Assembly (NCBI GenBank): GCA_963780185.1
Contig: CAWABA010000007.1
Span: forward strand, 185,175 to 249,174
Length of the DNA: 64,000 nucleotides
Direction of reading: 5' to 3'
Source of the DNA: Candidatus Bathyarchaeota archaeon
GTDB lineage: Archaea > Thermoproteota > Bathyarchaeia > Bathyarchaeales > Bathycorpusculaceae
How positions within the stretch are numbered: the first letter of the stretch is position 1; each line of letters begins with the position of its first letter. Below the pieces are notes generated by a model. It saw nothing but the letters and a program-made list of their open reading frames with translations. It ran no database searches and was not told the origin of the DNA. The position numbers and the translations under genes were made by a program. Positions 1 through 64,000 of this stretch are shown here, one piece after another.

Positions 1-23
1 GTCTGCATTTCTTCGGCAAACTC

Positions 24-998
24 ATGGTGTACAATTATCTGTCAGCGGCTAAACTCATCAACGAACTCATCAAGAAAGAAAACATGAAGTACGACATTGT
101 TGTGGCTCACGACTGGCTTTCAGCCATGGGCGGAATCACAGTTAAAAGAGAAACAGGTTTGCCGTTTGCTTTCCATGTTCACTCCACCGAGAAAGGACGC
201 ACATTGGGGAACGGCTCCAACGTCGTCAGCAACATCGAGTTACGTGCAGGCAAAACCGCCGATATGGTTGTGACGGTTTCGTATGCTATGAAAGATGAGC
301 TTATCCAGCTTGGTTTTCCACGCGAAAAAATCCAGGTAAGCTACAACGGTGTTGACCCGCAGAAATACAATCCTGTAAACGTTTCTCAGGAAGACATTAA
401 ACGGGTCAGAAGCAAATACGGCATCGCGGATGACCAGTTTATGATTCTTTTCTTAGGCAGACTCGTCGCCGTCAAAGGCGTCGACAAACTCATAATGGCT
501 ATGCCCCACATCCTAACCAAGATTCCGAACGCACGGCTGGTGGTTGTAGGCGTTGGCGACCTCCAAGAGTACATGATGAACCTGACAAGAACCATGCGGC
601 TGGACCAATACGTCAAATTCTGCTTCGACTTCATCCCGGAGGAAGAACGAATCATCCACTACGCGGCATGCGACGTTGCAGTTTTCCCAAGCTTCTACGA
701 ACCCTTCGGCATCGTTGCGCTTGAAGCCATGAGCATGGAGAAAGCAGTTGTCGTCGGCGCCGCAGGCGTAAGCGGAATGCGCGAAATCGTCATCTGCTGC
801 GGCGAAGAACAATGCGGATTCCACATTGACCCAAACAACCCCTCAGACATTGCCTGGGGAGTAACCAGCGCATTGGAGAACCCTGAACGGCTCAAGATGC
901 TTGGCAAAAACGGCAGAAAACGCGTCTTAGCCGAGTTCACCTGGACCAAAATCGCCGCAAAAACCATCGACCTCTACGAAACCATACAAAAACGTTGA
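24..998 (+). CDS. GT4 glycosyltransferase (glycogen synthase-like), probably 5'-truncated by the window edge
   Basis: AHDWL, FLGRL..VKG and YEPFGIVALEAM motifs; frame open to the window start. Confidence 0.9.
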   Translation: MVYNYLSAAKLINELIKKENMKYDIVVAHDWLSAMGGITVKRETGLPFAFHVHSTEKGRTLGNGSNVVSNIELRAGKTADMVVTVSYAMKDELIQLGFPREKIQVSYNGVDPQKYNPVNVSQEDIKRVRSKYGIADDQFMILFLGRLVAVKGVDKLIMAMPHILTKIPNARLVVVGVGDLQEYMMNLTRTMRLDQYVKFCFDFIPEEERIIHYAACDVAVFPSFYEPFGIVALEAMSMEKAVVVGAAGVSGMREIVICCGEEQCGFHIDPNNPSDIAWGVTSALENPERLKMLGKNGRKRVLAEFTWTKIAAKTIDLYETIQKR

Positions 999-1017
999 CA
1001 GCGCCTTGGCGGGTTAA

Positions 1018-1626
1018 TTGGCCACAGACTTAAAGTCTAAAGTTGCAAGGGAAGCAGCCACCCTACTTTATTTTGGCGCAGAAAAAGAATACAAACAAGC
1101 CAAAACACGCGCAGCTCAAACCTTGGGCACGCATTTTTTGCCGTCTAACTTAGACATTGCGCTTGAGCTTGACAAGATTGCCGAGGAAAGCGAGGGAGCA
1201 GACAGGAAGGAACGCCTGATAGAAATGCGCACCGAAGCCTTGCACGTGATGAAGCTTCTTGACGCTTACTGTCCCCTTCTTATCGGCAGCGTTTGGCGAG
1301 GCAACATACGCAGAGGAAGCGACATAGACATCGCAGCCTACGCCGACGACCCGCAGGAAATCGTCAACATCCTCAAAGCGGGCGGGATAAAAGTTTTGAA
1401 GACCGCTTGGACAACCGTGAATAAGCATGGACGCACCTTGGCGTCGCTTAATGTCCGCGCCCAAACTTCGGCGGGGCACGGGCTTGAAGTTGTGGTCCGC
1501 TCCAGCGAGGAGCAAGGGGAAAAAAGGAAATGTGAAATTTTCGGCGACGAAATAAAGGGTTTGAAAACCAAAAACCTTGAAAAACTGCTCAAAGACAACC
1601 CGACACAAAAATTTATTCCCGCTTGA
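1018..1626 (+). CDS. Nucleotidyltransferase-domain protein
   Basis: GSVWRG..RRGSDIDI pol-beta-type NTase motif. Confidence 0.8.
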   Translation: MATDLKSKVAREAATLLYFGAEKEYKQAKTRAAQTLGTHFLPSNLDIALELDKIAEESEGADRKERLIEMRTEALHVMKLLDAYCPLLIGSVWRGNIRRGSDIDIAAYADDPQEIVNILKAGGIKVLKTAWTTVNKHGRTLASLNVRAQTSAGHGLEVVVRSSEEQGEKRKCEIFGDEIKGLKTKNLEKLLKDNPTQKFIPA

Positions 1627-1711
1627 ATCGGGGAAAATTCTGATTTTGCCTCAATAAAGAAAATAAAGAACTAATTTGCATAGTATATTTCAAACCTTAA
1701 ACTGATGCCAA

Positions 1712-2110
1712 ATGGCCATAGACAAAGAATCTCTAAAAAAGATGTTTCCAAACCTCAGCAAGGAACTGGAAGGCGGAGACGCCAAAATCCAAATAGATGC
1801 CCTCCGCAAAAACCCTGAGGAAGCCGAAGCAGACCTAGCTGAGTGTGCAGAGCAAGAAATTGAACCCGAAGCCCCCACCACTGAAACACCCGACAAACTC
1901 CGCCATTTCTACCCGTCTGCTGAAGATTTTATTCGCCGATGCGACACCGACGCGCAGGCAGAGGAAATAATTGCTTACCTAAAGAAGAGGGAGGAAATAA
2001 CAAAAGAGCAGGCGCAAGAGTTGCGGTCTCAGCTTAAGCGTAAGGGTTTGCGAAGTTTTGGTCCTAAAAAAGAGGAAAACCATTACTTTAGGGAAGCTGG
2101 AATTTTATAA
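1712..2110 (+). CDS. DUF2095-like archaeal protein
   Basis: FPNLSKEL...DFIRRCDT..QAEEII.YL...GLRSFGPKKE pattern. Confidence 0.7.
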   Translation: MAIDKESLKKMFPNLSKELEGGDAKIQIDALRKNPEEAEADLAECAEQEIEPEAPTTETPDKLRHFYPSAEDFIRRCDTDAQAEEIIAYLKKREEITKEQAQELRSQLKRKGLRSFGPKKEENHYFREAGIL

Positions 2111-2319
2111 TTTCTGAATTTCTTTTTAATCGCTAAAAAAACCGACGGTTTTGACGTGTTCATACGTGGACTGCCATTTATTTGGCGGTCAATGCAGTTG
2201 GCTTGCACTGGTTTTTCAAATTTTAAGTGCTTGTTGCCGCTGAACGGTTTGTTTGACTTTATGTCGGAAAACTAATAAGGCTCAAGTTTGTTGTACAAAA
2301 ACGGAAAAATGGTGATATT

Positions 2320-3339
2320 ATGGCAATAAAAGTAGGAATTAACGGATTCGGAAGAATCGGCAGACTTCTTTACCGCGCAGCACTTGAACGCAACGCAAAT
2401 ATCGATTTCGTCGCAATCAACGACCTGGCGGACGCCAAAACGAACGCTCACCTTCTCAAATATGACTCAGTCCACGGACATTTCCCAGGCAAAATTGAAG
2501 TCGTCGGCAACGACATGGTTGTCAACGGGAAAACCCTCAAATGCCTCAGCGTAAAAGACCCAGTGGCTCTGCCATGGAAAGACCTCGGAGTTTACTTAGC
2601 GGTGGAATCCACCGGCTTGTTCACCAACCGCGAAGGCGCAAGCAAACATTTCCAAGCAGGCGCAAAAAAAGTCCTGATTAGCGCGCCAGCAGAAAACCCA
2701 GATGCAACCTTCGTTTTGGGCGTAAATGACAAATCATATGATCCAGAAAAACACAATATTCTTAGCAACGCGTCATGCACAACAAACTGTCTAGCACCTG
2801 TCAGCAAGGTATTGGAAGACAACTTCGGCTTAGAAAAAGCCTTAATGACAACATGCCACAGCTACACAAACGACCAGAAAGTCCAAGACCTTGTCCATAA
2901 AGACCCCAGAAGGGCAAGAGCCGCAGCAATCAACATCATCCCAACAAGCACGGGTGCAGCAAAAGCAATCGGGCTGGTTTTGCCAAGTTGTGCAGGAAAA
3001 ATGAATGGCTACTCACTTCGGGTGCCAACACCCGACGTCTCTATCGTTGACTTAACCGCTATACTGGGCAAAGACGTCACCAAAGAAGACATCAACGCAG
3101 CTATGAAGAAAGCCGCAGACGGACCACTAAAAGGCATTCTGCAGTACACGGAAGATCCAATCGTTTCAACCGACGTACTACACAGCACCTACTCAGCAGT
3201 CTTCGATGCACAATTAACCATGGTTCTCGGCGAGAAAAGCAACTTCGTTAAAGTCTTCGCATGGTACGACAACGAATGGGGCTTTAGCAACCGCATGGTT
3301 GAATTCATTGAAATGATCGGCAAAAAAGCCAAACTATAA
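2320..3339 (+). CDS. gap: Type I glyceraldehyde-3-phosphate dehydrogenase
   Basis: [29 protein letters not shown]. Confidence 0.97.
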
Positions 3340-3417
3340 ACGCGCAAACAAACCAAAATTTCTTCCACCCCTTTCTTTTGGGAAAAAAACAGCAAAGTTA
3401 ACTGAGATGTGAACTAT

Positions 3418-4650
3418 ATGGCAAAATACAAAACACTCGATGACTTTGACGTAAAAAACAAGGTCGTTCTAGTCAGAGTTGACTTTAACTCGGAAATCGA
3501 TCCCGTGACCAAGAAAGTTACAAGCGACGTGCGAATAAGGGCGCATGCAGAATCAACGCTCAAAGAACTGGCGGAGAAAGGAGCCAAAACCGTCGTTTTA
3601 GCGCATCAGGGACGCAAAGGCGACCCCGACTACACATCACTCAAAGAACACGCAGCAATCCTGGGGAAAATCCTCAAATGCCCAGTGAAATACGTCGACG
3701 ACTTATTCGGGGAAAAAGCAAAAACCGCCATCAAAAACTTGCAAAGCGGAGAAATCCTCGTCTTGGAAAACGTGCGCAGCTGGGACAAAGAAACCAAAAG
3801 CATGAGCCCCGAAGAAGCAAGCAAAACCGAACTCGTCCAAAACCTCGCGCCCCTCGCAGACCTTTTCGTTAACGACGCCTTCGCCGCAGCACACCGCGGA
3901 CACGTATCTATGGTCGGGTTCACCGCCGTGTTGCCTTCAGCCGCAGGCAGAATAATGGAGCGCGAACTCAAATCGCTTAGCCGCATCGTGGAGAAACCCG
4001 AGCACCCATGCGTCTACGTTATGGGCGGAGCCAAAGCCGATGACGCCTTAGAAATCAGCAAGTATGTGCTGGACAACGGCATCGCAGACTACATCCTCGT
4101 CGGCGGCGTCACCTCGCAGCTTTTCCTCGACGCAGACGGCATCGACCTCGGCAAGAAAACCATGGCTTTCCTCGCCAAAAAAGAACTCACCCAATTCATC
4201 CCAGGCATCAAAGCCCTCATGGCGAAATACCCCGACAAAATAGTCGTGCCCGTAGACGCAGCCTTAGATGTAGATGGCAAACGCAAAGAAATCCCCATTA
4301 GCAAGCTGCCCACGGAATACAGCATCTTTGACCTCGGAAAGAAAACCGTCGAAAAATACGCCGCCATCATCAGCAAAGCCAAATCCATCGTCGTCAGCGG
4401 ACCCATGGGCGTCTACGAAAACAAGCAGTTCAACTACGGCACCAAAGGCGTCTTCGAAGCCATCGCAAACAGCAAAGCCTTCAGCCTCGCAGGCGGCGGA
4501 AACACCATCGCAGCCATAGCGGAATACGGCTTAACCAAAAAAATAGGCTACATCAGCACCGCAGGCGGAGCACTCATCGAATTTTTGATGGGCAAAAAAC
4601 TCCCCGGCGTAACCGCACTCGAAACAGCAACAAAAACCAAAAAAATCTAA
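3418..4650 (+). CDS. pgk: Phosphoglycerate kinase
   Basis: VLVRVDFN, LENVR, NDAFAAAHR, STAGGA; follows gap. Confidence 0.96.
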   Translation: MAKYKTLDDFDVKNKVVLVRVDFNSEIDPVTKKVTSDVRIRAHAESTLKELAEKGAKTVVLAHQGRKGDPDYTSLKEHAAILGKILKCPVKYVDDLFGEKAKTAIKNLQSGEILVLENVRSWDKETKSMSPEEASKTELVQNLAPLADLFVNDAFAAAHRGHVSMVGFTAVLPSAAGRIMERELKSLSRIVEKPEHPCVYVMGGAKADDALEISKYVLDNGIADYILVGGVTSQLFLDADGIDLGKKTMAFLAKKELTQFIPGIKALMAKYPDKIVVPVDAALDVDGKRKEIPISKLPTEYSIFDLGKKTVEKYAAIISKAKSIVVSGPMGVYENKQFNYGTKGVFEAIANSKAFSLAGGGNTIAAIAEYGLTKKIGYISTAGGALIEFLMGKKLPGVTALETATKTKKI

Positions 4651-4737
4651 ATTCCTTCCCTTTTTGATTTTACAGAATTTTTTTTAAGAAAAACAAATTG
4701 GGCATCACAATATCAACAAAGAGTCAAATAACCACAT

Positions 4738-5074
4738 TAGAAATCATCCGAATGCAAGTTTAGCTGAGGCGAGAGGTCACAGGGCGAAGAAACAATAATC
4801 CGTTTTCTAAATCCTTTTTTCTGTAAGGTTTTGATGTTCATCAGTTACCGAGTTTCCATCTTTTGTCGCTTTTATCAACGTCAGCGCCATTTTTTGGTAT
4901 TTTTTTAAATCAATACATTGCAACCTTGGAAATACATCTTGTATTTTCTTGAAATCAGTGTTAATGTCATAATATGCCTTGATTCTAAGTTTATCTATTT
5001 CTTCAGCGAAGAATACGTTTCCAGCAGGAACGACAAAAACAATAATCCCATCGTTCCAGAATTTCTTTAAAACT
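4738..5074 (-). pseudogene. Start-less remnant of an unknown gene (~110 open codons)
   Basis: Open minus-strand frame VLKKFWNDGIIVFVVPAGNVFFAEEIDKL... immediately after an in-frame TGA; AT-rich island. Confidence 0.4.
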
Positions 5075-5243
5075 CACTTCTGCTAATCTGCGGTCTTTCA
5101 TATGCTTATTTAGCTCATCAGATAGCGAATTTCAGACATCTGCTCTTTCTCAGCAAAATAATTTCCTTAAATTTGTGTGGCTCTAACCAGAGGGACAAAA
5201 GCATTTATAGATTTAACGCAAATAAGAGCGTTTGATGGTTTAA

Positions 5244-5402
5244 ATGTCAAAAAAGAAACCAATCGTGCCTCCGGTTAGTGAAAGCGCACCATTCAAAGAG
5301 TTGGCAATTAAAACTGGTCTAAGAAAGCCAGACGCAAATCCGTCCAAAAGGATAGTTGTTCGAACAAAGACAAGAACGGAAATCTACGAGGAAGACCATT
5401 AG
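5244..5402 (+). CDS. Small basic hypothetical protein (52 aa)
   Basis: MSKKKPIVPPVSESAPFKELAIKTGLRK...EEDH*; TTTATA box about 35 bp upstream; below the ORF-track cutoff. Confidence 0.5.
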   Translation: MSKKKPIVPPVSESAPFKELAIKTGLRKPDANPSKRIVVRTKTRTEIYEEDH

Positions 5403-5541
5403 CGAATACCAACGAAAAACCTATTCAGCGCCCGCTACCTTTTGGATGTATTGTAACCGTGCTTACGCTCGTGAAATCAAAGGTGATAACGCTAAAACAA
5501 TCTTATATCTTAAAACAACGGAAGAATAGGCTGTCACTAAA

Positions 5542-8106
5542 GTGAAAGCTAATGCTGAATCTTACAAGCTCATAAGATATCTCTTGGTATCTTTGAGTCT
5601 CGTTTCAATGTTTTTTGCAGTGGTTTTTGCCTTCTATTTCTCAGTTCTTGCATATCCCTTCTTGATTTGCGGATTCATACTTTTATTTTGCGAAATCGTT
5701 TTTGTCTGGAAGAATCATCGATATTCTGACAAATCAAAACTAATTGCAAGCAAACTAATTCATGAGGAAATTTTGAAAGAAGCAACAGATATTTCCAATT
5801 CAACCAACCAAGTAAAGAACAGTGGAACTTACTTGATTTATTCTAATAAAGAGAATATCATTTCAAGAATAAATTATCTGCTGAAAAAAATTGAAGCCTA
5901 CTCGAATAAAAAAATGTTAGTTGAAGCTTTTGTCAACAGAACAAAAGGAGTTTTAAACGAGTGCAATGGAGTGATTCAAGCATACAATCATAATTTTGTT
6001 TCGCAAAGAAAGAAAGACTATGGCTATCTTTGGAACAAAGGCAACATTTTGCTTGACGACGAACAACAAACAGCAATCGTAACGGATGAAAAATACAACC
6101 TCGTAGTCGCAGCTGCGGGCTCTGGGAAGACTGAAGTCTTAATCACAAGAATTGCTTACCTTACCGTTAGAAAACCTGATAGTGTGAATCCAAATAGAGT
6201 CTTGGCTATCGCTTACCAAAACAAAGATGTAAAACAAATCGAAAGAAGACTTAATCAATATGGCATAATTGGAGTAAACGTAAAAACTTTCCACACCTTG
6301 GGACTTGATGTTCTACAAGAAGCCAACATAATTAACAAGATTTTAGGCCGAACTGAACGTCCTGGAATCATAAAGACGATATTCGAAAACGAATTATCTG
6401 TAAATTCGGAGTTTTATCAAAAGTTCCTAAATTATATTAAATCCATTCATGAAAACGATTTAAACAATGAACCAACAGAAGAAATTAGCTCCATTAGAAC
6501 AAGGAGTACATTTCCTTATACAGCGATAAATAATGAACCAGTTAAAAGTCATGCTGAAAAACAGATTTTCGATTTCCTGCTAACGAACAAACTGAATAAT
6601 CGCCCCATAAAAGTTGAATATGAGCATGAAATAGAAAACGTCGGAAAACCCGACTTTTACTTACCTGAATACGACCTTTACATTGAACACTGGGGTCTAA
6701 CAAAAAATGGCACAGTTCCAATATGGTTTGACCAAACAACTAAAGACTATCAAAGAAATAAAGAAAAAAAGAAACAGTGGTTTGAAGAAAATGGAAAATT
6801 GCTTGTAGAGACTTTTTCTCATGAATATGATGACGACCATCCAGAAACATTTCTACGTCTACTTACGGAGAGAATCAAAACTAAACTCCAAGAAAAAACA
6901 AAAAGCAAATTCAGTTTCGAGCTAATGACTTACAAAGAATTGGTCGAGGTTGTGCATAACTCAGATAATGATTGGATTTCTGGAAATCGCACAAAAGAAG
7001 ACCTTGGGAATTTCATAAAAAATGCTAAAACTTACAATCTTACCCCAGAACGAATTCTTCAAAAACTCAAAGAGAGAGACTGGTCACGAAAACAACAAAC
7101 ATTTGCAAAACTTGCTGTAGATGTTTATTTGAAGTATGAAGAAAAATTGAAGGAACTCCACAAGATTGATTTTGAGGATATGATAAACAAAGCAATTTAT
7201 GAACTGACCAACGACGGAGAATTATGCAAGAATAAATACGAACATATCTTGGTCGATGAATACCAGGATATTACTCATCAAACTGATAAGTTGGTTAATG
7301 CTCTCCTGAAGAATAATTCTGACTGCAAATTTTTCTGTGTTGGAGATGATTGGCAAAGCGTAATGGGTTTTGCAGGTTCAAACCTCGAATTCTTTGTGAA
7401 CTTTGAGAAGCACTATAGTAATCCTGCCATCACAAAAATATCCACGAATTACCGAAGCGTGAGGAAAATTGTTGATGCTGGAACTTGCCTTATGAAAAAC
7501 AATGAAAGCTGTCAACGTCAAAAGGTTGTTGTTTCTAAGAGTGAAGAAGGAAAATCAATAAAGATACTCTTGTCGCCCCATCATATTGAATATCAAAGGA
7601 AGTATCACGACCAAATAGCACACGACTGCATTAATCGTGTTGAAGAGTACCTAAAGAAAGGCTATGCTTGCAAAGACATTTTGATATTGAGCAGATTTAT
7701 GATGATAAATAGTAATGGAAGGCCACGTTATCATTACATAATTGAAAACCTCCTTGCTGAATCAAAAGAACGGAACATCTATTTGACTAATGAAGCGAAA
7801 GATGAACGCGGAGTTCGAGTGCTGACGGTTCACAAAGCTAAGGGCTTAGAGGCAAAAGTAGTTTTTATTCTAAACGTAATCAAGGATGTTTATGGGTTCC
7901 CAAGTGAGATTGAGGATTCTACTATTCTTGAACCCGCGAGAGAAAACTATCCTCTCCAAAGTCAGAGAGAAGAAGAACGAAGGCTGTTTTATGTAGCTTT
8001 GAGCCGTGCTAAGGAAGATTTGAATATCTATACCTGGGAACCTGCTATTAGCGAGTTTATAGATGAAATTAAAGACTATACAGTTAATGAATACTTGAGC
8101 TACTAA
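5542..8106 (+). CDS. UvrD/helicase IV-like SF1 helicase with N-terminal TM segments and an internal nuclease-like domain
   Basis: AAAGSGKT, LVDEYQD, VGDDWQS, NYRS, TVHKAKGLE, EERRLFYVALSRA; internal KSHAE..I.DFL...YE...PDFYL.EYDLYIEHWG. Confidence 0.9.
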   Translation: MKANAESYKLIRYLLVSLSLVSMFFAVVFAFYFSVLAYPFLICGFILLFCEIVFVWKNHRYSDKSKLIASKLIHEEILKEATDISNSTNQVKNSGTYLIYSNKENIISRINYLLKKIEAYSNKKMLVEAFVNRTKGVLNECNGVIQAYNHNFVSQRKKDYGYLWNKGNILLDDEQQTAIVTDEKYNLVVAAAGSGKTEVLITRIAYLTVRKPDSVNPNRVLAIAYQNKDVKQIERRLNQYGIIGVNVKTFHTLGLDVLQEANIINKILGRTERPGIIKTIFENELSVNSEFYQKFLNYIKSIHENDLNNEPTEEISSIRTRSTFPYTAINNEPVKSHAEKQIFDFLLTNKLNNRPIKVEYEHEIENVGKPDFYLPEYDLYIEHWGLTKNGTVPIWFDQTTKDYQRNKEKKKQWFEENGKLLVETFSHEYDDDHPETFLRLLTERIKTKLQEKTKSKFSFELMTYKELVEVVHNSDNDWISGNRTKEDLGNFIKNAKTYNLTPERILQKLKERDWSRKQQTFAKLAVDVYLKYEEKLKELHKIDFEDMINKAIYELTNDGELCKNKYEHILVDEYQDITHQTDKLVNALLKNNSDCKFFCVGDDWQSVMGFAGSNLEFFVNFEKHYSNPAITKISTNYRSVRKIVDAGTCLMKNNESCQRQKVVVSKSEEGKSIKILLSPHHIEYQRKYHDQIAHDCINRVEEYLKKGYACKDILILSRFMMINSNGRPRYHYIIENLLAESKERNIYLTNEAKDERGVRVLTVHKAKGLEAKVVFILNVIKDVYGFPSEIEDSTILEPARENYPLQSQREEERRLFYVALSRAKEDLNIYTWEPAISEFIDEIKDYTVNEYLSY

Positions 8107-8130
8107 CTTATGGGTATTAGGTTTGATTAC

Positions 8131-8451
8131 CTAAAAAAGAGACCTTGCCTTCACCAACAAATCAATTACTGCGGTTGTTTCGGTTTCATTGAGTCCCAGC
8201 TTTGTGGGTAACTCTTGAGTTGTCTTTTCATATAGCAAAACGAGTCTTTGGTCGCCATCGGAATCAACAACAAATTTGTTTATGTCACCTATTCTTGTAA
8301 CTTGATGGTTTCCCAACATATTTCTTGCTCTTGCTAAAAAGTTGATGATAGTCTGAGACTCGTCTTTACTAAAATTTAACTTGAAGTGCTGTCCGAAAAA
8401 GAAATCTTTGCCACAGATTTCAATCAGTCTTCGCTCATAACTGAACTGCAC
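8131..8451 (-). CDS. Hypothetical protein
   Basis: 106-aa ORF in the AT-rich island, no recognisable motif. Confidence 0.45.
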   Translation of the reverse strand: MQFSYERRLIEICGKDFFFGQHFKLNFSKDESQTIINFLARARNMLGNHQVTRIGDINKFVVDSDGDQRLVLLYEKTTQELPTKLGLNETETTAVIDLLVKARSLF

Positions 8452-8983
8452 TACGAAATTGTCAGTTTCACCTATAATTTTTGTATATTTAACATAATAG
8501 TTAGAATTTGTTTTTCTACTGTAAGTTCCGTGGGTCCTGCCTCTGACTTTGTTATTTTTTGAATAGAATTTCGGAGACTGGACCTTTAGGGGATATCGTC
8601 TATTTCGATTACCGCATAATCGGTTCCTGTGATACTTCTTACGAATGCTTCAGTCCTTTTTCTATCTCTGGCTGCCTCGTTATTCGAACAATATGCGGGG
8701 TTGTCTCGTCGAGGTCCCAACTATTGCGCCTTTGTAACTCTGTGAGCGTTTAGACTTTTATGCTGTGTGATTTCAAAATCCATATACTCGATTCCAACCG
8801 CAATTTCTGTTTGCGAGGTGTAATTTTTCTCATATTTTTACCCCTTATAGCATTTGTTAGATAGTTAGCAGGGGGGTAATTTTTACTTCGTTTCTTACTC
8901 CTCGTGATATTACTATTCTTCACTTGTCTACCATACCATCTATTTAGCACCCAAACGTTAGGTAGGTCGTAAACGTCTGTGTA

Positions 8984-9790
8984 TTAAATTTTAATCCAGG
9001 TTTCTTGAGTAAGTTGAGTTAGCTGGCTTTTTGCTTGGTCTTGATTTTCTGAGTTTTTGAAGGAAAGAATGGGATTTAGATTTTGGGAAATTGTTTTTAG
9101 GTCGTTTGCGATGAAATCTGGTTTTTGCTGGCTATCTGATAGATCTTTTAGCGTGTTGAACTGCGAAGCAACAAAGACCGTTCTTAGCCCTGCCTCTTTT
9201 GCTCCTTTGATGTCTTCGATCGGGCTGTCGCCGATGTAAACCGCCTGCTCTGCTTGGACTTGCAGCTTCTTGAGGGCGTCTTGGAATACGTGGCTGCTGG
9301 GTTTTCTCCATCCAACTGCCTCGGAAACCAATGTTGCGTTGAAGTAGCCGTCGATTCCCAGTTTTCGTAAGCTTTTGTAGATGACGGGTGCATAGGTGAA
9401 GTTCGATATTAACCCGACTTTGCGTTGGGCTTGGACTTGTTTGAGGAGTTTTTTTGCGCAGTCCCGCAACTCAAGCGTGTCGATGAAGTCTTGGAAGAAA
9501 ACGTTCAAGGCGGCTTTCACCCTGTCATCCTCAGGCGTCACGTTGAAGCCGAGGTTTTGGAGTGCTTCTGCGACCCAGACGGCGTTGGTGACTTCCCGCA
9601 GTTGCTCGTAGCGGACTTTGCGGTACTTTTCATGCGCCGCACTGTAAGCAGCCATAAATTTGTTTTCGGCGGCGTTGAAGCCTTCGCCGAGGAGCGCGTG
9701 GTACAGGTTCTTCTTTGATTCGTCCATGCTGTAGCCTTTGCAGTTGACGAGGGTTCCGACGTAATCGAAAATGATGGCTTTGCAGGTCAT
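8984..9790 (-). CDS. HAD-family hydrolase
   Basis: IFDYVGTL, ISN, WRKP, IGDSPIEDIKGA. Confidence 0.9.
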   Translation of the reverse strand: MTCKAIIFDYVGTLVNCKGYSMDESKKNLYHALLGEGFNAAENKFMAAYSAAHEKYRKVRYEQLREVTNAVWVAEALQNLGFNVTPEDDRVKAALNVFFQDFIDTLELRDCAKKLLKQVQAQRKVGLISNFTYAPVIYKSLRKLGIDGYFNATLVSEAVGWRKPSSHVFQDALKKLQVQAEQAVYIGDSPIEDIKGAKEAGLRTVFVASQFNTLKDLSDSQQKPDFIANDLKTISQNLNPILSFKNSENQDQAKSQLTQLTQETWIKI

Positions 9791-10533
9791 CGCTGGCTCT
9801 TCCCTTTCAAGATGGTTTTTTCAGTGATTTTTCGGAGGGCTTCTGCCGCCGATGTCTGCATTAGCTTTTCGGGCTTTCCGATTGCTGCTTCCACCTGCAG
9901 GTCAAACGGGATGGCGCCAAGGTACCGTAGCCCCAGTTTTCGGGTTCCCAGTTCAACGTTTTCTGACTTATCCATTTTCATGTTCTCGACAACGCCGATG
10001 ATTGGCATTGTGAGTTCGCAGAGAAGTTCCGCCTGTTTCTTCACGGTTTCGAAAGCGAGCATTGACGGCGTTGTCACGATTAGGAATTCAATGCGTTTGA
10101 TGAGCCGCACCAAATCTAGGACGGCGTCGCCGATGCCTGGCGGCATGTCAATTACTAGGAAGTCAAGGGTGCCCCATTGGGTGACTGAGAGGAGTTCGAT
10201 TAGGGCGTTTGAGATGTCGGCTCCGCGGAGGGGGGCGGGTTTGTCGCCGATGAAGTAGATTAGGGACATGTACTCCATGCCGTGGACGGTGGGTGGGACG
10301 ATGCCTTTTTCTTCTTGCAACTCGGCTTTTTGGGCGCCGAGGATTATGTGGGTTGAGGGTCCTGTGAAGTCGAGGTCGAATAAGCCGACTTTGCAGCCGC
10401 TTCGTGCAAGGGCGAGTGAAAGTGCGGTTGCGACCATGCTTTTTCCTACGCCGCCTTTGCCGCTTGAAACAGCGATTACGTGGCTTATTCGGCTTAATCG
10501 CTCGTTAATTACGCTTGTTCGCGGGTCAGACAC
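9787..10533 (-). CDS. mrp: Mrp/NBP35 P-loop ATPase (Fe-S carrier)
   Basis: SGKGGVGKS, DLDFTGPS, IDMPPG, GVVENM. Confidence 0.9.
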   Translation of the reverse strand: MSDPRTSVINERLSRISHVIAVSSGKGGVGKSMVATALSLALARSGCKVGLFDLDFTGPSTHIILGAQKAELQEEKGIVPPTVHGMEYMSLIYFIGDKPAPLRGADISNALIELLSVTQWGTLDFLVIDMPPGIGDAVLDLVRLIKRIEFLIVTTPSMLAFETVKKQAELLCELTMPIIGVVENMKMDKSENVELGTRKLGLRYLGAIPFDLQVEAAIGKPEKLMQTSAAEALRKITEKTILKGKSQR

Positions 10534-10535
10534 GA

Positions 10536-10934
10536 TTATCTGGCTCCTTTCACACTCTCAAGCCAAATCCCGCGCCCGCTGGCGATTTCAAAGTCAGGAC
10601 TGCCACATTTCGGACACTTAATAAAGCTGTGCGCAACCTCGGGAACAAAATGAATCGCTTCAGCCGTCGCCTTATCCATTTTTTTAACGTCAAACTGCCA
10701 CGTGGCGGCGCAAACCCTGCATCGCAGTGTGCTTTTGGCTTTGAGGATGCGGAACTTCGCGCATTTGAAAAGCGGCGTCTTCAGCTCTGACAGGGCGAAG
10801 CGCAGAATGGGTCGTTCAACCTGCTGTAGCTCGCCGATTCTGATGGTGACTTCTAAAACTTCCTTTAGCTTTTCTTTCTCAGCAATCTCTTTCGCCGAGG
10901 CTAAAACTGCTTCAGCAAGCGCCCATTCATGCAT
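10536..10934 (-). CDS. hypA: Hydrogenase nickel incorporation protein HypA
   Basis: MHE start, IGELQ, CRVC and CPKCGS. Confidence 0.95.
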   Translation of the reverse strand: MHEWALAEAVLASAKEIAEKEKLKEVLEVTIRIGELQQVERPILRFALSELKTPLFKCAKFRILKAKSTLRCRVCAATWQFDVKKMDKATAEAIHFVPEVAHSFIKCPKCGSPDFEIASGRGIWLESVKGAR

Positions 10935-11006
10935 AAACTCTCATACCCGCTGGCATTTAAAAACAATATTGCAGATGAAAAAGATTTTCAGAGAAAAATC
11001 CGAAGG

Positions 11007-11660
11007 CTATGGTGTTAGCGTTTGGTTCTGGGTGACTACCCATCGGTTTGTGCCGACCAGTCTTAACACATCAGTCTTCTGCACGAATTCGCCAGTTGCC
11101 TTGTTGACAAATTCATGCGTTCGACACAACTCAACAAGCACTCCCGTCTCCCTATCAAAATAGCAGCTGCCCCAATCGTCAGAACAATTCCAAGTGACCA
11201 AATTCGTCTCTCTCGACCCGCTCGGGTAAGCCCAGATTACTGTCTTGTTTATGGTTAGCTGAACGGTTGGAAGCGGGTCGCCCGCCTTGAGGTTCGCTGC
11301 GCAGATGGGAACGCCTTTTTGCGTGAATTTGAGGGCGCTTTCATTCTGGGGGTTTAGGTTGGTTTGGAAGCTGAAGGTGCTTTCGCTTCCGTTTTTGAAG
11401 TGAAGAGTGTAAGCTTGGTCAACCACTAAGCTTGAAACGTTGGCTACGGTGATTCTTAACCAAGCTGTATTGTTGTATTCGAACTGGGGGATTTTCAGTG
11501 TTAAGTTGGGTAGGTTGGAAGTGTAGGCGCCGTATGTTTTGTAGTAAAAGTAGTCTCCTTTGGATACTCCAACTGTCCAACTTGCTGCTGGGGATATGTA
11601 TTGGCTCGCAGACAGGGACACAAGCAAAATCAGAGCCATTAACAAAGGCTTTGTCCTCAT
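11007..11660 (-). CDS. Secreted hypothetical protein
   Basis: Signal peptide MRTKPLLMALILLVSLS; GVSKGDYFYY...FDRETGVLVE. Confidence 0.7.
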   Translation of the reverse strand: MRTKPLLMALILLVSLSASQYISPAASWTVGVSKGDYFYYKTYGAYTSNLPNLTLKIPQFEYNNTAWLRITVANVSSLVVDQAYTLHFKNGSESTFSFQTNLNPQNESALKFTQKGVPICAANLKAGDPLPTVQLTINKTVIWAYPSGSRETNLVTWNCSDDWGSCYFDRETGVLVELCRTHEFVNKATGEFVQKTDVLRLVGTNRWVVTQNQTLTP

Positions 11661-11731
11661 CTTGTGTTTCACCCATTTTTCCCGTGTTTCTCCTAATTTT
11701 TTTGTCAATAAATAGATTTTTGTAAGGGTTT

Positions 11732-11774
11732 CTTGACAAAACTGTTCAGGTTTAGTCAAGGTTTGTGAACAAAC
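11732..11774. promoter_or_regulatory. Candidate operator inverted repeats between divergent genes
   Basis: CTTGACAAAACTG-TT-CAGGTTTAGTCAAG (imperfect) directly followed by GTTTGT-GA-ACAAAC. Confidence 0.4.
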
Positions 11775-11852
11775 TATTTTTCGGGAAAAACTATGTTGGA
11801 TTAGCAAAGTTTTAAGCGTTTCAAAGTCATATTATCGGGCGGTTGAGATACG

Positions 11853-13121
11853 GTGCCTGATGTTCAGGAAGAGATTTATTCAATAATGTTCAGTTCACTT
11901 AAGCATCCTGTACGCCGCAAGATACTTCGCGTACTTTCAGAGAAGCCGCTGACTTTTTCAGAGATGCTTGATTTGCTGGGTGTCTCCAGTTCCAACTTGA
12001 CTTATCACCTTGAAAGCTTAGGCGAGCTTTTGACCCAGGAGAACGGCATCTACAAGTTGTCGACTTTCGGTGCCGCAGCCGTGGGAACCATGAAAATCGT
12101 TGAGGAAGCGCCTGAGGTTCAGCCTAAGAAGCGTGCCTCATCGTTTAAGTGGAAGACAGCTCTTGCGGTTTCGCTTATCGCCTTGATTCTGACGGCAACC
12201 GCGGTAGCATGGGAGTTTAACGCTTTGAACCAAGCATCTATCAAGCAGAACGACCTGCAGTCAAAATATAACCAACTGCTTTCGTGGAGTGCCTCAACAA
12301 GCACAGCCATCAACTTCCTGCAGCAAGTGCCCCAGATTGAAACGTCACATTACCAGGCGACGCTGGAAAGCAACAGTGTCGATCAACCCTCGGATTTGGG
12401 CGGGGTGCTGGAGCAGACTATGATGTATTCGCTTAGCAGCAGCGACAGCAAAATGGATGTTTACTTCCGTTTCCGAAGCGGCGAATTGTCATGGTACCAA
12501 ATCGTCATGCTTAACGGCTCACCAATTTATTCGCAGCCTCAGCCGTACGGCGCCCTGGATGCGGCGAAAGGTTTGCTTAGCAGGCTCGCAGCCTACGAAA
12601 ACGCTTCTTACCTTGAAAACATGAGCAGCACCCTGTCACTGGTCAGCGGCGCTATGCAGAACATGCAGGTAACCGAAGGCAACATCAAGCTTAACGTAAC
12701 CATCTCGGGTGCCACGACGCAGATAGTGATGCTGTACACCGAGAACGGCGTGGATTTTTCACCTAAATGCGTGAGCTTAACCTTCGCGGGCAACGACCTA
12801 ACCAACATGATTGACGACTGGTACCTCTTCACCATCGGAAGCACCACCGTAGATGTCTCCAGCAGCCAAGCGGTCCAGCTGGCGCTCAACGCCGTGAAAG
12901 GCTACAGTTGGACGGCGAACAGCACCACGGTTTCGAACTTCAACGTGCTCTCCCAGCCTGTTTCAGTTGTTTTTCACCCGAACACCAAAAACGGGTTAGC
13001 CCTCTACCCCCAATGGACCGTCACACTCTACCTTGACAAGGTCTACCCGGGCGGCGTCGGCAGCTTGACTGTTGAGGTTTGGGCGGATACGGGAAAAGTG
13101 GCGCAGATACAGAACAGTTGA
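11853..13121 (+). CDS. ArsR-type wHTH protein with a TM helix and large extracellular domain
   Basis: LKHPVRRKIL...LTYHLESL, hydrophobic segment, Ser/Thr/Asn-rich C-terminus. Confidence 0.8.
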   Translation: MPDVQEEIYSIMFSSLKHPVRRKILRVLSEKPLTFSEMLDLLGVSSSNLTYHLESLGELLTQENGIYKLSTFGAAAVGTMKIVEEAPEVQPKKRASSFKWKTALAVSLIALILTATAVAWEFNALNQASIKQNDLQSKYNQLLSWSASTSTAINFLQQVPQIETSHYQATLESNSVDQPSDLGGVLEQTMMYSLSSSDSKMDVYFRFRSGELSWYQIVMLNGSPIYSQPQPYGALDAAKGLLSRLAAYENASYLENMSSTLSLVSGAMQNMQVTEGNIKLNVTISGATTQIVMLYTENGVDFSPKCVSLTFAGNDLTNMIDDWYLFTIGSTTVDVSSSQAVQLALNAVKGYSWTANSTTVSNFNVLSQPVSVVFHPNTKNGLALYPQWTVTLYLDKVYPGGVGSLTVEVWADTGKVAQIQNS

Positions 13122-13136
13122 CGCGCAAGCCTGCTT

Positions 13137-13357
13137 TGCGCGAGGTGTTGTTTGTTTGATTCCGTTGGGGTTTCCGGTAAACTTTTGTAATATTACAAAA
13201 CTTCAAGCGGAAACAATGGTTTTCCCTGTTTCTTTAGCTCTCAAAATCTTAAAGGATTTAAGCCAAAACCCAAAAAGCAACCCATCCCAACCCCCAAGCA
13301 GAAGCCGCCGACGAAGGGAGGGGTCTAGTATTTACAACCAAAACCCACCACAAAAAT
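13137..13357 (+). repeat. Dispersed ~230-bp intergenic repeat, copy A
   Basis: Near-identical to the reverse complement of 26145-26375; contains the perfect palindrome TTTTGTAATATTACAAAA. Confidence 0.92.
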
Positions 13358-13450
13358 GGAGCAGAAAGGCGTATATCCTTTTTTTGGGCGGGGGTAATGG
13401 CAAGTTAGAAATAACTGTTCTAGTGATAGTTGTAGTCTGGACGATGCGTC

Positions 13451-14998
13451 ATGACCGATGTAGTTTTCACGTTTGAGGTTCATCAGCCGCATAGACTCAA
13501 GCGTAAGCTCTTTTGGGAGGGCCAAATCTTCAGTCGCCGCGGCAAAAACGAATTATTCAACTATTACTTCGACAACGAAAACGACAAAGAAATTTTCCAG
13601 CGAGCCGCACGCAAATGCTACTTCCCCTCAAACCAGATCCTGCTCGACTCAATAGACAAACACAAACACGAACACAAACAAGTCAAGGTCTCATTCAGCA
13701 TCTCAGGCGTCTTCCTAGAACAATGCCAAATGTTCGACCCCAACCTGCTGGAAACCTTCAAGCAACTCGCCGAAACCAAACGCGTAGAATTCCTAAACCA
13801 AACCTACTACCACTCAATCGCAAGCCTATACCCAGACAAAGAAGAATTCATTGAACAAGCAAAAATGCATAAACAAACCGTAAAGGACCTGCTTGGCTAC
13901 ACACCGACCGTCTTCGAGAACACCGAACTACTCTACAACAACACAATCGCCAAAACAGTCGAAACACTCGGGTACAAAGGCATCTTCACAGAAGGCATCG
14001 AGAAAATCCTCGGCGAAAAATCACCCAACTACCTCTACACTCCGAGAGGCGCAAAGAAAATTCGGGTATTACTCAGAAACTACAAACTCACCGACGACAT
14101 CGGCTTTAGGTTTTCGGCAAGATGGTGGCCCGAGTGGCCCCTGACCGCTGACAAATACGCGGGTTGGCTGGCTAACGCGCCTGGCCAATGCATCAACATT
14201 TTTCCCGATTACGAAACCTTCGGCGAACATCATTGGCCCGAAACTGGTATCCACAGTTTTCTGCAGCATCTTCCAGATGAAATACTGAAGTTTGACAGTT
14301 TACAGATGGCGACCCCATCCGAAGTAATAGCCAGGAACGATTCCGCAGGCGAAATCGATGTGCCTGAAGCCCAAGGCACAGTTTCATGGGCAGACGTGCA
14401 GAGAGATCAAACTGGCTGGTTAGGCAACGTCATGCAGTGGGCTTATTACACGGCGCTTCGTCGATTGGAACCACTCATCAAAGAAGCCGACGACGCAGAG
14501 TGGCTTAAACTGTGGCGTGACTTCCAAACAAGCGACCACCTCTACTACATGTTCACCGCAGGCGGAGGACCAGGCGAAGTCCACTCATACTTCAGCCCCT
14601 ACGAGTCGCCGATGGATGCCTTCGCAGTAGCGCAAACACTGCTAAACGATTTTGAAGCAAGACTTCGACTGTCAATCTCAGCGGCGAACGAACCCTTCCT
14701 GTTCCACACAGACGTCGGAAAAGAATACTACACTGGAACAATGGCTTGGAGCCTCAAAGGATTCATCAAAGCCGTCAGCGAAGTCAACGCGAAAGCCATC
14801 GAGTTTCACATGGAAAACGGAGATTTTGAAAGCTGGACACAAAACTCCCTTAAAGACCAAAAATTGGCATCACAACTCAAACAGCTTAAAGATTCAAAAG
14901 AAAAAGGCGAAGAACTAAGAGAAGCTATGTTGGATTTGGCAAAAAAACGTTACGCAACATTATACAAGCAAACGCAGGATGCAACCAAGCTATTCTAA
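13451..14998 (+). CDS. GH57 alpha-amylase/amylopullulanase-type enzyme with C-terminal DUF5752-like domain
   Basis: FEVHQP, QTYYHS, NTEL, DYETFGEH, TSDHLYYM. Confidence 0.92.
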   Translation: MTDVVFTFEVHQPHRLKRKLFWEGQIFSRRGKNELFNYYFDNENDKEIFQRAARKCYFPSNQILLDSIDKHKHEHKQVKVSFSISGVFLEQCQMFDPNLLETFKQLAETKRVEFLNQTYYHSIASLYPDKEEFIEQAKMHKQTVKDLLGYTPTVFENTELLYNNTIAKTVETLGYKGIFTEGIEKILGEKSPNYLYTPRGAKKIRVLLRNYKLTDDIGFRFSARWWPEWPLTADKYAGWLANAPGQCINIFPDYETFGEHHWPETGIHSFLQHLPDEILKFDSLQMATPSEVIARNDSAGEIDVPEAQGTVSWADVQRDQTGWLGNVMQWAYYTALRRLEPLIKEADDAEWLKLWRDFQTSDHLYYMFTAGGGPGEVHSYFSPYESPMDAFAVAQTLLNDFEARLRLSISAANEPFLFHTDVGKEYYTGTMAWSLKGFIKAVSEVNAKAIEFHMENGDFESWTQNSLKDQKLASQLKQLKDSKEKGEELREAMLDLAKKRYATLYKQTQDATKLF

Positions 14999-15057
14999 AA
15001 ACTAACGCGTTTATAAGCGAAGTCTGCTAATAATTAAAACAGTATGGTGTATTATCC

Positions 15058-15309
15058 ATGAGAGACGAGCTTCCCTTTCCAGACAAGGTCTTGCAAACAC
15101 TGCATAACTTATGCGCAACAGCCGCTGATTTGGCGAGAAGAGGCGAGGAAGTGGCAAGGCTTATGCAGAAAGACCCCAGCGAAATCGAAAACATTTTGGA
15201 TCAGTACAAGTCTGAAGGCTTCGCTGAAAGCTTCTATGACAACGAAGGAAAGAAACGATATTATCTCACTGGAAGAGGAATAATCAAGGTCTGCTCGCTT
15301 TTCACGTAG
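15058..15309 (+). CDS. Small winged-helix-like protein
   Basis: 83 aa ending RYYLTGRG; in the glycogen gene cluster. Confidence 0.6.
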   Translation: MRDELPFPDKVLQTLHNLCATAADLARRGEEVARLMQKDPSEIENILDQYKSEGFAESFYDNEGKKRYYLTGRGIIKVCSLFT

Positions 15310-15316
15310 TGGAAAC

Positions 15317-15943
15317 ATGCGTGTCATCATCTTTTCTTGGGAGTATCCGCCTAGGGTCGTAGGTAAACTCGCAGAGTATGTGAAGGCTTTGTCAAGTCTT
15401 CTTGCCAGCAATGACGTCGAAGTAAACGTTGTAACTTACGATGACTCCGTAACGGGTTCCGCTAAGGACTCAACAGGCGTGCAAACTGTTCGAGTGTCAA
15501 ATCCTGTTCGAACCCACATTGGAGTTCTAACCTGGGTTCTAACGCTAAACCAAGAAGTTGAAAGAGCAGCAGCCAACCTTTACTATCAAGCTAAAAAACA
15601 AATTGACCTAATTGACGTTTTCGACTGGCATTTTATCCCAGCCGCAGTCACCATAAAAAACGGGTTAGGCGTACCGTTTGTTTATTCCGTCGAAAGCTTA
15701 GAGGACCATCGATCCCAAGGCTTAAGCACACCCTACAACATGGCTATTAAAAGTATTGAGTGGCTGGGTTTTTATGAAGCGCAAAAAATCAGCGTTAAAT
15801 CTGAGTGGATGCGAGACGAAATCGTCAGAATCTACAAGGTTCCTCAAGAAAAAATCGCTGTAGTTCCAACCATCTCAAGTTCGTGGATAAAAGAGATTCT
15901 TAAACTCTACAGTAACGTCTCCGGAGGCTTAAATGCCGAATGA
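15317..15943 (+). CDS. GT4 N-terminal-domain-only protein
   Basis: SWEYPPRVVG, DWH; lacks the C-terminal EPFG domain. Confidence 0.8.
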   Translation: MRVIIFSWEYPPRVVGKLAEYVKALSSLLASNDVEVNVVTYDDSVTGSAKDSTGVQTVRVSNPVRTHIGVLTWVLTLNQEVERAAANLYYQAKKQIDLIDVFDWHFIPAAVTIKNGLGVPFVYSVESLEDHRSQGLSTPYNMAIKSIEWLGFYEAQKISVKSEWMRDEIVRIYKVPQEKIAVVPTISSSWIKEILKLYSNVSGGLNAE

Positions 15944-17145
15944 AAAACGATTTAACAGTTATGATGCTTAGCTGGGAGTTCCCGCCACGAGTTATTGGAG
16001 GAATTTCACCTCATGTCTTCTTTTTGTCAAAGAGTTTGGCGAAGCAGGGCGTAAAAGTTTACGTTGTAACATGTGATTTTCCTGATGCACCAACGCATGA
16101 AGTGATTAACGGGGTAGAGGTTTACCGCATTGACTCCTACAAGAACCCAGCGCCTGACTTTGCAACATGGGTTTATCTGATGAATCTTAACATGCAAAAG
16201 GAAACAGCAGCGTTGACCAGAAAGATCGGGAACAAGATCGATTTGCTGCATTGTCACGATTGGCTAGTAGCTAACGCTGGAATAGGGCTCAAACATGTCT
16301 TTCGTAAACCTCTTTTGGTGACTATGCATTCAACTGAAATAGGCAGAAGAGACGGGTTACATACAGACACCGAGAAAATGATTCATGAAACTGAAGCATG
16401 GCTCAGCTATGAAGCGTGGAAGGTTGTTTGCTGCAGTGACTACATGATTTCACACGTGAAATGGGCTTTCGGATTACCCAATGACAAGTTAGTCATGGTT
16501 CCTAACGGAGTCAACACCAAGGATTACAACGCTTCTCAAGAAGACTTGACGGATTTCAGGAGCAAATTCGCGCTGCCGGAAGAAAAAATAGTTCTTTTCG
16601 TTGGCAGATTGGTATATGAAAAAGGCATCCACATATTGATTAACGCTGTCCCCAAAGTTTTGGACAAAGTTAACGCTAAATTCATCATTGTCGGCAGCGG
16701 CTATATGAAAGAGCAGCTTCTGAACATCGTTCGCAGCATGAAATTGGAGCACAAAGTCCTCTTCGAAGGTTTCCTTGACGAACAGACCCTGCTTAAACTT
16801 CAACAATGCGCTGACGTATCCGTTGTGCCTTCACTGTTTGAGCCGTTTGGAATCGTCGCATTAGAGGCTATGGCAGCAAAAAGCCCCGTTGTCGCGTCTG
16901 ACACGGGTGGCTTATCCGAAATCATAGAGCATGACGTAACAGGAGTAAAAGTTTACCCGAACAATCCTGATTCGTTGGCGTGGGGAATAAACAAAGTTCT
17001 GCTTGACGACGGCTACCGGTGGCATATTAGGGAAAACGCCTACAAAAAAGTATTGGACAGGTATGATTGGGAAAAGATCGCCCAACAAACTAAACGCATT
17101 TACGAGGGCGTTTTAGGCGAGTACTCCAACAGTTTCTGGGCTTAA
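15940..17145 (+). CDS. GT4 glycosyltransferase; its 3' end is the integration target
   Basis: SWEFPP, HCHDW, VGRLVYEKG, FEPFGIVALEAM. Confidence 0.93.
   Translation: MKNDLTVMMLSWEFPPRVIGGISPHVFFLSKSLAKQGVKVYVVTCDFPDAPTHEVINGVEVYRIDSYKNPAPDFATWVYLMNLNMQKETAALTRKIGNKIDLLHCHDWLVANAGIGLKHVFRKPLLVTMHSTEIGRRDGLHTDTEKMIHETEAWLSYEAWKVVCCSDYMISHVKWAFGLPNDKLVMVPNGVNTKDYNASQEDLTDFRSKFALPEEKIVLFVGRLVYEKGIHILINAVPKVLDKVNAKFIIVGSGYMKEQLLNIVRSMKLEHKVLFEGFLDEQTLLKLQQCADVSVVPSLFEPFGIVALEAMAAKSPVVASDTGGLSEIIEHDVTGVKVYPNNPDSLAWGINKVLLDDGYRWHIRENAYKKVLDRYDWEKIAQQTKRIYEGVLGEYSNSFWA
17115..17141 (+). repeat. attL
   Basis: AGGCGAGTACTCCAACAGTTTCTGGGC, 26/27 identical to 21226-21252. Confidence 0.95.
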
Positions 17146-18106
17146 AACACCAGATACTCGCCTGATAGAGCAAATACCCAAAATAGCCAAAGTTCTTGAA
17201 AACTTAGAAGGACTTGGCAAAGAAAAAACTACGAGAAAAACCTACAGGAAACTTCTCTTAAGATTAGCAAGCAAAGTAAACTTAAACGAACCTGAACTTG
17301 TCAACCTTGCCATAGCCCGATTCAAGAAATTTGACCGCAAAACAGGAAGAGACACAAACAAAGAAGTAACCAACGGGTACAAAGACAAACTAATATTTGC
17401 CTACAAAACATACGTCGAATATTACAACATCCAAAACTGGAAACAGCCATATTATAAAGCAGAAGAAAAAGGCATACAACCACCAAACGACGAAAGAGTA
17501 AAATTCTTAATAGCAACAGCCAAAGAACCCCTTAACATAAAAATTATGATAATCGGAGAAACAGGGTTAAGACCCAAAGAAGTCACAGGAACAGACGGAC
17601 TCCAAGTAAACGACATACACAAAGACACAAAAACAATGGTTGCAAGAAGCTTGAAAGGATGCAACCCAAGACCACCAATGCCATTGAGCGATGAACTGTT
17701 AACGGCACTCACCAACTACATAACAAAACACAAGCTAAAAGGCACAGACCAACTGTTCATAGGAGACTCTGAAACGCTATCAAACCACTTTTACGACCAC
17801 AAAAAACTATTAGCAAAAAGACTAAACGACCCAACAATCGAACAAACACGCCTCTACGACATCAGACACTATTACATAACCAAGAAAGTTAGAAAACTAC
17901 AAAACACCGAAATAGTCAGACAAATAACAGGACACAAAAGACTAAACACGCTACAAAGATACATCCATATAGCCATCAACCAAACAGGAGAATGGATTAT
18001 CGAGCAAACGAATGACCGAGCAAGAGCTAAAGAACTCGCAACACAGGGATTTGAATATCAACTGACTACACCAGACAATTACATGCAGTTTAGAAAACCA
18101 AAATAG
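17117..18106 (+). CDS. int: Tyrosine integrase, int(C) fragment without a native start
   Basis: Frame open from attL (TAG at 17114) to 18106; GLRPKE (R), SLKG (K), YDIRHYY, ITGHKRLNTLQRY (H, Y). The track ORF at 17546 uses an internal Met. Confidence 0.9.
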   Translation, partial: ASTPTVSGLKTPDTRLIEQIPKIAKVLENLEGLGKEKTTRKTYRKLLLRLASKVNLNEPELVNLAIARFKKFDRKTGRDTNKEVTNGYKDKLIFAYKTYVEYYNIQNWKQPYYKAEEKGIQPPNDERVKFLIATAKEPLNIKIMIIGETGLRPKEVTGTDGLQVNDIHKDTKTMVARSLKGCNPRPPMPLSDELLTALTNYITKHKLKGTDQLFIGDSETLSNHFYDHKKLLAKRLNDPTIEQTRLYDIRHYYITKKVRKLQNTEIVRQITGHKRLNTLQRYIHIAINQTGEWIIEQTNDRARAKELATQGFEYQLTTPDNYMQFRKPK

Positions 18107-18230
18107 CCTTATTTTTTTTCCGTTCCGCTCCGCTTGCGCTCCGCTGCACTCCCCAAAAAATATTCAGCGATTTAAAAGATTATTCAAACATGAAAGCCGA
18201 CCATCTTCAAAACCGCATGACCTATACAGG

Positions 18231-18563
18231 CTAACTATCATCTATGTAACCCTTATCTTCCGAAGACAATTGTTTAGGAACTACAAATCCAGCAGGTGCA
18301 ACAAAACGTTTACAAATGAACCTTAAGCGACCCTTTACATCATAGGTGAAACAAGCACCAGCATTCAGTAAATAGTCAAACCTCTTACAATGTAATTTAT
18401 CATATGGGCAATCAGTATTTGAAAACTGACTCTTAACCATAGAGGAATTAGACGAATATTGCTTAACTTCAACAAAATTAGAGTCATCAACAACATTATG
18501 TTTTTCGGCAATATTTGAATTAGATTTAACACGAGAAAGCCGACGTTTACCCATAAACATCAA
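18231..18563 (-). CDS. Element hypothetical protein with Cys residues
   Basis: Follows the Rep C-terminal ORF by 2 bp; AAGGTTGA upstream. Confidence 0.55.
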   Translation of the reverse strand: MMFMGKRRLSRVKSNSNIAEKHNVVDDSNFVEVKQYSSNSSMVKSQFSNTDCPYDKLHCKRFDYLLNAGACFTYDVKGRLRFICKRFVAPAGFVVPKQLSSEDKGYIDDS

Positions 18564-18565
18564 CC

Positions 18566-18871
18566 TTAAACGAACTCATACCGAGAAATATAGGGCTTAC
18601 GCCTATCACTATCAGCAACAACTTGCCACACCTCAACACCACCCTCAACCGCAGGCATCCAACTATCTCTGACATAATCAACCGCATACTTAGCCAACGC
18701 AAAAACCTTACTACCCAAATATTTAGCCTCAACTAACTCATGCTGACAAAGCGGACAAAGCATTTTCCGAATCTCATAAGTGACCTTCAATTTCCGATAA
18801 CTACAATTACCAAACCAAGTAACAATCACATGACGATTTCTGACACTATTAACTGATAAAACCTGACTCAT
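18566..18871 (-). CDS. Putative C-terminal module of the HUH Rep (Zn-ribbon)
   Basis: HVIVTWFGNCSYRKLK...CPLC; same frame as 18872..19741, ATG directly after its TGA. Confidence 0.7.
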   Translation of the reverse strand: MSQVLSVNSVRNRHVIVTWFGNCSYRKLKVTYEIRKMLCPLCQHELVEAKYLGSKVFALAKYAVDYVRDSWMPAVEGGVEVWQVVADSDRRKPYISRYEFV

Positions 18872-19741
18872 TCAGAAACCCCCCACCTTAACAGCGCAGT
18901 GATTTAGCTGATACCAAGCCGTGCCAAAAACCGTAGCACGTTCAGCCTCACATTTAATAATATAATGATTTTTCGTGTAAGAACCCCTAACTCGCGCCTC
19001 GAAACCATCACAACCAGCACAAACAAACTCATTACCGTGCTCCTCAATCAAGCGACCACCACGAGAACGAAAACGCCTTAAAGTTTTGGCACAAGACCTA
19101 CACTTACCATAACCACCAAGAATAAATGCTATACTGTGTATATGCGGACTCCAATACCATCCAAACAAAACGCCTTTTTCAATCGACTCTTGATAATTCG
19201 CATACCTAAAACCATGAAAAATGAGACAACCGCCTACAACACCAACCTCAGACAAAATTCTCTTTACCTTAACTCGAAACTTATCGTTATGAAATTCAGC
19301 TAAACCCAAATCCGAATATGGCGGACTAACAATAATATGCTGAGGAGCACCAAACCGCTTAGATGCAACCTCTATTCGCTGAGCAATGTGGTCAGCCTCA
19401 CGCTTAGCATAACCCGAAAAACAGCAAACAGGACACAGTGGATTATTACATGAACGATGAATCTTACGCACAAAATTCTCGCCAACATGGGAAACACCAT
19501 CCAAATTAGACTGACTATGAAGCTCAACACGATTACAAATCATTAATTTTTGAAAAGCACCACAATAAGAATTAGTTTGAACCCCATGACCAGCTAACCA
19601 CCAAAAACCATGATGAGCGCTAACATCCTCTGGAGCCTCACAATCACCAAAAGACTTAGCATAGTCATAGTAAAGATTTTCAACTTCTTTCTCGGATAAT
19701 CCCCTAACAGTTGGAAAAACCGAAGCCAACTTTTCAGACAT
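18872..19741 (-). CDS. rep: HUH-superfamily rolling-circle replication initiator (Rep)
   Basis: Cys-rich N-terminus (CNNPLCPVC), motif 1-like HIIVSP, motif 2 WSPHIH, motif 3-like WYQLNH. Confidence 0.78.
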   Translation of the reverse strand: MSEKLASVFPTVRGLSEKEVENLYYDYAKSFGDCEAPEDVSAHHGFWWLAGHGVQTNSYCGAFQKLMICNRVELHSQSNLDGVSHVGENFVRKIHRSCNNPLCPVCCFSGYAKREADHIAQRIEVASKRFGAPQHIIVSPPYSDLGLAEFHNDKFRVKVKRILSEVGVVGGCLIFHGFRYANYQESIEKGVLFGWYWSPHIHSIAFILGGYGKCRSCAKTLRRFRSRGGRLIEEHGNEFVCAGCDGFEARVRGSYTKNHYIIKCEAERATVFGTAWYQLNHCAVKVGGF

Positions 19742-19997
19742 AAAGCTTTCCGTCCTTCTTTAAAATCGCGTAAATACTAACCTTAACGGAAGTAACCCAA
19801 GAAGGCAACCAACAACACCTAAGACCATCCTGACAACAGACACCAGACGCCAAATTAATGTAAAAATTACGGCACGGCAAACCAAAATAAGGACAGTTTG
19901 GAGCGCCACGCAAACGAACACACAAATCAAAACACGCTATCATAGAAAGCGAAACTTTTTTTCCAGCAGCGGACAAATCAACCTTTTGAACCAACAC
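19734..19997 (-). CDS. Element Cys-rich hypothetical protein
   Basis: Overlaps the rep start by 8 bp; GAAGGTG upstream. Confidence 0.5.
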   Translation of the reverse strand: MLVQKVDLSAAGKKVSLSMIACFDLCVRLRGAPNCPYFGLPCRNFYINLASGVCCQDGLRCCWLPSWVTSVKVSIYAILKKDGKLYV

Positions 19998-20339
19998 ACC
20001 ACACCTTCAAGCAAACAAGTTGCCGCTAAAAACTATATGTAAGGAGCTCTCATGAAAAGCGCAAAACCCAAAATCCATTGGTAACAATCAACAACACTTT
20101 ACATAAAAATTTACCAAATACTATATAAAGAAAATAAAAAACTGGTGCTTTCACTTTCAAATCAAAATTAGCATTTTTATCAGCAGTAATTGACAAATTG
20201 CCAACGATTAACAACATATTACTTGAAATCTCATCGAAAAAAAAATAGCGCCAAAAACAAATATACACTAACAACAATTAACGCTATTCAATAAATAACC
20301 AACATCATTCAATCAAAAAATCAAAATACCGAAGAAACC

Positions 20340-20790
20340 CCCAAGAAACCACATTTCTTAAACTCCCTGTTAAAAGGAGACACAAGAACCAACAGGAGAA
20401 GAACCATTTCCCCCAGAAGGTTCTCTCCCGTAGTTTCTATAGCCCCCTCAAGAACTGGACACATAAAAAAATGCAAGCATTTTTTATGAACCTAAACCCC
20501 CACACCAGAGACTCCTTTAAACCTTGACTCACTTACCTACTTTCCGTGTTCACCCGAACCCCACACGGCAATTTTTCAGTGAAAAATTGAGTAAAGCATT
20601 CCCAGGGGAATATCAATAAGCACATGGGAACACACAGGCGTCACCTGTGCTTCAGAAAGGCTTAACCCCTTCGGAAAACGAATGTCCCCAAGAAATTGAA
20701 TTTCTTGGCGTTTTCCCGCCCAGGGGAAGCCTTTCTTCGTGACATGCAATAGCCAATGCCGTAAATCGGCAATTAGGCTATGCCGTCATT
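20340..20790. other. Hairpin-rich non-coding region: candidate replication origin (dso/sso) or structured RNA
   Basis: Stems at 20395-20428, 20462-20488, 20544-20568, 20569-20589, 20633-20649, 20654-20736 (nested) and 20749-20781. Confidence 0.65.
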
Positions 20791-21134
20791 AAAACGCCAG
20801 CAACAACTCCACAGAGGAAAGACAGCCATGCAATAGGAACTTAGCCGACCAACGATTAACAGCGCAGAGCCGAGTCAAATAGAACTTAAGCCAAAAAATA
20901 AGCGTACAGCTCACCGCAAACGCAAATAGCCCGCCAATCGCACAACGCCAATTTTTCAGCAAAAACAGAAACCAACACAATCTTTACTTTCAAAAAGAAG
21001 ATTATTCAAAGAAAGATTAACAGAAAGAAAAAACAGATTAGACCAATAACCTAACAGCAAATTTACTAAGCAGTTAGCAACCTAAAAAACAAACTGTAGA
21101 AATGAAGAACACTTTAACCATTAAACAATTTAGA

Positions 21135-21150
21135 AATAACACTTATAACT
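21135..21150 (+). promoter_or_regulatory. BRE/TATA promoter for int(N)
   Basis: AAATAACACTTATAAC about 38 bp upstream of ATG 21186. Confidence 0.55.
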
Positions 21151-21185
21151 AGCCACATTCACAAGATACCCACAGATGAAGTAAA

Positions 21186-21263
21186 ATGACAGAAACAGCA
21201 ACACCCAATAAATTACTAAGGCTTAAGGCGAGTACTCCAACAGCTTCTGGGCATGAAGCCTAA
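21186..21263 (+). CDS. int: Integrase int(N) fragment
   Basis: MTETATPNKLLRLK then ASTPT read through attR in the same frame as int(C) at attL. Confidence 0.8.
   Translation: MTETATPNKLLRLKASTPTASGHEA
21226..21252 (+). repeat. attR, carrying the displaced original 3' end of the GT4 gene
   Basis: GGC GAG TAC TCC AAC AGC TTC TGG GCA TGA = GEYSNSFWA*, the same peptide as the gene end at attL. Confidence 0.95.
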
Positions 21264-21266
21264 ACG

Positions 21267-22625
21267 CTACTTGCCTATTACCCTTACGTTTTCAACTTGA
21301 ATCCACGGAGAAATCAGTTGCCCCATCTGCCGCTCGTTGCTGCCGACTAAACTCACGTTTTTGAGCACTTCATAAATGTTGCCTGCCAACATGACGCCTC
21401 TGCTGCAGTGGGTTATTTCGCCTTTCGTAATCTTCCAAGCTGGGGTCGCAACCACTGAGAACTCGCCACTGACTGGGTTACTGCTATGCGCACCCTGCAA
21501 GTAGTAGACTATTAGGCCGTCGTCAACTTCTCTTAGCATTTCATCTGCTGTTTTGTCTCCTGGCAAAATGTGAAAGTTTGTAGTGTCGATGCTGGGCGTT
21601 GACAAATATCCTGCGCGTCCTGCGTTTCCCGTGCTTTTTTTGCCTTCTTTTTTTGCTGAGTAGCTGTCATATAAGAAGCTGCGCAAAACGCCTTTCTCGA
21701 TGACTGCTGTTTTCTGGTGAGGCACACCCTCGCCGTCGAAGGCCCAAGTGCGAAGACCGCCAGGGAACAAGCCGTCATCGTAAACTGTTAGTTTTTCAGA
21801 AGCCACTTTCTCGCCGATTTTCCCCTTAAAGGCAGACTGATTTCTCTGCACGCTGTCGGCTCTGACTGCGTTAATTAGGGTGTAAGCAAAAAGGTCCTGC
21901 AGTGCAAACTGGGTTAGAATTAATGTGGTGCTTTTGGTTTCAACCGATTTGGTTTTTAATGCTGAAACAGCCAGTTTCGCCGCTTCTTTGCCAACCCAAA
22001 CTGGGTCAACCTCGTAACTTCTTGACGCATTGAATTCGAAGCAAACAGGCGTAACCGAGTTGCCTTCCTTTGCTAAGGTTGCTATGCTGCACTCGACAAC
22101 TGTGCCTTTGTCAAAACCCGAGATTCCGTTTGAGTTGGCGACGGCGTTGGAAATGTAAGCGCTGCCGATCCCGCCCTCGATTGGGAACACCCTCTTGTCA
22201 ACTTGTCCAGCGGCGTCCAGCATGGTTGCTGCGACTTTTACGAGTTCTTCAGACTCAAGTTCCACGATCCTTTCATCAAACGTTTTTTCGAGTGATGCGT
22301 AGGGTTTGTTTTCTGGTAGCCCCTTCCAGTCTGGGTCAGGCTTGCTTGCTTTCGCCGCGCTCAAAGCCCTAGCGATTACGCCCTCAACTGCTTTTGTGTC
22401 GTCGATTACGTTTGTGTAGCCGAAACCCATCGCTTTGTCGGCGACTACGCGGATGCCTAAGCCTCGGTCAATTATCCTGTTTGTCTTGCTGATTTGCCCC
22501 AGTTCTATGCCGATGTTTGTCGCTTGCCCCTCGTAAACGTAAGCCTCGGCTTCTGAAGCTCCCTTTTTCAAGGCTAAACTTACCGCGTTTTCAGCCAAAT
22601 TCACCATTACGTCTTTTTTAAGCAC
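21267..22625 (-). CDS. pmbA: TldE/PmbA family protein
   Basis: [26 protein letters not shown]; probable GTG start overlapping the tldD stop. Confidence 0.9.
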
Positions 22626-24004
22626 TGCCACCGACAACAACCTCCTTAATGCTAATGTGGGGTCCTCCGTCACAAATGAAAGCAATCTGACCTTTACCGC
22701 ATCTGCCTGGATCGATGAGAAAATCTTTCCCGACGCCATCGACTTTGTTTAATGTTTCAAGCGTGTTTCCGCTTATTGAGGCGTCACGTACTGGCCCGCC
22801 TACTTCGCCGTTGACTATTTCGTAGCCTTCTTGGATTCCGACTTGGAAGGTGCCGTCAAGGTTAGCTTGTCCGCCCCTGAAACTCTTGAAGTAGAAGCCC
22901 TGCTTTACGTTTTCGACTAATTCTTCAAAGGAATGATCTCTGGGCTCCATGTAAGTGCAGCGCATTCGGATGATTGGTTCCACCCGAAAATCTTCGGCTC
23001 TCGCGTTGCCTGTGGGTTTAGCGTTAAATGTTTGGGCGGTTTCACGGTTATGCATTAAGCCTGCGACAACGCCGTTTTTTATAAGCAGTGTTTTCTGGGT
23101 TTGAACCCCTTCATCGTCGTATTTGAAGGCGCCAAAAGAACCTTCTATTGTGCCGTCATCATAGAACGTGACTAGATCAGACCCGATTTTCCTACCTAAG
23201 TTGCTTGCTAAGACGCCGCCTGAAAGAGCCAAGTCAGCTTCAGCCAGGTGACCAAACGCTTCATGAACAAAAACTCCAACAACGTTCGGACCCAAAACAA
23301 CGGGGAACCTTCCTCCCTTCAAAGATTTGGCGGCGAGCTGGTCAATCGCGCGTTTAGCTACTTTTTGGCCTAACTCTTCAGGAGGCTGCTCGTCGAACAC
23401 TTCGTAGCCTGCAGTGGAGCCTAGCTTCTTCTCGACTGGAAGTGAAGACGCCCCCTTCTTGGGCTGAACCCGCGATTCTTGCCCAAACATACAACTTGTC
23501 CTGCTCAATGCTTGAGCCGTCACTGTTAACAAAATAGCTGGTGCCCATCAAATCCAAATAATCAATCGTGAAACTCTTTATCCGTTTATCATAGCGCAAG
23601 CCCGTCTTGTTTACGGTCATGGCTGTTTTGATTTTGTCCTCCATTGAAATATCCGCTGGATTCTTCTTCGGCTTAGACCTGACGCGGTCAGTAACCACTG
23701 GTGCCTCGGCAATCTTAATCGGCTTCTTCAGATGCAAGCTCGCCATCTTCGCCATTCTGCAAGCATCAGAAACTGCGCCCTCCAAAATGGCAGGGTCCAA
23801 AGAGCCGACGGACGCAAATCCCCACGCCCCATTCACAAGTACGCGCAGTGCTACTCCGCTTTCAATTCCCTGTTTTGCCGCTTCCACCCGCTCCTCCTTA
23901 ATAGTTAGCATTGTTTTGTCCAGTTTCTGTGCGCGGGCTTCGGCGTATTGTGCTCCGAACTTTTGAGTGGCGATGTTGTTGATTTTGGTCAGAAGGTCTT
24001 TCAA
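22618..24004 (-). CDS. tldD: TldD metalloprotease (frameshift near 23425, likely a sequencing error)
   Basis: [23 protein letters not shown]; two ORFs join. Confidence 0.9.
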
Positions 24005-24105
24005 AGTTATCTGTCTCTTGCAAATTGAATATTTAACTAGGAATTCTTCTGTAGGACTTAAACCGTTTTGTCGCCTTATTCCCTCAGCGGAAAGCAGACT
24101 GCAGT

Positions 24106-25400
24106 CTACCAGAAATCATTCATGTTCAACTGCTTAACCGTTGCAACAGGCTGTCTAGGCTTGGCTTTGGGGGCATCGACTCCTAAAACAAGCTGGCCAT
24201 AGACGCCGTCGAACCCCGGGGTAACCTTTGCTTCGCCTTTCCTGACTTTGACTATGGCTTGAGCAATAGGCGCATCTACAATGCTGGCTAAAGCTTCCAG
24301 CGGCGCATCAATCAGCGTCGTGTACTCGTCGCCGAATTTTTCAGTAAGCAGGTTATAGTTTTTCCAAACCGCCTGCGTCGAGGGCGAATCGGTGCCGATT
24401 ACAGCCGCGATTATTTCGGAGAGCGGAAGCAGACGCATGAAGCCCGGAGCGTTTAGGCGTTTGAAATCGGCTGGTCTATCTGCAAGTTCTTCCACCCGTT
24501 GCTCCACGCCTTTTGTGAGTTTTCGTCGGCATACGGGGCAGACGTTGCCGAACTTCATGGCTTCGGAGGGTGAGAGGGATACTTTGCAGTTGCGGTGTCC
24601 AGTCCAATGGTACTTGCCATATGCGGGGTCAACTTCGATGGTGTATTTGAACCGTGCTGGGTCATTGGTGATTATGGCGTCGGTAACTTGCTGGTAGCTG
24701 AATTTTTCAAGTTCAAACACATTGGCTTCTCTTCCGATGCGCCACGGCCAAAAACTGTGGCAGTCACTGTTCGAAACCAAAGCGTACTTGTCTAAGCCGC
24801 TTATGCGCCAATTCATCGGCGGGTCACTGCTTAATCCAGTTTCCAACGCGTGTATGTGCCGTGTCATGTCTTGATAGCAGTCTTCAACCGTGTCAAAGCC
24901 GCTGAACGCCCCGAAAATACTGAACCAAGGTGTCCAAGCATGCGCAGGAAAAACCATGTTTTCGGCCTGAAACAGCCATAACTTCCTCAACAAGCTGCGG
25001 TGCAGAAACATCTAAGATTGGCCTGCCGTCTGACGCTAAATCGCCGAAACGTTTTAGGCGGTCATTGATTTGGGTTGCCGTCTCCATGCTCGGCGTTAAG
25101 ATGACGTGGTGGACCTTTTTGGATTCGCCTTTGTAGTCGAATATTGTGCAGACTTCGGATGTAAGCATGAAGCGAACAGGCGAATCAACATTGCCGGCTA
25201 ACTTGAATAGACCCGTGTTCTGGTCTGGGTGTTAGGGTTTCGTTGATTTCTTTGAGCCACAGCGGATGGGTGAAGTCGCCTGTGCCTACAAGGTTTAAGC
25301 CTTTAATTTTCGAGTAACGAGCAATTTCCGGAATACTCATTTGCTCGCTTGTTGCCCTGCTGTATCGACCATGAATATGCAAGTCAGCTATGACTCTCAA
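24106..25400 (-). CDS. PHP-domain endonuclease Q-family protein (frameshifted)
   Basis: DLHIHGRYSRATS, GTGDFTHP, PAHAWTPW, SNSDCHS, GKYHWTGHRNC, CPVC, PGFDGVYG. Confidence 0.88.
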
Positions 25401-25488
25401 TGTTAGCGCCCAATCCCTAACGTGGACTATTAAAGATTTTAAGGCTTCGCTAAATCAACGCGAAAACTGAAAGAAATTCAGTGGAGGC

Positions 25489-26069
25489 TCATTGGGGCTT
25501 GAGGTTTAGCTGATTAGTCCATGCAACCAGCGCTTCAATTAGCTGCTTAATGAGTGTTCGCGTCATCTCATTTGTTAAATGACCCTTAGCATCCACATTC
25601 TCAGCGGCTGAAGCCAGCATGACTTCGGGTTGATTAAACGGATACATATTAAACATAACAAACGACTGGCGAAGATGGTATTGCGCCCTAACTCCACCGA
25701 ACCTTCCAGTTGACGCACTCATGATAGCGACTGGTTTGCCAGAGAGCGCGTTTTGCCGAAATGGCCTTGAAGCCCAGTCCAGTGCGTTCTTCAACACGCC
25801 AGGGATTGAGTAGTTATATTCTGGAGTGGCGATGAGGAGTGCGTCGGCATTCCTGATTTTTTCTTTGAACTCCGCGACTTTCGGCGGCGGGTTGTTTTCG
25901 TTGTCTTGGTTGAAGGGCGGAATGCCTTCTAAATCGAAAACCTCGAAAGTGACGTTTTCGGGTGCAACTTCAACTGCCGCGCGGATCAAGGCTTTGTTGT
26001 ACGAGCCTTTTCTGAGGCTGCCTGCGAAGGCGAAGTATTTTGAATTGTTTTTGCGTTGAAAATCACCAT
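25489..26069 (-). CDS. NADPH-dependent FMN reductase (N-terminal frameshift)
   Basis: GSLRKGSYN, TPEYNYSIPGVLKNALDW, GGVRAQYHLR. Confidence 0.9.
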
Positions 26070-26144
26070 GGGATGTTAAGGGAACAAGCCGTTGACGGGA
26101 TTTAAGGCTTTCCAGTTGGCGCTTTTTCCCGTTCCTTTTGACCT

Positions 26145-26375
26145 ATTTTTGTGGTGGGTTTTGGTTGTAAATACTAGACCTCCCTCGGTCTGAAACCTCT
26201 TCGTCGGGGGCTTCTGCTTGGGGGTTGGGATGGGTTGCTTTTTGGGTTTTGGCTTAAATCCTTTAAGATTTTGAGCTAAAGAAACAGGGAAAACCATGGT
26301 TTCCGCTTGGGGTTTTGTAATATTACAAAAGTTTACTGGAAACCCCAACGGAATCAGCAAACAACACCTCGCGCA
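26145..26375 (-). repeat. Dispersed ~230-bp intergenic repeat, copy B (inverted relative to A)
   Basis: Reverse complement aligns to 13137-13357 with few substitutions and small indels. Confidence 0.92.
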
Positions 26376-26464
26376 TTTTTCCCTTGGCAGAAACCTTGAA
26401 AAAGCTTATTGGCAATAAACATAATAACATTCTTAACATCTACCTCAACAAGGAAGGTACCAAA

Positions 26465-26925
26465 ATGCCAACAAAAGTTCTGCTCCAAACAAATATGGGT
26501 GATATAACAATAGAACTGAGAAATGATATGCCAATAACCAGTGGCAACTTTAAGAATCTGGTTCAAAAGGGAACATTCAACAACACAATCTTCCATCGAG
26601 TCATCAAGGGATTCATGATTCAAGGTGGCGACCCAACAGGAACCGGATACGGCGACCCATCAATACCTGACATCAAAGATGAATTCACAGCCAACAACCG
26701 CAACGACAGAGGCACCATAGCTATGGCGAATGCAGGTCCAAACACAGGCAGCAGCCAATTCTTCATCAACCTAGTAAACAACAATTTCTTAGACCTCAAG
26801 CATCCGGCATTCGGCAAAGTCACATCGGGAATGGATGTCGTTGACAAAATTGCAGCTGTAAAAACAGACCAGAACGATAAACCCGACAAAACGTAACGAT
26901 AATTAGCGCCTCAGTCTTACCCTAA
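26465..26925 (+). CDS. ppi: Cyclophilin-type peptidyl-prolyl isomerase (frameshift near the C-terminus)
   Basis: FHRVIKGFMIQGGDP, AMANAGPNTGSSQFFIN. Confidence 0.93.
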
Positions 26926-27005
26926 GCCCTCAACGCTTTTCTCCAAATAAGCAACAGAGAAAAAACGTCGGCGTTATTTGCGCTAAAAATAAAAAGTTGG
27001 GGAAG

Positions 27006-27213
27006 CTATTTTTTCTTCTCTTCTTTCTCTTTCGGCTTAGAACCAATCTCCACTAGTTGAATGTTAATCTGGTATCTCTTCTCGCCGACCTGCATCTTTC
27101 CAGTCGCGTGAAAGCCTTTGCTTCCAGTACTAAAGTTCTTCAGATTCAAAATAAACTGCATTTTCTCTCCGTTTAGCTGTACTAGTCGCCATATTTGGTG
27201 GTTGCTCACTCAT
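27006..27213 (-). CDS. Small conserved hypothetical protein
   Basis: KNFSTGSKGFHATGK...RYQINIQLVEIGSK; likely N-terminal frameshift. Confidence 0.65.
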
Positions 27214-27298
27214 TTTCATAGTTACCTTTGTTTTGTCTCTATTCTCACTGTGCCTTTTCACCTTTTCGCTCCCGACCGAGCGCGAAATTCGAAGGCGG

Positions 27299-27776
27299 CT
27301 ATTTTCTTGCTTTCATCATCGATCGCAAATCCATCGCAATCATGAAAACAAAAGGCAGAGAAAGGAAAAGCGCTGAGAACACGCCGCTGTTGAAGACTTG
27401 AGCGTACCTGTTCGCGAGCAGGGTCTTCGGGTTTGAAAGGTCCCAGCCGAACCATTTCGCCGCGTCAAATAGCCCTGAAGCCGTCAACGTCAACACCAAG
27501 CCGATTAGGAATTGGATGAAAATCCGCCTTTGCTTGCCAAAAATTAGGTTGGAAATAACTGTGGATAAGACGAACATCCATGCGAAGGAGCAGATGAAAA
27601 CGGCGAGGCCAATGTTCGAGCTCAAAGTTGAAGCCAAATATGGGATCGGCGCCATTGAGGGAGGATGCAAGGGTGGTCAGTGCGGTTTTGGTAAAGATTT
27701 GGTAGGTCAGCATCAGAACCCAAGCTGCCGCCAACAAGATTGAGGTAACCAAGATTCTCCTAGCCAACCAAACCAC
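27299..27776 (-). CDS. Multi-TM membrane protein (frameshifted)
   Basis: Two overlapping hydrophobic ORFs join. Confidence 0.65.
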
Positions 27777-27896
27777 CCATGGCTCCTAATGGCAAACCAC
27801 GTTTAATAATATTTACCATACCGACTCAACAATTTTGTCCCAGCAACTGGTCGGTTTATTGAAAATTTTTTAGCTTGTGTTGCAATAGACCTAACC

Positions 27897-28127
27897 ATGA
27901 GTCAGTCACATCAAGTGCGTGTCAAACGGAGGGGACAGGTTACGATACCATCACAGATTAGGCTAAAGTTTTGCTTAGACGAGGGGACACTTTTAGAGGT
28001 TAAAGACGTTGAGGGCTCAATTGTTATGAAACCTATTCCTCGATTGGAACCTGGCAAAGCCGTTGGCGAAGAAGAGTATAAGCGAATTATCCATGAACTG
28101 GATCAGAGTCGGGAAAACTGGCGCTGA
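27897..28127 (+). CDS. AbrB/MazE-type (VapB-like) antitoxin, orphan
   Basis: VKRRGQVTIPSQIR...EG..L. Confidence 0.85.
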   Translation: MSQSHQVRVKRRGQVTIPSQIRLKFCLDEGTLLEVKDVEGSIVMKPIPRLEPGKAVGEEEYKRIIHELDQSRENWR

Positions 28128-28139
28128 CAAGCAATAGAA

Positions 28140-28383
28140 TGCGCAGGGTCGCATTATGCGTACAAAATTGATTTCCCCACTCCTAAATATCTCCGCAAAT
28201 TCGCCTTTGACACGATGATTAGCGAAGGGTTTAACGTTCCTGAAAGCGTTGCGGATTTTATCGAGGGATGAGTACCAAAAGAAAATCGGGGCAAAACATT
28301 ACACCGTGCTACTTAAGCAGGCGGATGGGTTCTATCCGAAATATGCCGATTATCTTTTTAAACTTAGAAGTGGGCTTTCGTAG
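28140..28383 (+). pseudogene. C-terminal remnant of an SSV1-like tyrosine integrase
   Basis: PKYLRKFAFDTMISEGFNVPESVADFIEG*VPK/IGAKHYTVLLKQADGFYPKYADYL; internal TGA and a frameshift. Confidence 0.75.
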
Positions 28384-28581
28384 GAAATAGGCTTGTAAGT
28401 TGCCAGGTCAACTTAACCAAATGTTCTGTAGGGGCATTTTGGGCATTTTAGAATTTTCGTGTATGTGATTAAACGGGCATCAGCAGAACCCGAATTATTA
28501 TTTTGCCCCGTGGATATAATGATGTTTTCCTCAACAAGCGTTGAATCGCAATCTGGGCATGTTGCCAACTAAATCTCCTCC

Positions 28582-29397
28582 TTATTTATTAACAGCTATT
28601 TTGTTGGTGGTTAAAAAATCTTCATATTGCTGAATGAGGTAAACGTGAATGTTGTTAATGATTTTCTCGGTCTCTGCGATGTCGTTTTGAAGCTTTCCAG
28701 ATGCTTCATAAACCTCTTTAATGTCTTGTTTTAACCAAACAACTTGCTTATTTTGTCTGGGAATGAGAAATTCCCCGTTTTGGTAAGATGAGGCTGACCT
28801 TGAAAAATGGACAATGCTGTCTCTGAGAGCGGTGATGTTAAGGTCAATCTTAGCCTTCCCATCGTTTATTGCCTTTTGGCCTTTCGCTTCAAGGAGTTGT
28901 GCGAGCGTTTTTTGTACGCTCGGCTCAACACGCTCTCTACCTCTCTTGTTTGTGACTTTCCGAGCTTCCCCTCTGAGAATAAAAACTATTCCCCATACAT
29001 GATACATTTGATAAAAGACGGAGCCAAGATGGAGATAGCTTGTCTCAAAAGCCTCCCAATGTTTGAACTTTTTTGTGCTGGAGTCAGTGAGCTTTAGTGT
29101 TTCTCTTAAAACCTCTTGTTGGAAATGAGCCCCTGCTAAATGGCAAAACAGCGAATAATGAGCCATGCAAAGCTCTTCGTAGTTCTGATTAATTTGTGCA
29201 ATATTCGTTCCTTTCGGAGATTTTGTAAAATCTAAACCATACGGAACGGGAATGTCCTTCCTTGGGTCGCCAATAAACTTAACCCAAAATTCACCGTAAT
29301 TGGGAAAATTTTTCGCTATTTCCTCTCCATAAAGTTGTTCCACCAAATCCTTTGTACCTTTAGTGAAATCACTCACTCTTAGCATCTCCCAGAACAA
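28582..29397 (-). CDS. Hypothetical protein with a HEPN-like Rx4H motif
   Basis: Helical-looking protein containing LRDSIVH; AT-rich island. Confidence 0.55.
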   Translation of the reverse strand: MFWEMLRVSDFTKGTKDLVEQLYGEEIAKNFPNYGEFWVKFIGDPRKDIPVPYGLDFTKSPKGTNIAQINQNYEELCMAHYSLFCHLAGAHFQQEVLRETLKLTDSSTKKFKHWEAFETSYLHLGSVFYQMYHVWGIVFILRGEARKVTNKRGRERVEPSVQKTLAQLLEAKGQKAINDGKAKIDLNITALRDSIVHFSRSASSYQNGEFLIPRQNKQVVWLKQDIKEVYEASGKLQNDIAETEKIINNIHVYLIQQYEDFLTTNKIAVNK

Positions 29398-29571
29398 GTC
29401 TCGTATTAGCTTATCAAAGTAATAAAATTTCTCACAGCGGCTTATGGCTGGAGGGAGGAGGCCCTATTGTTTCCCTGTGATACCTTTTTTTACACATTGG
29501 TGTCAAAAAAGTTTATCTGCTGGATGGCTAACAATATCTTATTATATCCATTGGATATGGGATAGATTACA

Positions 29572-29811
29572 ATGTCTGAAAAAGTCCTTGTGACATTACG
29601 CCAAGAACACCTCAAAGCTATTGACGAACTCGTAAGCCACGGCGCAGCATCAAGCAGAAGCGAAATGGTTGACAAGATAGTTGGCGGATTCTTAGCAGAT
29701 TTGAAGGCGGGAAAACAGAACAACGACACAGCGCTCGGAAACTTAGCAGGCTTCCTGTTACTCTTACTTGGCATCGCGGCAATCGCGAAAATCTTAGGCG
29801 ACGATAGTTAG
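29572..29811 (+). CDS. Ribbon-helix-helix (CopG-like) protein with a C-terminal TM helix
   Basis: VLVTL..EHLKAIDELV..G..SSRSEMV; hydrophobic tail. Confidence 0.7.
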   Translation: MSEKVLVTLRQEHLKAIDELVSHGAASSRSEMVDKIVGGFLADLKAGKQNNDTALGNLAGFLLLLLGIAAIAKILGDDS

Positions 29812-29825
29812 GGAGGTGAAAAAGA

Positions 29826-30182
29826 ATGGATGCAAAAGGTCACGCAATTTCGGGGGGCGTATTAGCAAGTGCTTTCTACTTGCTTTACAAATTGTCGAAA
29901 GACCAGCCGATAAACTTCTGGGAAGTCCTAGCGGTAGGATTAAGCGGAGCGGTAGTTGCGTTAGTTCCCGACATGCTTGAGCCTGCCACTAATCCTAATC
30001 ATAGGAGCCTATTCCACAGCGGTGCAACGTTGGGTTTGATTTCCTATGGTGGCAACAAAATATTGCAGAACACGCAACTCACAGAAAATCAGAAAGCTTG
30101 GCTGCTCTCCCTCGGCGTTGCATATGGAAGTCACCTTGCACTCGATGGAACGACGCCAAAAAGCATACCTCTGCTGATTTAG
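29826..30182 (+). CDS. YdjM-like metal-dependent membrane hydrolase
   Basis: H at N-terminus, PD, HRSLFHS, SHLALD.TTP. Confidence 0.8.
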   Translation: MDAKGHAISGGVLASAFYLLYKLSKDQPINFWEVLAVGLSGAVVALVPDMLEPATNPNHRSLFHSGATLGLISYGGNKILQNTQLTENQKAWLLSLGVAYGSHLALDGTTPKSIPLLI

Positions 30183-30376
30183 TGAAGGAACGGAAAGCAC
30201 ATACAATTGGCAGAAATGGCGAGTCTTAAGAGCGGATTTTGCTGCTCATTCTCTTTTCTTCTTTCCGAGTTAGTTGACGTTATTTCCAAAAACTCTGGAT
30301 TTAAGGCCACGAGAATTGTCACAGACGCACAATCAGAGCTTAAAATGGGTTGCATTTCCCGAGTGGGAAGAGGTGG

Positions 30377-30455
30377 TGGTGCGGTCGCCGGGATTTGAAC
30401 CCGGGATCATTAGCTTGGAAGGCTAATGTCCTAAACCAGACTAGACAACGGCCGC
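30377..30455 (-). tRNA. tRNA-Gly(TCC), CCA encoded
   Basis: GCGGCCG...TTAGC-CTTCCAA-GCTAA...CCGGGTTCAAATCCCGG-CGACCGC-ACCA. Confidence 0.95.
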
Positions 30456-30680
30456 CCTCAATATTGCTTGTATTTCCATTATCTATGCTTGATTTAAGGA
30501 TATTGCCAATATCTTTTGTTAGGTTTTGAAACACTACGCCTAAAGATAGCACCATTTTTTTTCGAATTTCTGAGTTTAATAATTGAGAATGCCCCGTGGT
30601 ATGCTTGTTGTTGCTGTGGAGTCACATTCACACCCTTTCTTATAGTCAATCAACCGATAACTCTAGGTTAGGTTTTTGAT

Positions 30681-30836
30681 ATGCAGAAACTTTTACCACA
30701 GCTTCAATGCCCAATTTGCGATAAAGCATGTAATAATCCAGAGCAACTAAGAGCACACAGGATAGACTCCCACAAAGGCATCTACAAAGCATGCTACCTT
30801 AAAAGCAAAGTAGAATTTGTGCCACAGTGGCAATAA
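30681..30836 (+). CDS. C2H2 zinc-finger microprotein (51 aa)
   Basis: CPICDKACNNPEQLRAHRIDSH; below the ORF-track cutoff. Confidence 0.7.
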   Translation: MQKLLPQLQCPICDKACNNPEQLRAHRIDSHKGIYKACYLKSKVEFVPQWQ

Positions 30837-31104
30837 TTAAGAGGACACCTAAAAGCTAAGAAAATCAAACCCAAACAATCCAGAAGAAGATTAGGATAGC
30901 AAAGTTTCTATTTTGTTGTTGCCTTCTAAAACTCTACACTCAAATTCACAAACTGAAAAAGTTCCAGATTTTTCCCACCCGCTTTTCTGTTATTTGCAAC
31001 AATGTAGCCAAAAAGGCAGCGTGTTCCCGTTGGAAAATCTTGGCGTTAGATGGAAGAGTATATCTTTGTGGGTTTACGGTTAATATGTTGGATTGGTTGG
31101 AAAG

Positions 31105-31386
31105 ATGGGTTCAGCGAAAGGTACACATAAGGTTCCCGGCAGCCGAATGAAGATTTTGACGAAAGACGCAAAACAAATGGTTAACGGACCCTATTACTGC
31201 CCCAAATGCAGAAAGGAACTGTTGCAGATTTTGGCGAACGTATACAAAAAAGAAGGTTTATGCTTGCTGCAAATGCGGGTTGGAGTGGCCGCTGGTTTAC
31301 GCGCCTGTTTTTCAGCCGATAGACTACTACAACAAGTTCAGGGACGCCTGGAAAAAGCAGAGCTACGGCATAATCAAACAAAATAG
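31105..31386 (+). CDS. Elf1-like zinc-ribbon protein (frameshifted)
   Basis: YYCPKC...CKCGLE...FQPIDYYNKF across two frames. Confidence 0.55.
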   Translation: MGSAKGTHKVPGSRMKILTKDAKQMVNGPYYCPKCRKELLQILANVYKKEGLCLLQMRVGVAAGLRACFSADRLLQQVQGRLEKAELRHNQTK

Positions 31387-31461
31387 CTTGTCGCCGCGCC
31401 AAACAAGCCTCCTTTGGCCGTGCGAAAGACGGGTTTGCCGAAAAAACAGGGTAGCTAATAA

Positions 31462-31951
31462 GTGAGATGCGCCGTAGATTATTTTGGGGCAGCCCGCTTG
31501 AGCGAAGAAAAAATCGGGTTCACTCGTCGATTTATCGTTCTGGGGAATCTTGCGCTTGTCGCGTGGGTTTTCTTAGCGTTCTTCAGCGTGCTCTTCTACA
31601 CCATAATCTACAGTTGGCTATACCTGATATTGGAAGCCGTCGTAATCTACGTTATTCTCCGCAGGCTCGGATGCAGCAGCTGTTACAAATGCAAAGCTTG
31701 CACCAGCGGTTTTGGAAGGTTGGCGGGGGCGTTTTTCGGGCGGGGGTTTGTTAAGAAAGAAAGCGTTGGAAACCGAATTGGGCTTAGTGGGTTTCGTTTA
31801 TTTTCTGTTGCTTCCGCTTCCAGCGGCTATTTTGGTTTTGTCGATGTTGCAAGCCTTCACTTTTCTGAAGGTTTTGGTTCTCCTTTGCCTGTTGGTCGTC
31901 GGCATCTACAGCTTGGCGACTTGGAATACGCGTTCGACAGTTCGCGGCTGA
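31462..31951 (+). CDS. Membrane protein with CxxCxxCxxC (frameshifted)
   Basis: CSSCYKCKACT between TM segments. Confidence 0.65.
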
Positions 31952-32014
31952 AAGGCATTTGGGAATAGTTTTAAAAATACATTGATGGTTCATGTAACGG
32001 ATGTTGATGAATGA

Positions 32015-33169
32015 ATGAGTAGGTCCACTGCTTCACGGCAAGCCGCTTAGCCTTTTCGTAATCTGTTACTGTTGCGTTTCTTGCTTGTTACCCACTCATC
32101 CAGCCTTTTGTGGTGGTTAACGCTCAATCTTCGAGTCAACCCCAAAATTATGATCGGCAGTTCAGTTGGAACTACGGCGGCGAAACTTGGACTTGGAACC
32201 TAACCATCCCTGCGGCGTTGTTTCAAGCATACGTTGCGGTTCCAGAATCGGTGCGGACGCAGATTCCGCTTTCAGCGGCTTCGGGTACTTTGTCACCACG
32301 CGAAGATCCATACTTGCAAAGCTTAGCGGCGAAGCTTAACGAGAGCGTTGCACAGGAAGGGTACAGTTCGCTTCAGGCAGTAAACTTTGTCTTGGCTTTC
32401 GTGCAGAGCATCCCGTACGCGACTGATATGAACAGCACAGGTTACCAAAATTACCCAAGATTCCCCGTGGAAACCTTAATCGACAACGTCGGCGACTGCA
32501 AGAGCCACTCTATTCTTTTTGCAACGTTAACCTTGATGATGGGTTTCGATGCAGTGTTCATTAATCCTCCAGACCATTTGGCAGTCGGGGTGCTGGGCGA
32601 TAACCTTGGAGGCACATCGTGGACGTACAACGGCCAAAGCTACTATTACTGCGAAACAACAGGTGAAGGATTCACGGTAGGTCAATTGCCGGACCAGTTT
32701 AACGGCGTAGCCGCCTACGTCTACGCAATCGACACAAGTGAACAGTACGTTGTGAATTATCAGTCTTTGTCGCTTGCTGCGCCTAACCCATCCTATGCGC
32801 CTTACAACCCTAACTCGCCGCAAACCACGCCTAACGTTGGACCAGACCAGACCATGGAGCCTTTGCCCGTCGGTCGCTGGACCAACAATCCATCCTGTTG
32901 AACCCATCTCGCTAAACTTGATTTCAGACAACCCCATACTATTCGTTTTAATCATAGCGGCAATCGGAATCTCCATAGCCGTCGTCGTTAGACCAGTAAG
33001 AATCGGGGCGAAAACCGCTCCTCTGCAAATGGTTTTTCCAGAGCCACCCAGCCCGAAGACGGAGCAGGCAGATTTAAGCAAAGCCAAATTCTGCATTTAC
33101 TGCGGCTCAAGCAACAAGTCGGTTGCGGTGTACTGCGCGAACTGCGGCAAAAAAATAGCTGAAGCCTAA
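32015..33169 (+). CDS. Secreted transglutaminase-like protein with TM and C-terminal zinc ribbon (frameshifted)
   Basis: FVQSIPY, YPRFPVETL...GDCKSHS, HLAVGV, YCETTG; FCIYCG...YCANCG. Confidence 0.75.
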
Positions 33170-33747
33170 AAGCGTTTACTGCTTTTGTGCCTTAGCGGTT
33201 GCTTCCTTGTTTGTGAGGGCGTTGAAGGTTTCCTGCATGAACCTGTCGATTCCTCTTGTAGGCGTAGACGGCGACTGCCGCTTCCAAAGCTATGATGACT
33301 GAGAGGAAAACCGCAAGAGCTTTCATCAGGTTGACGAAGCTTTGAGCAACTGAAACATCTACGTTGCCGTTGACGGAGGCTAGCCAACTCCAAAAAGTGC
33401 TTTGCCCGTGTCATAAAAGCGGTTAAGTCAAGAGCCATCCAAAGACACAAACCAACCAAAACAGCCGCCAAAGCGCAGCCGACGATGGTGATGTTTTTCC
33501 AGTCCGAGCTGAGGCGAGAAGAGACAGGTGACTTGGGTTCCAGAATCCGCGGGTGTAAAAACGATGTCCACGGTTTTTTTGGCTGAGGTGGGCGACATTC
33601 CCCAAAGCGAGCCTTGCTTAACAAGGAGGTGTTTGGGGGCGTTTCAGAAATTATTTTGCAGCCTTTCTGAACAAGGGAGGCTTTCAGTTCTGCGTAGGCT
33701 TTGTCGATTTCTAAGTTGAGGGTTCGTTTAAGCAACCAGTGCACCAT
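33166..33747 (-). CDS. Hypothetical membrane protein (several frameshifts)
   Basis: Fragments with TM segments. Confidence 0.5.
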   Translation of the reverse strand: MVHWLLKRTLNLEIDKAYAELKASLVQKGCKIISETPPNTSLLSKARFGECRPPQPKKPWTSFLHPRILEPKSPVSSRLSSDWKNITIVGCALAAVLVGLCLWMALDLTAFMTRAKHFLELASLRQRQRRCFSCSKLRQPDESSCGFPLSHHSFGSGSRRLRLQEESTGSCRKPSTPSQTRKQPLRHKSSKRF

Positions 33748-33791
33748 TCGGTTTGGTGATTAGTTGTTTGTTTGAAACCTAAAAAGCTTGT

Positions 33792-34412
33792 CTAACGTCG
33801 GGGTCTGCCTTTGAGCCCTCTAATTTGCTTGGGCTCGTTTCTCTGTCTCTCCATGTTTTTGATTCTGGCGTAGAGCTTTGACACTTTGGTTTTAGACGGC
33901 ACCTTTGACCTTGGAATGTGAACGGGCACGGGCGTGAACGGCTTGTTTATTTCAAGCTTTTCGCTGTCTGGTTTTCTTGAACGGGACATTGAGCTACTTT
34001 TTTGAATACGGCGTAGCCTTCTTTGAAGTTTACTTCCTGCACTTCCCAACCCGCCTCCAGCCAAGCCTTAGCGTGAATCGCTAGACGACGTGTTGCTCCA
34101 CCATGCCTTTTCCCTGTAGGCGCTCATCGGAAGGTTGCTGCCGATTAAGCCGTCGATTCGTGCGAAAGGCAGTTTCACGACGTTTGTGAAGGCGTCTCTG
34201 AATTTTAGGTGCCGTTCAAGCCCCTCGTATTTTGAGGCTGTCCTCGGCGAGACAATTCGTCTGGCGCAGTGAAGGCAAAGCATCGCCATCGGGTCGCCTG
34301 TTGCGACGTCGGGCACCATGCAGTCGCGGCAATACAGTTTCTGGCAGCGTTGACACTTACGCATGTACGACACTCTTAGAACTCTGCCGCAGATTCCGCA
34401 TTCATCCTTCAC
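33792..34412 (-). CDS. Zn-finger hypothetical protein (frameshifted)
   Basis: CGIC..CQRC..CRDC..CLHC; SKYEGLE.HL...LPMSAYREKAWWSN. Confidence 0.65.
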
Positions 34413-34475
34413 GACGAATCAAACCTTGCATGGCGAAGGAAAAATCGCTAAAGAACATTTGTTTTCTTCGGCATA

Positions 34476-36065
34476 TTAATTTTGAGTTGGCTGCACGGTG
34501 TTTTCGCTTGAGGAAACCTTTCCGCTGCCTCTTTTGGTAACCAATTGCCGTAGGTTGCGAACGGTGCCTTTGACTTCATCCAACACTTGCCTTATGAGTT
34601 CTCTCGCTTGCTTGTCAATAGCCAACAAAAAGACAACGTACATGGCAAAGCCTGCAATCGCTTTAGCAATCGTGGAAAGCAGCGTTGTCGTGGTCGGAAG
34701 CAGATACAGGATGAATGCGGCTAAGGCGGCGGCTAAAACGTATTTGCCCATGCTTTTCCATGCGACGGGTATGCCGATTGAATGACGCATGTACGTGTAC
34801 AATACGGTGAAGGTTGAAAGTTGAGCCGCTATGAGTATTACCACAACGTATAGTGTTGCTTGGACTGAACCAGCCACTGGCAGCAATGTTAAGGCGAGAT
34901 ATGTGAGCGGGATTGCGATTGCTGCATTAAGGTAGGGAAGTGCGAAAACGACGAAGATTTTGCTTTTGATTAGTCGTCGCAGCGCGATTTTGCCTTCAGC
35001 GTCGAATACCTCTACACCCATGACGCAGTTGGAGTAAAACGAGGTGACTAAACCGAATAAGGTGTAAATTGAGAGCGCAACGAGAACTGGCCATGCAACC
35101 CCGTAAGTAACGTTTAGAACAGTCAGGAACGAGTAGGACATGGCGATTGTTATTGCAGCTATAGGGATGCCGAGCATCATCACTGTCCTGAAAGATGTGC
35201 CAACTTGCTCTTTGGAGCAGCTTTTAGACAGCAACCTTGGGTACAACGCAATGGACAGGGATATTGAGTAGCCAATTATGGCGGTGAAGCTTCCCGCGGC
35301 TTGATAGTAAGCTCTGGTGTTGGGTCCACCGTAGAAGAAAAGCAGGATGTACACGAAGGATGAAAGCTGGTTGCCGACGGCGTTGAAGGCAATCACTGTG
35401 GAGCCTTTGAACCATTCTTTAAGGTAGCTCCAATTTGTTTTTTCCTTAAAGTATCCACGCAGAAGCCAAACGTAGTAGCCTACCTGAGCAAACAGGAGAG
35501 AACCAACGCCAAAATTGCGCCAAGAAACAACTGGTGGAAACCCAAAATCAAAACCAAAGCAACGCCTACTTTGACTATTTCCTCGATAAGTAAGCCGTAG
35601 CCGAGGGCTTGGGGTTTTTTGGGCTGCAGTAAGCCTTCGCAGGCGATTATCAAGTAGAAAGTGACGATGTAGAGTCCCGCAATCAGAAAGATCGGAAATA
35701 GGTAGCGAGTTCGCATTGTTCCGATATTATCGGTGCGATAGCATCCTTGTAGATTAGCATAGATTATGGGGAAGTAGACACCCATGAAGATGAGGGATGC
35801 GATTAACTGGGCGATGACGCCTGTTTTGATTGCTCCTGTTTTGCCTCTCGCCACGAACCGTTCTGCCCAGAACGGGAAAACGCCGCTGAAAAGCGTGAAG
35901 TAGGCGACGTAATCGAAAATGTTGGTCCAGACGCCGTATTGGTCTAGTGTTCATGTTTCTGGTAAGCAGAAGAGTGAAGATGAGTCCAGTGATTACGCTG
36001 AAAATCTGAACCGCGAAGATAACGTATCCGCTGTATTGGAACCTGATGTCTTTAGTTTCAGTCAA
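34476..36065 (-). CDS. MATE/flippase-like polysaccharide transporter (frameshifted)
   Basis: Multi-TM ORFs 35754-36065, 35480-35854 and 34476-35396 join. Confidence 0.7.
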
Positions 36066-36196
36066 ATGCCCGTTTTCCTGCTTTCCCGAATTAGTTTATA
36101 CTGAATTATTAGAACATCTAGTTATATAATTCCCCAAAGTTCTTCCAAGAAAACCCCAAAAAATGAAGAAAAAGAAAAAATTTCGCAGGTTAAAGC

Positions 36197-37678
36197 TTAC
36201 CCTTTAACCACTGCGATCGGAACAAGCCTGGCAACCTTCGTTGCTATCCCAACTTTGTCGCTGACGTCGGCTACGATGTCCACGTTTTTGTAGGCTGGGT
36301 CGGCTTCTTCAGCTAAAACCGAAGTGCTTGCCGCGCGAACCACGATTCCACGCTTCTCCAAACCCGATTTTATGTCTCCGCCCCAAAACTGCCGCTTCGC
36401 TGATGACCGACTCATCATTCTTCCTGCGCCATGCGCGGTTGACCCGAAAGTTAAATCCATGGCTTTCTGCGAACCCACCAGAACCCAGCTGCTTGTGCCC
36501 ATGCTGCCTGGGATAAGAACTGGTTGCCCTTCGCTGCGGTAGTCAGCTGGAACGTCTGGGTGCCCAGCTGGGAAGGCGCGTGTGGCTCCTTTGCGGTGAA
36601 CCCAAACTTTCTTTTGGGCGCCGTCAATGTTGTGCGTCTCAACCTTCGCAATGTTATGCGCAACGTCATAGACAAGTTTTAACCCGAATTTTTCTGCTGG
36701 CTCATGGAAAACCTGCTGGAAGCTTTGGCGGACCCAATGCATGATTGCGTGGCGGTTGCAGAAGGCGTAGTTGACGGCGCATGCCATGGCTTGCACGTAG
36801 TCTTGGGCTTCGTTGCTGTTTCCGGGGGCGCAGGCTAATTCGCGGTCGGGCAAGGCAGATTTTGTATTTTGCCACTGCATGCTCCATTACTCGCAGGTAG
36901 TCGCTGCAGACTTGGTGCCCGTACCCTCTTGACCCGCAGTGAATCATAACTGTAACTTGCCCTTCCTGCGTGATTCCGAAAGCCTTCGCCGTTTTCGGGT
37001 TGAGGATTTTGTCTACTTTCTGGATTTCCAAGAAGTGGTTGCCTGAACCCAAGGTGCCGATCTGCGTTAAACCTCGGCTCTTCGCGGTTTGGGAAACTTT
37101 ATCGGGGTTAGCGTTTGGCATGCGTCCGCTTTCTTCACAGTGGTCTGCGTCTTCAGCCCAGCCGAAGCCTCGTTTGATAAGCCACTGCACACCTTCAACC
37201 GCCAAGTGGTCCAAGTTCGCTGCTGGATATTGAAAGGTCTTTTCGGCGGCTTCCAAGCCCAGACGGAACATTGCGGAAAATAGCTTCAGCCAGAGGCGCA
37301 AGTTTCGGTCGAATCTCCTGCTTCCGTCAACGTTGTCGCCAGGAGGCGTACGCCGCAGTTTATGTCGTAGCCGACGCCGCCGGGGCTGATGACGCCGTCG
37401 TCGTAGTCGGTTGCTGCGACTCCGCCGATTGGGAAACCGTAGCCTTCATGCCCGTCAGGCAACGTTATTGCATGCTTGTAGATTCCAGGCAGTTGAGTCA
37501 CGTTTGAGCATTGCCAAAGCGTCCGGTCAGTCTTCATTTTCTCTAAAAGTGCTTCGTTAGCAAAAACGATGCCGGGAACACGCATCCCAGCCTTGTATTT
37601 TGGAATACGCCAAGAATAATCATTTATTTTTTCCAGCGGAACTTGCTCTGGCGTCCTTCTGCTTTCACTTTCTCCCAA
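36197..37678 (-). CDS. rtcB: RtcB tRNA-splicing ligase (two frameshifts)
   Basis: [52 protein letters not shown]. Confidence 0.95.
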
Positions 37679-37827
37679 AACCTTTCACCAGACTCAAAAA
37701 GGGCGTTGCTGAAATAAAACAGTTGTGACTCAAAGCCATCCATCGCAGGCAAAAAGGTATAGGTTTTCTTTTACAAAATTCATTCGCCGAAGTTTTCAGG
37801 CGACCGCCTACCCGAATTCAAGCCATC

Positions 37828-38745
37828 TTAACTGTGCGGCGCTTTTGCGTATTCAACAAATCCTTGAACAGTGTTTCCAAGCGCCGTAACCGAGTAAACT
37901 GGGTGCGCACTCAAGAAGCCTGCCATCCGATTCATGACTTTATCTTCCTCAAGTATTCTTTGGCAAATCTGGTCAAAGCTTTGTTTTTCCTCTACGCCTT
38001 CATTCGCAATTTTTCCCCACAGCTGAAACTGCATCTTGTAATCTTTTAGCCGCCGAACCGCGTCGGAGGCTTTGCCGAAATGACTGTAGTACAGAGCTGT
38101 TGGTTTGAGGCTGATTAGTTTATCCAGAGAAGCCAACGCCACGTCCAGGCGGAAAGGCGGAGGCGTAGTGGGAATTACGGCGTCAAACTCGGGAAAGTAG
38201 GTGCCTGCTGCGTCTCCTGGAAATACTCCGCCGTTTAAGGTTTCCAGGAAACTGAGGTTATGTGAAGCGTGACCAAGCGTCTCAAAAACCTTCAGTTTGG
38301 CGTCGCCGTCCAAATCAAAAGAGCCCTCGGCGACGGGGAAAATGCGGTCTTTCGGGACAGGTTCTGGTTTGCCGAAGATTTCGCTCACGTACCCCAGAAC
38401 CGACTGCGCGGATTCCCAGAGCCGCTGGGGATCAACCAGGTGAGGCATGCCTCTTGGGTGCACGATTACTTTTGCGTTAGGCAGAAACTTTAGCAGTGTG
38501 CCTGCGCCGCCGCCGTGGTCCAAGTGAACATGGGTAACCGCAACGTACTGGACATCCTCGAAGGGCACATCGAGTTCTCTTAATCCTTCGACAAGTTTCG
38601 GCACCGAAGAAGTTGGTCCTGACTCGACAAGCGTAACTTTGGAGCCTTTAAAACATAGCTGCAGATGAGATTCTTGAACCCGCCAGTTTCCAACTCGATC
38701 TGGTACAGGTTTTTCCCGATCATTCGGGTATGCAAATACATGCAC
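37828..38745 (-). CDS. MBL-fold metallo-hydrolase
   Basis: THVHLDHGGG, GHASH, GDAAG. Confidence 0.88.
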   Translation of the reverse strand: MHVFAYPNDREKPVPDRVGNWRVQESHLQLCFKGSKVTLVESGPTSSVPKLVEGLRELDVPFEDVQYVAVTHVHLDHGGGAGTLLKFLPNAKVIVHPRGMPHLVDPQRLWESAQSVLGYVSEIFGKPEPVPKDRIFPVAEGSFDLDGDAKLKVFETLGHASHNLSFLETLNGGVFPGDAAGTYFPEFDAVIPTTPPPFRLDVALASLDKLISLKPTALYYSHFGKASDAVRRLKDYKMQFQLWGKIANEGVEEKQSFDQICQRILEEDKVMNRMAGFLSAHPVYSVTALGNTVQGFVEYAKAPHS

Positions 38746-38865
38746 CTTACTAAGTCAAATAGGGCAGTGTGTTGGCATAAATGTTTCCGTATAGCCTGAG
38801 GGGAGCGCGCAAAACTTAATTATGCAACTTCGCCTAAGAAGAGGCTAACAGGGGTAAAGAGAAAA

Positions 38866-39521
38866 TTGAAAGCAGTCATGTTTGGCGCGCCAGGCGCTGG
38901 CAAAGGAACCTATGCAAGTAGGCTTCATCAAAAACTTGGCGTTGAAACAATCGCGACAGGCGACATTTTCCGTGAATTAATCAAGCAAGATTCGGAACTG
39001 GGCCGGAAAGTCAAGGGTTACATGGAAAAGGGACTTTTGGTTCCAGACGAAGTTGTAATAGAAGTTCTGAAGCAGCGTTTAAGCAAGATTCCGAAGGGGA
39101 AAGGCTTCATTCTAGATGGGTTTCCCGCGTACGCTTGAGCAGGCAAAAGCTCTTGAAGCCATAACCGAAATCGATGTTATACTGCTGCTTGACGTGCCCG
39201 ACTGGCTTATAATCGAACGCTTATCCAGCCGCAGGATATGCCGTAACTGCGGAACCGTTTACAACACCCGCTTCTTAAAGCCCAAGGTTGAAGGGGTCTG
39301 CGACAAATGCGGTGGACCCCTGTACCAACGTTCAGACGATACTCCTGAAGTCATAAAGAAGAGGTTGCAGGTGTACCAGGAACAATCAAAACCGCTGTTG
39401 GAGTACTTTGAAAAGAAAAAGGTGCCCTTCGTCATCTCGAAAACCACAACTCTCGATCAGCCGCCAGAACCCGTCGTTGACAAAATGATTAGCGGAACTG
39501 AAAAAACGAAAATTCGTCTAA
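38866..39521 (+). CDS. adk: Adenylate kinase (frameshifted)
   Basis: GAPGAGKGT, LDGFPRT, Zn lid CRNC...CDKC, QRSDD. Confidence 0.93.
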
Positions 39522-39968
39522 ATATCCAAAATAAACTCTAAGACAGCACTTTCTTTTTCTCTTATAATCATCATTCTATGGTAAGTGACAGCTTTAACCC
39601 CGACTTTCTGCGGATGCTTCTGAGGGTCATATTTTTCGCCCCAAACTTTGGCTTTAAACTTGAAAGTTTCCTCTGTTTCCTTCCAGTCGGTTATTTCAAA
39701 TTTTGAGTAAAGCATGCCTTCAGTTTCAAACTTCACAAGCAAAGCTTCAAGCCAATTGTAAAGCAGCGCGTATTGGTCTTCAGCTTCCACCTGCATGTTT
39801 TCCTGCTTGCGTCTGAGCGATTTTGTCCGTGTCAGTCATAACCTCGAACATTGCAAGCGCAGAGTTCGCGTAGGCTTCCTCCATCGTTTTTCCGTAGGCT
39901 CGAATGTAGACGTCAGCGGTGTGTTCTAAATACTCGAATTTTCCAGCGAATTTCTCAGTAGCACCCAT
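39518..39968 (-). CDS. Archease (frameshifted)
   Basis: EHTADV, VKAVTYH, FILDI; near rtcB. Confidence 0.92.
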
Positions 39969-40072
39969 TTAGAGGCCACTCTATAGTCAATGTGTCTGAA
40001 GAGCTAAAAACACTTTCGCTGAAAGACAACAAAGCTTACTTTTCAAGTTCAAGAAAACTTGTAATGCTATCC

Positions 40073-40501
40073 TTAATCAGGTTGGCACAGATTTTTTCGA
40101 AAGACTTTTTCCTGCCGAGCTTTAGCTGCTTCCTCAGGATTAGATAAATCGTATTTAATCAAGTCTCTGCAGCAAACTGTTCCATGCTGCTTCTCAAATT
40201 GCCTGTAAAGTTTTTGTGCGTAGGCGTAGGCTTTCGCTTGTTTTTCAGCGCCCGCCTCGTTGGAGCCATACTTGATTCCAACGGCCATGAGGCTGCCGGT
40301 TAAGGCTCCGCATAAGGACCCGCATCGTCCTATGCCTCCTCCGAATCCAGCCGCAATCTTGGGGATCAACTCGTTTTTTGAGTTGGGTTCGATTTGCTCG
40401 TAAAGCGTTAGAAAAACGGTTTGGGCACAGTTGTACCCGCTTTGGAAGTTTTTGATGCCTTTTTCAGCGACAAGCTGATTTGTCGATGACAAGTTGTTCA
40501 C
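40073..40501 (-). CDS. C_GCAxxG_C_C family redox protein
   Basis: NCAQ, FGGG, CGALTG, CRDL. Confidence 0.85.
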   Translation of the reverse strand: MNNLSSTNQLVAEKGIKNFQSGYNCAQTVFLTLYEQIEPNSKNELIPKIAAGFGGGIGRCGSLCGALTGSLMAVGIKYGSNEAGAEKQAKAYAYAQKLYRQFEKQHGTVCCRDLIKYDLSNPEEAAKARQEKVFRKNLCQPD

Positions 40502-40506
40502 CTCTC

Positions 40507-41554
40507 TTAGAAGTACCTTGATGTTCTTTGTATTGCGGCGGCAGTAAGTTTCGCGGAGTTTTCAATGTCTTTTAAGCAAAGAATGCTCGCTGGACTGTGA
40601 ATGTACCGTGTAGCTATCGATATGTTGCCGCTTGGGATTCCCTGTCTTGTCAGGGAAATGCGTGCTGCATCCGTTGAGCCCATTAATCCCGTTTCAATCT
40701 GGAACGGGATTTTTTCTTCTTCCGCAGAATCCAAAAGCCATCGTAGAATTTGGGATGCGTAATCAAGCCTGAATCTGAAATCGAAATCGCTGGACCTTTT
40801 CCCATCTTGACACTGGTGTCGTATTCTCTAACGCCTGGGACGTCGCCAGCTATGGTCACGTCGAGCGCTATTGCCAAGTCAGGGTCAATGTTGAAAGCAG
40901 CTGCACCCGCGCCACGCAAACCCACTTCTTCCTGAACCGTTCCCACAGCGTAGACAGTGTAGTCGGTTTTTTCGATTAGTTTGAGGGTTTCAATCATGGC
41001 GGCGCAGCCAGCTCGGTTATCGAAGGCTTTGCCCATGGCAACGTCTCTGCCTAACGACGTGTATTTGACATTAAAACCCACGGCGTCTCCGACTGCGATT
41101 CCCATGGCTAATGCGTCTTCCGGTTTTCCGCTCCCACATCGATGAAAAGCTCGTCTGAAGTGATGATTTTTTTCCGTTCTTCTTCCTTCTGGATATGGGG
41201 TGGTTTTGAGCCGATTATACCTGGGAAAGAGGCTTTTTTGGAGAAGACCGTGACCATTTGCGCGGGTAAAATGCGGTCGTCTATTCCGCCCATCTTCGCG
41301 AATTGCAGAAAGCCGTCTTTATTGATTGTTTTAACCATTAATCCGATTTCATCCATGTGAGCGGCAAGCATTATTTTAGTCGATTTTTCTTTGCCTTTCT
41401 TGATGCCTATGACGTTTTCAAGTTTATCCACAACTATCTCGTCCACGTAAGGGGTCATGAGCCTAATCATTAACTCTCGAACCTCGCTTTCTCTACCCGT
41501 CACGCCGCAGGCGTTCGAAAGCCTCTCTAAATTCTCATTTAAAGACAAACACAT
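40507..41554 (-). CDS. M42 (TET-like) aminopeptidase (frameshifted)
   Basis: AAHMDEIG, KAFDNRAG, QEEVGLRGA, RYIHSP. Confidence 0.92.
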
Positions 41555-41812
41555 ACCTCATTCAAAGTCTATCTGACTACACCTTTGAGAGCTAAGTTAT
41601 TAAAAAATTACGGTCAACTGTCCATCCAGATTTAGTTCCCCAAACAAAAAATGTCCCTACTTTTTTCAACGTCGACTCGGGTTCCTGCCTTTCGGGTTTT
41701 CCAACGTTAAAACCACCTGCCACTGGAAAATCAATTCAAAACTGTCTGAGGAATGTAGAATATGACAAATTTTAAATGCTCCGCGGGCATAAAATTCTAA
41801 CTACTAAGGGGT

Positions 41813-42710
41813 ATGTTTAGATTGGCAGAACAGCAACAACAACCGACTCCGAGAAAGATCGGAATTTTCAAGTGTGGAAATATCGGGACGTCACCTTGTC
41901 TTGAGCTTCTATTGGATGAATTAGCTGATCGAAGAGACATCAAGGTTCGAACCGTAACGACGGGTTCAAAAATGGGAGCCGACGACGTCGAAGAAGCTTT
42001 GCCTAAAATCTTCGAGTTTAATCCCGAAGTCATGGTAATTATCTCACCCAACACCGCGTTGCCTGGTCCCTCTAAAGCTCGGGAAGCGGTGGCAAGCAGG
42101 AAGATACCCTGCGTAGTCATTACTGATTCTCCTGGCAAACGCAGTCAAAGGAGACATTGAAAAACAAGGTTTAGGCTACATCATAATCACAGGTGACCCG
42201 CTAATTGGGGCAAGAAAGGAATTTTTAGACCCGATTGAGATGGCGATTTTCAACTCGAACATTAACAAGGTTCTCGCGATAACGGGCGTTTACCGAATTG
42301 TGTACCAAGAGATTGACAAAGTCATCTACGCCGTCGAAGCCGGATTGCCACCTATACTGCCTAAATTGGTAATTGACATCACAACCATACGCGACCAAAT
42401 CTTCTTCAACAACCCCTATGCAAAAGCTAAAGCGATTGCCGCCTACGGAATGGCGGAGAAAGTCGCTGACATAAACACCCTCGCATGCTTCATCGAGAAG
42501 GAAAGTGAAAAATACATCCCGCTAGTGGCTTCGGCTCACGAGGTGGCTCAAGCAGCGGCTAGGCTGGCAGAAGAAGCTCGCGAAATTGAGAAATACACTG
42601 ATGAACTGTTAAGAAAGCCTCATGCGAAGGATGGCAAACTGAAATACAAGACTAAGCTGATGGCTGCCCCAACTTTTGACGAAGAAAGCTACTCTCAAAA
42701 TAATGCTTGA
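41813..42710 (+). CDS. mtd: F420-dependent methylene-H4MPT dehydrogenase (frameshift near 42145)
   Basis: KCGNIGTS..LELLLDE.ADR.DI.VR, IGARKEFLDPIEMAIFN, NPYAKAKA, RKPHAKDG. Confidence 0.92.
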
Positions 42711-42768
42711 TTGGCTTTCTTAATTTCTTTTTCTTAAAATTTTTTTAGTCTTATAATTTATCGCTTAT

Positions 42769-42828
42769 TGTATATGTGGTATATGCCGATATATCGTCGG
42801 ATGGGTGTTTGTATATACCGTATATGCC
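42769..42828. promoter_or_regulatory. Direct-repeat candidate operator
   Basis: TGTATATgtgGTATATGCC (42769-87) and TGTATATaccGTATATGCC (42810-28). Confidence 0.5.
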
Positions 42829-42898
42829 TTTACATAGCGTATTTCGACTAAGTATATATCTGCCTTTGCCATACTCAGATGGACAGAGGTTAACAAAA

Positions 42899-44614
42899 AT
42901 GGAAACTCTCGAATTAAAACCTTTAGAAAAAAAGAAACTCAACGTCTTACTGCTGGAAAAGGAATACAACGAACAATTCTGGGTAACCGAGCCACCAGCA
43001 AACTCAAACTCAATCAAAGCCTTACTTAAGCCATCAATAGGTTTTTACAAGTTTCTCGAAAACCTAGTAAGCAAAGTCAACGTGGATTTCGTCACCGATG
43101 AACTAGGCAACCGTACCAAGGCAGACTTTGATGGAAGCATAACCACAGACATTCTAAGCAAAAGCAACATCCCCTACTTCGCCGTAGACATCGACGCAAC
43201 TGCAAAAGACTACATCGGAGACGTAATTGCTAAAAAAATAAACTCACTAAATGACTTGTTAAAAGCTTTGGACAACGTGCCAAAACAAAAAGACGATTCA
43301 ATGGAAAAAGAATATTTGATCGCTCTTGGCCAAAGCCTCCAATTCGAAATAGAAGATCACCAAAAAGAAGTCAATTTCTCAATTAGAGAAAGCTGGATAG
43401 CAATGGGCATTCTAAACCACGCAAGAGAACTCAAAGGCAAAGAAGAAATCACCAGCCTCCACATCTGCAGCCCCGAGCATATGACCGGAGTAAAACAGAT
43501 ACTTGAATCAATGAACGTGAAAGTTGAAACTGCAAAGCTCTCAAAGAAAGTCATCGCAGCAAGCACAGAAGTACCGTCCTCTCATGAGATGGAAAACTGG
43601 TTGGAGTCAATCCAAATTCAAGTTAAGCCAACCATGGGAAAAGGCGCAGAAGACGCACCATACCTACTTTTCTACCTTGACACTGACGTGAAAGCAAGCC
43701 CATTCGACATTTGCATGGCATACGACGTCGGCTACGACGCAGTCATACCTTACGAAAACGTGAATCCGGAAGACGCAAAAAACATCACTCAGGATGCATT
43801 GCTTTCTCGTGGACCCAAAGGCGTTAAGCACACAGCTTTCATGATTGGAGGAAAAAACGCAGAAAGATCCGAAGAAGTCTTTCAAGCAGTAAAAGATTCA
43901 ATGTTCCCACCGTTCAAAACAAGCATAATAATTGACCCCGCAGGCGCTTACACAACTGCAGCAGCAATGGTAGCCAAAGCAGAAGATGCATTGGTCAAGA
44001 ACAAACTTGGAGAACTAAAAGACAAAACATGCGCCATCATGGGAACAGGTGCAGTTGGACAAATCGCAGCTGTTCTTCTTGCTAAAATAGGTTGCAAAGT
44101 AATGATTGCCAGCCTGAACCCGAAACGTGCAGACGGAAAAGAGCATGCAGAAAGCATAGGGAAGCTTCTAGCTAAAGACCACGGAGTACAAGTTCAAGGT
44201 ATATTCGCACCGACACCCGCTTCAAAAATCGACATTATACAGAAAGCTGACGTAATCATGTGCGCAGGAGTCAAAGGCGTTCGCATCATCGACAAAGAAA
44301 TGCTCAAAGACGTTAAACACATGAAGCTGCTGCTTGACATAAACGCGGTTCCACCCTTCGGCGTAGAAGGAATCGAACTCAAAGACGACATGAAAGAAAT
44401 GCTGCCTGGAATATTCGTTATCGGCGCTCTGAGCGTAGGCGACTTAAAACACAAAGTTGAGAAGGAAATGCTGCGGGATGCACGAAGCAACGGAAAAGAA
44501 GTCTACAACTTCAACGTAGCGCTACCGATGGCAAGAAAGATGCTTGAAAAAGACATGCTGCCATCAAAGCTGGCAATGACGTTGAATTATCAATCGACAA
44601 GGAAACCCGCATAG
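42899..44614 (+). CDS. NAD(P)-dependent methylene-H4MPT dehydrogenase (MtdA/B-like) fused to an N-terminal TraB/TIKI-like domain
   Basis: SPFDICMAYD.G, SRGPKG, DPAGAYTTAAAMVA, GTGAVG, DINAVPPFG. Confidence 0.85.
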   Translation: METLELKPLEKKKLNVLLLEKEYNEQFWVTEPPANSNSIKALLKPSIGFYKFLENLVSKVNVDFVTDELGNRTKADFDGSITTDILSKSNIPYFAVDIDATAKDYIGDVIAKKINSLNDLLKALDNVPKQKDDSMEKEYLIALGQSLQFEIEDHQKEVNFSIRESWIAMGILNHARELKGKEEITSLHICSPEHMTGVKQILESMNVKVETAKLSKKVIAASTEVPSSHEMENWLESIQIQVKPTMGKGAEDAPYLLFYLDTDVKASPFDICMAYDVGYDAVIPYENVNPEDAKNITQDALLSRGPKGVKHTAFMIGGKNAERSEEVFQAVKDSMFPPFKTSIIIDPAGAYTTAAAMVAKAEDALVKNKLGELKDKTCAIMGTGAVGQIAAVLLAKIGCKVMIASLNPKRADGKEHAESIGKLLAKDHGVQVQGIFAPTPASKIDIIQKADVIMCAGVKGVRIIDKEMLKDVKHMKLLLDINAVPPFGVEGIELKDDMKEMLPGIFVIGALSVGDLKHKVEKEMLRDARSNGKEVYNFNVALPMARKMLEKDMLPSKLAMTLNYQSTRKPA

Positions 44615-44637
44615 GGTTCTTTCTTTTCTTTTTTATT

Positions 44638-45651
44638 TTACGTAGAAACTTTGAACGCGTGGTTGACCGTAACTTCCGCGATGTTTGCTGCATAGAAACC
44701 AATTTTCTTTATGTCTTCCCTAATTGAGCATACAGCGCAGATCAACTCGGGTTTTTGGTGGCTCAGGAAAGTTGTGCTGGCGATTTCTTGATCTAATTTC
44801 TCAATTCTCTTGGTTTGCTTCATTATTTCAACTGACAATTCAGCGTCACGTTGGAAGAAAGCGTTAACTGCTTTAACGTACAAATCCATAACCTCCTCCC
44901 CCTCAGCAGACATAAGCTCCAACAAGTTGCTGGGGATTTTCTCTCCAATTCCATCAATCATAATTATGTGTCGGGCTATGTCTGCCACGTAATCTGCGGC
45001 ATGCTCGATCAAGACGGAGAGGTATTGGTAGTCCATGCAGTCCAGCGGGTCCAAACGCAGTTCATTAGCTAAAACTGGACTTTGAGCCGCGCTCCGCAGT
45101 ATTCTGGTGATGAGGAAGTGGAATTGGTCCACGTCGTCGTCAAGTGAAAAAACAGATTTTGCGAGCGTGATGTCGTTGGTTTTCAAAGCGTTGAAGACAT
45201 CTTCACACATTGAGTGGGATATGAGATGCATTCTTTGTACTGCTTGGTCAAGGGAAGCTTTTGATTCGTCAGTTAATGTTTGAAGGTAGACTCCTCTTGA
45301 ATCTGACTCCATTATTCTCATGTAAAGCCTGCCCGCGATGTACCGTATTGCTTTTCTCTGGGGGACGGAGAGGATTTTTTCTGCTACGAGTGTGATTCCG
45401 GAGTACCCGTTCAAGAATGACCCGATGATTTTTTGGGTGATTAATGCTTCATCATCGGTGTGTCCGATCTTTATTGTTGTTTCTTTAGGCGGCGACTTCT
45501 TCTCTGCACCAGGATAAACAACCAATGAACGGTCACGTTGGATCGCGTATGAAACCACGTCTCCCTTGTTTAATTCGTTTAGCGTCATCCAGTTTTTTGG
45601 GAGAGAAATAACCATTGAGGATCTGCCTAAAGACATTATTCTGCGTTCCAT
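44638..45651 (-). CDS. AbrB-PhoU family regulator
   Basis: RRIMSLGRSSMVISLPKNW; DDDVDQ; IEHAADY. Confidence 0.88.
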   Translation of the reverse strand: MERRIMSLGRSSMVISLPKNWMTLNELNKGDVVSYAIQRDRSLVVYPGAEKKSPPKETTIKIGHTDDEALITQKIIGSFLNGYSGITLVAEKILSVPQRKAIRYIAGRLYMRIMESDSRGVYLQTLTDESKASLDQAVQRMHLISHSMCEDVFNALKTNDITLAKSVFSLDDDVDQFHFLITRILRSAAQSPVLANELRLDPLDCMDYQYLSVLIEHAADYVADIARHIIMIDGIGEKIPSNLLELMSAEGEEVMDLYVKAVNAFFQRDAELSVEIMKQTKRIEKLDQEIASTTFLSHQKPELICAVCSIREDIKKIGFYAANIAEVTVNHAFKVST

Positions 45652-45965
45652 GCTAAGCCACCGACATATCACTGACTGTATGAAGTTAATACCGCAAATA
45701 TTTAATATATACTGTATTAGCCGATGGGATTTTCATTGGTGCGCCTTATTGCGGTAAGATGCTCTGATGCCCTACAACACAAGACTGGTTAAATTGAAAC
45801 AGAACTTGAAAAAGTTAAAGCGCAAATAGTTCTTTTTGCAGGGTTTCATTTGTTTTTTCTCTATCAACCTGAAGGTTGTATCTGCACAGGATTTATACCA
45901 TCTTGCAAAGGATAAGCAAAACCTAAAAAATCGGGGGCCATCAAAGCAACTGAGCAGTGACTCGT

Positions 45966-46393
45966 CTAATAGTCTTCCTTGAACTCACTTAAGGTCCTCA
46001 GGAGGATTCCTTCCCTCTCAAAACATACTTTCGATAGCTGAAAATGGGGGTCGTTCGACACGAGATAAACGTTCTGCCGGCAGATTTTTTGACGTTCACA
46101 TGCAAGACAGGCTACCTGCACGTCACAATCAGAGGCTCCATTTTCTTGCATTTCACCCGTTACGCCATTTAGTTTTTGCGGTAGGGGCAAGCTCTTTTCG
46201 TGAAAACGAGGTTCTAAGTTTTCTGGCCGAAGTGTAGAGCAATTGGATTGCTGTCCCGTAAACTCCTTTTAATTCCTTTGCCCAAGCGCATCTAGCTGAC
46301 AAAAATATGATCCTGTCTAGAGGCTATTGTCTCGATAATTTCAGGGTCAAGGAGCACTCTAAAAGCGTTTGTATCTAGAACAATATCCGGCAT
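45966..46393 (-). CDS. PIN-domain protein (frameshifted)
   Basis: MPDIVLDTNAF...ASDCDVQVA...LVSNDPHF, reconstructed across frames. Confidence 0.65.
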
Positions 46394-46395
46394 GG

Positions 46396-47758
46396 TTATT
46401 CCTTGGTGATGAACCTTTCAAGGATCTCCCTTTCTACGTCTATGAAAGAAGGAATTCCTTCTTTCAACCCATTATCATCAACAGCAAGTCTGTCAGCCTT
46501 AGATAATCCATCTTCAGCTCTATCGACGTGATAAACTGCGATATCTTTTGGCGAGAGCTTGATTTTGTATTTTTTCCTGCCTCCGGTTGTTAATCCTTTT
46601 AGGTCGAATCCTCTTAGAATTGATCCAAGTGAAAGCGGGAAGTAGGAGCTATGGGATGTTACGATTATTTGTTTCCCCTCTAGAACAGCTTGGCCGAACA
46701 AGGCAGGGAGCAAACGCTGGTAGCTCGGATGAAGACTGATTTCAGGTTCCTCAATGAGTACCACGCTACCTCGACCAGCGAAAGCCAACTGAGATATTAT
46801 AGGTAATAACTGTTTTGGCCCCGATCCTAAAGAAGGAAGTTCAAAGGAAGTATCAATTAATGGGTCCCTATATCCAGATGTTAGCATGTTTGGGTACTCC
46901 CACCCAGCCCATACGTTATTCATGCCGAACATTTGGCAAAAAATTTCGTATGGGTATCGCTTATCTTGGTATCTGGGCGCCATAAGTTTAGCTAGAATTT
47001 CAAGAGTGTATTCGCCTTTTCGTCCTACCCACCCTACTTTTCTCTCCGGTGAAGGGACGTAAGTCCAAGGAATGAATCCTCTGTCAGCTGAGTAGGTAGA
47101 AGACTGTTGAGAGTTTTTTTCTTAAGAGATCGGAAATTTCGCTCGAAAGAATACTTTCCAAATCAAAAATCTTGAATGATGGCAAAAATATGTTTTCGTC
47201 ATGTGCACAAACGTTGAGTGTCAAACCATTAGGTGAAGTACTTCTTTTGTTATTCCTTATAGTCTCATTTAGATAAGTCGCCTCACCGATAAAAAAACGG
47301 TGGGATTGAAATGTTCCCTTTCCGTTAAAAGAATATTTATATTTTAAGAGAATTTTTTCTTGTCCTTCAGAGAAGGTTTTTGATAGATATTTTAAATGTG
47401 TCACGTAATTCGATAGCGCAGGGGTTTTTTCCACAAGTTTTGCCATGATTGTAATTTCTCTTTCAACCAAACGCTTAATGGTTTGCCCGTCAGTACAAGC
47501 CGAAAATCCGAGACCCATGTGACATCCCTCAGAACCTCTCGGAAAAATGGTTTTCTGCTCTCCGAAATCGACTAAATCGCCTTTCAAGGCCTCGGGAACA
47601 CCGCGGTATTTTTTAGCGCTTTGAGCCATTAATGCTATTGCCTCTAAAATGCTAGACTTGCCAGCCCCATTTGGACCGACAAAGATTGTAAGTGGCGCTA
47701 ATTCGATGTTCATCTCTTTTATACTTTTAAATTCGTTTAGTTCTAACGAGGATATCAT
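46396..47758 (-). CDS. ABC-type (AAA_15/AAA_21-like) ATPase (frameshift near 47085)
   Basis: FKSI, GPNGAGKSS, GSG, IEEPEISLHP, IVTSHS. Confidence 0.85.
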
Positions 47759-48165
47759 TAATCGAGCCAGCAGTTGTTATAATGTTTGATTTACAATAAG
47801 AATCTGACTGTTCTCGCAGAAAAGAAATCAAAATTTGAAATGAAGGTCCTGGTAACCCAAGATTCACATTGTTCCCAACTTAAATGTAAATTAACTTTGC
47901 TTTCAATTGCTTTTCTGCCTTCTTGATGCCTGATAATAGAAAATAACTCCATTACCTTTCCTATGATAGTTGATCTATTGTACTAAAAGAGAACTCAGAT
48001 CAAATGAACTAAGCTCAATACTAAAACCACTTTTTCCGTGAATACAATATAGCTTTTGTAAATCGTTATTGTGTGTCTGATTGCCAATTATTTTAGGAAG
48101 GGTAAAAATGGGTAGATAGATTTAGTTCGGTAGTGTTGAAGCCAAGCGGCAACCAATCGCCAATT

Positions 48166-49324
48166 TTAAAGGCTCTTGATTCTGTCACAAGCCTCTATGA
48201 TGCGCTCTTTCGGCTGTGTAAACGTCATCCTCACGTAGCCTTCACCGAACTTCCCAAAGCCAACTCCCGGCGTAACAGCGACCCCGGCGTCAAGCAGCTT
48301 CGTGGCAAACTTCATCGAATCGCCTTGGCAGTTTACCCAAACATAGAACGTTGCTTTGGGCTTGTCGCATTTGTACCCGATTTTGCAGAGAGTCGCAAGC
48401 TAGTAGGTCGCGGCGTTCCTGAAGAATTTGGTTGTTTTTTCTGAGGAAGTCAGGTGCTTCTTTGCTTTTGTAGGATGCTAGAGCTTTTACGGCGACTTTC
48501 TGGATGTAAACTGGCGGTCCCGAATCTATTTGCGTTTTCACTTTGGCTAAGCCGCCGACAAGCTGCTGGTTTCCAACTGCGAATCCGATGCGGTCGCCTG
48601 TCATGTTGAAGGTTTTCGAGAGAGAATGGAACTCAATCGCGACGTCCATGGCGCCGTCAACCTCCAATATGCTTGGAGCTTGATAGCCGTCGTAGGTTAT
48701 TTCTGAGTACGCGTTGTCGTAGCAGAGGATTATGTTGTTGTCTTTGGCGAAGTCCACTGCTTTCTTTAGGAATTTCTTGTCTACGGTGGCTGCAGTGGGG
48801 TTGTTGGGGTAGTTAAGAAACATCATTTTGGCTCCTTTGGCGTTGACGGCTTCAAAGTCAGGTTGGAAACCGTTCTCCGCTAAAAGAGGCATGGGCAACA
48901 CTTTGCCGTCGCACAGGATTGTGCTTCCGTTAGCGTACACTGGGTAAGATGGGTCAGGCACCAAAACGCTTTCGCCTGGGTTTATGAAGGCTCGGGCAAC
49001 GTTTGCTATTCCCTCTTTGGAGCCTAAAAGAGCCACCACCTGGTCTTGAGCTAAATCAACGTTGAACCGTTTCTTGTACCAGCTTGCCACTGCTTCCCGG
49101 AAGTCTGGTTCGCCTTGGCTGAAAGAGTAGTTGTGGTTTTTTGGGTTAGCTGCCTCTTGCTTGAGCGCTTCAATAACAAATTGCGGCGGCGGCAAGTCAG
49201 GGTCACCGATGCTTAGCGAAATCAAATCGACGCCCTTCGCCTTCTTCTCCTTAATGATTTTTTCGATTTCCGCAAACAAGTAAGGCGGCAACCGCTTAAT
49301 TCTGTTAGCATACTCAAACGTCAT
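48166..49324 (-). CDS. dapL: LL-diaminopimelate aminotransferase (frameshifted)
   Basis: LPPYLFAEI, GSKEG, NYPNNPT, DNAYSE, SLSKTFNMTG.RIG; last gene of the dap operon. Confidence 0.88.
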
Positions 49325-49326
49325 GT

Positions 49327-50166
49327 TTAAGCCTCCGAAAACAGTGTTCCCTTGAAGACTTTTTCAGCTGCCCCGCTCAGAAACAGCCTTCCCCCCGCTA
49401 TTTCAACCTGCAAGTCCCCGCCCAACACGTGCACCGTAACTTTTTCCCCTACTTTTCCAAGCTTGTTCGCGGCAGCCACGGATGCGCAGGTTCCAGTTCC
49501 ACAGGCGAGGGTTTCGCCGCATCCGCGTTCCCAAACCCGAATTTTCAGTTCGTTGGGGCTCAGGACTTGGACGAATTCGACGTTAGTTCTTTTGGGGAAC
49601 GTCTTGTGGTTTTCGATTTTTGGACCTATTTGGTTAACTGGAAAATCGCTGACGTGGTCGACGAAGGTAACACAATGAGGATTGCCCGTTGAGAGGCAAG
49701 TTGTTTTGTAGATTTCGCCGTCGACCTCCAATGTCTGATCGATGAAAGTTCCTTTTCCACTCATCGCTAGAACGCTTCTTTCCCAGATCGGCTCGCCCAT
49801 GTCAACCCTAACCGCCTTCACGTCGGCTCCTTCAACCGTCAGCCAGACATGTTTGGGTCCCGAAAGAGTCTCGATAAAGAACTCTGTTTTCTGGACGACG
49901 CCATTTTCGTAGCAGTACTTGGCGAGACATCTTATGCCGTTGCCGCACATCTCCGCTTCGCTACCATCTGCGTTGAAAATCCGCATTTTCGCCGACGCCA
50001 CTTTAGAGCATGAAACCAATAGCAGACCATCCGCACCGACAGAGAAGCGGCGTTCACAAAGCCTCTTGGCTAAATCTGAAGCTTCGGCGTGACCGATTCT
50101 TTCTTCTCTGTTGTCGATTACTATGTAATCGTTGCCTAAGCCATGCATCTTCCAGAACCGTATCAA
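49327..50166 (-). CDS. dapF: Diaminopimelate epimerase
   Basis: KMHGLGND, EMCGNG, GNPH, ERG.GETLACGTG. Confidence 0.96.
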   Translation of the reverse strand: MIRFWKMHGLGNDYIVIDNREERIGHAEASDLAKRLCERRFSVGADGLLLVSCSKVASAKMRIFNADGSEAEMCGNGIRCLAKYCYENGVVQKTEFFIETLSGPKHVWLTVEGADVKAVRVDMGEPIWERSVLAMSGKGTFIDQTLEVDGEIYKTTCLSTGNPHCVTFVDHVSDFPVNQIGPKIENHKTFPKRTNVEFVQVLSPNELKIRVWERGCGETLACGTGTCASVAAANKLGKVGEKVTVHVLGGDLQVEIAGGRLFLSGAAEKVFKGTLFSEA

Positions 50167-51455
50167 GTTGACTCGTCCGTCCGTTGGTTGGCAGTTAAAT
50201 TATCAAGTTGCTCGCGTTCCCTTATGACCACGGGTTTGCCCTGTCGAATCATAACTTCCGCGGCTCTGGGTCGGGCGTTGTATTGTGAGCTCATGCTGAA
50301 ACCATAGGCACCAGCGTTTAGGACCGCCAGCACGTCGCCTTCTTCGACAACTGGGAACCCGCGGTCTTTAGCTAAAGCGTCGCCTGACTCGCACAAGGGG
50401 CCAACCACATCGTAGGTTTCCTTGGCTGCTGCTTCCAGCTTGTTTGCGACCAGTATCTGGTGGTAGGAGCCGTACATTGTTGGGCGGACAAGCGTGTTGA
50501 AGCCTGCGTCTACGCCCACGAACTTCTTTGAAGGCGTCACCTTAACTGTGTTAACGGTTGTAAGAAGTATGCTTGCGTCGCAGACTAGGTATCTGCCTGG
50601 CTCTACACATAGGTATGGCTTGCCTAAACCGTACTCTGCAACCTTGCTTTTGAAGGGCGCAACAACTTTGCTGGAGAAAGTTGCCCAATCAAAGTCTTTC
50701 TCTTCTGGGCTGTAAGGTACACCAAAGCCGCCGCCTATGTCGATGAACTCGAATCCCACGCCTACCTCGTCATGAACACGCTTAGCTATGCTCAACAACT
50801 TGTCAACAGCTTCAACGTAGGGATCAATTTCTAGGATGCCTGAACCAATATGCATGTGAATGCCGAAGCGTTCTACTCTTGCCCTTTTAGCGATCGCATA
50901 AGCTTGAATCGCCTCTTCTTCCCAGAGCCCAAATTTCGAGTCTGGACCTGCCGTTACGCAGTGGGGGTGATGCCCCGCGCCGATTTCTGGGTTAATTCGA
51001 ATCGACAAAACCTGCGGAACCCCGATTTTGAGGAGTCTCTCAAGCTCGGAGAGCGAATCGATGTTTACTGTTATATTAGCGTCTGCAAGCATTTTTAACT
51101 CGTCGTTTCGTACGCTGGTTCCTGTGAACATGATGCGGTCAGGTGTGTACCCGCTGACTAAGCCCATGAAGACTTCTCCTGGGCTAACAGTGTCCAGGTA
51201 TGCTCCTTGTGACCTCAGAATCTTAAGAACGGTGAGGTTCGAGTTGGCTTTGGCGGCGTAATAGACTCGTAGGTACTTGTAGTTGCTGACTAAGGCGTCG
51301 ACGAGCCGATTGTAGTTATCTCTGATGCGTTTCTCGCTTACCACGTACAGTGGAGTATCAAATTTCTGTGCTAACTCCTTAACTGAAACGCCGTCAAAGA
51401 ATAAGCTGCCTTTTCGGTTTTCTAATGGCTCACGAAGCTTTTTTGCCTTTACCAC
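50163..51455 (-). CDS. lysA: Diaminopimelate decarboxylase
   Basis: YAAKAN, SKFG, HMHIGS, GGG, EPGR, CESGD, GAYG. Confidence 0.96.
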   Translation of the reverse strand: MVKAKKLREPLENRKGSLFFDGVSVKELAQKFDTPLYVVSEKRIRDNYNRLVDALVSNYKYLRVYYAAKANSNLTVLKILRSQGAYLDTVSPGEVFMGLVSGYTPDRIMFTGTSVRNDELKMLADANITVNIDSLSELERLLKIGVPQVLSIRINPEIGAGHHPHCVTAGPDSKFGLWEEEAIQAYAIAKRARVERFGIHMHIGSGILEIDPYVEAVDKLLSIAKRVHDEVGVGFEFIDIGGGFGVPYSPEEKDFDWATFSSKVVAPFKSKVAEYGLGKPYLCVEPGRYLVCDASILLTTVNTVKVTPSKKFVGVDAGFNTLVRPTMYGSYHQILVANKLEAAAKETYDVVGPLCESGDALAKDRGFPVVEEGDVLAVLNAGAYGFSMSSQYNARPRAAEVMIRQGKPVVIREREQLDNLTANQRTDEST

Positions 51456-51491
51456 CTTTCACACCTACTTTACCTGCGCCTTTTCTTGGCT

Positions 51492-52550
51492 TTACGCTAA
51501 GCCCTTCGCAACATAGAGTTCAGCGCTTAAGATGCCTCCGCCTGCGGCTCCGCGAATCGTGTTGTGCCCCAGACACATGTACTTGAAGGTTAAAATCGGA
51601 TCTTTACGTATCCTGCCGACGACTACACTCATGCCGCAGCCTGTATCGCGGTCAAAGCGGGGTTGAGGTCTGTTTTTCTCATGGCGAACTACGATGGGAT
51701 ACTTGGGTGCGGATGGCAATTTAAGTTTCTGTGGTTCCCCCTTGAAGTCGGCGAACGCGGCTTCAATCTCTTCGATTGAGGGATCCTTGTCCGTCTTAAC
51801 GAATATGGATTCCAAATGGCCATCTTTCACATGAACTCGGTTGCAGCTTGCACTAATCGTGAAGTCAGCGTTCTGGATTGCTGCACCGTTGAATACGCCA
51901 AGTATTTTTCGCGCTTCCGACTCCATTTTTTCTTCTTCGCCTGAAATGAAGGGAACAACATTATCGATAATGTCCAAGGAAGCGACACCTGGGTAACCTG
52001 CTCCGCTTAGGGCTTGCATGGTTGAAACAACAACCTGCTTCAAACCAAACTGCATCAGCGGCTTGAGCGAAATCGCCATCTGGATTGTGCTGCAGTTGGG
52101 GTCAGTCGAGATGAAGCCTTTCCAGCCTCGCAGCTTCTGCTGAACCCGTATCAACTCAGCATGGTCAGGGTTAATTTCTGGAACAAGCAGCGGAACATCT
52201 TTCTCCATTCTGTGGGCACTTGCCTTGCTGAACACTGGGTAGAGCGCAGCAAACTGTGATTCAACTGGACCTGCCAAGTCGCCTGGCAAAGAAGAAAACA
52301 CCAAGTCAACGTCCCCTGCCTTCTCGACGGATTCTACGTCAGCATTTGCCACCGGCATCTCCGCAATCTCCTTCGGCAAATCTGTTTCCATGACCCAGTT
52401 GCAGGCTTCACCGTATTTTTTGCCTGCTGACCGCTCTGACGCTGCAAGTACTTCTATTTGGAACCACGGGTGTCCCTGAAGCAGCTGAATGAACCTTTGT
52501 CCCACGGCTCCCGTTGCACCTAAGACTGCTACTTTACGCTTAAACGACAT
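51492..52550 (-). CDS. asd: Aspartate-semialdehyde dehydrogenase
   Basis: GATGAVGQ, PNCST, QALSGAG, HNTIRGAAG. Confidence 0.96.
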   Translation of the reverse strand: MSFKRKVAVLGATGAVGQRFIQLLQGHPWFQIEVLAASERSAGKKYGEACNWVMETDLPKEIAEMPVANADVESVEKAGDVDLVFSSLPGDLAGPVESQFAALYPVFSKASAHRMEKDVPLLVPEINPDHAELIRVQQKLRGWKGFISTDPNCSTIQMAISLKPLMQFGLKQVVVSTMQALSGAGYPGVASLDIIDNVVPFISGEEEKMESEARKILGVFNGAAIQNADFTISASCNRVHVKDGHLESIFVKTDKDPSIEEIEAAFADFKGEPQKLKLPSAPKYPIVVRHEKNRPQPRFDRDTGCGMSVVVGRIRKDPILTFKYMCLGHNTIRGAAGGGILSAELYVAKGLA

Positions 52551-53709
52551 TTTCTATCGCTTCCTTCGCTCTTTTGATTTCGTTTTCTTCGATAAAAACA
52601 TTAATGGTTGCCTTGCTAGTTGTAACTTCAATAATGTTGATTCCAACCTGACTTAAGACATTAGCGATTTTCGCTATGCCTCCTGGCGAATCAATGAAGT
52701 CGGGGTCGCTGATTTGGATCATGGCAACGTTTTCTCTGTGGCTCACAGCCTTAAAGTTTCTATTGCTGTGCAGTTGGTTTAGGATTTGCGATACGTCGCC
52801 GTCTGTGGTAAAGATGGTCACCGATTTCCTTCCAGAACTGACGCCGTAAACAGGCTTATTGCTAAGCACCGAAAAGACCTCCATTATGTTCTGTGCGTTA
52901 ACTTCGCAGACAATGCTCACTGCAATTAACCCTTGCTGAGTCAAGATTTCAGCGGAATTAAGGTTGAAAAACCCCGTGATTTCCGTGCCGCCTTCTGCAA
53001 GCTTGCCCGAGTTGAAGTCCACTACTTTGAGGGTTTGGTTTGGCAGTTTATATTTCAAGGCTCCTGCCTTAACGATTTTTGCTCCACCTTGGGCTAAATC
53101 AAACATTTCATGTATTTCCATCTTTTGAATGGGTCTTGCGTCTGGAACTATTTTTGGGTCTGCCGATAGGACCCCGCTTGTTTCTTTTACAAGGATGATT
53201 TGGTCAGCCGATATGCATCTGGCAAGCAGCATCGCCGTCGTGTCGCTTCCGCCTCTCCCGAGGGTGGTAACTCTACCTTGAGGGTCCTTTCCAAGGAAAC
53301 CGCACACAACGGGAATGGCCTTGCCTAAGAGTGGCGTTAGGAATTGTGAGGTTAAAGCCGCGGTTTTTTCCATGTCAGGTGTAGCGTTGAGGAAGTTTGA
53401 GTCTGTGATGATTGGCCAGTTATCGTATGCTGGGTCGAAGACTTCAGCTTTTAATCCTTGAGCCTTCAGAGCTGCGCAGAAAATCCGGGCGCTTGTCCGC
53501 TCACCTGTAGATATTATCTCTGCCCACTCAGCGTCACCAACGCCTATCTGAGTAACTGTTTGAGTAAGGCTATCTGTGGTTTTACCCATGGCAGAAACCA
53601 CAACAACCACTTCATCAAAACATGCGTCTGCAACAAGCTTGGCTGCCCGCTGGATTTTTTCGCCAGAAGATAAATCTGCGCCTCCGAACTTGACAACGAC
53701 CCGAACCAA
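52540..53709 (-). CDS. lysC: Aspartate kinase
   Basis: KFGG, VVSAMG, LGRGGSD, ACT domains. Confidence 0.93.
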   Translation of the reverse strand: MVRVVVKFGGADLSSGEKIQRAAKLVADACFDEVVVVVSAMGKTTDSLTQTVTQIGVGDAEWAEIISTGERTSARIFCAALKAQGLKAEVFDPAYDNWPIITDSNFLNATPDMEKTAALTSQFLTPLLGKAIPVVCGFLGKDPQGRVTTLGRGGSDTTAMLLARCISADQIILVKETSGVLSADPKIVPDARPIQKMEIHEMFDLAQGGAKIVKAGALKYKLPNQTLKVVDFNSGKLAEGGTEITGFFNLNSAEILTQQGLIAVSIVCEVNAQNIMEVFSVLSNKPVYGVSSGRKSVTIFTTDGDVSQILNQLHSNRNFKAVSHRENVAMIQISDPDFIDSPGGIAKIANVLSQVGINIIEVTTSKATINVFIEENEIKRAKEAIENVV

Positions 53710-53721
53710 GATGCCTCGCCT

Positions 53722-54516
53722 TTAAGATAATCCTAGCACATCAGCCATGCTGTAGACCCTTGGCTCGTTCTGCCTGCTTAACCACTCCGCCGCATAAACA
53801 GCACCCTGCGCAAGCACGTTTCGCGAAAACGCCGTATGCTCTATTCGCAGCATCTCGTAGGGTCCCGCAACAATTAGGTCGTGAATTCCAGGAACTCCGC
53901 CTGCACGCAACGCCGAGATTTCAAGTTCGCCCGATTGACGTGGGCTTATGCCTTCGCGTCCCGTAACAACTTTGGTGTAGCCGCGGGCGTTGGCAACGAT
54001 TTCGCCAAGCTTCTTGGCGGTCCCGCTTGGAGCATCCTTCTTGCCTGTATGGTGTATTTCGCTTATGCTGAAATCATACCCTTCGGGGAAAGCCTTCAAC
54101 GATTCTGCCAGTTTGAAGAGGATGTTGACGCCTACGGAGTAGTTTGGTGAGAAAACGGCCGGAATTTTGCCCGTCATCGCATTCACGACTAGGCGATTCT
54201 GCTCTGGCGTGAGCCCTGTGGTGCCTAAGATTACCCGTTTTCCAAGGTTAGCCACAATCGGAATGTTCACTACCTCGGCGGCAGGCGATGTGAAACTGAT
54301 GTAAGTGTCTGCGTTTTGAACTGCCTCTCTGAGTCTGTCGGAACTCATAATTTGCGTGTCAGAATTAGAGATACCGAGTTCTCTTAGGGTTTTGCCTACG
54401 CATTGATTATTGGGGGCTTCGATGGCTCCGACAATCTGGTGCCCTTTGGCTGTGGCTTCCGTTATGATGGCGTTGCCCATTCTGCCTGCGGCGCCGGCAA
54501 TGCAGAGCTTAAGCAT
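53722..54516 (-). CDS. dapB: 4-hydroxy-tetrahydrodipicolinate reductase
   Basis: GAAGRMG, GTTG, EIHHTGKKDAPSGTA. Confidence 0.95.
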   Translation of the reverse strand: MLKLCIAGAAGRMGNAIITEATAKGHQIVGAIEAPNNQCVGKTLRELGISNSDTQIMSSDRLREAVQNADTYISFTSPAAEVVNIPIVANLGKRVILGTTGLTPEQNRLVVNAMTGKIPAVFSPNYSVGVNILFKLAESLKAFPEGYDFSISEIHHTGKKDAPSGTAKKLGEIVANARGYTKVVTGREGISPRQSGELEISALRAGGVPGIHDLIVAGPYEMLRIEHTAFSRNVLAQGAVYAAEWLSRQNEPRVYSMADVLGLS

Positions 54517-55546
54517 AGAAGAGCCCTTCCAGGTAGCGTTCATTGTAAAGTCGGTCTTTCAAATCCACGTTGAAAGTGTCTGCTATGGGCTTGAGAATTT
54601 CAGGGTTGCTTTCGTAAACTTTTCTGGCGTTTGCAAGAACCACATCTAAGCCGTTGCGAGTCATTTTTCCAAGCGGCTGCCTGCATGGACCAGAAGGCAT
54701 CCCTAACACATTCATCAACGTCTTGTAAGCCAAGGGATTGCGAGCTTTGCAGGAGACTGCGCCGTAAGGTGTAGGTTCCTGTGTCTTCACTGTAACAATG
54801 CTGAAGAGCGGTTGGAGCGCCTGTGCAATTACGCTGGCGGCTTCCTCGTTTCCATCCAGCAAATAATGAACCATGTCAACAACAGCGCTTGGAGCAACAT
54901 TTGAGACGACTGAAATGACCCCGCTTGCCGATATGTCTGGCGAAATCATCATGGTGTAGGTTTTGTCGTCGTCGCCTGAAAGGATGTCGAAGTCTTGACC
55001 GCAGAATTCCCGTATCAACTCGGCGTTCTTCAAGTCGCAAGTTGCTTCCTTCACGCAGCTTACGTTTGGGTACTGCTGATGAAGAATGGCGAGGTCCTGT
55101 GGGTGAAGTTGGGTTCCTGTTCTTCCAGGGATAATGTATGGGATAATTTGAACTTTGGGAAACTGCTTTGCGATGGGCTCAACGTATTCCCTTCGGATTT
55201 CCAATGAACTCGGACCGTTGTAATATGGGTCTACGAGCAGAACGCAGTTGACGCCTGTTCGTTGGGCATGTTCTGTGCCTTCAATGGCTTCCTGGGTTGA
55301 GTTGCTTCCGGTTCCTGCGATGGTTAAGACCCTTGGGCTTGCGTACTCGTGTACCTTTTCGATTACTTTATTGTGTTCACTCCAATCTAAAGTGGGGCTT
55401 TCGCCGGTTGTGCCGACGGCAAGTATTCCTTTTGCGCCCTGCTCTATCTGGAAATCTACCAGTTTACGTAATCCTTCATAATCGACTTGGCCACTTTGGG
55501 TCATTGGCGTTATTAAAGCGGTGTAACAGCCACTAAATCTTACCAT
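54509..55546 (-). CDS. dapA: 4-hydroxy-tetrahydrodipicolinate synthase
   Basis: ALITP, GTTGESPTL, PYYN, VKEA, SGDD. Confidence 0.95.
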   Translation of the reverse strand: MVRFSGCYTALITPMTQSGQVDYEGLRKLVDFQIEQGAKGILAVGTTGESPTLDWSEHNKVIEKVHEYASPRVLTIAGTGSNSTQEAIEGTEHAQRTGVNCVLLVDPYYNGPSSLEIRREYVEPIAKQFPKVQIIPYIIPGRTGTQLHPQDLAILHQQYPNVSCVKEATCDLKNAELIREFCGQDFDILSGDDDKTYTMMISPDISASGVISVVSNVAPSAVVDMVHYLLDGNEEAASVIAQALQPLFSIVTVKTQEPTPYGAVSCKARNPLAYKTLMNVLGMPSGPCRQPLGKMTRNGLDVVLANARKVYESNPEILKPIADTFNVDLKDRLYNERYLEGLFYA

Positions 55547-55694
55547 TTCGAATTCCTCATTTAGTTGAATCAATCAAGCATCGATATTATTTAAGCATTA
55601 CGTTTTAATTATATTTTTTACTAAAATCGCAAAACAATGCCCACCACCGCCCAACCCGCTCAGAAATATGGCGGATTTCGCAAAAGATACAATT

Positions 55695-56015
55695 TTAACT
55701 TATCAACGGCGCAACATGATAAGCCGCAAAAACGCCATCGTATCCATCGTAGAGACGACGCAAATAAGCAGCCGCTTCCTCCACCGTGGCGGCAGAAGGA
55801 ATAACCAGCCTATAATTATCAGCTCGTACAACTTCTTCAATCCTTCCCGTTTCCCGTTTCGTTATCTTCATGCGCAGAACTTTTCGACCTGACAGATAAA
55901 CTGCAATTTCTCCGCGCCGAGGCTCGCCTTTTCGGACATCGATTGTTTTTTTACCTGTTCGTAACCACTCGAACGCTTCTTTCTTTGTGCGGAAGACAGG
56001 CAAGTAAGCACCCAA
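55695..56015 (-). CDS. ASCH-domain protein
   Basis: F.WLRTGKKTIDVR. Confidence 0.75.
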   Translation of the reverse strand: MGAYLPVFRTKKEAFEWLRTGKKTIDVRKGEPRRGEIAVYLSGRKVLRMKITKRETGRIEEVVRADNYRLVIPSAATVEEAAAYLRRLYDGYDGVFAAYHVAPLIS

Positions 56016-56107
56016 ATGAAAATGAAAAAGACTAAAAAATAAGCTTTAAGTAGAAATCCGAATAGAAAACGGAATATGAAAAAATGGGTGGAACGAGAAG
56101 ACTCGGT

Positions 56108-56305
56108 TTAACCTTTGCCTTTCTCTTCTTTACCGAAGTATTTGGTCCATTTTAGCTTGCGTGCATCGCGTTTGAACAGTAGGGAACTTTTCTTGCATTT
56201 GCCGGAATCGAACCATAGGATTGACCCGTCGTTTTTGACGTACATCATGCCTGTCCCAGCTGGGAAATCAGCACCACAGAACGAACATTTACGATTTTTC
56301 GGCAT
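56108..56305 (-). CDS. rpl24e: 50S ribosomal protein L24e
   Basis: CSFCG...GTGMMYV.NDG...KLKWT. Confidence 0.95.
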   Translation of the reverse strand: MPKNRKCSFCGADFPAGTGMMYVKNDGSILWFDSGKCKKSSLLFKRDARKLKWTKYFGKEEKGKG

Positions 56306-56326
56306 GGAATTTTTCTCCTAAACAAT

Positions 56327-56545
56327 TTACCTGGTGATTTTCTTTGCTTCTCTTTCTGTTTCTCTCAGCATCAGAATATCTTGCGTTCGCACTGGCCCTT
56401 TAACGTTGCGTGTTATGATTCTACCCTTGTCTTTGCCTTCCATGATTCGCACTCTAACCTGCGTGATTTCGCCAGTAACGCCAGTTCGACCTATGATTTG
56501 GATAACTTCAGACGGAATAAGTTCTTCAGCTGATTCTTTGCTCAT
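56327..56545 (-). CDS. rps28e: 30S ribosomal protein S28e
   Basis: GRTGVTGE...RNVKGPVR...ETEREA. Confidence 0.96.
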
Positions 56546-56925
56546 TACTGAGATCCTCGTTTAACCTGGTCAATCCGCGTGATGATTTCTTTGATTAAGC
56601 CTGTGGCTTCGCCTTCCCTGAGAATGCATGCTGCTGCACACGGAACATCGATTCCTAACGCGGCTCCCAGTTTGATTTTTTCCGGGACAAAAACGAATGG
56701 AATCTTTCTTTCGTCGCAGAGAAGCGGCAAATGTGCTACTACTTCCGGTGGATCTACGTCTTCTGCTATTACGACAAGTTTTGCTTGGGCTCGTTCAACA
56801 GCTTTTGTTGCCTCGTTTGTTCCTTTCCTAACTGTTCCTGATTTTGAAGCAATTGATAGGGCTTCATAGGCTGCATCTACGATTTCTTTCGGTACTTCAT
56901 ATTTTACATAAAACGGTTTTGACAT
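56545..56925 (-). CDS. rpl7ae: Ribosomal protein L7Ae
   Basis: [27 protein letters not shown]. Confidence 0.97.
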
Positions 56926-57078
56926 ATTGGCCTCACCCTTTTAAGGCACAGTTTTATCCACAGTTCTTCTTTAAGAAGCTTTCGACTCGAAAACCTGAGT
57001 ATTTGTCATGCCCTTATAAATACTTTAGAAAGCTTTAAATAAAGATTTACGGTCACCTACAATGTTTTCGAGAGGGGA

Positions 57079-57339
57079 ATGGCGCGTTTGCAAAAATTAG
57101 GAAGAGTGCGGGCGTTAACTCCATCTAAAAACATTATTGTGAGGACAGAAAAAGCCCCCAAAATCGGCACAGAAGTTGTTGATGAGAACCTCAAAGTTAT
57201 CGGTAAAGTTTTCGATATTATAGGTCCAGTGTCTGCTCCTTATGCAGTAGTCAAACCGACAATAAGTGAACCGGTTAAACTGTTGAATAAGCCAGTGTAC
57301 TTGCTTCTCTCGAAAACAAAGAGGAGCTATAATGAATGA
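57079..57339 (+). CDS. gar1: Gar1/Naf1 H/ACA RNP protein
   Basis: [13 protein letters not shown]; upstream of tfb. Confidence 0.88.
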
Positions 57340-58302
57340 TTGGAGACAGCAAGATACATGAAGAACCCGACCTATCTGCAAAAACAGAAGCCCCAAAAAC
57401 CCAGCCTTGCCCTGAATGCGGCAGCCTCCGCCTGATGCGCGACTACGAGCAAGCTGAAATAGTATGCATGGACTGCGGCTTCGTGGTGCAGCAGAAAATA
57501 GCTGACCGCGGACCCGAATGGAGGGCTTTTGACGACGAGCAGAGGTCGAAAAGAACCAGGGTTGGAGCACCCTTAACCTACACCATCCACGATAAAGGGT
57601 TGTCAACAACAATCGATTGGCATGATCGAGACATCTACGGTAAAAGCCTCTCGCCAGGGCAGAAAGCGCAGGTTTATCGTCTAAGAAAATGGCAGAGACG
57701 CATCAGAGTTTCAGACGCAACGGAGCGAAACTTGGCGTTTCGCCCTCTCAGAAATAACAAAGATCTCCAACAACTTGAATCTGCCAAAAAACATTCTTGA
57801 AACAGCTTCAGTGATTTACCGAAAAGCGGTGAAGGAGCGTCTGATCCGAGGCAGGTCAATTCAGGGTGTTACTTCGGCGGCACTTTACTTAGCCTGCAGA
57901 CAATGCGCTTTGCCCCGCACCTTAGATGAAATCGCTCAAGCTTCAAACGTTAACAAGAAAGAAGTTGGGAGAAGCTACCGTTTCCTAATAAGAGAATTAA
58001 ACTATTCAATCCCGCCGCTCAGACCAAGCCAATACATCACAAAGTTTTCCAACCAATTCACCATGCAAGGCAAAGTTGAAGAAATCGCACATAAAATCCT
58101 CGCGGCAGCCAAAGAACTTAAGCTCACGTCAGGTAGAGGTCCAACAGGAATAGCTGCGGCAGCAAGCTACGTCGCGTCGGTTCTGACAGGTGAACGCAAA
58201 ACCCAGAGGGAAATCGCGGAAATCGCACAGGTAACTGAAGTCACCATTCGGAACAGGTACAAGGAACTTGTTGAACGGCTGATGTTCCAGATAAGCATCT
58301 AA
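57336..58302 (+). CDS. tfb: Transcription initiation factor IIB (frameshift near 57740)
   Basis: [29 protein letters not shown]. Confidence 0.96.
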
Positions 58303-58366
58303 CCGCCCTTTTCTATTTAGATTCGCAGCGGTGAGAATCCAGACGGCGAACAAGTCCAACAGAAAA

Positions 58367-58622
58367 ATGCCACAAGAGCCGAAAATGGATGAGTTGGTTT
58401 GCAAGCTTAGGGAAATACAGGTTGGACTTAAACAAAGTCTATCGGACCTGCAGCAGAATCTTGAAGAGTTGGATTCTGAGCCTGAATTGTTGACGCGACT
58501 GGAGAATGCCAAAGCGTGACGCGGAAGCAAGAGCCAGCAGTCTTGAAGCCGAAGTTAAGCAGCTTCGTGAAGAGCTTAAATCCATCCGAGACTTCTTGGC
58601 GTCTAACGGCGAGAAAAAATAA
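58367..58622 (+). CDS. Small coiled-coil protein (frameshifted)
   Basis: Heptad pattern; continues DAEARASSLEAEVKQLREELKSIR in another frame. Confidence 0.55.
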
Positions 58623-58681
58623 TTCGCCTGAATTCTTTTTAATTACACAGCTATTTTTTTAAGCAGCCTGACTGCATACCT

Positions 58682-59302
58682 ATGCATATGCCCTATAAAT
58701 TTACCTTCGACCTGTCAAAGGTACCGCATTTCTTCTTCGCCGAAATCGCCGCGGTAAGTTACCAGAAGGGCATGCATAGAACTTTAATTAAGAAATTGCA
58801 GGAAATGATTTTAAAATTCAAAATCCAAGAAGCCACAGGACTCAACCTTTCTGACGCTTTAGTTTTGCTTCAGGATTTCATTGACTTGCAAGCGGTCAAC
58901 ATGATTGAGCGAGGCAAATTCTTGCAGACCAAGAAAAGAGCGCTTTTTCTTTCCCACTGCACAAGAAAATATTTGGACGGCCGTTGCAAAGCAGTTTTTG
59001 ACGCACAAATCCCATCCTATTCATGTGCTCACTGCTCAGAAGACTGCCTAGTTAACCAGGCTGACAGCTTAGCCAGAAACAAAGGCTATGACGTTTACGT
59101 TGTGCCTGGCGGTTCCTGTGTTCCGAATATCTTGAAAAATACGCATTACGAGGGTGTGGTGGGAATTGCCTGTGGTGAAGAAATGAAAGTTTTAAGTCCG
59201 CTGCTAAACAGCATGGATGTGGCTGGGCAAGCTGTGCCGCTGTTGAAGAATGGCTGTGCAAACACCGTTTTTAATATAGAAACGCTTGTGAAAGTTCTCT
59301 AG
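58682..59302 (+). CDS. DUF116 family protein (paralog 1)
   Basis: FLSHC, CAHCSEDC, GYDVYVVPGGS, GIACG, PLLKNGC. Confidence 0.85.
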   Translation: MHMPYKFTFDLSKVPHFFFAEIAAVSYQKGMHRTLIKKLQEMILKFKIQEATGLNLSDALVLLQDFIDLQAVNMIERGKFLQTKKRALFLSHCTRKYLDGRCKAVFDAQIPSYSCAHCSEDCLVNQADSLARNKGYDVYVVPGGSCVPNILKNTHYEGVVGIACGEEMKVLSPLLNSMDVAGQAVPLLKNGCANTVFNIETLVKVL

Positions 59303-59482
59303 TTTCACAGCTGGTTTTTCGCGGCTTCTCGTTGCTTCTTCACTTTTATCAGTTCATTTTGCATTTGCTCTAAACCGTTGAAAACGTGGCGTTCATGAGC
59401 TGAATTGCTAAAACAATTTGCCCTGACAAAAGCAAATTTAAAAGATATTGTTTTTAAGATTGGCTCTTCATTCATCTGAACT

Positions 59483-60097
59483 ATGCCCTACAAATTCACT
59501 TTCGACATTTCAAAGGCTCCGCAACACTTTTTCATAGAACTCGCGGTAATCGGCAACCAAATGGGCATGCAGAAAGTTATTGAAAAAACACTGCAGGAAT
59601 TAATAAAAAAATTCGGAATCCAAGAAGTCAGTGGACTTAACATCCAAGACGCCGTAATACTGATTCAAGACCTACTCAAAATGCAGACTTTGAATTTAAT
59701 CGAAAAACAAGAGTTTTCGCAAAGCAAAAAAAGGGCTCTGTTCCTTCCTCACTGCTGCAGGAAATACATGGACAGCCGATGCCAAGCAGTTTTTGAGCCG
59801 ACCCTGAATTCTTATGTCTGTGCCCACTGCTCACCCGACTGCTATGTCAACAAGGCGGAGCGGCTTGCAAAAGAAAAAGGTTACGACGTTTACGTTTTAT
59901 CCGGCGGTTCTTGTATGCCTAATATTTTGAAGCAGAAAAAATACGAGGGCGTCGTGGGGGTTGCATGCGGTCCAGAAGTGGTTATGTCAGGCGAAAAGCT
60001 GAGCAGCATGGGCATTGCTTGGCAATCTGTTCCGTTGCTGAAGAACGGCTGCGCAAATACCATTTTTAACATGGAAACGCTCGTAAAAATCCTCTAA
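59483..60097 (+). CDS. DUF116 family protein (paralog 2)
   Basis: FLPHC, CAHCSPDC, GYDVYVLSGGS, GVACG, PLLKNGC. Confidence 0.85.
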   Translation: MPYKFTFDISKAPQHFFIELAVIGNQMGMQKVIEKTLQELIKKFGIQEVSGLNIQDAVILIQDLLKMQTLNLIEKQEFSQSKKRALFLPHCCRKYMDSRCQAVFEPTLNSYVCAHCSPDCYVNKAERLAKEKGYDVYVLSGGSCMPNILKQKKYEGVVGVACGPEVVMSGEKLSSMGIAWQSVPLLKNGCANTIFNMETLVKIL

Positions 60098-60178
60098 TCC
60101 GAGAGCCTGTTTTTTCGCGGAAGTTTGGGTTTGGCAAACCTTATAATTTAACCCCCAAGATATTAGCCTGATATAAAA

Positions 60179-60370
60179 TTGCCTTCGAAAGCAAAACCTA
60201 AAACAAAAAAATTCTACAGGACGGGCGAAAAATGCCCAGAATCAGGCTTATGGGAGCACTTCTGCAAGGAAAAAGCTGAAGAATCCCGGATTCCCCTCTC
60301 CAAAACCGAGACGTTTCCACCCTGCAGGACTTGCGGTTCAGTAAGATGGAAACTTTCAGTGGCAGCGTAG
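60179..60370 (+). CDS. YjzC-like small Zn protein
   Basis: TGEKCPESG.W...ETFPPC...W. Confidence 0.7.
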   Translation: MPSKAKPKTKKFYRTGEKCPESGLWEHFCKEKAEESRIPLSKTETFPPCRTCGSVRWKLSVAA

Positions 60371-60518
60371 GCGCAAAATAAGTTAAGCGTTGCCGCTGGG
60401 GTAATTCTCGTAGCCTCGATTAAGACAAGGCTCCATGAACAAAAGGCAACTGAGCGCTTTTTTCCCGGCAGCAACAATCTGGCTAATCTGCTGAACGAAA
60501 TAAAAGAAAAGTGAACGA

Positions 60519-60680
60519 TTACTTTACGATTTCTCGTTTCTTCCAGCGCAGGTTCTTGCCTTTGCATTTTCTACATTTAACCGCGGTTTCTGCGTTTCGT
60601 GCGCCGCAGTCTCTGCAGATTTTCATGTAAAGCCTGTGCTTTTGTGCGATGGCTTTCTTAACTGGATCTAATATCGGCAT
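60519..60680 (-). CDS. rpl40e: 50S ribosomal protein L40e
   Basis: MPILDPVKKAIAQKHRLYMKICRDCGARN...KCRKC...LRWKKRE; not in the ORF track. Confidence 0.93.
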   Translation of the reverse strand: MPILDPVKKAIAQKHRLYMKICRDCGARNAETAVKCRKCKGKNLRWKKREIVK

Positions 60681-60774
60681 TTTGTTGTTGACCTTCTATT
60701 TTGGCTAAGTCTTTGATGCTTAAGTATCAAATATACCTTTTTGTCGTCATCTGCAATTTGGAGAGAGAATGCGG

Positions 60775-61242
60775 CTATTTGATTTCTTCAATCGTCACGT
60801 ATGACCGGGTATCTTCTATTCCGTCTATGCCGTATAGTTTCTTGAGGACGTCGTCGAGGTTGTCCCGTTCAACAATGATTAAGGCGTCTACTTCGCCTGC
60901 TATTCGGAAGGCTCTGGAGACGGCGAGTTCTCGGATTTGGTCGTAAACATGTATTCTTTTGATTGGGGAAACTTTGAGGAGGATGAATGCGGGGGTTGTG
61001 GATATGCCGAGTGCGTTGAGGCCTTTGTCGGTGACGTCTATGAAGCCTCTGCCTGTGCGGATGTACCCGCGGCTTTTTAGTTTGCGCAGGTGCACATTTA
61101 ATGCTTGTCTGCTTACGCCTAGTTGTCCTGATAACTCGTCTTGTTTTACTCTGAGGGTGTAAGTGTTTGTGGATTTTCCTTTTTCGTAGAGGGTTTTTAA
61201 AAGCTGGATTGAACGTTTAGTTAGTGGTTCCAAATTGGTCAC
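60775..61242 (-). CDS. Lrp/AsnC-family regulator
   Basis: HTH GVSRQALNVHLRKL plus a RAM-like domain. Confidence 0.8.
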   Translation of the reverse strand: MTNLEPLTKRSIQLLKTLYEKGKSTNTYTLRVKQDELSGQLGVSRQALNVHLRKLKSRGYIRTGRGFIDVTDKGLNALGISTTPAFILLKVSPIKRIHVYDQIRELAVSRAFRIAGEVDALIIVERDNLDDVLKKLYGIDGIEDTRSYVTIEEIK

Positions 61243-61472
61243 TTACGTGATGTTTGTTAAGTTAAATCTTTACAATAGTGAGGGGTTGCTTAAATAATTT
61301 AATGCTTCAAACAAGCAAAAAAGGAAGCGTTCGAAAGGCATGCTAGCAGGCATCCGAAAACCTATTTGCCGATTTACAGTAAGAAGTCAAAGCTTTGTAC
61401 CACAACCTATTTATTTTGAGGGAAATCTTTACTGAAGCCACTTAAAAAGTAAACTAGGAGTGAAGCGAGGGC

Positions 61473-61751
61473 GTGCCCGAAGTCAACGCGGTCTTGATTG
61501 GAAAAAAGCCGATAATGAACTATGTCCTTGCATGCATCACGTTCTTCCATGGCGGAGCAAAAGAAGTAAGCATTAAGGCGCGGGGAAGAGCCATCAGTCG
61601 AGCAATAGATGTGGCGGAAGTCGTTAGGCACAGGTTTCTTCCAGACGTAAAGATCAAAAGCATCGGAATCGGAACGGATCTGTTGGCGCCGCGAGAGGAA
61701 GGCAATTCGTCGACTAACGTGAGCACAATTGAAATAACGTTGATTAGGTAG
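61473..61751 (+). CDS. albA: DNA/RNA-binding protein Alba
   Basis: [31 protein letters not shown]. Confidence 0.96.
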
Positions 61752-61796
61752 GCATGTGGTAGCGGAACTCCTTATTTGCAGGAAAACAGACACGCA

Positions 61797-62306
61797 ATGA
61801 AAACCGAACTATGCAGTTTCTGCTTGAAGAGCGGAATGTTATGTCAGAAGTGTTCAGCTAAAGTTAAAGCAGGCGAGATAAGCGAGGTAGACCTCAAAAT
61901 CGCGCGTTTACTTCTGTCTCTCGAAGAGAAGTATCCTAGCCTGCAAAACGTATGCTTCTACAAGGCAGTTGACGTAGAGAAAACCTTAGCCATCATCGTC
62001 GGCCACGGAGACGTTCCTAAACTGTTAGGTTACAGTGGAAAAATCGTGAAGACCATCGGCGACGAGACAGGCAAGAACGTTAAGGTTTTGGAGAACGGGG
62101 TTGATGACCGCAAATTCCTCGAAGACCTTTTCATACCCTTCAGCATACTGACCATCAACACGATCTGGCTTCCAGACGGCACAACGGAGACCCGAGTTAT
62201 TCTTAAGCGCAAACGTGGCGCGCAGATGCCTTATGACCTTAAGGCTTTAAAGGAAATCGCTAGTAAAGTACGTAACATGTCCTTACGCGTTGAAATTGCG
62301 GATTAA
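61797..62306 (+). CDS. NusA-like KH-domain protein with N-terminal Zn motif
   Basis: CSFCLKSGMLCQKC; LLGYSGKIVK. Confidence 0.75.
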   Translation: MKTELCSFCLKSGMLCQKCSAKVKAGEISEVDLKIARLLLSLEEKYPSLQNVCFYKAVDVEKTLAIIVGHGDVPKLLGYSGKIVKTIGDETGKNVKVLENGVDDRKFLEDLFIPFSILTINTIWLPDGTTETRVILKRKRGAQMPYDLKALKEIASKVRNMSLRVEIAD

Positions 62307-62320
62307 GGATCGGCGATTGT

Positions 62321-63649
62321 ATGAACTTGGACTCTATCGGCGACTGGAGTAGAACTCACTATACAAGCACTGTTGCCCCTGAACTTGACGGGGGCGAAGT
62401 GACGCTTTTCGGTTGGGTACAGGAAATCCGTGACTTAGGCGGCATACGTTTTATCATTATGCAGGACCGAGAGGGTACCATCCAAATCACTATTCCTAAG
62501 AAAAGAATTTTGCCTGAAGTCCTCGCAAAGTCGGATTTTCTGCAGAAAAGATTCTGCTTCGCCGTGAAGGGAACTGGTTAAGAAAACAACGATGACTCCG
62601 AGAGGCATCGAAGTTATCCCGAACGCTATCAAAATCTTGAGTGCAGCCACAGAACAGTTGCCTATCGACATCACCGGGAAGACTCCTGCCCTCATAGAAG
62701 CGCGGTTAGATGCGCGGGCTCTGGATCTGTCGTTGGAGAAAAGTTTAGCTGCGTTCAAAATTCAGCATGTGGCTCTCGAAGCGATTCGAAGCTACCTCTT
62801 TGAGAAGGGCTTTTTAGAAGTTCACACTCCACGCATTATTGGGTCGGCTACGGAGGGCGGCGCGGAGCTTTTCAGCGTGGATTATTTTGGTCAGAAAGCG
62901 TATCTTGCGCAGAGTCCGCAGCTTTACAAAGAAGAGTTGACGATGAGCTTCGAGAAGGTTTTCGAGGTTGGCCCGTTTTTCCGCGCGGAAGAGTCGCATA
63001 CTCGTCGGCACCTGAGCGAGTTCACGTCGGTGGATATTGAGGCGGCTTTTGCGAACGCCCAAGACGTCATGGCGCTTCTTGAGCAGGTTATTCATCATGC
63101 GTGCAGCACTGTTCGGGAGAAGTGCAAAGCTGAGTTGTCCACTCTCAAGTACAAGTTTGAGGTGCCTGAGGTTCCGTTTAAACGCTTAACTTACGACCAG
63201 GTTCTTGGCGACCTCAAGGCGCAGGGCGTTTCGATTCCATGGGGCGAAGACATCCCAACCGAAGCCTTCCGCGAACTCGCCAAACTCTACCCCTTCTTCT
63301 ACTTCATAACCGACTGGCCAACCCACGCCAAAGCCTTCTACATTAAACCGCGCGAGGATAAGCCTGAGGTTTGTGAAGGCTTCGATTTGATGTGGCGCTA
63401 CATCGAGTTGGTGTCGGGCGGAACAAGAATCAGCCAAAAAGAGCAGCTCATGGCAGCGGATGACTGAGAAAGGGTTGAATCCTGAATCCTTCAAGTACAC
63501 GAGTCCATCTGCAGGCGTTCGACTACGGTATGCCGCCGCACGCTGGATGGGCAATCGGGCTGGAGCGGCTAACGATGATTATGACTGGGAAGAAAAACAT
63601 CCGCGAAGTCACATTGTACCCGCGGGACAGAGTGAGGCTAACGCCGTAA
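62321..63649 (+). CDS. aspS: Aspartyl-tRNA synthetase (frameshifted)
   Basis: [48 protein letters not shown]. Confidence 0.95.
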
Positions 63650-63668
63650 ACCGAACCAGCTTTAGGAG

Positions 63669-63774
63669 CCATTTTTACCTCTGGATTTTGATGTAAAGAC
63701 TAGACCCCCTCCCCCCTCGGCGGGTAGCGCTCAGAGCTTGCTTCTGGTTGCTTTTCTGGTTTAGAGCTCAATCC
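63669..63774 (-). repeat. Diverged partial copy C of the dispersed repeat
   Basis: CCATTTTT...TGTAAA.ACTAGACCCC.TCCC...GGTTGCTTTT...AATCC matches the terminal half of copies A and B. Confidence 0.65.
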
Positions 63775-64000
63775 AAGCAGAACGCTGAATCCGAACCCTA
63801 CACGGAAAAGCAGAACCCACAGGTTTTTCAGGTGCCAATCGATTTACGCGGCCTTCACGTAGAACCCGCAAGAAACCACGAATTCGCCGATTGCCCACGT
63901 CAAAGCTTCGTTAACTATCATCTAAAATCTTTAACTATTACTTTTCGAGCATAGTTAAAGCCGAATCGGAGAAGCAATTGAAAGAAGAGTCGGTCAAGAA

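Follow-up and report, generated by a model that had tools for sequence, protein, structure and literature searches.

Within the 64,000-nt stretch of Candidatus Bathyarchaeota DNA that we analysed (hereafter, the window), a 4.1-kb unit lies between a glycosyltransferase gene and a TldD/PmbA-family metallopeptidase gene. It carries a tyrosine recombinase, an HUH-type Rep protein, small open reading frames (ORFs) and a non-coding block (Table 1).

Table 1. Features of the integrated element and its flanks, in window coordinates
Feature	Position	Strand	Evidence and remarks
GT4-family glycosyltransferase, target gene	15940..17145	+	Pfam Glycos_transf_1 2e-45, Glyco_transf_4 2.1e-26
attL	17112..17146	.	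left repeat copy, core 17116-17132; gives the glycosyltransferase its last codons and stop
Int(C), tyrosine recombinase, 321 codons	17141..18106	+	PF00589 3.4e-12
orf110, small Cys-rich ORF downstream of Rep	18231..18563	-	weakly conserved
RepC, Rep C-terminal domain, 101 aa (WFGxCSYRKLK...CPxC)	18566..18871	-	homologous to the C-terminal ~90 residues of fused ~340-aa relatives
RepN, HUH-type initiator core, 289 aa	18872..19741	-	HUH and Tyr motifs, profile homology
orf87, Cys-rich, overlaps the Rep start	19734..19997	-	doubtful gene
Non-coding block, candidate origin region	19998..21185	.	~1.2 kb without a conserved ORF
Int(N), integrase ATG and first 22 codons	21186..21251	+	reads through attR in the matching frame
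attR	21223..21257	.	right repeat copy, core 21227-21243; displaced original glycosyltransferase 3' end
TldD/PmbA-family metallopeptidase, host right flank	21267..22739	-	PF19289 2e-73

Boundaries and integrase

The unit is bounded by a 35-nt direct repeat whose copies match at 31/35 positions and are spaced 4111 bp start to start, confirming the 4111-bp att-bounded unit described in the first-pass annotation. The exact 17-nt core, the longest identical run of the repeat, occurs only twice in the 2.75-Mb genome, and the element is present as a single copy. The attB site corresponds to the final ~30 nt of the glycosyltransferase gene; attL and attR code for the same C-terminal peptide (...GEYSNSFWA-stop). 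Since the att arm of the element swaps in synonymous codons at the gene end, the host glycosyltransferase protein is unchanged.

Empty sites were recovered from 8 genomes of the same genus, in which the 3' end of the glycosyltransferase gene abuts the 3' end of the TldD/PmbA gene; these sites align to both junctions, and the glycosyltransferase orthologues (81-89% identity) lie directly beside TldD. The block is therefore inserted DNA, and our data demonstrate that the unit entered the last ~30 nt of the glycosyltransferase gene, at its 3' end, via site-specific recombination. The repeats and the eight empty sites also bear out its earlier description as an integrative element. The TldD/PmbA gene was found in 21/31 relatives searched.

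Int(C) also matches phrog_216 integrase (3.6e-12) and, under the profile's cutoff, the XerA-like NF040815 (5.4e-18), with the R...HxxR...Y residues visible in the translation. No stop codon interrupts its frame from the att site onward, and 17117-17545 contains no ATG, GTG or TTG, so that the first start codon of the integrated copy is codon 136 at the earliest. In the computed circular form, Int(N) and Int(C) join in frame into 343 codons (344 with the stop) without an internal stop. The integrase is thus of the SSV type, with attP inside the int gene: integration leaves the ATG and 22 codons at the right end and the other 321 codons at the left, and only the circular form carries a full-length gene. 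The integrase noted in the first-pass annotation is present, but its gene is not whole when integrated. The same holds for 24/30 related units bounded by att repeats, in which int has its first start codon past the att site, at the opposite end, and a split int gene is the usual integrated state of SSV-type elements.

Rep protein, small ORFs and non-coding block

RepN combines Cys/His clusters at its N-terminus with motif I (HIIVSPP), the HUH motif (H200-I-H202) and the tyrosine motif (Y277-Q-L-N-H281), and it contains a CxxC...CxxC insert. The HUH and Tyr motifs are invariant across the Rep family, which has one invariant tyrosine. RepN ends in a TGA, and the ATG of RepC comes directly after it without a change of frame; the two parts are neighbours in 106/111 loci, fused in 94/107 relatives and split in 11, and the two-ORF arrangement with coupled ATGA-type junctions is common to an entire clade.

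Rep has no sequence match in Pfam, PHROG, NCBIfam or PDB; below the Pfam family thresholds, Rep_1 appeared in 2/41 family members (E 0.085) and Zn_Tnp_IS91 in 1/41 (E 0.13). The profile search against HUH families suggested in the first-pass annotation was more productive. An hhalign comparison of the Rep family (A2) with the SNJ1 RepA family (A6) gave a probability of 98.3% (E 1.5e-14, 196 columns), with aligned CxxxxCPxC-W, motif I, PHFH and Y-x-L-(N/S)-H motifs; SNJ1 gp11-12 is annotated as the rolling-circle replication initiation protein RepA. IS91 Y2_Tnp followed (90.9%, E 1.1e-6, 259 columns) with a score of 55.4, as compared to a mean of 15.8 and a maximum of 26.7 in 40 column shuffles, while the remote homologue Rep_1 scored 33.8 (100 shuffles: mean 13.1, maximum 18.9; reversed 15.1). 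Rep_1-bearing clusters were also among the ESM-Atlas neighbours of the Rep homologue P0074 (0.95-0.96).

Structural models agree with this placement. The AF2 model of RepN (pLDDT 82.8) places the HUH motif in a strand and the tyrosine in a helix, and HUH Rep nuclease domains make up 8/8 top fold matches of a fused-homologue model, at weak Z of 4.3-5.5. All fold matches were weak (Z <8), the best for the window Rep model being SIRV1 ORF119 (Z 5.9), and Foldseek returned nothing at E<=1e-3. Judged by homology, RepN plus RepC form a predicted two-piece HUH endonuclease of the SNJ1-RepA/IS91/Rep_1 branch, in agreement with the HUH Rep proposed earlier. Rep scores IS91 transposases above the plasmid Rep_1 family, which leaves room for a transposase-like activity.

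The unit also holds three further minus-strand ORFs of 87-110 aa. The small ORFs of the first-pass annotation are thus present, except that one of them, RepC, is the C-terminal domain of Rep. Neither orf110 nor orf87 has a family match in Pfam, PHROGs or NCBIfam. The former has tblastn matches in only 3/111 loci and belongs to an ORF cluster from 5 loci; orf87 had no tblastn match anywhere in the 111 loci, not even in L033, an element 90% identical to this one, and we consider it doubtful as a real gene. As the first-pass annotation had stated, no capsid, ATPase or conjugation family was matched in the unit in Pfam, PHROGs or NCBIfam.

The non-coding block is structured, as described before: the hairpin cluster at 20560-20800 folds as ssDNA at -55.2 kcal/mol versus -28.6 ± 3.6 kcal/mol for shuffles (z -7.5, 0/200 as good). 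Positions 20910-20959 are almost unchanged in a related element, and an alignment with L006, L032 and L033 showed that these carry three GGTAGGGGAATnTGTCCCC iterons in place of the hairpins. The block had no Rfam match at E<=1. Comparison across the family revealed neither a nick site nor a conserved non-coding motif, the shared k-mers being integrase coding sequence.

Family, strand composition and competing explanations

Relatives are abundant, with at least 496 metagenome hits. Among the genome loci of the family, 30/31 lie in Bathyarchaeia/Bathyarchaeota MAGs, one of which has a near-identical flank, supporting the earlier assignment to a probable bathyarchaeon. A convergent integrase lies downstream of Rep in 53/111 loci, and exact repeats of at least 17 nt bound units of 3210-8089 bp in 35/53 of the integrase-bearing loci. 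The word "minimal" used in the first-pass annotation therefore holds only in a relative sense; the window unit is without a wHTH gene that 44 relatives, the closest included, carry. Larger relatives share the backbone and add cargo, for example a type IIG restriction-modification enzyme or DUF3800, with no virion genes. The family in these hard-to-grow Bathyarchaeia is large and apparently undescribed; elements of this kind are known.

The A/C-rich plus strand of the element (A.402, C.251, G.141, T.207) differs in composition from its flanks (about.27/.23/.23/.27). The Rep-sense strand has G>C in 53/53 loci over Rep and 52/53 over the Int region, and T>A in 52/53 and 53/53, respectively. This G+T excess is family-wide and spans the whole unit regardless of gene orientation. 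Comparison with the L033 element gave dN/dS of 0.11 for RepN, 0.25 for RepC and 0.14 for Int; the element genes had dS of 0.30-0.61 and the neighbouring TldD gene 1.15, a difference that speaks for transfer later than the divergence of the hosts.

The element is probably a small integrative replicon, one of a family specific to Bathyarchaeia. With no recognisable virion or transfer genes, it would behave as a cryptic integrative plasmid. Once excised, the circle would use rolling-circle replication. The origin would lie in the non-coding block with its many hairpins; there Rep would cut one strand and bind the 5' end through Tyr277 (the active-site geometry is a prediction), after which the Rep-sense strand would be displaced and copied by host enzymes. 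If this strand is single-stranded again and again, that could account for its G+T richness. Strand skew may also have other causes.

The missing wHTH gene, the split Rep and the lack of a full-length integrase from the integrated copy suggest that this individual copy may be immobile. It could then be a trapped remnant, copied passively with the chromosome and with Rep and Int inactive; the absence of a start codon before codon 136, the single copy with no further att core in the genome, and the circular form, which did not turn up, fit that account. The search for circular contigs proposed in the first-pass annotation was negative (terminal overlap in 0/111 related loci), and no joints of the excised form were found in three sequencing runs, which hold only 84-374 nt fragments. 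We nevertheless judge a fossil unlikely: RepN, RepC and Int have all kept open frames and show purifying selection against the L033 element, the dS values point to transfer after the host split, the two-ORF Rep is shared by an entire clade with coupled junctions rather than a private lesion, and a split int is normal for integrated SSV-type elements. A slim chance is left to a rolling-circle transposon, in which the HUH protein, as an IS91/ISCR-like transposase, moves all or part of the unit and the integrase rides along or offers another means of movement. The profile preference for IS91 over Rep_1, which includes the N-terminal zinc-binding motif and a C-terminal ...YG...CPxC, and the weak Zn_Tnp_IS91 match favour it. 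However, att repeats of the integrase type mark the exact ends of the insertion in this element and in 35/53 relatives; there is one copy per genome here, whereas IS91 relatives reach 10 and 4 copies in two genomes searched; the tyrosine is single, with no Y2 pair; PF04986 is unmatched at E<=1; and the SNJ1 initiator family is by far the better match. The first-pass annotation would have given up the replicon reading if Rep clustered with IS91/IS200-type transposases or lacked an HUH fold and, in addition, no excised form or relatives were found. Rep is indeed related to IS91 (90.9%), which goes part of the way, but the reading stands because relatives are abundant and the IS91 relationship is already published for the SNJ1 initiator (reference cited in PMC6563490).

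A similarly slim chance attaches to a satellite or capsid-less ssDNA element, whose circle is packaged or moved by a helper virus or vesicles and whose skew reflects ssDNA life. The family-wide G+T excess across oppositely oriented genes, the small size and the absence of transfer and virion genes are compatible with such a lifestyle, but no relatives occur among 2.9 million IMG/VR viral contigs, the suggested comparison with CRISPR spacers gave 0/21 host spacers matching at E<=0.05, the larger relatives have plasmid-like rather than virion cargo, and a link between the family and a helper is absent. A mobilisation relaxase that nicks oriT for transfer rather than replication is very improbable: HUH relaxases share the fold, and MobM is among the weak matches of the window Rep model (Z 3.9), yet the best profile match is a replication initiator, and conjugation genes are missing both from the unit and from the gene clusters that recur among relatives. 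To our knowledge, relaxase-dependent conjugation has not been established in archaea.

Comparison with known systems

SSV1-type integration uses a tRNA gene as the target, with attP in the int gene. The window integrase resembles these partitioning integrases in being a tyrosine recombinase with attP inside int, the class being assigned by att position; it differs in that only 22 codons are split off and that the target is a protein gene.

SNJ1 RepA, from a haloarchaeal virus of the Simuloviridae, has the motif order of the Rep family, with HxxVSPP as motif I and PHFH as the HUH motif, and is likewise under every Pfam threshold (only Zn_Tnp_IS91, E 0.25, and DUF5523, E 0.12). The two have no HMMER-level similarity, and the listed proteins of the two families do not overlap. 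SNJ1 RepA is ~480 aa long and belongs to a 16-kb non-integrated virus of halophiles with capsid genes, whereas the bathyarchaeal Rep is ~340 aa, has in addition the CxxC...CxxC insert and a CPxC domain at its C-terminus, and resides in 3-8-kb integrase-bearing units. The temperate pleolipovirus SNJ2 is described as using rolling-circle replication, with excision and circularisation restoring a functional arrangement involving the integrase gene (PMC13107129); unlike the window element, which lacks recognisable virion genes, it is a virus with structural genes. Rep-Arvir (PF25227), reported there to have a Rep_trans/TBP-like rather than an HUH fold (PMC13107129), had no match here at E<=1.

The remote homology to IS91 Y2 transposases (PF04986 and PF14319) includes the zinc-binding N-terminus and the C-terminal region; in contrast to IS91, the bathyarchaeal Rep has one invariant tyrosine, is single-copy, and stands alongside an integrase (53/111 loci) and att repeats. 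Plasmids of the pC194/pUB110 type (Rep_1, PF01446) are also small replicons, and their HUH Rep falls into the same branch with collinear motifs, but they are bacterial and without an integrase.

Among thaumarchaeal elements, 14/68 are reported as integrated in the 3'-distal parts of protein genes, verified by empty sites as for the window element, and an SNJ1-like rolling-circle initiator is reported for NitAQ6f-E2, a cryptic integrated element (Krupovic et al. 2019, PMC6563490). Compared by its description there, NitAQ6f-E2 is a single element from another phylum, whereas the bathyarchaeal family numbers in the hundreds and, among the genomes found, is confined to Bathyarchaeia.

Integration site and integrase

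The first-pass annotation had marked an att-like repeat at either end of the unit, and this was borne out by the comparison of the two copies, which match at 31 of 35 positions and lie 4111 bp apart, start to start. Their longest exact run, 17 nt, occurs at no other place in the 2.75-Mb assembly. A GT4 glycosyltransferase ORF (Glycos_transf_1, 2e-45) ends within the left copy, and attL and attR encode the same nine terminal residues followed by a stop, all differences between them being synonymous. Using the TldD/PmbA protein of the right flank as a query against 31 related genomes, we recovered the empty site in 8 genomes of the same genus. In these, the 3′ end of the glycosyltransferase gene faces the 3′ end of TldD at a distance of 11–60 nt, and the empty sequence can be aligned to the outer halves of the two att copies. 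Bounded on both sides by direct repeats, and missing from the corresponding site in relatives, the element is a site-specific insertion.

Related elements, with a Rep 89–90% identical to that of the window, were found in one MAG (L006) and on two metagenome contigs (L032 and L033). The MAG copy sits between the same two genes as the window's element; on the two contigs, which end before the other side, the TldD flank alone is visible. In the window and these three relatives, all occupied, the att core reads TC(C/A)AACAG and its AAC codon specifies Asn, while the same codon is AAG or AAA (Lys) in 8 of 8 empty sites (L116–L123). The element either requires its own core variant or imposes it. Four other genus members (L155–L158, in genomes G003, G004, G008 and G014) hold 1.8–3.9 kb of unrelated DNA between the 3′ ends of TldD and the glycosyltransferase gene, and no homologue of Rep or Int was found in this DNA; the spot is variable beyond this element. 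Two glycosyltransferase paralogues, one directly upstream of the target and one at the window start (30–35% identity to the target), place the target within a glycosylation gene cluster.

Coordinates of the element and of the features around it
Feature	Position	Strand	Remark
Glycosyltransferase paralogue	39–986		window start
Glycosyltransferase paralogue	15317–15943		directly upstream of target
GT4 glycosyltransferase ORF	15940–17145		target gene
attL	17112–17146		35-nt repeat, left copy
Exact att run, left	17116–17132		17 nt
Segment with att core, left	17116–17141		contains Asn codon
Int(C)	17141–18106	+	catalytic part of integrase
RepC	18566–18871	−	101 aa
RepN	18872–19741	−	289 aa
Conserved non-coding segment	20910–20959		50 nt
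Int(N), start codon	21186		ATG + 22 codons
attR	21223–21257		35-nt repeat, right copy
Exact att run, right	21227–21243		17 nt
Segment with att core, right	21227–21252		contains Asn codon

Int(C) carries the Phage_integrase catalytic domain (PF00589; 3.4e-12, 46.9 bits, with the cutoff at 27.1). Its frame is open from the first listed base, and ATG, GTG and TTG are absent from 17117–17545. At the right end of the element, the ATG of Int(N) starts a frame that passes through attR; the 4111-bp offset puts both frames in register, and the computed circular form encodes 343 codons with 0 internal stops. The enzyme is an SSV-type (partitioning) tyrosine recombinase, with attP inside its own ORF and the gene split on integration. 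Rep is followed by a convergent Int in 53 loci. An exact repeat of 17–36 nt is present in 35 of them (the window included, and some being duplicates of one element), with one copy at the 5′ border of int and the other upstream of Rep, bounding units of 3210–8089 bp. In 24 of the 30 units tested, int on the circle would start outside the att site, with its first start codon at the opposite end of the unit; the att-split int characterises the family. Of 29 loci, 4 have an att copy inside a tRNA gene called by ARAGORN (two Pro, one Thr and one Gly); no tRNA was called at att in the remaining 25.

The Rep protein and its kinship

Rep, RepC and the small ORFs orf110 and orf87 gave nothing meaningful in Pfam, PHROGs or NCBIfam at E ≤ 1, and RepN matched nothing in these or among PDB sequences; a PDB sequence search with the Rep protein and with a 41-sequence profile returned 0 matches at E ≤ 10. 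Its own relatives are numerous: 486 at E ≤ 1e-3 in a 90%-clustered collection, 528 representative clusters at 50% identity, and at least 496 metagenome stretches. Of 31 genome loci with Rep, 30 belong to MAGs of Bathyarchaeia/Bathyarchaeota. The other is a 16.5-kb contig (C19 of G031, locus L014) in a MAG labelled Christensenellaceae, a bacterium; since the 30 other genome loci are all from Bathyarchaeia, this placement is probably a binning error.

Distant relatives are about 340 aa long and extend into a domain homologous to the window's next ORF, RepC. Of 107 loci, 94 have a fused Rep and 11 a split one, and all split versions but one fall in the window's clade. The two ORFs lie in different frames in 10 split loci, with overlapping stop and start codons in 4 of these; a TGA followed directly by an in-frame ATG is found in the window only. 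Read-through of this TGA, which would join RepN and RepC, was ruled out by the different frames of the 10 other split relatives, which indicate that the split is a real two-gene arrangement.

The invariant residues of Rep are C60, C69, H75, C98, C103, C106, H135, D144, H176, H200, C214, C217, C241, C244, R268, T274, Y277 and H281, plus H202. In the PHxH motif, compared across 45 sequences, H200 is invariant and H202 is conserved in at least 90%; both lie on strand 194–207 of the predicted model, and the motif aligns with the PHFH of SNJ1 RepA, IS91 and Rep_1. Y277, invariant in one alignment of the Bathyarchaeal family (A1) and matched by an invariant Y244 in the other (A2), lies on a predicted helix (271–280) and is matched in the SNJ1 RepA family by an equally invariant Tyr. 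Rep has two hallmarks of the HUH superfamily: a His-hydrophobic-His motif on a predicted strand, and a Tyr on a predicted helix C-terminal to it.

The strongest profile match was to the SNJ1 RepA family. Alignment A2 against a profile of twenty-eight SNJ1 RepA members (A6) gave an hhalign probability of 98.3%, an E-value of 1.5e-14 and a score of 113 over 196 columns, with the motifs CxxxxCPxC-W, HxxVSPP, PHFH and Y-x-L-(N/S)-H aligned in the same order; against the single SNJ1 RepA sequence, the probability was 66% (E 5.6e-5). SNJ1 gp11-12 is annotated as a rolling-circle initiator. None of 32 proteins from the SNJ1 RepA search was among the identifiers listed in the Bathyarchaeal HMMER searches. 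We treat the Rep family as a sister to SNJ1 RepA, not a member. A J Gen Virol paper of 2018 reportedly states in its title the kinship of SNJ1 RepA with IS91 transposases.

The first-pass annotation had called the protein an HUH Rep and had proposed a profile search against HUH families; the assignment is supported by the SNJ1 RepA homology and the invariant HUH and Tyr residues, and the search gave SNJ1 RepA, IS91 and, remotely, Rep_1. For Rep_1, the initial lead was weak (E 0.085, 12.7 bits, in 2 of 41 relatives), and neither the window protein, which had no match, nor the 41 relatives reached the gathering threshold of PF01446 (33.2 bits). Against a Rep_1 profile of eight proteins, pC194 plus 7 from Clostridia-class genomes, hhalign scored 33.8 (P 0.0013), and every motif was collinear; 100 column shuffles averaged 13.1 with a maximum of 18.9, and the reversed alignment scored 15.1. 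The single pC194 Rep aligned over the Cys motif alone (probability 42%), and its homologue search returned only 99–100% identical copies, unusable for a profile. A further weak lead came from the ESM-Atlas, where the neighbours of homologue P0074 include carriers of Rep_1 and Zn_Tnp_IS91 (scores 0.95–0.96).

The first-pass annotation had also set a refuting condition with two halves: a Rep that clusters with IS91/IS200-type transposases or lacks an HUH fold, and neither an excised form nor relatives turning up. Remote homology to IS91 is indeed there: against a profile of eleven Y2 transposases, the family gave a probability of 90.9% (E 1.1e-6, score 55.4; maximum of 40 shuffles, 26.7). In contrast to the two catalytic tyrosines of IS91/Y2 transposases, Rep has one invariant Tyr, and neither the window protein nor any of 41 relatives matched PF04986 (Y2_Tnp) at E ≤ 1. 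Insertion sequences are expected in multiple copies and with neither att sites nor integrase; this element is a single copy in the 2.75-Mb genome, bounded by att repeats that adjoin an integrase gene. It does not behave as an insertion sequence. We conclude that Rep is an HUH enzyme of the SNJ1-RepA/IS91/Rep_1 branch.

The fold matches are weak. The models have a pLDDT of 82.8 (window Rep) and 89.7 (fused homologue). With the fused homologue, the best 8 of 8 VIA matches were HUH Rep nuclease domains (Z 4.3–5.5, weak according to the tool), including SIRV1 ORF119, Vientovirus Rep, pMV158 RepB, MVM NS1, nanovirus M-Rep and AAV5 Rep; for the window Rep, SIRV1 ORF119 came first (Z 5.9), followed closely by unrelated ferredoxin-like folds. 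Foldseek against the PDB returned nothing at E ≤ 1e-3 for either model. Unlike these HUH-type matches, Rep-Arvir is TBP-like, and its profile (PF25227, DUF7845) matched neither the window protein nor the 41 relatives at E ≤ 1.

Strand composition and life of the element

The block between the att copies is compositionally foreign: its plus strand has A.402, C.251, G.141 and T.207, against ~.27/.23/.23/.27 outside. The Rep-sense strand is G+T-rich from end to end of the unit, also over int, which runs the other way, and this holds in 52–53 of 53 related loci depending on the measure. Genomes of ssDNA are T-rich, and the skew may reflect repeated single-strandedness of the Rep-sense strand. The non-coding block contains a cluster of hairpins (z −7.5); its 50-nt conserved segment is nearly unchanged in an 88%-identical relative, which has three iterons at the place of the window's hairpins. 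Rfam gave 0 matches at E ≤ 1 over 17000–21400. A search for a nick site or iteron by k-mers shared among 84–86 dereplicated flanks found none, the enriched words coming from the coding part of the integrase and from the Int(N)/att arm. Of these features, only the strand skew and the hairpin block fit the circular episome, ssDNA intermediate and defined double-strand origin expected of a rolling-circle replicon; homology, skew and architecture are the grounds on which rolling-circle replication is proposed.

Against L033, dN/dS was 0.11 for RepN, 0.25 for RepC and 0.14 for Int, indicating purifying selection. Synonymous divergence from the same relative is 0.30–0.61 in the element and 1.15 in the neighbouring host gene, which suggests that the two hosts acquired the element after their split. 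Since int is full-length on the circle only and remains under selection, free copies should occur at least now and then, and would have to be replicated by some function.

Direct traces of a free or mobile form were sought at several levels. The ~4.1-kb circular contigs and CRISPR spacer matches proposed in the first-pass annotation did not turn up: exact terminal overlaps of 15–300 nt were present in 0 of 111 related loci, and the 21 spacers of the own genome (from the only array found in the assembly, 22 repeats of 38 nt on contig C13, 3044–4705) had no match in the window or family loci at E ≤ 0.05, with one 17/18 match at E 0.08. Three read runs of one study (best word share 0.14) yielded 9 pieces of 84–374 nt and 0 joints, too fragmentary to bear on excision or coverage. 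An IMG/VR scan with the family alignment gave 100 pattern matches, of which 0 were confirmed as relatives on viral contigs. Four whole metagenome contigs of 3.8–5.7 kb (L068, L074, L084 and L110) end within ~70–170 nt outside both att copies; assemblies breaking at a polymorphic (occupied, empty or circular) junction would leave such ends, which are no proof of excision.

The gene content varies within the family. L033, which shares the TldD flank, has a 938-aa Eco57I/MmeI-type restriction-modification enzyme (4490–7306, minus strand; PF07669, 4.4e-50) and a DUF3800 protein (7578–8336, minus strand) between Rep and Int, so the backbone ferries defence-type cargo. A wHTH gene of ~190 aa is divergent from Rep in 44 loci; the window's element lacks it, 0 of these 44 queries falling below E 0.01 there. 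Overall, the interpretation as an integrative replicon, putatively of the rolling-circle type, is supported in its main lines, and is sharpened by the split SSV-type int, the two-piece Rep and the SNJ1-RepA/IS91 kinship.

Wider reading and known systems

A more far-reaching and rather doubtful proposal is that Bathyarchaeia harbour lineage-specific, very abundant, self-replicating mini-replicons of 3–8 kb, with an ssDNA mutational signature over their own whole genome, a full-length integrase encoded on the free circle only and, in the window's subclade, a split two-subunit HUH initiator. If so, this uncultured class would gain its first plasmid-like replicons. A 4,072-bp member lies at 4572–8673 of locus L016, from the complete genome labelled Candidatus Bathyarchaeum tardum M17C-01 (CP122380.1), with wHTH, fused Rep and Int, bounded by 30-nt repeats at a tRNA-Thr gene. 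As this species is enrichment-cultured, the copy is experimentally reachable and makes the mini-replicon proposal directly testable. Under this proposal, an origin-plus-integration cassette could be obtained. The family offers a candidate origin, a candidate initiator and an integrase whose att sites are known, as parts for a shuttle or integration vector. With ~530 clusters at 50% identity and no Pfam model, it forms a large additional branch of the SNJ1-RepA/IS91/Rep_1 HUH group, which bears on the kinship of rolling-circle plasmids, viruses and transposons, and the whole-element strand skew could serve as a simple signature for finding such replicons.

The kind of element is known, while the Bathyarchaeal family was not found in print: neither a literature search nor the accessible text of the Bathyarchaeia virome paper (PMC10541130), whose supplements could list such elements, gave a plasmid or rolling-circle element for Bathyarchaeia. 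PMC6563490 describes archaeal cryptic integrated elements, one with an SNJ1-like Rep, and integration into the 3′ ends of protein genes; for SNJ2, excision restores the gene arrangement (PMC13107129). The window's element has the same arrangement as SSV-type integrases, whose gene is split by integration. With SNJ1 RepA, HMMER-level similarity is absent, whereas the motif order and the core homology are common to it and the Bathyarchaeal Rep.

Follow-up and report, generated by a model that had tools for sequence, protein, structure and literature searches.

The locus studied here raises the question of why an integrase frame holding a full set of catalytic residues should stand without a start codon at one end of a small element, while an ATG followed by a few codons of matching phase stands at the other end. 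The window, by which we mean the whole 64,000-nucleotide stretch of DNA that was analyzed, comes from a Bathyarchaeia genome and carries a low-GC element of 4,111 bp, bounded by a 27-nt direct repeat with one mismatch. We put at about 70% the probability that a suicidal-type, XerA-like integrase is split by the insertion of its element into a glycosyltransferase gene and is whole only as a circle.

The element and its insertion site

Strand skew is uniform inside the element, and the GC content of the interior is 0.34 to 0.46, versus 0.45 to 0.52 outside. The best repeat between positions 16500 and 21800 is a direct repeat of 35 nt with 89% identity (17112 to 17146 and 21223 to 21257). Its 27-nt core forms attL (17115..17141, plus strand) and attR (21226..21252, plus strand) and comprises an 18-nt exact block (17115 to 17132, the same as 21226 to 21243), a single variable base, and 8 exact bases. 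The variable base is an element-type T in attL (17133) and a host-type C in attR (21244).

The repeat spans the final nine codons of a gene for a GT4 glycosyltransferase of 401 amino acids (15940..17145, plus strand; Pfam PF00534 at 2e-45 and PF13439 at 2e-26), an ortholog of which was found in 31 of the 36 other same-genus genomes searched. Both attL, which holds the last nine codons and a stop, and attR, which retains the original 3' end with its stop TGA, encode the C terminus GEYSNSFWA, as does the empty site of L003, the closest relative (glycosyltransferase 92% identical). Beyond attR lies the gene of a PmbA/TldD-family peptidase (21267..22739, minus strand; PF19289 at 2e-73), convergent with the glycosyltransferase gene. 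The initial annotation had proposed looking for the empty attB, and it was found: the 3' ends of the glycosyltransferase and PmbA genes are 32 to 500 bp apart in 22 of 29 same-genus genomes, compared with 4,146 bp in the window, and an integrase downstream of the glycosyltransferase gene is absent from all 29. The attB of L003 is the same as the attR of the window, with identity over GGCGAGTACTCCAACAGCTTCTGGGCATGAAGC. To the right of the 18-nt block, attL departs from the L003 site (T at 17133 and the bases past 17141) and attR agrees with it, so the crossover presumably fell inside the block.

As had been annotated, the element targets a protein gene and not a tRNA gene; the insertion is at the 3' end. 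Rfam gave no matches at an E value of ≤1 between 16800 and 21500, and ARAGORN found no tRNA at the att sites, the only tRNA in the window being at 30377 to 30455. The att half brought by the element is a synonymous rewrite of the last codons of the host gene plus a new stop, TAA replacing TGA, and the host protein is therefore left unchanged. The same att bases serve two reading frames, that of the host gene and that of the integrase.

Between the two ends, the element contains minus-strand open reading frames (ORFs) of 289 amino acids (18872..19741), 101 amino acids (18566..18871; with a CxxC motif and directly after the 289-amino-acid ORF), and 110 amino acids (18231..18563), the latter two having no match in Pfam, PHROG, or NCBIfam. 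The 289-amino-acid ORF encodes a conserved protein that is rich in Cys, contains an HUH-like P-H-x-H motif, and has 486 homologs, none of which contains a Pfam domain. Residues H176, F178, Y180, P199, and H200 and nine cysteines are invariant, and H202 and Y260 are nearly so. In Atlas, Rep_1 clusters were nearest, with a feature similarity of 0.96; the match to Rep_1 (PF01446) itself was weak (1 of 26 members, at an E value of 0.085), and a PDB profile search was without matches. The protein may be a rolling-circle Rep, a candidate that we offer as a lead. The region from 18550 to 19726 is 88% identical to the related elements L057 and L058. The next 1.4 kb (19742..21140) holds short ORFs only, has no Rfam match, and is partly conserved in related elements, being 71% identical to L057 and L058 from 20400 to 20597 and 83% identical from 20893 onward. 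We would guess that it is an origin or regulatory region.

The two parts of the integrase gene

According to the initial annotation, the att site lies within the integrase frame and divides the gene into int(N) and int(C). This was borne out: the reading frame and its phase agree between the two att copies, not only in the window but also in the related elements L032, L046, and L058. At the left end, int(C) (17117..18106, plus strand) opens directly past a TAG (17114 to 17116) and closes with a TAG (18104 to 18106). The annotated 329 open codons, with no ATG before an internal methionine, stand, and only the start needed correction, from 17115 to 17117. There is no ATG, GTG, or TTG for 143 codons, and the earliest, an ATG at 17546 (codon 144), would yield a fragment of 186 amino acids that retains every catalytic residue. 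The scarcity of start codons in this stretch does not reach significance, since these A-rich genes contain few of them along their whole length. int(C) matches PF00589 at 3.7e-12 over residues 133 to 286 (46.8 bits; cutoff, 27.1). The catalytic R, K, YxxR, H, and Y noted earlier correspond to R152, K180, Y247-x-x-R250, H273, and Y282 and line up with their counterparts in XerA; in an alignment of 20 family members, R250 is nearly invariant and the others are invariant.

At the right end, int(N) consists of an ATG and 13 further codons (MTETATPNKLLRLK; 21186..21227, plus strand) in phase with int(C) across att. In the integrated state, its frame continues through attR as ASTPTASGHEA to a stop at 21261 to 21263, giving 25 amino acids, and ASTPT is read in one phase at both attR and attL, just as had been annotated from the ATG at 21186. 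A TATA-like box, TTATAA (21143..21148, plus strand), can be read 38 nt upstream of the ATG and marks a putative int(N) promoter. The sequence ACTTATAACTAGCCA is kept in L046 and L057, and L032 carries ATAAATA in its place. The corresponding int(N) segments are MTATTEPNKLVRLK in L046 and L058 and MKTTESKNVALK in L032, all of them in phase.

We propose that this plasmid-like integrative element enters the last nine codons of the glycosyltransferase gene by site-specific recombination of the tyrosine recombinase type. In the free circle, attP would lie within the integrase gene, 14 codons past its start, and promoter, ATG, 14 codons, att, and 329 codons would together specify an integrase of 343 amino acids. 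On integration, attP would recombine with the similar 27-nt site that the host gene contains, through the 18-nt exact block. int(C), with all catalytic residues, would then be left at the left end directly behind the host stop, lacking its own promoter and start codon, and the promoter and the 14 codons of int(N), ATG included, would be stranded 4.1 kb away at the right end. That the gene would be intact only in the excised circle, as first annotated, follows from the reading frames. The integrated integrase would presumably be silent, and excision would need enzyme from an episomal or related copy, because full-length integrase would come only from a circular copy. In the sparse sources searched, the free circle was not seen among metagenome contigs, viral contigs, or public runs, and the runs found held short pieces of the element interior only. 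The int(N)-plus-att pattern occurred there in two metagenome contigs, both integrated, and in no viral contig. The intact 343-amino-acid gene of this clade was absent from the protein collection, in which close homologs all begin inside int(C).

Related elements and rival readings

Three further elements, of 6,114 bp (L046), 8,792 bp (L058), and 10,025 bp (L032, with 87% integrase identity to the window), occupy the same glycosyltransferase gene. Each has int(C) behind a TAG and an in-phase, ATG-started int(N) at the right end, and L057 represents a right end with the same boundaries and split. Because these boundaries and this split recur at the same host gene, for which empty sites are also known, the split at att is more than chance. 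Bathyarchaeial relatives are split likewise; most of them lie at tRNA-Arg genes, and one lies at the beginning of an Spt4 gene. We examined 27 family entries, 16 with paired att copies and 11 without a pair inside the DNA covered. In 13 of the 16, comprising all 4 loci at the glycosyltransferase gene and 9 of the 12 at tRNA-Arg, an ATG-started frame reads the downstream copy in the phase that int(C) uses in the upstream copy; L042, at Spt4, is one further in-phase case. The initial annotation had named homologs with nothing like int(N) as evidence that would count against it. Instead, the relatives have a conserved int(N) module that ends in LL(R/S)xK directly before att, an ending common to tRNA-type relatives, and the att of the family lies in a hypervariable N-terminal tail behind this motif. 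The split is the rule in this XerA-like Bathyarchaeial family, the clades of which differ in target (tRNA-Arg, the glycosyltransferase gene, and the Spt4 gene). The window element represents one clade and not a unique case, the family mostly using tRNA-Arg. The hosts are Bathyarchaeia metagenome-assembled genomes (MAGs), SPRUCE and MFD isolates among them; the family occurs in 16 of 120 genomes of the genus, and the glycosyltransferase type occurs in 3 of those 16.

An integrase that remained active while integrated, through read-through from the glycosyltransferase gene and an internal or noncanonical start, would render the split harmless and leave no on/off switch. We consider this unlikely, though several observations speak for it. 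int(C) shares its strand with the host gene and directly follows the host stop, an arrangement that would permit read-through transcripts, and the catalytic residues are all within int(C). In L032 and L058, codon 26 is an in-frame GTG, which serves as the start of a public gene call (P0003, 304 amino acids). Moreover, an unsplit homolog of 309 amino acids in L045 shows that a tail-less form exists. It begins at about residue 6 of int(C), with a putative att upstream of its ATG, and so what the split takes away would be the start signal, not a domain. Judging from this homolog, the protein can probably do without its N-terminal tail, and L045 may have a classical layout, which suggests that split and classical layouts can interconvert within one family. 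However, the GTG of L032 is GTT in the window, where the first 143 codons offer none of the three start codons, and the far-end ATG, the LL(R/S)xK module, and the phase are kept in the same 13 of 16 paired loci, a conservation that is hard to explain if the right end is not part of the integrase gene. In the available passages of one source, truncated forms of known self-splitting integrases were inactive in vitro (PMC8371274), an observation from another family that applies by analogy only.

Alternatively, int(C) might be the decaying relic of a start-less classical integrase, with the 14-codon frame at the right end arising by chance in a dead insertion. The failure to see a free circle and the presence of the element as a single copy in its assembly would be in keeping with decay, as would the int(C) frames that are broken early, before the gene end, in L046 and seven tRNA-type paired loci. 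However, int(C) is under purifying selection: between the window and L032, dN is 0.078 and dS is 0.62 (dN/dS, 0.125), and the window, L032, and L058 all keep the 329-codon frame unbroken. The int(N) segment is likewise conserved between the window and L046 or L058, and the 18-nt block is identical at both ends within each of the window, L032, and L046, despite two synonymous sites (TACTCC and TATTCA) that separate the blocks of two host groups. At a guess from isolate names, most of the broken copies belong to assemblies in which small indels may reflect sequencing errors. We therefore regard decay as improbable. An assembly artefact, in which a plasmid or foreign contig was misjoined to the chromosome at a short shared sequence, would suit an assembly of 13 contigs and public runs with interior pieces only, but it is very hard to credit, given that the same architecture with different cargo (4.1, 6.1, 8.8, and 10.0 kb) is present in at least three other independent records and that both junctions fit reciprocal recombination, in that the bases to the right of the crossover are of the element type at attL and of the host type at attR.

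Comparison with known integration systems

The split integrase that we favor resembles the SSV-type (type I, "suicidal") integrases of the SSV1, pTN3, and pT26-2 families in having attP within the integrase ORF, an int(N)/int(C) partition, the catalytic residues in int(C), and an att segment that is translated as protein, as far as the available passages describe these systems (PMC7253208, PMC8371274). Membership in PF16795 (Phage_integr_3; SSV/pTN3/pT26-2) was rejected. SSV1 Int, the positive control, matched it at 1.5e-61, together with PF07935, whereas 0 of 20 family members matched at an E value of ≤10 and all 20 matched PF00589; BLASTP of the window integrase against SSV1 Int gave a best E value of 5.6. 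int(N) comprises 14 codons in the window, whereas the annotated integration site inside int in the SSV1 record begins about 190 nt into the gene. The target differs as well, being a protein gene read in parallel in the window and a tRNA gene for 73 of 73 pT26-2-related integrases, according to the portion of that source available (PMC7253208). The hosts here are Bathyarchaeia MAGs, versus hyperthermophiles for the SSV-type system in the part of a review that was available.

The enzyme had been called XerC-like. Its assignment to the PF00589 tyrosine recombinases holds, and its nearest solved or curated relative by sequence is XerA, the archaeal chromosome-dimer resolvase (PDB 5hxy and 4a8e; NCBIfam NF040815). 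int(C) aligned with XerA 5hxy over both domains at 2.7e-6. The XerA equivalog model (NF040815, XerA_Arch) scored 65.3 bits (6e-18) against a cutoff of 220, making the enzyme XerA-like but not XerA. In contrast to XerA, the window family is carried on a mobile element with a patchy distribution, has Y at the first H position of HxxR, and has a conserved extension of about 45 amino acids past the catalytic Tyr.

Phage 21 and e14, inserted in icd of Escherichia coli, each bring a substitute 3' end, and the host protein stays functional; in these bacterial elements, attP is outside the integrase ORF and the integrase is unsplit. Among archaea, the passages available for the thaumarchaeal elements of Krupovic et al. 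(2019) place 14 of 68 in the 3'-distal part of protein genes and report a new stop codon supplied by the element, both being points of likeness to the window, and contain no mention of integrase-gene splitting (PMC6563490). The pNOB8- and SNJ2-type integrases are likewise tyrosine integrases of integrative archaeal plasmids or viruses that adjoin att. In this "classical" type, as covered in the available passages, the integrase gene is intact after integration (PMC8371274, PMC3293823). The classical pNOB8-type layout was ruled out for the window, where none of the 143 codons that follow the TAG in the integrated int(C) is a start codon. The available passages of two sources describe self-splitting integrases only as the SSV, pTN3, and pT26-2 families of PF16795, with tRNA targets (PMC8371274, PMC7253208), which fits the suggestion of the initial annotation that the present combination had not been described. 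Integrase self-splitting, previously associated in those passages with an unrelated integrase family and tRNA genes, would here involve a XerA-like enzyme and a protein gene.

Division of an integrase frame by its own att site

The top direct repeat between positions 16500 and 21800 of the window pairs 17112 to 17146 with 21223 to 21257 (35 nt, 89% identity). Its 27-nt cores, attL (17115 to 17141) and attR (21226 to 21252), each consist of an 18-nt exact block, one mismatch (T at 17133, C at 21244), and eight further exact bases. The initial annotation had interpreted this region as an integrase gene split by its own att site inside a protein-coding gene, and our analysis supports that interpretation; the finding is real. 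The left-end part of the integrase, int(C), is an open frame of 329 codons behind a TAG, as had been described, but the TAG occupies positions 17114 to 17116, and the frame therefore begins at 17117 and not at 17115; its stop is at 18104 to 18106. The earliest ATG, GTG, or TTG within it is the ATG at 17546, codon 144. At the right end, the ATG at 21186 opens int(N), which encodes MTETATPNKLLRLK and then ASTPT across the repeat, with a stop after 25 codons. This frame is in the same phase as the integrase frame at attL, ASTPT being read identically at both ends, which confirms the earlier proposal. The start of att (GGCGAGTA, 17117 to 17124) also has an inverted copy within int(C) (TACTCGCC, 17155 to 17162).

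The att repeat spans the final nine codons of a plus-strand gene for a 401-aa GT4 glycosyltransferase (15940 to 17145; PF00534, 2e-45). Both copies encode GEYSNSFWA and a stop, with AGT, GCT, and TAA in attL versus AGC, GCA, and TGA in attR, and the element therefore swaps the end of the host gene for a synonymous copy. The bases of attL are doubly coding, specifying GEYSNSFWA of the host protein and, in another frame, ASTPTVSGLK of the integrase. No tRNA or other Rfam family was found at attL or attR. To the right of the element lies a PmbA/TldD-family peptidase gene, on the minus strand and convergent with the glycosyltransferase gene (21267 to 22739; PF19289, 2e-73). Farther out, a plus-strand 208-aa ORF with the N-terminal GT4 domain only (15317 to 15943) lies just upstream of the full-length glycosyltransferase gene, with a 4-nt overlap, and a minus-strand TldD-like peptidase gene (22618 to 24004) is in two overlapping ORFs in different frames, domains 1 and 2 in 23378 to 24004 and domain 3 in 22618 to 23532, owing to either a frameshift or an assembly error.

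The orthologous glycosyltransferase locus was retrieved from 29 congeneric genomes. The gap between the PmbA gene and the glycosyltransferase 3' end is 4,146 bp in the window and 32 to 500 bp in 22 of the 29 genomes (32 to 222 bp in 21, 500 bp in 1). The remaining seven loci lack the PmbA flank and have other genes there, including in six cases a long ORF that looked secreted by eye and in the seventh other ORFs only. No integrase was found at these seven loci, so other elements were rejected as an explanation and synteny simply differs. The closest relative, genome locus L003, has a glycosyltransferase 92% identical to that of the window and an empty site, GGCGAGTACTCCAACAGCTTCTGGGCATGAAGC, identical to attR. 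To the right of the 18-nt block, attL has T and TTAAAAC, unlike attR and the L003 site, a base pattern that would be expected for reciprocal recombination with a crossover within the 18-nt block.

A scan of one genome per species yielded 25 loci with relatives of the window integrase, titled as Bathyarchaeia or Bathyarchaeota in 23 cases, as a Thermoproteota archaeon in 1, and as a contig binned as Nitrospiraceae in 1. Of 120 genomes of the genus, 16 carry a member of the family, in 3 of them of the glycosyltransferase type. The glycosyltransferase-gene site is occupied in genome loci L032 (integrase identity of 87%, element of 10,025 bp) and L046 (75%, 6,114 bp), while metagenome contig L058 carries an 8,792-bp version and metagenome contig L057 the right end of one. 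In L032, L046, and L058, a TAG immediately precedes int(C), and an in-phase ATG frame at the right end crosses att, reading MTATTEPNKLVRLK followed by ASIQT in L046 and L058 and MKTTESKNVALK followed by ASIQT in L032. The target is spelled GAGTATTCAAAC in the L032 and L046 hosts versus GAGTACTCCAAC in the window; the L032 and L046 elements match the spelling of their hosts, and the integrase tail changes from ASTPT to ASIQT. The int(C) frame is unbroken in the window, L032, and L058. Between the window and L032, a Nei-Gojobori estimate gives a dN of 0.078 and a dS of 0.62, and the ratio of 0.125 indicates that the frame is under purifying selection. The L046 int(C) has seven small indels, which may reflect either decay or sequencing error.

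The GC content of the window element is 0.34 to 0.46, and that of its flanks is 0.45 to 0.52. Three minus-strand ORFs come after int. One of these, of 289 aa (18872 to 19741), is from a family of 486 proteins, none with a Pfam domain and many encoded on contigs of 3 to 5 kb; the family shows invariant Cys clusters, a P-H-x-H motif (P-H invariant, the next H nearly so), and a nearly invariant Tyr. A language-model search placed it nearest to Rep_1 clusters. Neither Pfam (Rep_1 in 1 of 26 members, E value of 0.085) nor a PDB profile search confirmed this, so a rolling-circle Rep remains a lead, at about even odds. Over the whole element, within 17000 to 21500, the plus strand has a GC skew of -0.06 to -0.39 and an AT skew of +0.18 to +0.50, being C- and A-rich throughout, even over the minus-strand ORFs; rolling-circle replication could be the source of this uniform asymmetry. 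Related elements have int, a 289-aa-type ORF, and the right end in common and differ in cargo. In L032 (11214 to 19124), genes absent from the window element code for, among others, a BglII-like restriction endonuclease (PF09195, 1.8e-41) and a DUF4145 protein; this cargo also has a LAGLIDADG fragment and a second ORF with a weak resemblance to PF00589. The Cys-rich protein of L032 is 447 aa long.

A XerA-like family and its targets

The int(C) protein matches PF00589 (3.7e-12, residues 133 to 286), and its best curated relative is the archaeal recombinase XerA (NF040815, 65 bits against a cutoff of 220; PDB 5hxy, 2.7e-6). In an alignment of 20 family sequences, R152, K180, Y247, H273, and Y282 are invariant and R250 is nearly so; the catalytic residues of the window protein align with those of XerA, except that Y replaces the first H of HxxR. 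About 45 aa downstream of the catalytic Tyr are conserved in the same alignment, and there are no conserved columns before residue 23, from which comes the idea that the N-terminal tail might be disordered. A protein collection held 99 homologs, and a cluster-representative search gave 15 clusters at an E value of ≤1e-30 and 137 at ≤1e-10; homolog N termini are hypervariable as far as a conserved IEQIPKI-like helix. Matches in a phage collection were weak and confined to bacterial P2-like phage integrases. Gene callers label copies of the self-splitting type as "XerC/XerD" proteins of 186 to 304 aa, and in Bathyarchaeia genomes the integrated elements that bear them are therefore missed or given a wrong annotation.

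Most int(C) frames at the genome loci have EAGALS directly after the TAG, encoded by a core that corresponds, in reverse complement, to the anticodon-stem/D-stem part of tRNA-Arg (AGGCTGGTGCTCTATCC). Such tRNA-Arg-type loci have a second core copy 1.8 to 8.3 kb downstream, and their left junctions are overlapped by weak tRNA matches (32 to 41 bits), compared with 62 to 70 bits for intact tRNAs at the same loci. The downstream core is entered by an ATG frame that ends in LL(R/S)xK and continues in the AGALS phase, for example MTEALKANKLLSRK followed by AGALS in L038 and MSKQTVRKSKKLLSPK followed by AGALS in L049. Among 27 entries examined, both att copies lay inside the fetched DNA in 16, and 13 of these have the in-phase ATG frame, comprising 4/4 in the glycosyltransferase gene and 9/12 in tRNA-Arg. 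In the related locus L037, the halves stay in frame only if the crossover falls in this 18-nt tRNA-Arg-type core. In locus L042 (2620 to 2806 and 7445 to 7476), att occupies another kind of target, codons 1 to 10 of an Spt4 gene that runs antiparallel to int (PF06093, 1.2e-12), the third target in the family. The L042 int(N), MNNQETQNQKDENQKIRRV, is in phase too, and the upstream region of spt4 is supplied by the integrated element.

The layout may vary within the family, since locus L045 (9892 to 9959 and 13511 to 13529) encodes a 309-aa member with its own ATG, preceded at a distance of 49 to 67 nt by a 19-nt repeat that has one mismatch and continues with an indel. Here the gene may be unsplit, in the classical arrangement, with a putative att upstream of the start. 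In a complete Bathyarchaeia chromosome (CP170178.1; L047, 8985 to 12330), a tRNA-type core at 8985 is followed about 930 bp on by an intact 340-aa integrase gene with its own ATG, and a separate int(N) frame lies at 12202 to 12267. Such an arrangement may have arisen by tandem or nested insertion, with reconstitution of an integrase gene. The 333-aa homolog P0028 (11 member sequences) begins MAGALS, its ATG abutting the tRNA-type core at the position of TAG-GAG in integrated copies, and may be an intact attP-form gene with an int(N) of a single Met. The right end of locus L039, MTGALC, resembles this start.

At the left junctions of L037 (9866 to 9996) and L038 (9513 to 9662), both on the minus strand, a rebuilt tRNA gene combines the host 3' part with a copy of the tRNA 5' end carried by the element, the two separated by a spacer of 50 to 65 nt; the element's copy is also translated in int(C), as SVLSYSP or IRAELPAQ. 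The RNA is predicted to fold as a cloverleaf with a long D-loop hairpin (z scores of -2.1 and -2.7), and this hairpin may be an element-installed intron. Integration in the tRNA-Arg clade appears to restore the tRNA gene with a 50- to 65-nt hairpin added in its D-loop; if so, mobile elements would have a direct way of seeding noncanonical tRNA introns. For a tRNA-Thr intron at position 24/25, gain from an intron-carrying attP has been proposed, according to the portion of the source available to us (PMC3293823).

Anchored after LL(R/S)xK, the tRNA-Arg core and the att of the glycosyltransferase gene are identical at 10 of 16 bases (p ~0.002), and the protein-gene site may derive from a pseudo-site used by an ancestor specific for tRNA-Arg. 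A family tree was built by a quick method with SH-aLRT support only, from 30 rows chosen of about 125 available sequences. In it the glycosyltransferase clade nests among members of unknown target, beside and not inside the tRNA-Arg clade, and the tree therefore gives no direction for a target switch. In our reading, the att of this lineage is placed immediately behind the conserved LL(R/S)xK motif, in a short N-terminal tail tolerant of sequence change, such that a swap of a few codons could re-aim the enzyme; a tail of this kind suggests a way to change the target and is of interest for retargetable integrases. The joint reading, to which we give a probability of roughly 0.45, is that Bathyarchaeia have a second, independently evolved, XerA-like self-splitting lineage outside the PF16795 group and with a re-aimable tail, that its targets have moved among tRNA-Arg, the glycosyltransferase 3' end with its two-frame coding, and the spt4 5' end, and that it may seed tRNA introns.

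The free circle and expression of the integrase

The frames imply that the circular form would carry one 343-aa integrase gene and that integration would cost int(C) its promoter and start. The circle, expression of the integrase, and its silence when integrated are inferred. No intact gene of the glycosyltransferase-type clade was found in the protein collection. The int(N)-plus-att pattern was found in two metagenome contigs, both integrated, and in no viral contig; related loci in viral contigs are only 20 to 32% identical. There was no terminal overlap in short contigs L048 and L055 or in metagenome contigs L057 and L058. Searching public runs gave three DNA runs, all of one study (sampled-word shares of 0.14 and 0.05 in two, and 0.00 in a third included as belonging to that study), and no RNA run, and the pieces obtained, of 84 to 374 nt, were mostly internal to the element, with none over att or the joint, and thus uninformative on the circle or the empty site.

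Set against silencing is the possibility that int(C) may still be expressed while integrated. Read-through from the host glycosyltransferase gene is possible, codon 26 is a GTG in both L032 and L058, and the N-terminal tail is apparently dispensable, judging from L045. C-terminal halves contain 2 to 6 ATG, GTG, or TTG codons in most copies and 11 in L038, and the first 143 int(C) codons show no significant avoidance of start codons, which would have pointed to selection for silence. A scan for sigma-70 promoters and terminators found as many as in shuffled sequences, with a model that is not applicable to archaea. Expression by a +1 frameshift fusing the glycosyltransferase to int(C) was set aside by reasoning, as the P-site GCT would not re-pair on CTT.

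Relation to known self-splitting integrases

Self-splitting integrases pose a puzzle, in that an enzyme that ruins its own gene upon use should die out. Those so far known form one protein family, with tRNA targets and mostly hyperthermophilic hosts. In the portions of the literature available to us, they comprise the SSV, pTN3-like, and pT26-2-like integrases, which share the PF16795 domain (PMC8371274) and target tRNA genes (PMC8371274, PMC7253208); a single origin has been suggested, and is argued for in the 2021 review PMC8371274, and the system is tied to hyperthermophiles, with five members from the Methanosarcinales (PMC8371274, PMC7253208). Among thaumarchaeal elements, 14 of 68 lie in 3' ends of protein genes, and the available part of that paper has no mention of a split integrase for them (PMC6563490). 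Bathyarchaeial integrases receive passing mention only in what was available of three further papers (PMC11697101, PMC10541130, PMC11705971). Our literature searches, confined to main texts outside subscription journals, turned up no account of integrases like these from Bathyarchaeia.

All 20 family members tested match PF00589, and none matches PF16795 at an E value of ≤10, the positive control SSV1 Int matching at 1.5e-61; by BLASTP, the window integrase has no significant similarity to SSV1 Int (best E value, 5.6). The enzyme is therefore SSV-like in action and lies outside the SSV family. The principle is known; new here are its occurrence in another integrase family and in a nonthermophilic host group and its use of a protein gene as target, with coding in two frames. 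Bathyarchaeia are among the most abundant archaeal groups of sediments and soils. The att site also offers a natural example of a sequence under constraint in two frames, for the host C terminus and the integrase N terminus. We suggest that the layout is a selected, compact integration module with built-in control of directionality rather than a historical accident. Compared with the SSV-type integrases, the way of working is the same and the sequence family is different (PF00589 without PF16795), and the recurrence of this logic in another family, in another host group, and in protein genes points to convergent evolution.
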